A program made the translations under genes and the position numbers. Shown piece after piece: positions 1-37,789 of a stretch of 37,789 nt of DNA (position 1 is the first letter of the stretch; each line of letters opens with the position of its first letter). Origin of the DNA: Eledone cirrhosa (Eukaryota); assembly GCA_964016885.1 (NCBI GenBank), contig CAXHJY010000062.1:1-37789 (forward strand), written 5' to 3'. The notes beneath the pieces are model-generated. The model was not told the origin of the DNA and ran no database searches. It was given only the letters and a program-made list of their open reading frames with translations.

Positions 1-5807
<5,807 letters not shown>

Positions 5808-5862
5808 ATGAAATATGAAATATGAAATCTAAGAATCCAAAGAACTGTTCAAAACATTATTG

Positions 5863-5909
5863 TGCTTACAGCTGTTTCCTCCAAACCGAGGTTTGGATTC
5901 TTCGGAGCA
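5863..5909 (-). ncRNA. Minimal type I hammerhead ribozyme at the PLE 3' end
   Basis: Minus strand reads TGCT-CCGAAGA-a-TCCAAAC ctcg GTTTGGA-g-GAAA-CAGCTG-TA-AGCA: stem I TGCT/AGCA, 7-bp stem II, palindromic stem III, GUA triplet, U4C core variant. Confidence 0.85.
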
Positions 5910-7335
5910 ATTTATTAATGCAATGGACAGTTATATGACCTCCTTTTCAGCCGAGAGACATACCAATACATATTCAAACATTGATACATATTCAAACATT
6001 GTGGGTCAACATTCATTACAGAATTTAGAGTGGCAGTACACACTTCGAGATTACATTTATATTAATAGGTACAATCAAAAAAATCAAAGATATAGGTTAA
6101 AGTACAACATGAAGATAAGTGGTTATATAGTGCAAATGTTATATGTGTGGCACGCATGTGCGTCTTGTTTATATAGTGTGGCAGAGAGATATGTGTGGTA
6201 GAGGCACTTAGGTAGGTAAATAAGAGTGTTAGGTTGGTAGATCTGGTGGCAAAGTCTTTATATGATTGATATAGTCTGTGTGTGGAGAAATATTATAAGC
6301 ATTAAAGATAGTGCAAGCATTAAAAGTGTTATAAGTATTGGAGATGCACAGCGCAGGGATGTCAAGTAATTCATGTACTTCGGTATTTTCATGGTCAAGG
6401 GAGTGTATATTTCGATTATATGCCTTTCACATAATCCACGACAATCCAGTTAGAGATCGTAGTCTGGTGCTCTTTAGTTCGATACAGGTGGTTGTTACGT
6501 TTCGAGAGACGCCATTGAATACCGGAAGTGTGTGTGTGGCTAAGGGGAGTTAATGCATGCGGGGAGGTAACTCTGGGGTTTCTATATCTAGCCATTAAAA
6601 TGTGTCTCAATATAGACCCTAAATTCTATGGTGAGGTGCACCTTCCAAGAGAGACTTTTAAAGCATAAAGTGTACTAACTATAGAGTAGTTTAACTAAAT
6701 TATGCTGAAGGTGATCATATTATTATTAGGGTGGATTAACCCATCTCAAGGTGCTACAAATGGAAATTATAGATGATGAGCGAGGATTCTAAATTAATGA
6801 TCTCTATGGTTGTAGTCTGCTCATATGACCAGGCGCGGTGATTGCAGGATTGCTTCAGGACCCAATGATCTCTGGTAAGATCCGGGTCATCGCTTGCTAC
6901 ATTGGGTGTCGAAAGATAATCATCCCCAGGCAGGCCAAAGGTCAAGCCGCAGTCCTCGCGACCCCTCTCTGACCGTCAGATCATCCATATACGTACAACC
7001 CGCACGGCAGTTGCATTGCATTCACTCACTGCGCTCAGCGGCCTGGTCCTACTGGTCAACAGCGCTACTCGATTAAATCATTTTACATCTGTCTAAGGAA
7101 GGTGTTTCCTCTGCCCAACACCATCCAACCGATCAATTCATGCTCAAATTACCCTTAGAGCGGCGTAGTGCCGTCCAGGTGGGTGGATGTTGTCACACCT
7201 GCCGTAGAGGTATAAATGGGTATTTTCCCTGCGAAGGGTTCCAGAGGGATGTCGTTGTTTGTGTTATAATGGATCAGCTAGTGTTGGGTATGTAGTATAG
7301 GGTGTGTCTCTGGTGTTTGATGCTAGATGTGGTGT

Positions 7336-9034
7336 TAGGTTCCAGTCCGACATTGCCATATATGGGGCTTAAAGTTTTGGAAGGAATGTCTGAGGCGGTG
7401 CTGGCAAGTTGCAAACACCTCAGATTTTTGTTAAGTAGGTTACGGTTGGAGAAGATAATATTGTGTGTCTCTAGTATACAGAGGTTACAGAATTTATTAG
7501 GTGGTTTGTACGAGGTCGCGCTGCCTATCACTTCCCATTTGAGTGTGTATGGTTTATTTTTAGATTTTAGATAGTGAATGTAGCTAGAAAGTGAGGTGGA
7601 GTTGGCTAGGCTGTGCTTTTTGAACGAGTGGATGTGCGAGTTATATCTAATTTTGAAGCAGTTAGAAGTGGAGCCTACATAGGTTTCTGAAGAGTTATTA
7701 GTCGTGACTGTGCATGAGTATATGACATCCTTGGTTAGGCATTTTTTATCTAAAGGGCAGGTTCTATTAGCTCTACAGTTACAATTATTCTGTGCGTTAG
7801 TCCGCTGGTTATAATGCAATGCGGAAGTCTGTGTGGTGGGTATAGGATTTTGGGTGTTCAGGTTGACAACCCTGGTGTTATTACTTATACTAGTGTTATT
7901 TCTATTGTTACTGCCGTTGCTATTGTTGCTTGCTACAGTGGTATTTAGAGGGTTTGCATCCCGTTGCGATTTTGTTTGTTGGAAGTAAGAACTAATTTTA
8001 CTATTATTGCTGCTAGCTATGTGGTATGCTAAGTTAGGCGTCGTGGAGTATGAGATTTTAATGGTGTTTTTGTTTAAGAGGTTGTGGTACTTGTGTCCTA
8101 GAGGGAAGTTTTTATCTAGTAGTGAGAAGAAAGCCCTAGGTATGTTGGTGGAGACATTTAGGTTGAAAGGAGGGTTGAAAAATGTATTATTTCTTCTTCT
8201 ATTTTTGCTTTTAGTGTTTGGTGTGTTGCTTCCTCCTAAGGCCTCACAGTAGTTTCCATGGTAATGGTTACTTCCGGTGGCACCCTCCGCTTTGGTGTAC
8301 TTGTGGTTGCTATTCCTATTATTAGATTTCCTCATGGACATGTTGTGCGAGATGATGTTGTAGCTATGTGTTTTCTTAGGTAGGAACTCAATTTCTATAT
8401 TATGGCCGGAGCTAGCTAATGCTTGATTGTAATATTGTGAGTTTTTGCTAAATATGTTTGCGTCATAGGACAGACTAGAGATTCTATTGGACACCCCCTT
8501 AGAGATAGAGTTTAATATTGATCTAGGGTGATTAGACTTGGTATCTACGTAAATAAGTTTCTCATTAGGCTTATGGAAGGGTGTATATATTTTTGAGTCT
8601 AGGTATAGTGTGGCGTCTAGGAAGTTAACATTTTTAGTGTTTTTGTCCATGGTGATACTAAGGTTAAAGTTTTTGAATGTCTTATGCAGTTGTTTTCTAG
8701 TTCTTTCTATATTAAATTTCTTATATTCTATGAGTAGAAGTGCATCATCGCGGTACAAACCACCGTTGAGGTAAGGGAGGTCTTTATGGATTTCATTGAG
8801 GAGGTATAGGCCGACCAAATCAGTGACCTGCGCCGAGTCACTAGATCCCATGGTTATGTCGAAGTTGTTGTGCGTATCCTTGCGTGTCCATAGTTGGTCC
8901 TCGAAGGTGATTATGGTTTTACGGGCCGCAAGGATGACATCAACCTGGGCTCTAGTCAGGTCGCTATTGGTCATGGCCATGATAAGTGCCTTATTTAATA
9001 GGATAGGGGAAATAGAGGTGTAGTATGAATTGAT
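7336..9034 (-). pseudogene. PLE reverse transcriptase / GIY-YIG endonuclease ORF, 5'-truncated, with a 1-nt frameshift near the C-terminus
   Basis: ORF 7274..8980(-) contains [16 protein letters not shown] (RT motif B'), GLYRDDAL (catalytic), [60 protein letters not shown] and CNLCILE. The frame stays open upstream as [17 protein letters not shown] (motif A remnant). Adding one A at 7425-7429 restores [15 protein letters not shown]..stop. Confidence 0.9.
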
Positions 9035-9036
9035 AT

Positions 9037-9037
9037 G

Positions 9038-9086
<49 letters not shown>

Positions 9087-9152
9087 GTATATATATATAT
9101 ATGTATATGTATATATATATGTATATGTATATATATGTATATATATATGTAT

Positions 9153-9206
<54 letters not shown>

Positions 9207-9215
9207 GTATATATG

Positions 9216-9272
<57 letters not shown>

Positions 9273-9307
9273 ATGTATATGTATATATATATATGTATAT
9301 GTATATG

Positions 9308-9378
<71 letters not shown>

Positions 9379-9391
9379 GAATATGTATATG

Positions 9392-9424
<33 letters not shown>

Positions 9425-9425
9425 G

Positions 9426-9508
<83 letters not shown>

Positions 9509-9559
9509 GTATATATATATATATGTATATGTATATATATATGTATATGTATATATATG

Positions 9560-9636
<77 letters not shown>

Positions 9637-9671
9637 GTATATATGTATATATATATATATATGTATATATG

Positions 9672-9728
<57 letters not shown>

Positions 9729-9764
9729 ATGTATATGTATAATATATATATGTATATGTATATG

Positions 9765-9835
<71 letters not shown>

Positions 9836-9893
9836 GTATATGTATATGTATATATATATATATGTATATATATATATGTATATGTATATGTAT

Positions 9894-9947
<54 letters not shown>

Positions 9948-9955
9948 GTATATAT

Positions 9956-10005
<50 letters not shown>

Positions 10006-10088
10006 GTATATGTATATATATGTATATATATATATGAATATATATATATATATGAATATATGTATATATATATATATATATATGTATA

Positions 10089-10122
<34 letters not shown>

Positions 10123-10149
10123 GAATATATATATATATATGAATATATG

Positions 10150-10202
<53 letters not shown>

Positions 10203-10323
10203 GAATATATATATATATATATGAATATATATATATATATATGAATATATATATATATATGAATATATATATATATATATGAATATATATATATATATGA
10301 ATATATATATATATATGTATATA

Positions 10324-10366
<43 letters not shown>

Positions 10367-10397
10367 GAATATATATATATATATGTATATATATATG

Positions 10398-10430
<33 letters not shown>

Positions 10431-10533
10431 GAATATATATATGTATATATATATGTATATATATATGTATATATATGTATATATATATGTATATATATGT
10501 ATATATATGTATATATATGTATATATATATGTA

Positions 10534-10618
<85 letters not shown>

Positions 10619-10619
10619 G

Positions 10620-10714
<95 letters not shown>

Positions 10715-11387
10715 GTATATCTATATATGTATATATATATATGTATATATATATATATGTATATATATATATGTATATATATATATATGTATATATATAT
10801 ATGTATATATATATATATGTATATATATATGTATATATATATATATATGAATATATATATATATATGTATATATATATGTATATATATTATATATATATG
10901 ATATATATGTATATATATATTATATATATATATATATATATGATATATATATATATATGTATATATATATGTATATATATATATGTATATATGTATATAT
11001 ATATATTTCATATATATATATATATACATATATATATACATATATATATATATATTCATATATATATATATATACATATATATATTCATATATATATATA
11101 TATACATATATATATACATATATATATATATACATATATATATATACATATATATATATACATATATATATATACATATATATATACATGTATATATATA
11201 TGAATATATATACATGTATATATATATATATGAATATATATACATGTATATATATATATGAATATATATATATATGAATATATATATATATGAATATATA
11301 TATATATGAATATATATATATATGAATATATATATATATATGAATATATATATATATGTATATATATATATGTATATATATATATGA

Positions 11388-11419
<32 letters not shown>

Positions 11420-11435
11420 GTATATATATATATGA

Positions 11436-11467
<32 letters not shown>

Positions 11468-11602
11468 GTATATATATATATGAATATATATATATATATG
11501 TATATATATATTATGTATATTATATATGAATATATATATATATATATTATATATATATTATTATATATATATATGTATATATATATATATGTATATATAT
11601 AT

Positions 11603-11643
<41 letters not shown>

Positions 11644-11705
11644 GTATATATATATATGAATATATATATATATGTATATATATATATATGTATATATATA
11701 TATGA

Positions 11706-11765
<60 letters not shown>

Positions 11766-11771
11766 GTAGAT

Positions 11772-11811
<40 letters not shown>

Positions 11812-11826
11812 GTAGATATATATATG

Positions 11827-11859
<33 letters not shown>

Positions 11860-12369
11860 GTATATATATAATGTATATATATATAATGTATATATATATA
11901 ATGTATATATATATATGTATATATATAATGTATATATATATAATGTATATATATATAATGTATATATATATAATATATATATATAATGTATATATATATA
12001 ATATATATATATATAATGTATATATATAATGTATATATATATAATGTATATATATAATGTATATATATATATGTATATATATAATGTATATATATATAAT
12101 GTATATATATAATGTATATATATATATGTATATATATAATGTATATATATATATGTATATATATATATGTATATATATATATGTATATATATATAATGTA
12201 TATATATATAATGTATATATATATATGTATATATATATGTATATATATATATGTATATATATATAATGTATATATATATAATGTATATATATATAATGTA
12301 TATATATATAATCTATATATATATAACGTATATGTATATATATGTATATATATATAACGTATATGTATA

Positions 12370-12411
<42 letters not shown>

Positions 12412-12598
12412 CATATACATATATATAATGTATATATACATATACATATATATAATGTATATATATATATACATATATATAATGTATATATATATAATGT
12501 ATATATATATGTACATATATATAATGTATATATATATAATGTATATATATATAATGTATATATATATGTACATATATATAATGTATATATATATAATG

Positions 12599-12641
<43 letters not shown>

Positions 12642-12667
12642 GTATATATATACATATATATATAATG

Positions 12668-12723
<56 letters not shown>

Positions 12724-12745
12724 TGTATATATATATATGTATATA

Positions 12746-12800
<55 letters not shown>

Positions 12801-12865
12801 ATATATATATGTATATATACATATATGTATATATATATATGTATATATATGTATATATGTATATA

Positions 12866-12911
<46 letters not shown>

Positions 12912-12994
12912 TGTATATATATATGTATATATATGTATATATGTATATATATATGTATATATATATACATATATGTATATATATATATATATAA
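9037..12994. repeat. (TA)n array with domains of different interruptions (G, GA, AAT, C)
   Basis: Direct reading; variant units atga (10030-11700) and ataatgt (11870-12670). Confidence 0.97.
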
Positions 12995-13043
12995 TTGTGT
13001 GTGTGTTTATATATATATATTATTATTATTATTATTATTATAT

Positions 13044-13230
13044 GTGAGTCCCGGGTTCAATAGGGGTAACCACAGTAAGTAAGCTACTCAATATATAGTA
13101 GGTATATACAATGTCTAATATAAAAATGACTTCTACAGGAATATATTCGACGGCTATTTCTGGCCTAATTCAGCCAGAAATAGCCGTCGAAACGGCTTGA
13201 GCTCTGCCGTCGGGGGTGAAACATTTTCCT
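13044..13230. mobile_element. Short PLE-terminal remnant with a 19-bp hairpin and the 3' half of a hammerhead
   Basis: ttcgacggctatttctggc (13146-13164) / gccagaaatagccgtcgaa (13173-13191), then GAAA-CGGC-ttgagctct-GCCG-TC-GGGG; ends in cct(ata)n; homologous to 16649-16690 and 26066-26096. Confidence 0.65.
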
Positions 13231-13839
13231 ATATATATATACACTTAGATACATACGTTATATGCCTCAGTAAACATTTATCAGTAATGGTAAACTGTAA
13301 AATATTTGACAACATACAACATATTGAAGATTTTAATTTATCTGCTATTGGTTGTATGTTTGTATTTTTTACAGCTATATTTGTTTCTGTTTTATTTGTC
13401 TTTTTTCTTTTAATTTCCTTTCTTTATTGTTCTTATTTGTTTTTCAATTTTTAAACCTAATCCGGATTATGTAATCATCAATCACGATTTAAATAGTTCT
13501 ATGTCTGAAAGATTTAGGCAGGGAAATTTTTCAGTTTGTAATTACCTTGCCAAATGCAAAAGTAAATCTTTTTATTAAAAGCTTCAATCGAATTACTCGT
13601 TCACAAACAAATGCAGATTAAGTCAAAACGAAAGACAAAATGACGTTATCTATTTGTTGCTGATTGGAATGGGAGTGTTATGGTTTTAAAGAAATTGTCT
13701 TCTCTCCATATTCAACGTACTTAAGGGAATGGAGTTCGTTTTCCAATTGGCTCTCCTTCGGTTATAACGAAGAGTGTTTTGGCTTGTTTGATCAAAGGAA
13801 TAACCTTGCTCTTTGTGAAGTGAAAGTGGAAATGTTAAA

Positions 13840-14420
13840 GAGAGAGAGAGTATAAAAGGTGCAGAGAGATAGTGAGAGCGAGAGAGAGAGTATGAGGTGG
13901 AGAGAGAGAGAGAGAGAGAGAGAGTATAAAAGGTGCAGAGAGATAGTGAGAGCGAGAGAGAGTATGAGGTGGAGAGAGATAGTGAGAGAGAGAGAGAGAG
14001 TATAAAAGGTGCAGAGAGATAGTGAGAGCGAGAGAGAGTATGAGGTGGAGAGAGATAGTGAGAGAGAGAGAGAGAGTATAAAAGGTGCAGAGAGATAGTG
14101 AGAGCGAGAGATAGTATGAGGTGGAGAGAGATAGTGAGAGAGAGAGAGAGAGTATAAAAGGTGCAGAGAGATAGTTAGAGCGAGAGAGAGTATGAGGTGG
14201 AGAGAGATAGTGAGAGAGAGAGAGTATAGAAGGTGCAGAGAGATAGTTAGAGCGAGAGAGAGTATGAGGTGGAGAGAGATAGTGAGCGAGAGAGAGTATA
14301 AGAGGTGGGGAGAGATAGCGAGAGTTAGAACGAGAGAGAGTATAAGAGGTGGAGAGAGAGAGTGGGAGAGAGTATAAGGGGTGGGGAGAGATAGAGAGAG
14401 AGTATGAGAGACCGAGGGCG
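13840..14420. repeat. AG-rich minisatellite, ~76-bp period (two ~38-bp subunits)
   Basis: tataaaaggtgcagagagatag recurs at 13851, 13925, 14001, 14077, 14153, with a variant at 14225. Confidence 0.9.
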
Positions 14421-15600
14421 AGAGAGTTAGAAAGAGAGAAAAGTCAGATGGAGGAAATAGAGTAAGAGAAATAAAGAGATTGTATGAGAAGTGGAGAGAG
14501 GAGAGGGTGAGGGAGAGAAGAAAGAGGTCATTAGAAAGAGGAGAGATTGGGGGACAGAGAGAAAGAGGACATTAGAGAGAGGAGAAGGGGGGGGGAGTGA
14601 GAAGAAAGAGAGCATTCGACAGAGGAGAGATTGGGGGACAGAGAGAAAGAGGGCATTAGAGAGAGGAGAGAGGGGGAGAGTGAGAAGAAAGAGAGCATTA
14701 GACAAAGGAGAGATTGGGGGACAGAGAGAAAGAGGGCATTAGAGAGAGGAGAGAGAGGGGGACAGAGAGAAAGAGGGCATTAGAGAGAGGAGAGACTGGT
14801 GAGAGAGAGAAGAAAAGGCGTTAGAAAGAGGAGAGTTTGGGAGACAGAGAGAAAGAGGGCATTGGAGAGTGAGAAGAAAGAAAGCGTTAGAAAGAGAGAG
14901 AGAGAAGAAAGAGGGCATTAGAGAGTGAAGAAATTGGGAGAGGGAGAATGTAGAGGGTGTTATAGAAACGGAGAGACTGGAAGAGAGATAAGAAAGAAGC
15001 CATTAAAAAGAGAGGAGATCAGGAGAGAGTGAAGAAAGAGGGAATTAGAGAGAGGGGAGAGATTGGGAGATAGAGAGAAAGAGGACGATAGAGAGAAGGG
15101 GGGCGAGAGAAGAAAAAGGACATTATAGAGTGGAGAGTGTGGTGGGAGAGAGAGAAGTAAGATGACGTTGGAGAGAGGTTGAGAGAGAGATAGTGAGTGA
15201 GAGAAATAGAGAGCAAGAGAGATAGAGAGAGATAGTGTTTGAGAGCGAGAGAGAGAGAGTGACAAAGAGCGCATGAGTAACGAAAGGGAAAATATCAAAG
15301 ATAAGAAGACAAGAATGAACTCGTATCTCTCCACCACCACAACCTCGCTCTCTCTCTCTCTCTCACTCTCTGTCGCTCTCTCGCTCTCACTCTCTCTCTC
15401 TCTCTCTGTCGCTCTCTCCCTCTCTCTCTCCCTGTCGCTCTCTCCCTCTCTCTCTCTCTGTAGCTATCTCCCTCTCTCTCTGCCTCCTCTCTATCTCTCT
15501 GCTTCATCTCTCTCTCTTTTTCTCACTCCCTCTCTCTATATGCATCATCTCTCACTCCCGGCTCTCTTTCTCTTTCTCCCTCCCTCTCACTCTCTCTCAA
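14421..15600. repeat. Degenerate polypurine (AG) tract followed by a (CT)n tract
   Basis: gggcattagagagaggaga / ttgggggacagagagaaa units to ~15310, then CT-rich 15325-15600. Confidence 0.85.
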
Positions 15601-15713
15601 CCAGTTCTAAACACAAGTAGGTCGGCTTCAATTCCTCTAATTAGATGCAATTCGGTTCAAAATGAACCTAACAATATATGGTACCGACATCATTCTATAT
15701 ATATATAAATATA

Positions 15714-16005
15714 GGTAGAATGATGTCGGTACCATATATTGTTAGTGTATGTACACTCCATATTCTTCGGAGTTTCTGGCTTGTATCTGCCGATATTACC
15801 TCTTGTTGTTTTGATTGCCCTGGTGAGTCCTTAATAGGACGAAACATTGTCGGCTAATAAAAACTTTTGATGTATTAAAGGATTCTTTGTTTTACTCTCT
15901 TAATTTGTTGGCTCTGTTTAACTGCATTGAGCTATACCTTTTACTGTCATTTCTATAATACGAAGAGGGTGTTTGACTCAAACACGCTCCAGTATTCTAA
16001 TCCTT
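15714..16005 (+). mobile_element. Solo PLE terminal-repeat-like element carrying a hammerhead
   Basis: Lies between TA runs; HHR followed by AATAAA (15856-15861) and a tail (ttttga..ggattctt) resembling the 3' tail of the large PLE. Confidence 0.7.
15817..15854 (+). ncRNA. Minimal type I hammerhead ribozyme (A6G core variant)
   Basis: GCC-CTGGTGA-GTCCT taat AGGAC-GAAA-CATTG-TC-GGC. Confidence 0.75.
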
Positions 16006-16136
16006 ATATATAAATATATATATATATATAACTTAGGAGGTGAGTTTTATTGTAGTACAATAAAGCAATGCAGATATCGGATAAGAAGCACTCTACAGTT
16101 TGTAGGACTGGAGTATACATAATATATATGTCTTCT

Positions 16137-16207
16137 TGTTTTATCTGCTGAAAACACAAATATTATTGCATGATGATATTTGTTTTTGAAATGCGCATAA
16201 TAAAATA
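16137..16207 (+). ncRNA. Type I hammerhead, AT-rich family copy 1 (A6C core mutation)
   Basis: TGTTTTAT-CTGCTGA-AAAcACAAATATTATT gcat GATGATATTTGTtTTT-GAAA-TGCGCA-TA-ATAAAATA; within TA-flanked island 16032-16236. Confidence 0.75.
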
Positions 16208-16236
16208 CATGGAACTCTTTTAACCATCTTTTGTTC

Positions 16237-16248
16237 TTATATATTATA

Positions 16249-16324
<76 letters not shown>

Positions 16325-16338
16325 TATATGTATATATA

Positions 16339-16369
<31 letters not shown>

Positions 16370-16449
16370 GTGTGTATATATATATATATACATATTTATG
16401 TGTATATATATATATATATATATACATATATATATGTATATATATATAC

Positions 16450-16528
<79 letters not shown>

Positions 16529-16768
16529 ACGAAAGAAATGAGGTAAGGAACCAGGTGGACCATAACGCACCAAAGTACTCAATACTTGGGGTAGTAGAGT
16601 AGGTAATAGGAACGAGTAGGACCCCGACGACTGAGCTCAAGCCGTTTCGAAACGGCTTGAGCTCAGTCGTCGTGGTCCTCATCGTTCCTATATATGTATA
16701 TATATATATATATATATATACATATGTATACGTATACATATATATATATATAAATACATATGTATACG

Positions 16769-16800
<32 letters not shown>

Positions 16801-16817
16801 AATACATATGTATACGT

Positions 16818-16858
<41 letters not shown>

Positions 16859-17043
16859 CATATGTATACGTATACATATATTTAAATACACATATGTATA
16901 CGTATATATATATATATACAAATATGTATACGTATATATATATATATGTGTGTATGTATATATGTAGATATGTAGATATGTATAAACATTTATGTAATGT
17001 AGAGATGTGTGTGTGGTATATATGTATATATATATATATATAT
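16237..17043. repeat. (TA)n arrays interrupted by the 16529-16690 insert
   Basis: Direct reading. Confidence 0.9.
16529..16690 (-). mobile_element. PLE 3'-terminal remnant with a 42-bp-arm palindrome (inverted duplication)
   Basis: 16607-16648 and 16649-16690 are reverse complements with 3 mismatches, centred on tttc|gaaa; each arm begins GAAA-CGGCT-tgagctc-AGTCG-TC (hammerhead stem III half). Confidence 0.75.
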
Positions 17044-17123
17044 ACCAAACCAACTTTTTTAAATGGAAGTTGTTCAAAATTCTATGGTACGTCAAATTTA
17101 TTTATAAAACTGCTTATATATTG

Positions 17124-17189
17124 TATTTTATCTGAAGAAGGCATGCCATATTTTTAATATGGTATCCCTGAAATATGTATAATGAAATA
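17124..17189 (+). ncRNA. Type I hammerhead, AT-rich family copy 2 (intact core)
   Basis: TATTTTAT-CTGAAGA-AGGcATGCCATATT ttt AATATGGTATcCCT-GAAA-TATGTA-TA-ATGAAATA; within TA-flanked island 17045-17230. Confidence 0.85.
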
Positions 17190-17230
17190 AATATGGTTTT
17201 ATAAATATAGTTTCCATTTGTTTAATATCG

Positions 17231-17264
<34 letters not shown>

Positions 17265-17278
17265 AGTACATTATATGC

Positions 17279-17334
<56 letters not shown>

Positions 17335-17397
17335 ACAGAATCAAGTGTAAGGATTATCAAATAGAAAGTCATTATCACGTCTGACCTGTATTTTTCC

Positions 17398-17805
17398 GTT
17401 TATTTTATATTTATTTTATATTTATTTTATATTTATTTTATATTTATTTTATATTTATTTTATATTTATTTTATATTTATTTTATATTTATTTTATATTT
17501 ATTTTATATTTATTTTATGTTTAGTTTATATTTATTTTATATTTATTTTATATTTATTTTATATTTATTTTGTATTTATTTTATATTTATTTTATATTTA
17601 TTTTATATTTATTTTATATTTATTTTATATTTATTTTATATTTATTTTATATTTATTTTATATTTATTTTATGTTTATTTTATGTTTAGTTTATGTTTAG
17701 TTTATATTTAGTTTATATTTATTTTATATTTATTTTATATTTATTTTATATTTATTTTATATTTATTTTATATTTATTTTATATTTATTTTTATATCTAT
17801 TTTAA
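17398..17805. repeat. 11-bp AT-rich minisatellite (TTTTATATTTA)n
   Basis: Direct reading. Confidence 0.95.
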
Positions 17806-17917
17806 ATCTATTTATGTATTTATTTATATATTTGTTTGTTGATTTGTTTGTTTGATTTTAATACTATATTGCAAATGTTTCATAGTTTTCCAGGATCGAA
17901 TGCCCCATATCTTCTGT

Positions 17918-18360
17918 ATACACATATACAGACAGATATACACATACACGCACAAACACAGACATAAACATACACACACAGATATACATACACACATACA
18001 CACACAAATACAGACACACACATATATACATACACACATACACACGCACACCCACACACACACACATACACACATACACACACACATACACACACATACA
18101 CTAACATACACACGTACACACATACACAGACACACACATACACATACACACACACATACAGACTCAAACACACTCATACATACAGAGACTCACACACATA
18201 CATATACACATATGGTAGGTTCTCTTCTCCAACACACACACACACACACACATACAAACTCGCACAAACACACCCACACAAACATACACACACATACACA
18301 CCCACACAAACATACACACACATACACATACACACCCACACAAGCATACACACACATACA

Positions 18361-18399
<39 letters not shown>

Positions 18400-18657
18400 A
18401 GCCACACACGCGCCCACACAAACATACACACACACACACACGCAGACAAATATACACACACATACTAACCCACACAAAGACACGCACGCAAACACATATA
18501 CACGCACACAAAGACACGCACACAAACACACAGACACACACGCACACCCACACAAACATACCCACACATACACACACACACATACACACACATACTCATA
18601 CATACACATACTCACCCACACACCCATACACACATGGTGGGTCCCACTTCTCCAACA
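17918..18657. repeat. Degenerate (CA)n tract with a duplicated 26-bp marker
   Basis: catatggtaggttctcttctccaaca (~18209) and cacatggtgggtcccacttctccaaca (~18631). Confidence 0.9.
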
Positions 18658-18727
18658 TGTCATTAATGTGCAGTATTCTGCTCTCCCATACAATATGTCG
18701 CTGTCTTGAAGCCATAGACAGCATTGC

Positions 18728-18888
18728 ATGGCGTTGTGTGGCGTTGTGTGGCGTTGTGTGGTGTTGTGTGGTGTTGTGTGGTGCTGTGTGGTGTTGTGCG
18801 GTGTTGTGTGGTGCTGTGTGGTGTTGTGTGGCGTTGTGTGGTGTTGTGTGGTGTTGTGTGGTGTTGTGTGGTGCTGTGTGGTGTTGCG
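18728..18888. repeat. 10-bp minisatellite (GTGTTGTGTG)n
   Basis: About 16 units with gcg/gtgc variants. Confidence 0.95.
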
Positions 18889-18913
18889 CGTCATCTCATT
18901 AGATCTTATTGAA

Positions 18914-19103
18914 ATATATATATATATAATGTATATATATATATATATATGTATATATATAATATATATATATATATATACTGTACATGTAGATAGATAC
19001 ATACATACATACATATATACATACATATATATACATATATATACATATATATATTTGTAAATAGATAGATACATACATACATATATATACATATATATAT
19101 ATG

Positions 19104-19134
<31 letters not shown>

Positions 19135-19230
19135 CTGTACATGTAGATAGATACATACATACATATATACATACATATATATACATATATATACATATAT
19201 ATATATGTAAATAGATAGATACTTACACAC

Positions 19231-19283
<53 letters not shown>

Positions 19284-19302
19284 ATAGATATAGATATATC
19301 TG

Positions 19303-19388
<86 letters not shown>

Positions 19389-19608
19389 CTGGGGATAGAA
19401 CATAGTAAAATCATAAACTAAGCGAAATCAATATGAAAAATAACAATAAATAAATAAACAAATAAATAAATAAATAAATGAGTAAATAAATGAATGAATA
19501 AATAAATAAATAGACAAGTGATTGAATGAGGTAAAATTTGTCTTTGATGAGTATTTTCTGAATATTCTGAAAGTGGAACAAAAAAAAAATGGAAGGAAAA
19601 ACAGATAG

Positions 19609-19646
<38 letters not shown>

Positions 19647-19830
19647 AAGGCAGACAGACAGACTGGAGAAAAGGGGACAAGGGAAGAGATGGACGATAAT
19701 AAAAGACGATGATGATGATGAAAGAAAAGAAAAAAGGGAAGTCTATGGAAAAGTAGGAGGAAGAAGAGAAGGAAAGAAAAAAGAGAATACAGAAGAAAAA
19801 GAAGATGAAGAAAGACAAACAAACAAAACA
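18914..19830. repeat. Mixed TA/TACA, (GT)n, (AAAT)n, (GATA)n and A-rich simple repeats
   Basis: Direct reading; actgtacatgtagatagatacatacatac is duplicated at ~18980 and ~19134; (GT)n at 19301-19385. Confidence 0.9.
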
Positions 19831-20014
19831 ACAAATTAAAAATATTAACACTAAAATATTAAAGAAATTGGTTTGCAATTTTTGTTGTATTGATATATCA
19901 CAATTGAGTAACTTGGATGTTCTTCCTTTGTACACTAACTGTTCAATTAACGGCCTATGATTAATTCTGATCAAATCATACTGCTCTGGGATGTATCTAT
20001 TAAAGTGTATCAAA

Positions 20015-21075
20015 GAGAGTAAACCTACCTATACAGGGAAAAACAAAATAAGTGCAAAATGAAATAAAAATCTATTGGGATGTCTCTACAAAGATGTGTC
20101 GAAAATAGCAAAGCTACCTATACAGGGAAAAACTAAACAGGTGTAAAATAAAATAAGAAGTTACAGGGATGTCTTTACAAAAATATGTTGAAGAGAGAAA
20201 GCCTACCTACACAAGGGAAAAAATATCAAATAAAAAGTTACCAAGATGTTTACCAAACCTGTCTATACTCGGAATATCAAAAGTTACCGAAAAGTTGGCA
20301 TGTACATGGAAAAAGTAAACAGGTGTAAAATGAAATACAAAACAGGAATTGAAATGAGATAAAAAGTTATCGGGATGTCTACTAAAATGTCTGGAAACAG
20401 GAAACATTACCTAAACACGGTAAAACATATAAAATAAAAAGTTGCCGACATGTTTACTAAAGTATGTGAAAGTCAACAAACCTATCTTCATACAGGAAAG
20501 GCAAAACAAGTGTAAAATGAAATAAAAAAGCTACACGGATGTCTCTACAGAAATGTGTATACCTACACACGGAAAAACAAAACGGATGTTAAATAAAATA
20601 AAAAAGTTACAGGGATGTCTTTACAAAAGTGTGTTGAAGATAGTAAACCTCTCTACGAGGAATATCAAAGGTTACCGAAATGTCTGTACAAAAGTGTGTT
20701 GAGGACAACAAACCTACCTACACACGAAAATACAAAACATGAATTGAATGAGATAAAAAGTTATTAAAGTGTGTGGAAACAGGAAACATTACCTAAACAC
20801 GGTAAAACAAAATAAGTGTAAAATGAAATAAAGATCTATTGGGTTGTCTCTATAAAAATGTGTTGAAGATAGCAAACCTACCTACAGTAGGAAGAACATA
20901 TTAAATAAAAAGTTACCAAGATGTTCACCAAACATCTCTACACCGAAATGTCTGTACATGGAAAAACCAAACAGGTGTAAAATAAAATAAAATGATACAG
21001 GGATGTCTTTACAAAAACTAGGTTGAAGAGAGCAAACCTACCTATACAGGAAAATACAAAACAGGAATTGAATGA
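20015..21075. repeat. Degenerate AT-rich satellite, ~85-90-bp unit
   Basis: Recurring aaacctacctatacagg.aaaa..aaacaggtgtaaaatgaaataaaaagtta..gggatgtct.tacaaaa..gtgttgaaga. Confidence 0.85.
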
Positions 21076-21076
21076 G

Positions 21077-21304
21077 TGTATAGAAATAGATAGGAGGGTG
21101 AAAACCTTCAACTGAGCTAGGCCAGAACCTGCCACCCCTTTCAACCTTCTCCGTGTATAGGGAGAGAGATATGAGGGTGAAAACCTTCACTTGAGCCAGG
21201 CCAGAACCTGCCGGCCCTTTCAACCTTCTCCGTGTATAGGGAGAGAGATAGGAGGGTGATACCCTTCACTTGAGCCAGGCCAGAACCTGCCGGCCCTTTC
21301 AACC
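21077..21304. repeat. 79-bp tandem repeat, ~2.9 copies
   Basis: gagggtga..accttca at 21094, 21173 and 21252. Confidence 0.92.
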
Positions 21305-21349
21305 CACTACATATACTGCATATACACACTTACATAGAACACAGAATAT

Positions 21350-21598
21350 TCACACACACATACACACACACATACATACACACATACATGTACCCAGGCA
21401 CACATGCACCCAGACACGCACATACACACACATACACACATTCAGACTCACATACACACACAGACACACACACACACATACTCGCACACAGGCACACACA
21501 CGCACTCAGACACATATACACCCAGATGCACACACACACACACTCAGACAGACACAGACACTCGCATATACACACTCAGACACACACGCGCACTCGCA

Positions 21599-21649
<51 letters not shown>

Positions 21650-21807
21650 AGACACAAATACACCCAGATACGCACACACACATACACACAAACACATATA
21701 CATACACCCAGTCATACACGCACACACACACACACGCAGGCACACGCACACGCACATACATAACCCAGACACACACATACACCCGGACACGCACAGATAT
21801 ACACACA

Positions 21808-21850
<43 letters not shown>

Positions 21851-21900
21851 CACACATACACCCGGACACGCACACACACAAACAAACACACACACACACT
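21350..21900. repeat. Degenerate (CA)n tract
   Basis: Direct reading. Confidence 0.93.
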
Positions 21901-22424
21901 TATGCTAAACATGTCGCTACGATTCGGAAATCCGAGCAATATCGTAATGGACATTGAAAGTGTGATATTCCTAAATACGACACTTGAAAAGTTTACAGTA
22001 ATTTATAGTTAAACTGAAATTTAGTAGAGACTCTATATTTATACTAGATAGAATGATGCAAATTATTATTCTTCACTTGATTTTCTCTCGTCTGAAGGCA
22101 TAATAGATTTAGTAGATTTAATAGATTTCAAGTGTCTTTCGTGTGTAAAATTGCTGTGGTTAGCACAAGACAAAATGGAGGTTATCCAGCATAGTACCAA
22201 CTCATTGATGGTTCATTGACTTCAGCGCACAAATAACCTTCGTGATATGTAACGCCGGCATTGGTGTCGGTGTAAGTGCCGGCGTTGCTGGGCTGTGTGG
22301 TTAACAAGTACGCTCTACAACCTCATGGCTTTGTTTTCAGTCCATCTAAGAAATTTCGTTTACAGGAACTATGCAGAATCCTGTCGTATATATGTATGTA
22401 CCATGGGCCCAGCACTATGTGTCA

Positions 22425-22570
22425 ATAATTGTCACAAGTGTAGTGTTTGTACCAGAGTTTTCAAGTCGTTGGCTGGACTAAAAAGTCACACTCGTTCAGC
22501 GCATTGGTAGGGGTTCTCCTACATGGATATAAAGTAGTGGCCGTACTCGAAAACGAGTTGGCAGCCACCA

Positions 22571-22572
<2 letters not shown>
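22425..22572 (+). mobile_element. 3' end of an RTE-like non-LTR retrotransposon (C-terminal C2H2 finger plus 3' UTR)
   Basis: HKCSVCTRVFKSLAGLKSHTRSAHW* (stop 22508-22510), then a short UTR with a ctcg aaaa cgag hairpin, ending directly in (AT)n. Confidence 0.65.
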
Positions 22573-22615
<43 letters not shown>

Positions 22616-22688
22616 GGAGCTTCCAACAGACATGGTCACATTCTTTTAAGGGTATGTCAATATTTGTTTATAAAACTGATCTATATTA

Positions 22689-22753
22689 TATTTTATCTGA
22701 TGAAAGCGCACCATAATTTGCTTTGGTGTCCTTGAAATATGTATAATGAAATA
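22689..22753 (+). ncRNA. Type I hammerhead, AT-rich family copy 3 (intact core)
   Basis: TATTTTAT-CTGATGA-AAGcGCACCA taatttgctt TGGTGTcCTT-GAAA-TATGTA-TA-ATGAAATA; island 22613-22796 is homologous to 17045-17230. Confidence 0.85.
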
Positions 22754-22791
22754 AATATGGTTTCATAAACATAGTTTCCATTTATTAATAT

Positions 22792-22839
<48 letters not shown>

Positions 22840-23117
22840 TACGAACTTATATTATATACGTATTTGTGGTCACACATACACTGATATGCTTGCCCTCATA
22901 TATGTACTTACGCACACATTTTCACTATACACATGCATTTGTACATACACACACATGTACATTTATGAGTGAATATACACACATTTATACACATACCCTA
23001 ACTATATTACCTTTTTTTTTATATATATCTCTTGCATTACTTTTTTTTTTTTTTTTTTTTTCCCGTTAAACTTTTGCCTTTCTTGAGGAGATTTTTCAAA
23101 TATTTCACTATGTTTTA

Positions 23118-23201
23118 AATTGCCTTGTCCGATGAACGAATGGGGACGTTTTTTGTATTCATCTTATTCGGGAAAATGTCTTATTTGGTAATGAGGTAAT
23201 T
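23118..23201 (+). ncRNA. Decayed type I hammerhead (CCGAUGA core)
   Basis: AATTGCCTTGT-CCGATGA-a-CGAATGGG..CTTATTCG-g-GAAA..GTA-ATGAGGTAATT; stem I is 11 bp with G-U pairs, stem III is disrupted; tail (agctctgtaacttacatagagcactct) recurs inverted at ~25612-25640. Confidence 0.55.
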
Positions 23202-23301
23202 ATATTGTATTGTTTATTATACATTAAATTTAGCTCTGTAACTTACATAGAGCACTCTTCATCCCTATGACTTTTTCAATTTTCAATGGAAACTTCAATA
23301 C

Positions 23302-23365
<64 letters not shown>

Positions 23366-23534
23366 GAGTTAAACAAGATTCAATGAGTACATCAAAGAAT
23401 GAGTTTTACGGTAGATTGAAAGCACTCTACAGAAAGATATTTTCCAGAGTTATTAATATTAAATTGAAATATTAATCACTACCTTCATTAAATCTTAACC
23501 ATTTAACATGTCAGGGTATGTCATGTATCATTTT

Positions 23535-23600
23535 ATTTTATCTGATGAGGACGTACTATTGAACTTGATTCAAGTACCTCTGAAATATGTATAATAAAAT
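23535..23600 (+). ncRNA. Type I hammerhead, AT-rich family copy 4 (intact core)
   Basis: ATTTTAT-CTGATGA-GGAcGTACT..AGTACcTCT-GAAA-TATGTA-TA-ATAAAAT; island 23362-23650. Confidence 0.82.
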
Positions 23601-23819
23601 TTTATTGATCACAAGAAGATCTATTTTATTAATATTTGAATTTAATATTATATATATATATACATATATATATAAACAATGAGTTATATATTTTATTGAT
23701 AAGTATTCAACAGAGTTATTTTCATAACAGTTATTAAGCACTCTACAGTTAAATTTTATTAGACGTATTATAATATTAACAATAGTAATAAATGGAAAAT
23801 ATCACTACTTCAAATATTA

Positions 23820-23881
23820 TATTTTATCTGATGAAAGCATACTATAATTTAATATCCTTGAAATATACATATAACAAAATA
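23820..23881 (+). ncRNA. Type I hammerhead, AT-rich family copy 5
   Basis: TATTTTAT-CTGATGA-AAGcATACTA..TAATATcCTT-GAAA-TATACATA-TA-ACAAAATA (one stem I mismatch); island 23673-23932. Confidence 0.72.
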
Positions 23882-23921
23882 AATATGATGCTATAGTGAT
23901 ATTTTCCATTTATTACTATTT

Positions 23922-23982
<61 letters not shown>

Positions 23983-23983
<1 letters not shown>

Positions 23984-24164
23984 TGTACCCTCGGCATTCG
24001 TGATCCCGGCCTATTGGATGCCCCTTCGCATAAGAACTCCTTTTTTTATTATATTTTACGTTATAGTTTGGCGTTTATAGGCATTTTTATAGGCCAATAT
24101 TCACGGTTATTCATTCTTCACGGGTATTCTAGGATCGTAACCTATCACGAAAACCGGAGGACAA

Positions 24165-24167
<3 letters not shown>
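23983..24167. mobile_element. Probable Tigger/pogo-like MITE
   Basis: TA-flanked; left ctgtaccctcggcattcgtg versus right-end reverse complement cagttgtcctccggttttcgtg (degenerate TIRs). Confidence 0.45.
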
Positions 24168-24217
<50 letters not shown>

Positions 24218-24337
24218 CATATATATATATATATATATACATCCATATATATAAGGTTAGCTATGCCTTCCATTAAAGTTTATTGTACTGTCCCCTATAT
24301 GTTGGTCCTTGTGGCCAATAAATGAAACCATTATTAT

Positions 24338-24616
24338 GGATTGGCAGTATTGATAGAGGGTCGGACGTCATGCTTTGCAGGAAAGATTACGCCCCTTTAT
24401 GATCTAAGTTCAATTCCCGCCGAGGTGGATTGGCAGTATCGGTAGGGGGTCGGACGCCATGCTTTGACGCATAGTTACGGCCCTTGCCATTCTGAGTTCA
24501 AATCCCGCCGAGGTTAACTTTGCCTTTCATCCTTACGGGGTCGATAAAATAAAGTACCAGTAATACACTGGGATAATTGCTGGCCTTGTGCCAAAAGTAG
24601 AAACAATTATTATTTA
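24338..24616 (+). mobile_element. tRNA-derived SINE (duplicated head plus a full copy)
   Basis: A-box-like tggcagtatcggtag, B-box gagttcaaatccc, conserved body gcctttcatccttacggggtcgataaaataaagtaccagt, (TTA)n tail. Confidence 0.85.
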
Positions 24617-24917
24617 TTAAAATATTTTTTGAGGATGTATTTTTTAAATTTATATTTGAATTGCATGCCTTCTCTTATTAACTTTATTAGTTTTCTTTAC
24701 TGCTTATGATATGTTTTTCAATATACTTAACAATTACTTGTATACATATGTATACATATATGCATATACATAAATATATACATATATAAATACATTTATA
24801 TATATATATATTTATATATCTGTGTGTGTGTGTATATATATATATTAACTACACTACACAATGCTAGAGAATTCACACTGTATGTATGCACACTCTAAAT
24901 TTTGATATAAATCGCTA

Positions 24918-25017
24918 CGCCATTTCATCCTTACGGGGGCGATAAAATAAAGTACCAGTAATACTCTGGGTATTTGCTGGCCTTGTGCCAAAAGTACAAA
25001 CAATTATTATTATTATT
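24918..25017 (+). mobile_element. 3' half of the same SINE
   Basis: tttcatccttacgggggcgataaaataaagtaccagt..gctggccttgtgccaaaagta..(tta)n. Confidence 0.8.
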
Positions 25018-25513
25018 ACATATCGTTTGTTTCGTCTTTGGATTTCATAAAAGCTTCACATAAAAATCTATCTCTTATTTCGTTGAGAGAATTAGTCAGC
25101 CAATGTTTCATAAGCTAAATTATTATAGTAAAGCGTTAATAAATGTCGTAATTCCGTTAAAGATAGGAAATAGTGAAGTAGATATTTAGTGTTACTCATT
25201 TATAAAGATCGACTACTGGCCGTCTACTTTATAAATTATATTACTAACTTGCCGTCATGAGATTTGTTAAGAACGAGACCAATCAAAGATCATATACATA
25301 TATATTTACGTATACGTGTGTATGTGTGTATGCATGTATATATATATATATATATATAAATATATATGTATGTATCAATGTAGGTATGCATGTATGTATG
25401 TATGTATGAGTAAATATAGGTATGCATGTATATATATATATATATATATATAAATATAAATATATATGTATGTATCAATCTAGGTATGCATGTATGTATG
25501 AGTAAATATAGGT

Positions 25514-25558
<45 letters not shown>

Positions 25559-25762
25559 GGAGAGAGAGAAAGATGGATATATATATATATATAAACTATT
25601 TCCCAAGGAAAAGAGAGTGCTCTATGTAGGCTACAGAGCTTTTTAGTTATGTATTAAACAACGTTATTTAATACATAACTATATATATATAGTACTATAT
25701 AAATATATATATAGTAATAATAATAGATGTGAAGACTAAAATCCTAAGAGGGCTCGATAAGG

Positions 25763-25822
<60 letters not shown>

Positions 25823-25880
25823 AATAAGCATAAGGAAAGTATATACTTTCAGACGTTCAACCATCAGGCAGGTAGGTATA

Positions 25881-25921
25881 CGTTGCTGATGATATCTAAT
25901 AAACTTGAAACTAGTACAGCG
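25881..25921 (+). ncRNA. Minimal type I hammerhead with degenerate stem II
   Basis: CGTTG-CTGATGA-tatctaataaactt-GAAA-CTAG-TA-CAGCG; palindromic stem III, GUA triplet; in TA-flanked island 25818-25996. Confidence 0.68.
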
Positions 25922-25992
25922 TTCCTTTGTCAGTGTTGAACAAATGAGCAACGATGGTTGCTAGACACTGTACGGCTTAATTCGGGATGTTT

Positions 25993-26035
<43 letters not shown>

Positions 26036-26038
<3 letters not shown>

Positions 26039-26100
26039 AGAGTGATAGAGAGACGAAAAGAGTCAGGACCCCGACGGCTGAGCTCCGACCTTTCGACAGA
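26036..26100 (-). mobile_element. Third remnant of the GAGCTC half-hammerhead family
   Basis: Minus strand tcgaaaggtcggagctcagccgtcggggtcct...ccct(ata)n. Confidence 0.6.
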
Positions 26101-26177
26101 TTATAAGTATGAAAAGTACCAGTAATGCACTGATTTAATTGCTGGCCTTGTGCCCAAAGTAGATACAATTATATATA

Positions 26178-26253
<76 letters not shown>

Positions 26254-26389
26254 ATCAATAATCCTTCGTGGACCGCCTCCGAAAGTTTCAGCCCTCTCAT
26301 ATGTGTGTGTGTATATATATATGTGTATATGTGCATGCATTAATATCAATCTTCAAAGTCCGCTTATGAACCTTTCAGCTCCCACTCGT

Positions 26390-26848
26390 GTATATATATA
26401 TATATATGTATATATATAAATATGTATATATATAAATATGTATATATATGAATAAATATGTATATATATATATATATGAATAAATATGTATATATATATA
26501 TATAAATATGTATATATATGTATAAATATGTATATATATGTATAAATATGTATATATATGTATAAATATGTATATATATGTATAAATATGTATAAATATG
26601 TATATATATATGTATAAATATGTATATATATGTATAAATATGTATATATATATGTATAAATATGTATATATATGTATACATATGTATATATATGTATAAA
26701 TATGTATATATATATATAAATATGTACAAATATGTATAAATATGTATATAGATATATATATATATATAAATATGTATAAATATATATATATATATAAATA
26801 TGTATAAATATATATGTATATATATATATATAAATATGTATAAATATG

Positions 26849-26880
<32 letters not shown>

Positions 26881-27295
26881 AATATGTATATATATATATA
26901 AATATGTATATATATAAATAAATATGTATATATATAAATATGTATATATATATATAAATATGTATATATATATAAATATGTATATATATATATATATATA
27001 AATATGTATATATATATATATAAATATATATATGTATATATATATGTATATATATAAATATATATATGTATATATATATGTATATATGTATATATATATA
27101 TGTATATATATATATAAATATATATATGTATATATATATGTATATATATATATGTATATGTATATATATAAATATGTATATGTATATATATAAATATATA
27201 TATGTATATGTATATGTATATATATAAATATATATATGTATATATATATGTATATATATATATAAATATGTATATATATATATATATAAACATAT
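26390..27295. repeat. (TA)n array with tataaatatg units
   Basis: Direct reading. Confidence 0.95.
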
Positions 27296-27328
27296 ATAGT
27301 AAACTGTTGTGAGGGGGAGGGCACACTG

Positions 27329-27384
<56 letters not shown>

Positions 27385-27386
<2 letters not shown>

Positions 27387-27470
27387 AGAGTTAAACAAGG
27401 TTCAATGAATTCATCAAAGAATGAGTTTTACAATAGATTGGAAGCACTCAACAAAAAATGTATTAATACT
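27385..27470 (-). mobile_element. Isolated inverted tail of the AT-rich hammerhead element family
   Basis: agagttaaacaaggttcaatgaattcatcaaagaatgagttttacaatagattggaagcactc closely matches 23365-23427. Confidence 0.7.
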
Positions 27471-28004
27471 ATGTATATATACATATATATGCTGATAAAA
27501 TACGTTTTTATCTTATTTATTTTTCCCATTTTTCTTCGATCGCAAATTCACACAATTGGGGGAGGGGGGGGGGGTGTTGGGGGCTCGTTAAATTTTTAAT
27601 CTAGCGCAAAATTATATTTAGATGAAAAAAAAAATTATAAATATAAATAAATATTTACTATTTCATTAATAGAATTATGGTGTGTTTTACTAATTTATCA
27701 ATACCTTGTCTTTCATCTTACATATTCAGTAATCCACTGATACCATATGTTTACAATCACTAATTTACTAATCTAATAATTTATTATGTATTATTTTGAT
27801 CAGTGTATTTAGTAATTTAACGATATCATCAATCTTTTAAAATAATGTTTAAATTTTTAATATCTTCTATTGATTTCTGATCTAAAAACTTAAAGAAAAA
27901 AAAGAAATCAATTTAATCGATTTGTTGTATTTGTGATAAAATTGGCATTTCTTGCTGATGTTGTTAATTTTTCTTGTATTTTCTGTTTATGTTTTGTTGT
28001 TTAC

Positions 28005-28314
28005 ATCCCGCCGAGGTTAACTTTGCCTTACGGGGTCGATAAAATAAACTACAAGTCACGTACTGGGGTCGATTTAATCGACTTTCCTTTTCCCCAAATT
28101 ACTGGCCTCGTGCCTATATAAGAAACCATTTTGGCAGAATCGGTAGAGGGTCGGACGCTATGCTTTAACGCATAGAGTTACGGCCCTTGTCATTCTGAGT
28201 TCAAATCCCGCCGAGGTTAGCTTTGCCTTCCATCCTTACGGGGTCGATAAAATAAAGTACCAGTAATTTGCTGGGATAATTGCTGGCCTTGTGCCGAAAG
28301 TAGAAACAAGTATT
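28005..28314 (+). mobile_element. Two tandem SINE copies (one partial, one full)
   Basis: Same A/B boxes and body as 24427-24616. Confidence 0.85.
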
Positions 28315-28320
28315 ATATAT

Positions 28321-28630
28321 GTTAGTGTTGGTGTTGTTGTCGTTGTCTTAGTCAGTAAGAAGGGCAGAGTTTCCCTGATCCTTTTAAAAGTCCCCTAAGA
28401 CAGCTAAAGGAGAGCTGTATGAACCGTTCCTCAAGTTTGCGACCTAGTCCGAATGCTTTCAAAAGAGTTGCTTTCACTAAGTCTTTTTTGTTAAACCAGA
28501 CAATTAGACTAATTAAGTGTACCCATCTTTTATACCTTAAATTCTCTGGGATTCGAACTCAGAACACCTGAAAAGTATAACGTAAGTTAAACCCACCTAT
28601 ACTTAACGACTTAACCACTCCCCCTACTTA
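28321..28630 (-). mobile_element. Possible second tRNA-derived SINE family
   Basis: Minus-strand B-box gttctgagttcgaatccc (~28548-28565), unrelated body, (CAA)-like tail at ~28321-28346. Confidence 0.4.
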
Positions 28631-28714
28631 CAAGGGTCGCCTGAAACGTTCATTGGAGGACTATGAAGGATTGATGCTAGAGCTGTGAAATATCACATGC
28701 ATTAATGTTCAACT

Positions 28715-29133
28715 CTGTATGTGTGGATGTTTGTAATTCTGTGTATGTGTATGTATCAGTGTACCTGTGTACATGTGTGTGTCTATGTGAGTGTATGTGA
28801 GTGCGTGTGTATGTGAGGGCATGTGTATTTTTCAGAATGTGTATCTGTGTATGTATGTGTCTCTTAGTGTGTGAAGGGTGTGCGACTGTGCGTTTATGTG
28901 TATGTGTCTGTGAGTGTCTGCGTATGTTTTGCATGTGTGTCTATGTGAGTTAGTGTATGTGTGTGTGAGAATGTGTAGGTGGGTGAGTGTATGTGATTGT
29001 GTGTCTATGCGAGTATGTGTGTGTGTGTATGTGTGTCTATGCGAATATATGTGTGTATGTGTCTGTATATGCGAGTATGTGTGTGTAGGTGAGTGTTTCT
29101 GTGAGTGTTTCTGTGAGTGTATATGTGTGTGTA

Positions 29134-29175
<42 letters not shown>

Positions 29176-30125
29176 AATGTGTGTCTGTGCGAGTATGTGT
29201 GTGTATGTGTCTGGCTATGCGAATGTGTGTATATATGTGTGTGTGTACTCGTGTGTATGCAAGTGTAGATATGTGACGAACAGTAAGTTGATGTTCCATA
29301 CCAAATTGGTGTGTATGTATGTGTGTGGCTATGCGAATGTGAGTGTATATGTGCGTGTGCACAAGTATGTGACTGTCTGTACGAATGTGTGTGTGTGTGT
29401 ATATATATAAATGTGTGTGTATGTGAGTGGACTTGCGCGTGTATGCAAGTGCATATATGTGTGTGTACGTGTGTGGCCCTGCGCGTGTATGCAAGTGCAT
29501 ATATGTGTGTGTACGTGTGTGGACCTGCGTGTACGTAAGTGCATATGTGTGTGTGTGTGTGTGTGTGTGGACCTGTGCCTGTATGCAAGTGCATATATGT
29601 GTGTGTGTGTGTGTGTGTGGACCTGTGCCTGTATGCAAGTGCATATATGTGTGTGTGTGTGTGTGTGGACCTGTGCCTGTATGCAAGTGCATATATGTGT
29701 GTGTACGTGTGTGGACCTGCGCGTGTATGCAAGTGCATATATATGTGTGTGTATGTGTGTGGACTTGCACGTGTATGCAAGTGCATATAATGTGTGTGTG
29801 TGTGTATGTGTGTGGACTTGCGCATGTATGCAAGTGCATATATGTGTGTGTACGTGTGTGGACTTGCGCATGTATGCAAGTGCATATATGTGTGTGTGTG
29901 TGTGCGTGTGTACTCGTGAGTGTATGCAGGTGTATATATGCGAATGTGTGTACTCGTGTGTGTATGCAAGTGTATATATATAAGTGACGAGCAGTAAGTT
30001 GATGTTTCATACGAAATTGGTGTTTGGGGGCGTGTATGTATGTGTGTGTGCATGTATGTGTGTGTGTGTGTGTGTGTGTGTCTGTGTGTGTGTCTGTGTG
30101 TGTGTGTGTGTGTGCGTGCGTGCAA
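28715..30125. repeat. GT-rich compound minisatellite (~50-60-bp units)
   Basis: gtggacctg.gc.tgtatgcaagtgcatat recurs ~9 times; a ~40-bp marker (gtgacga.cagtaagttgatgtt.catac.aaattggtgt) occurs at ~29273 and ~29984. Confidence 0.9.
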
Positions 30126-30589
30126 GAGAGACTGTGTGTGTTTCGTTTTTGTTTGTTTTACTCTTTTTTTCCCCCGAAAAATTGTTAATTACGTATGCAA
30201 GCCCAGTAGGTGAATTAATTATTGGATTTAAACAGAGATAAGACCTTCTAGAAATTCGTGTCCACATTGAAAATTGGTGTCAATTAATCGTAACGTAGTT
30301 TTAAAGCTGGAGCTTAACAATTCTTGGCATGTTAAATTTTAGTGTTTGCCGTGAAAATAAATCGTTAATTAGATGTAGCATGTTTACAGAAATATGGATG
30401 CAGCGTCGTTGAATGATGGCTCATGGTTAATATGTTGTCTTTGAAAGCATTAAGGTCTAAAGTTCTACATACTCCTACTTCGCCCCGAGTTCGATCCGAC
30501 TATTTACCATAGCTTGAGAGGAGAAATTGGAACTTATTGAGTAGAAAGATCAAAAGTGTTTAAGGGTCTGTCGGTGTGTCGGATCAATG

Positions 30590-31800
30590 GATAGATGTAT
30601 GGATTGTATATGTAATTGAAAGAAAATACCCCCAGCTCCCTTTCTTTATACATTGTGGTACACTGGCTCTCCCTGAGATGTACATTAAAGATACACGTCC
30701 CTGATCTGAGACTTATGAGGGGAAATTATTGTGTTGCTAGATGAAAACTCTGAAAATATGTTGGGTGTATGGATGAAAAGGACCCAGCCTTCTTAAACAC
30801 TGTGGGACACTGGATCTCCCTGAGACGTACTTTAAAGGTTCACGTCTCTGACCTGAGACTGGTGAGGGGAAATTATTGAGTTGGTTGATAAAAAACTGTT
30901 TGGAAGTCTGTTGGATGGATAGATCGATGGTCTGTACCTGTAATTAAAAAAAGACCCCAGCTTCCTTATACAATGTGGTACTCTGACTCTCCCTGAGATG
31001 TACTTTAAAGGTATGTCTCCGAACTGAGCCTTGTGAGGGGAAATTGAGTAGATGGATTAAAACTCTTTGGAAATCTGTAGGGTGAATGGATGAATTGCAC
31101 CTTCAATGAAAAGGACCCAGCCTCCTTAAATACTGTATTTCTTTGTATTTTCTTGGTCCGTCAAACTTTGCGTTTGCTCTACACATCCACGTGTGCCCGA
31201 AAGACTTGCTTAAGTGGGGGTTTCTTTTTTTTATAGAAAGAACGAAACGGAGTTCCATGTACATTGAATCTCCCTGAGACGTACTTTAAAGGTTCACGTT
31301 TCAGACATGAGGAGTCTTGTCAGAGGAAATTATTGCGTAGATGAAAACTCTTTAGAAATCTGTTGGGTGTATAGATGAATTGTACCTTAAATGAAAATGA
31401 CCCAGCCTCATTAAATATTGTGGGACACTGGATCTCCCTGAGACGTACTTTAAAGGAACACGTCTCTAACTTGAGACTTGTGAAGGGAAATTATTGAGTT
31501 GGTAGATGAAAACTTTGGAAGTTTGTTGGATGGATGGATCGATGGATGGACTGTACCTTAAATAAAAAATACTCCAGCTTCCTTAAACACTGTGGTACAC
31601 TGAATCTCCCTGAGACGTACTTTAAAAGTTCACGTCTCAGACACGAGCCTTGTCAGGGTAAATTATAGAGTAGATGAAAACTTTTTAGAAATATGTTGGG
31701 TGTATGGATGTATTGTACCTTAAATGAAAAAGACCCAGCCTCCCTAAATACTGTGGGGCACTGGATCTCCCTGAGTCGTACATTAATGGTACATGCCTCT
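30590..31800. repeat. ~150-175-bp tandem satellite, ~7 diverged copies, one interrupted
   Basis: ctccctgaga.gtac.ttaaag at ~30669, 30816, 30989, 31271, 31434, 31607 and 31767. Confidence 0.9.
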
Positions 31801-32135
31801 GTGAAATGCACAGCCACTTACACTACTATAATGCAAGTTTACTTTCTGTGGATAAGTTTCTGCATTCGATCCTATATGAGTCGCGTATTGGACAAATGCC
31901 CTTAACTTGAGTGAAACTGGGTAGCGGGAAACTGGGTAGTCAGACACTGGGTAGCAGGTGACTGTGTGATATACAGAGAAGTGTGATGGACGTCATGTCA
32001 CATTCATTGCCACCCTGGAGCGAAACACTGGCCTGGAAACTCTCACAGGAACTGGAAATAGCAATAATGAACCACGACGATGTGTAGAAAAGGGAGCCCT
32101 GCCCTTTAGCCCGAGTGGAAACCCAGTTTAAAAAT

Positions 32136-32573
32136 ATAATGACCATCTTCCCGTTCCGCGGTGGTAAACCCCTCGTCTGGGATGCCACTTGCAGCGATAC
32201 TTACCCCAGCCGCAACCTGGTGCAGTCTGCGACTAAACCAGGTTCTGCTGCACGTCGGGTTGAGGAGCAAACTTTCAAACTCTCCAAGTACCGGTCACCT
32301 TCTGGCAGGTTTGCGATCGAGCCCCTAAAAGTGGAGACTTCTGGTGTCCTTGGGCCTAGGGCTACCTCCCTACTCACAACCATAGGCGCTGAGCTGGCCA
32401 GCCGCATGTTTGAGCCTCGCGAGATGGAATGGCTTTTCCAGCGCATCTCTCTTACCATCCTCCGGGGAAACGCCTTCTCCATTCTGGCCGCCGGGGCTGT
32501 GGGACGGCCAGCACGTGAGACCCCAGTTGCTCATAATACAGAGAGATGGGGAGGGCGAGGGAGATGGGGGTGA
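32136..32573 (+). pseudogene. Restriction-like endonuclease (RLE) C-terminus of an early-branching non-LTR retrotransposon (CRE-like), 5'-truncated
   Basis: TIFPFRGGKPLVWDATCSDT..SAARRVE..KLSKY..VETSGVLGP..WLFQRISLTILRGNAFSIL; the upstream PD and CCHC motifs are absent. Confidence 0.8.
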
Positions 32574-32804
32574 TGACGGTGGGAGTTCGGCTCTTCCGTA
32601 ATCGGACACAGTGCACCTGTCAAGAGTGTATTTTGATGTACAACTTCGGGTTTACCACTTGTTGAATCACTGTTTTGTATAGAGATGTTATGAGTCGTGG
32701 GAATATATAGTAGTTCCATAGTAGCAGGGAAGGGGGCAGTGTAGTGAGTCCAGAGGTTAGTATGCTCGCGTATTTATTCATATTAAAGTTGCCTCTCGCC
32801 GAAC

Positions 32805-33600
32805 AACATGCGTTTCAGCATAGTTACGACCCTTTACGTTCTGTGTTCAAATCCCGCAGAGGTTAACTTTGCCTTTCATCCTTACGAGGGTGGGGTCGAT
32901 AAAATAAAGTACCAGTAATGCGCTGGGGTCGATTTAATCGACTTTCCCCTTCGCCTTCAAATTGCTGGCTTTGTGCCTATAGTAGGGTAGCGGATTGGCA
33001 GTATCGGTAGAGGGTCTGCGCCATGATTTGCAGCAATGAGTTACGGCCCTTTATGGTCTGAGTTCAAATCCCGCCGAGGTTAACTTTGCCTTTCATCCTT
33101 ACGGGGTCGATATAATAAAGTACCAGTAATACACTGAGATAATTGCTGGCCTTGTGCCAAAAGTAGAAACAGTTATTATTATTATTATTCTTTGCGGTGA
33201 ATTGGCAGTATGGGTAGAGGGTCGGACGCCATGCTTTCCAGCATAGTTACGTCTCTTTACGGTCTGAGTTCAAATCCCGCCGAGGTTAACTTTACCTTTC
33301 ATCCTTACGAGGTCGATAAAATAAAGTACCAGTAATGCACTGGGGTAATTGCTGGCCTTGTGCCTAAAGTAGAAACAATTATTATTCTTTGCGGTGGATT
33401 GGCAGTTTCGGTAGAGCGTCGGACGCCATGCTTTGAAGCATAGAATTACGTCCCTTTACGTTCTGAGTTCAAATTCCGCCCGTGGTTAGCTTTGCCTTTC
33501 ATCCTTACGGGGGTCGAGAAAATAAAGTACCTGGGGTCGATTTAATCTACTATCCCCTCCCGCCCACTCCCCTTCAAAATTGCTGGCATTGTGCCTAAAT
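32805..33600 (+). mobile_element. Head-to-tail array of four SINE copies (~200-bp period)
   Basis: Units begin at ~32805 (partial), 32991, 33193 and 33391, each with B-box gttcaaat.cc and the ggtcga.aaaataaagtacc body. Confidence 0.9.
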
Positions 33601-33644
33601 CAGGATCCGTTGTTATAGTTGCCCTGCTTTTGATGTTGTTCTTT

Positions 33645-33900
33645 TGATTGCTGTTGTTGTTGTTGTTACTGTTGTTGTTGTTGATCCTTCTGATTGTGTG
33701 TTTCAGCTCCCAATATTCTGGTGCTGCTGCTACTGTTGCTGCTGATGATGGTGGTGGTGATGGTGATGGTGATGGTGATGGTTTGTTGCTCATAATAGGT
33801 TTATTTCTTTTAAATTTTCTATGTACTATTGCAGCAGCTGCTGTTGCTGTCGTTGTTGTTGTTGTTGTTGTTTTTGTTATTAAGGTTGGTGTTGTTTTTG
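33645..33900. repeat. (GTT)n/(GAT/GGT)n/(GCT)n trinucleotide tract
   Basis: Direct reading. Confidence 0.85.
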
Positions 33901-33927
33901 TTTGTGTTGATCTGTGTTTTGTCTGGT

Positions 33928-34910
<983 letters not shown>

Positions 34911-35269
34911 TATATATATGTGTTTGTGTGTTTATTTTTTCTCCGTGATTTTGCTAAAATGATGAAAGACTGTGTGTATCTGATAGTAAATCAAAACAGG
35001 AAAAAAACCCTCCAACAACCAAAACAATATGGCGGATTGACAGAGTTACGTTCAGCTACGATAACATCAAATACTTCAGTTTCTTTCTTTCCTTTCTCAT
35101 TCTTTATCTTTTCTTTCTCTTTGTCTTAATCTTCTTCACGTTCTCCTTCGTCTGTCCTCCCCTTCTCCTTCATCTGTCCTCCCCTTCTCCTTCATTTTTT
35201 TTTTAGTTCATTACATTTTTTTTTATTTTATTTCATTTTCTCGTTTTTGTTTGATTCCTCTTACATTAC

Positions 35270-35643
35270 TCTCTATTTCACTATCTATCTATCTATTTAT
35301 CTATCTCTCCCTCTATCTATCTCTCAATATATCTCTCTCTATATATCTATCTCTCACTATCTCTTTCTCTCTCTCTCACTATCTCTCTCTATCTCTCTCT
35401 CTCTCTCTATCTCTCTAAATATATCTCACTATCTCACTATATCTCACTATCTCTCTCTCTATCTATCTATCTCTCACTATCTCTCTAGGTCTATCTCTCT
35501 ATCTCTCTCTCACTAACTATGTCTCTATCTCGCTATCTCTCTCTCTCTCTATCTATCTATCTCACTATCTCTCTCACTATCTCGCTCTCTCACTATCTCT
35601 CTCACTATCTCTCTCTCTCACTGTCTTTATCTCTCTCTCACTG

Positions 35644-35692
<49 letters not shown>

Positions 35693-35695
35693 CGC

Positions 35696-35731
<36 letters not shown>

Positions 35732-35805
35732 GCCCCCTCTCTCTCTCTCGCTATCTCTCTATCTGTCTTTCTCCCTCTGTTTCTTTCTCTGTTTTTCTCT
35801 CTGTT

Positions 35806-35836
<31 letters not shown>

Positions 35837-35925
35837 CTCTGTCTACCTACCAATCTCTCTATCTACCTTCCTATCTCCATCGCTATCTCTCTCTCTCTCT
35901 ATATCTCTCTCTCTTTCTCGCTCTC

Positions 35926-35970
<45 letters not shown>

Positions 35971-36340
35971 ATCTCCCTATTTCTATCTCTCTTTCTATAT
36001 ATATATATGTATCTATCTATCTCTCACTATCTATCTCTCTATCTCGCTCTTTCTCTCTATCTATCTATCTATCTCTATATATCTCGCTCAACCTCAAATA
36101 ATCTCCCTCTCTCTCTCGCTCTCTCTCGTTCTCTCTCTTTCTCTATCTCTCCTTCTTTCTCGTTCTCACTCTCTCTCCCTTAACTTTTTCTCACTCTCTC
36201 TCCCTCTTTCTCGTTCTTTCTCTTTCTATCCCTCCCATTCTCTCACTCTCTATCTATCTCTCTCTATCTCTCTTTCTTTATCCCTATCTCTCTCTCTTTG
36301 TTTATCAATATCTCTATTTCTTCTCCATTTTTCTTTTCTT
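35270..36340. repeat. (CT)n/(CTAT)n polypyrimidine-rich tract
   Basis: Direct reading. Confidence 0.93.
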
Positions 36341-36669
36341 TAAGCTTTTGGTCTCTCGTTTACGAGAATATTCTCTTCTCAGAGTTGACCGATGGGAATT
36401 TAATTTCCGGCCGATGGCATCGCAGATCAATATCATAGCAGATCAATAAGAAATTGGTATGTTTTTGCCAAAAACTCTGCGCACAATCTAGCACTGGCAC
36501 TTAAGTCATCGTTTCTTTCTCACGATAACGTGAAGAAGACGAGAGCAGAGAAGAATGAGGAGGAAAGGATTGGAGGGAAGAAGAGGGGGAGAAGAGAGGA
36601 ATTTGCTATAGATACTTCGAGAATGTTGCTCTCGTAATTTCAAAATGGCGTAGCGATTTATATCAAAAT

Positions 36670-36670
36670 T

Positions 36671-36704
<34 letters not shown>

Positions 36705-36758
36705 TATACATGTATATGTATATATATATATATACATGTATATATATGTATATATATG

Positions 36759-36791
<33 letters not shown>

Positions 36792-36813
36792 GTATATATA
36801 TAAATATGTATAC

Positions 36814-36847
<34 letters not shown>

Positions 36848-36884
36848 GTATATATATATGTATATATATATGTATATATATATG

Positions 36885-36966
<82 letters not shown>

Positions 36967-36978
36967 TGTATATATATG

Positions 36979-37020
<42 letters not shown>

Positions 37021-37032
37021 TGTATATATATG

Positions 37033-37107
<75 letters not shown>

Positions 37108-37204
37108 GTGTATATATATATATGTATATATGTATATATATATATATGTATATATATATATGTATATATATATATGTATATATATATATATGTATATATA
37201 TATG

Positions 37205-37235
<31 letters not shown>

Positions 37236-37248
37236 GTATATATATATG

Positions 37249-37279
<31 letters not shown>

Positions 37280-37308
37280 GTATATATATATGTATATATA
37301 TATGTATG

Positions 37309-37355
<47 letters not shown>

Positions 37356-37465
37356 GTATATATATATGTATATATATATTATGTATATATATATATATAT
37401 GTATATATATATGTATATGTATATATATATGTATATATATATGTATATATATGTGTATATATATG

Positions 37466-37560
<95 letters not shown>

Positions 37561-37568
37561 GTATATAT

Positions 37569-37606
<38 letters not shown>

Positions 37607-37633
37607 GTATATATATATGTATATATATATGTG

Positions 37634-37706
<73 letters not shown>

Positions 37707-37789
37707 GTATATATATATGTATATATATGTATATATATATATATGTATATATATGTATATATGTATATATATATGTGTATATATATGTG
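36670..37789. repeat. (TA)nTG microsatellite array
   Basis: Direct reading; runs to the window end. Confidence 0.98.

Follow-up and report, generated by a model that had tools for sequence, protein, structure and literature searches.

Hammerhead motifs at the ends of Penelope-like retrotransposons in Eledone cirrhosa keep an unpaired cytosine in stem II

The five hammerhead motifs in a window of 37,789 nucleotides of Eledone cirrhosa DNA (contig CAXHJY010000062.1, the whole stretch analysed here) are 5'-truncated 3' ends, each from a different subfamily of Hydra-clade Penelope-like retrotransposons (PLEs), and are separate from one another. In total the family to which they belong numbers about 100,000 copies in this genome and comprises at least 17 subfamilies. 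On the sequences compared, its defining trait appears to be a C at position 10.4 of stem II that stays unpaired, and the data support selection on this mismatch. The reading that we favour, and to which we give an even chance, is that these hammerhead ends cleave as dimers and that C10.4 remains free so as to make a base-specific contact, for which the RT-endonuclease of the element is the most likely partner. The window copies are immobile 5'-truncated remnants, and any function of the mismatch would have been exercised in the source elements. Nothing points to a function for the host.

With regard to the window, re-reading of the sequence bore out what an earlier note had described: five motifs, the arms of stem II with three pairs followed by a mismatch, the AUA triplet common to all five copies, and the cuts predicted for copies 2 and 3 (Table 1). 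The motifs are hammerhead-shaped RNAs and are likely to be self-cutting. The type I core CUGANGA/GAAA/UH is intact in copies 2-5 and in the family consensus, and copy 1 carries A6C (CUGCUGA for the family CUGAUGA), which likely weakens its ribozyme; for A6C in a natural hammerhead, PMC3088659 gives a kobs below 0.1/min. Copies 1 and 5 are damaged, the latter having its second stem I pair mismatched (A.C), a stem III that is 2 nt longer and imperfect, and a stem II that does not fold in prediction. A strict hammerhead descriptor recovered four of the five, copy 5 failing. Rfam Hammerhead_1 had no match at the gathering score over the window, and at E <= 10 none of the five motifs was among the best 150 of 173 matches; since Rfam misses the family, hammerhead counts in such genomes would be far too low. 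The inverted tail abutting the 5' end of copy 1 is a typical PLE junction.

Table 1. Hammerhead copies and associated element pieces in the window
Feature	Positions	Strand	Core start	Mismatch	Predicted cut after	Remarks
Hydra-type element	5761-9036	-				stem II fully paired
Inverted optional 3' tail	16005..16126	-				joined to 5' end of copy 1; 96% identity, 123 nt, L057 tail
Hammerhead copy 1	16137..16207	+	16145	C.U 16155/16184	16199	AAACACAA/TTGTTTTT subfamily; stem III palindrome AUGCGCAU
5'-truncated 3' terminal repeat around copy 2	17025..17238	+				91% identity to both L039 terminal repeats; extended stem I; AAUAAA at +5 from cut; element end adjoins (TA)n
Hammerhead copy 2	17124..17189	+	17132	C.C 17142/17166	17181	AGGCATGC/GTATCCCT subfamily; intact core
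5'-truncated 3' terminal repeat around copy 3	22610..22798	+				93% identity to L046; flanked by (TA)n runs
Hammerhead copy 3	22689..22753	+	22697	C.C 22707/22730	22745	AAGCGCAC/GTGTCCTT subfamily; intact core
Inverted tail	23359..23475	-				joined to 5' end of copy 4; stretch shared with inverted tails of L005, L017, L020
Region around copy 4	23472-23650					91-92% identity to L005 and L020
Hammerhead copy 4	23535..23600	+	23542	C.C 23552/23578	23593	GGACGTAC/GTACCTCT subfamily; intact core; G.U at 10.1/11.1; cut falls inside an AAUAAA
Region around copy 5	23812-23982					88% identity to L084
Hammerhead copy 5	23820..23881	+	23828	C.C 23838/23856	23873	decayed

Assignment to the Hydra clade rests on the full-length element L039, the anatomy of which matches the Hydra definition of PMC8557442. 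Its order is hammerhead, tail, ORF, 1.6-kb 3' UTR and hammerhead, the two hammerheads (at 683 and 4774) lying in the terminal repeats on either side of the ORF, 4,091 nt apart. The single ORF has RT, a CxCX5C linker, GIY-YIG and CxxC..E..N..CxH, with no CCHH; the linker CNCRNKSKC and the motif CDLC..EE..N..CCRH are present in L039, L037 and L057, and the RWK/DKT motifs of Hydra elements are matched closely if not identically (RWR and DKS in L039, DKT in L046). The cysteine linker had first suggested the Neptune clade, which was dropped on the Hydra definition (PMC8557442). A tree of the endonuclease only was poorly resolved, and Pfam gave only a weak GIY-YIG match on the PLE fragment of the window. 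The subfamilies to which copies 1, 2 and 4 belong are found downstream of PLE ORFs, and the mismatch trait spans elements with endonucleases 35-51% identical to that of L039. Another Hydra-type element in the window (Table 1) has a fully paired stem II, and the mismatch is thus not required by all Hydra elements. Among 65 metagenome loci from other animals, 13 had a hammerhead-like motif (14 motifs), with stem II unbroken in all; only two of the 65 looked like Hydra elements, and for one of these two the short contig had no hammerhead.

The five copies had been taken for members of one five-copy family; the motifs are real but represent five subfamilies of a very much larger set. One exact pattern had 88,794 matches in the genome against 13 for its reversed control, and an exact pattern for the commonest form had 18,473 against none when reversed, so the motif is not due to chance. 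For a second branch, in which stem I is CUGC/GCAG, there were 17,916 matches against 3,539 in the control, which adds about 14,000. No ORF could be tied to this branch. A link to the L288 endonuclease, which would have stretched the mismatch trait to about 29% protein identity, was rejected, as the hammerhead unit there is inserted in the UTR of another element; an apparent fixed 5' end for the branch was a query artefact, the copies running for more than 400 nt with scattered starts.

The proposal that selection acted on the RNA fold held up. For 29 subfamily representatives, all of which had passed a pairing filter, the covariation score was 0.671, as against 0.311 +/- 0.019 in a shuffle test that is inflated by related sequences; when slid, it did not exceed 0.164. 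Double changes were present at all 5 pairs of stem I and at 6 of the 7 in stem II, with stem II pairs 2, 3 and 6 paired in all 29 and having 12, 17 and 14 double changes respectively. Three helices with an open stem I and compensatory change are as in type I hammerheads. Two further traits proposed for a new subtype, a U/A stem I and lack of the G10.1-C11.1 pair, are true of the window copies (the 10.1/11.1 pair being A-U in four and G.U in one) but not of the family, given the stem I of the second branch and the presence of G10.1-C11.1 in 6 of 17 subfamily consensuses; the unpaired C10.4 would be the only subtype trait to survive. The U/A stem I for the most part contains an AAUAAA signal (256 of 290 copies), and the location of this signal in or beside stem I suggests that folding of the ribozyme is coupled to 3'-end processing.

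C10.4 is C in all 17 subfamilies and is never paired, its partner being C in 14, U in 2 and A in 1. Pair 4 is open in all 29 representatives, and among 125 copies picked without a structure filter it is paired in one, against 103-122 for the neighbouring pairs, so conservation of the mismatch extends well beyond the window. On trees of 15-26 subfamilies, which rest on about 75 flanking nucleotides, C10.4 has no changes and other stem II nucleotides have 1-8 (mean 3.1-4.0). One might suppose that the mismatch is neutral and merely inherited from the ancestor of the radiation, since all carriers belong to one radiation in one genome and position 11.7 also rarely changes (1-2 changes). However, C10.4 has 0 propagated and 5 singleton changes, compared with 74 and 52 at 14 other stem nucleotides (Fisher p = 0.014); propagated changes average 5.3 at each other stem nucleotide (Poisson 0.005 for zero), although the p values are modest (0.005-0.046), for related subfamilies and a position chosen after seeing five copies. 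Dead copies mutate C10.4 normally: 3,720 of 88,794 (4.2%) have lost it, mostly to T and on many backgrounds, and 345 copies genome-wide have gained G at 11.4, but neither change is the consensus in any of the 17 subfamilies. In addition, all the neighbouring pairs have been replaced and yet this destabilising mismatch has remained open, and we consider neutral inheritance quite improbable. The roughly 100,000 copies are in effect a natural mutagenesis screen, in which a single nucleotide that is not part of the catalytic core is as tightly conserved as the core itself.

It could also be that the mismatch is a brake or hinge, weakening the three core-proximal pairs of a long stem II so that cleavage is slow and full-length RNA survives for reverse transcription. 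Closing pair 4 is predicted to gain 5.3-6.7 kcal/mol, the mismatch leaves only 3 bp beside the core, the partner base has switched to U and to A in real subfamilies, and an Anolis element inserts from unprocessed RNA (PMC11167929). But for a brake any mismatch should serve, and C to U, which leaves C.C subfamilies with a mismatch and is seen in dead copies more often than any other change (about 60 of 100 among the matches listed), is the consensus in none of the 17; this explanation is in our view unlikely. Against the contact reading that we favour, G is found at 10.4 of the second branch in about 23 of 100 changed copies among the matches listed, several being paired arms of one insertion, and it follows that repaired RNAs were still copied at least once.

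A third possibility is that C10.4 takes part in an RNA-RNA tertiary contact, the other side being stem I, some other part of the RNA or a metal ion, which would speed up cleavage at low Mg2+. Its invariant identity, and the barring of G opposite, are the behaviour of a contacting base; stem I pair 2.3-1.3 is pyrimidine-purine in 28 of 29 representatives, and hammerheads usually become fast through stem I-stem II contacts (PMC3088659). Against this, a Schistosoma PLE hammerhead showed no hidden tertiary effect (PMC4209133, legend to Fig. S6B), and stem I has 4-5 bp in the CUGC/GCAG branch as compared with 8-12 bp in the other branch, just 12 of 17 subfamilies retain U1.7, and distal stem I and loop II have no invariant base, with 4 to about 20 nt between the eighth stem II pairs. 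The canonical fast type I arrangement, with a 6-bp stem I, a 4-bp stem II and a loop 1-loop 2 contact, is not what we find, as both helices and loops vary widely in length. By eye, neither a loop II-stem I pseudoknot nor alternative pairing of C10.4 with G5, G8 or G12 is conserved. The stem I-stem II contact suggested in the earlier note is thus unsupported, and we regard a tertiary contact of any of these kinds as somewhat unlikely.

In this family the stem III 8-mer is self-complementary in 17 of 17 subfamilies (AUAUGUAU, AUAUAUAU, AUGCGCAU and AUACGUAU), with a predicted energy of -4.2 to -12.5 kcal/mol for the duplex and +4.7 kcal/mol for the monomer, and because of this palindrome cleavage is likely to be dimeric. 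For monomers of copies 2 and 3 the prediction is poor cleavage, whether the mismatch is present or not. PLE hammerheads with a small palindromic helix III are described as dimers of low activity in the part of PMC4209133 considered.

In the contact-site reading that we prefer, the hammerhead RNA of the source elements would dimerise through stem III and then cleave, and the unpaired C10.4 would provide a base-specific contact site, the likely partner being the RT-endonuclease protein of the element itself. The identity of C10.4 would then matter beyond a mere break in the helix, and G would be excluded at 11.4 since it would pair with C10.4. The protein is put forward as partner by elimination; an invariant base cannot reveal a covarying partner. 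One PLE hammerhead cleaves only when the protein of the element is added; against the contact reading, hammerhead cleavage in the Anolis element is not needed for insertion in vitro (PMC11167929). A bolder form, which we think distinctly unlikely, makes C10.4 a docking mark: through it the Hydra RT-endonuclease would recognise the RNA as its own and turn on the dimeric hammerhead, with stem I hiding the poly(A) signal and the cut destroying it. If true, the ribozyme would act as a three-way switch gated by the protein, the outcomes being polyadenylation, self-cleavage or read-through to the start of reverse transcription, and the question of what PLE hammerheads do would have an answer that can be tested. 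C10.4 is a precise mutation target for testing either protein assistance or a new tertiary contact.

With regard to known systems, for which we draw on parts of the sources cited, animal non-LTR retrozymes (PMC7229834; bioRxiv 10.64898/2026.07.22.740005) also carry type I hammerheads, in repeats of high copy number that are related to the terminal repeats of PLEs. Unlike retrozymes, which are non-coding tandem units of 200-400 nt with a hammerhead each, the five copies are separate insertions, ruling out a tandem retrozyme array; their subfamilies extend into coding elements, and they lack the canonical loop 1-loop 2 contacts. The Anolis Poseidon element PAc (Frangione et al. 2024, PMC11167929) likewise has a terminal-repeat hammerhead upstream of two 3' ends, the main end and the tail, but is of a different clade, and its ORF starts inside stem II rather than about 240 nt downstream as in L039; the part of that paper covered does not mention a conserved mismatch. 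The minimal or dimeric PLE hammerheads of Cervera and de la Pena (2014, PMC4209133) share with ours the location in both PLE terminal repeats, a long helix II, a short palindromic stem III (positions 15.2-16.2), thousands of dispersed truncated copies and low expected monomer activity. In contrast to that type, ours have no extra nucleotide between 9 and 10.1, pairing being in register from 10.1, and G10.1-C11.1 is not conserved. By our own reading of their Fig. S3, 2 of 56 single examples have a pair-4 mismatch (U.U in Clonorchis 2 and C.A in Strongylocentrotus 1), not noted there as conserved, and the D. virilis PLE hammerhead has a bulge in helix II (PMC4209133).

The association of hammerheads with Hydra-type elements is already known. 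Those of Craig et al. (2021, PMC8557442), which include Hydra-1_Obim, are like ours in being type I and near the 3' end of a PLE with C-terminal GIY-YIG, with the CxCX5C linker, (TA)n targets, inverted 5' pieces, an optional tail and a short stem III; G10.1-C11.1 is often absent there also (G-C in 7 of 26 rows of File S2). They differ in that the L039 unit is about 4.1 kb against generally less than 3 kb, and stem III is here an alternating 8-mer palindrome; three diagnostic words of the present family are absent from the supplement of PMC8557442. Published Hydra stem II helices are given as continuous, of 3-7 bp, with no pair-4 mismatch in the 26 rows (PMC8557442), whereas here stem II has 8-16 bp, and the invariant unpaired C10.4 within this long stem is what appears to be new relative to the known Hydra hammerheads.

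The window, part of a 3.0-Gb host genome, is animal DNA rich in microsatellites, and its SINE-like repeats we take to be octopus-like from their appearance. The five hammerhead motifs noted in it (copies 1-5, see table) have stem II arms as the earlier note described them, with the fourth stem II position, after three pairs, mismatched as C.C in four copies and C.U in one, and the motif scan confirmed the AUA triplets and the predicted cut sites at 17181 and 22745. Copy 1 has a core change, A6C, that the family lacks, and copy 5 has a mismatch in stem I, a longer stem III and a stem II predicted not to fold. None of the five was matched in Rfam at the gathering score, nor was any among the matches listed at E <= 10. 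Copies 2-5 are 88-93% identical to a different subfamily each, copy 1 was matched through its tail (96%), and there are inverted tails on copies 1 and 4. The covariation that had been seen among the five is thus real, but as they match five different subfamilies it reflects divergence between subfamilies and not change within one local array.

Positions of hammerheads and associated features in the window
Feature	Position	Strand	Remarks
Hydra-type element	5761-9036	-	
Hammerhead at 3' end of Hydra-type element	about 5886-5935	-	fully paired 7-bp stem II
Long perfect inverted repeat	15667-15746		
Sixth hammerhead-like motif	15814-15858	+	other family
Hammerhead motif 1	16145	+	descriptor scan, both strands
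Long perfect inverted repeat	16623-16677		
GGTAYGTCA word	17086-17095, 22651-22659, 23512-23522		20-45 nt upstream of stem I
Hammerhead motif 2	17132	+	descriptor scan, both strands
AAUAAA within or shortly after stem I	17180-17195, 22744-22760, 23593-23598		also in most loci
Hammerhead motif 3	22697	+	descriptor scan, both strands
Hammerhead motif 4	23542	+	descriptor scan, both strands
Hammerhead motif 5	23828	+	added by looser pattern
Decayed hammerhead, another common family	about 25872-25925	+	

Exact patterns for three stem III classes gave 18,473, 22,487 and 1,348 genomic matches (0 for each reversed control), and a single wider pattern gave 88,794 (control 13). A second branch with a different stem I gave 17,916 matches against 3,539 in its control, or about 14,000 more. 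The U/A stem I proposed as a shared feature does not extend to the second branch, which has CUGC/GCAG instead. The flanks place the 3' end 50-55 nt past the cut, followed by (TA)n; some copies have a further tail, about 90 nt long, and inverted 5' pieces occur as well. The full-length genomic locus L039 consists, in order, of hammerhead, tail, ORF, 1.6-kb UTR and hammerhead, the two hammerheads lying 4,091 nt apart. Motifs of the encoded protein are RWR, DKS/DKT, the linker CxCX5C, and CxxC/CxH flanking conserved E and N. Such motifs mark the Hydra clade of Penelope-like elements (PLEs) in PMC8557442 section 11, and we thus assign the element to that clade, whose hammerheads are already known. 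Four second-branch loci (L300, L387, L389, L283) share more than 400 nt upstream of the hammerhead. This stretch contains the word CCAAT once or twice, a link to an ORF was not found within 1.5 kb, and it may represent either a long UTR or a non-autonomous element.

The mismatch is held across the family. In a set of 125 copies gathered with no filter on structure, one has pair 4 closed, and the other eight pairs are formed in 103-122. A larger set of 344 distinct copies was filtered on at least four of five neighbouring pairs and at least three of four stem I pairs, ignoring position 4; removal of 54 that had been selected for change at position 4 left 290. C is at 10.4 in 280 of these and the position is paired in three, although C.A is over-represented, as copies selected for A at 11.4 were retained. 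Pair 4 is open in every one of 29 aligned representatives (17 subfamily medoids plus 12 of 13 deeper copies), whereas all 29 form pairs 2, 3 and 6, at which there are 12, 17 and 14 double changes respectively. The proposals that the mismatch is conserved and that selection acted on the RNA fold are thus both supported in the larger sets.

Clustering at four cut-offs gave 26, 17, 16 and 15 subfamilies with three or more copies each, and on trees built from the flanks with stem II omitted C10.4 shows no change at any cut-off, against 1-8 (mean 3.1-4.0) for the other stem II nucleotides (Poisson P(0) 0.018-0.046). Its partner across the 17 subfamilies is C in 14, U in two and A in one. Propagated and singleton changes number 0 and 5 at 10.4 against 74 and 52 at the remaining 14 nucleotides of the stems (Fisher p = 0.014). 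Selection very probably acts on C10.4, judging from these comparisons, in which the position was chosen post hoc, the lineages are related and the alignments short. Neutral inheritance of the mismatch seems to us improbable, and the least likely of the readings considered here.

A search for counter-examples found C lost in 3,720 copies (4.2%) and G opposite in 345 (0.39%), both in many subfamily backgrounds as judged on the first 100 matches listed of each. A is opposite C10.4 in 3,249 copies, mostly of a single real subfamily. C at 10.4 is missing from 525 second-branch copies, and about 23 of 100 matches listed have a pair-closing G10.4, which is no subfamily's consensus. Some of these are the two arms of one insertion, so an RNA with the pair closed can go through at least one round of copying. 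The predicted gain in stability from closing the mismatch is 5.3-6.7 kcal/mol.

The stem III 8-mer is self-complementary in all 17 subfamily consensuses; by predicted energy a hairpin would be unstable (+4.7 kcal/mol), whereas a duplex would be stable (-4.2 to -12.5). PLE hammerheads with such palindromic stems are described, in PMC4209133 and the review PMC6765202, as cleaving as dimers with low activity in vitro. For an Anolis PLE PMC11167929 reports hammerhead cleavage only when the element's protein is present, and insertion in vitro for which that cleavage is dispensable.

With regard to what C10.4 may contact, base identity at the mismatch is kept on one side only. Among the matches listed, decay at 10.4 is most often from C to U, a change that retains the mismatch and yet is never a subfamily consensus. 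This favours a base-specific contact over a plain helix break, and a role for the mismatch as a brake, which C to U would equally preserve, seems to us rather unlikely. The earlier note had suggested that stem I and stem II make contact, but a fixed partner in stem I is itself unlikely, as none of stem I (4-12 bp), loop II and U1.7 (present in 12/17 subfamilies) is constant; an RNA or metal contact of some kind is doubtful, if a little more plausible than a brake. A base-specific contact with the element's own protein would be the leading candidate, held with middling confidence, given that protein assistance has been reported for another PLE hammerhead and that C10.4 lies some 100 nt from the end of the element.

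Two further traits differ among subfamilies. The G10.1-C11.1 pair, described as missing, is present in six of the 17; it is found in only seven of the 26 published Hydra rows in PMC8557442 File S2. The subfamily ending TATCCCC (L039, L024, L040) has A.C at 10.1/11.1; drawn instead with a bulged A and then G10.1-C11.1, it takes the standard PLE layout. AAUAAA starts 0-25 nt from nucleotide 17, the cut site, in 256 of the 290 copies (2 in an equal window downstream, 3 upstream, 47.5 in shuffles), a count favoured in the first branch by several search patterns that demanded TTTAT; the second branch, searched without that constraint, likewise shows it. The U/A stem I overlaps the hexamer, and the commonest offset is 0 in nine of 17 subfamilies, where the predicted cut splits it. 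The offset differs among subfamilies (0, 5, 6, 7, 12, 13, 14), as expected of a signal, and we infer that AAUAAA may serve as a poly(A) signal.

Other repeats lie nearby. The sixth motif has G10.1-C11.1, a 4-bp stem II, a GUC site, the core change A6G and AATAAA just downstream, and scores E = 0.022 for Rfam Hammerhead_1, under the gathering score. The family of the decayed copy, with a short stem II mismatched at its base and stem III ACUAGU, is in at least nine fetched loci. A separate family (L248, L260, L268, L382-L384) has stem III ACAYRUGU and a long, irregular stem II with U.U at the base. The conserved word GGTAYGTCA, also in L010, L026 and L020, has ACTAYC farther upstream in many subfamilies; the two possibly form a hairpin base, or the word may, we presume, be a CRE-like promoter word. 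The two long inverted repeats are apparently inverted-end junctions of other repeats.

The endonucleases encoded upstream of mismatch carriers share 35-51% identity with the L039 endonuclease; a deeper link through locus L288 did not hold. A more distant family in the same genome (stem III ACAUGUGU; L014, L389) also has C.U at pair 4. The hammerhead of the Hydra-type element has a palindromic stem III and the core CCGAAGA (U4C), which recurs in seven loci (L008, L011, L026, L032, L066, L101, L149) and is thus a family trait and not decay. We found no description of the conserved mismatch or of this hammerhead family in full-text searches of the non-subscription literature or in the PMC8557442 supplement; PMC7229834, bioRxiv 10.64898/2026.07.22.740005 and PMC3088659 were also considered. 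Metagenome PLE loci have the mismatch in 0 of 14 motifs (13 of 65 loci bear motifs). The published Hydra hammerheads have it in none of the 26 File S2 rows, and in PMC4209133 Fig. S3 pair 4 is, on our own reading, mismatched in two of 56 single examples, one of them C.A.
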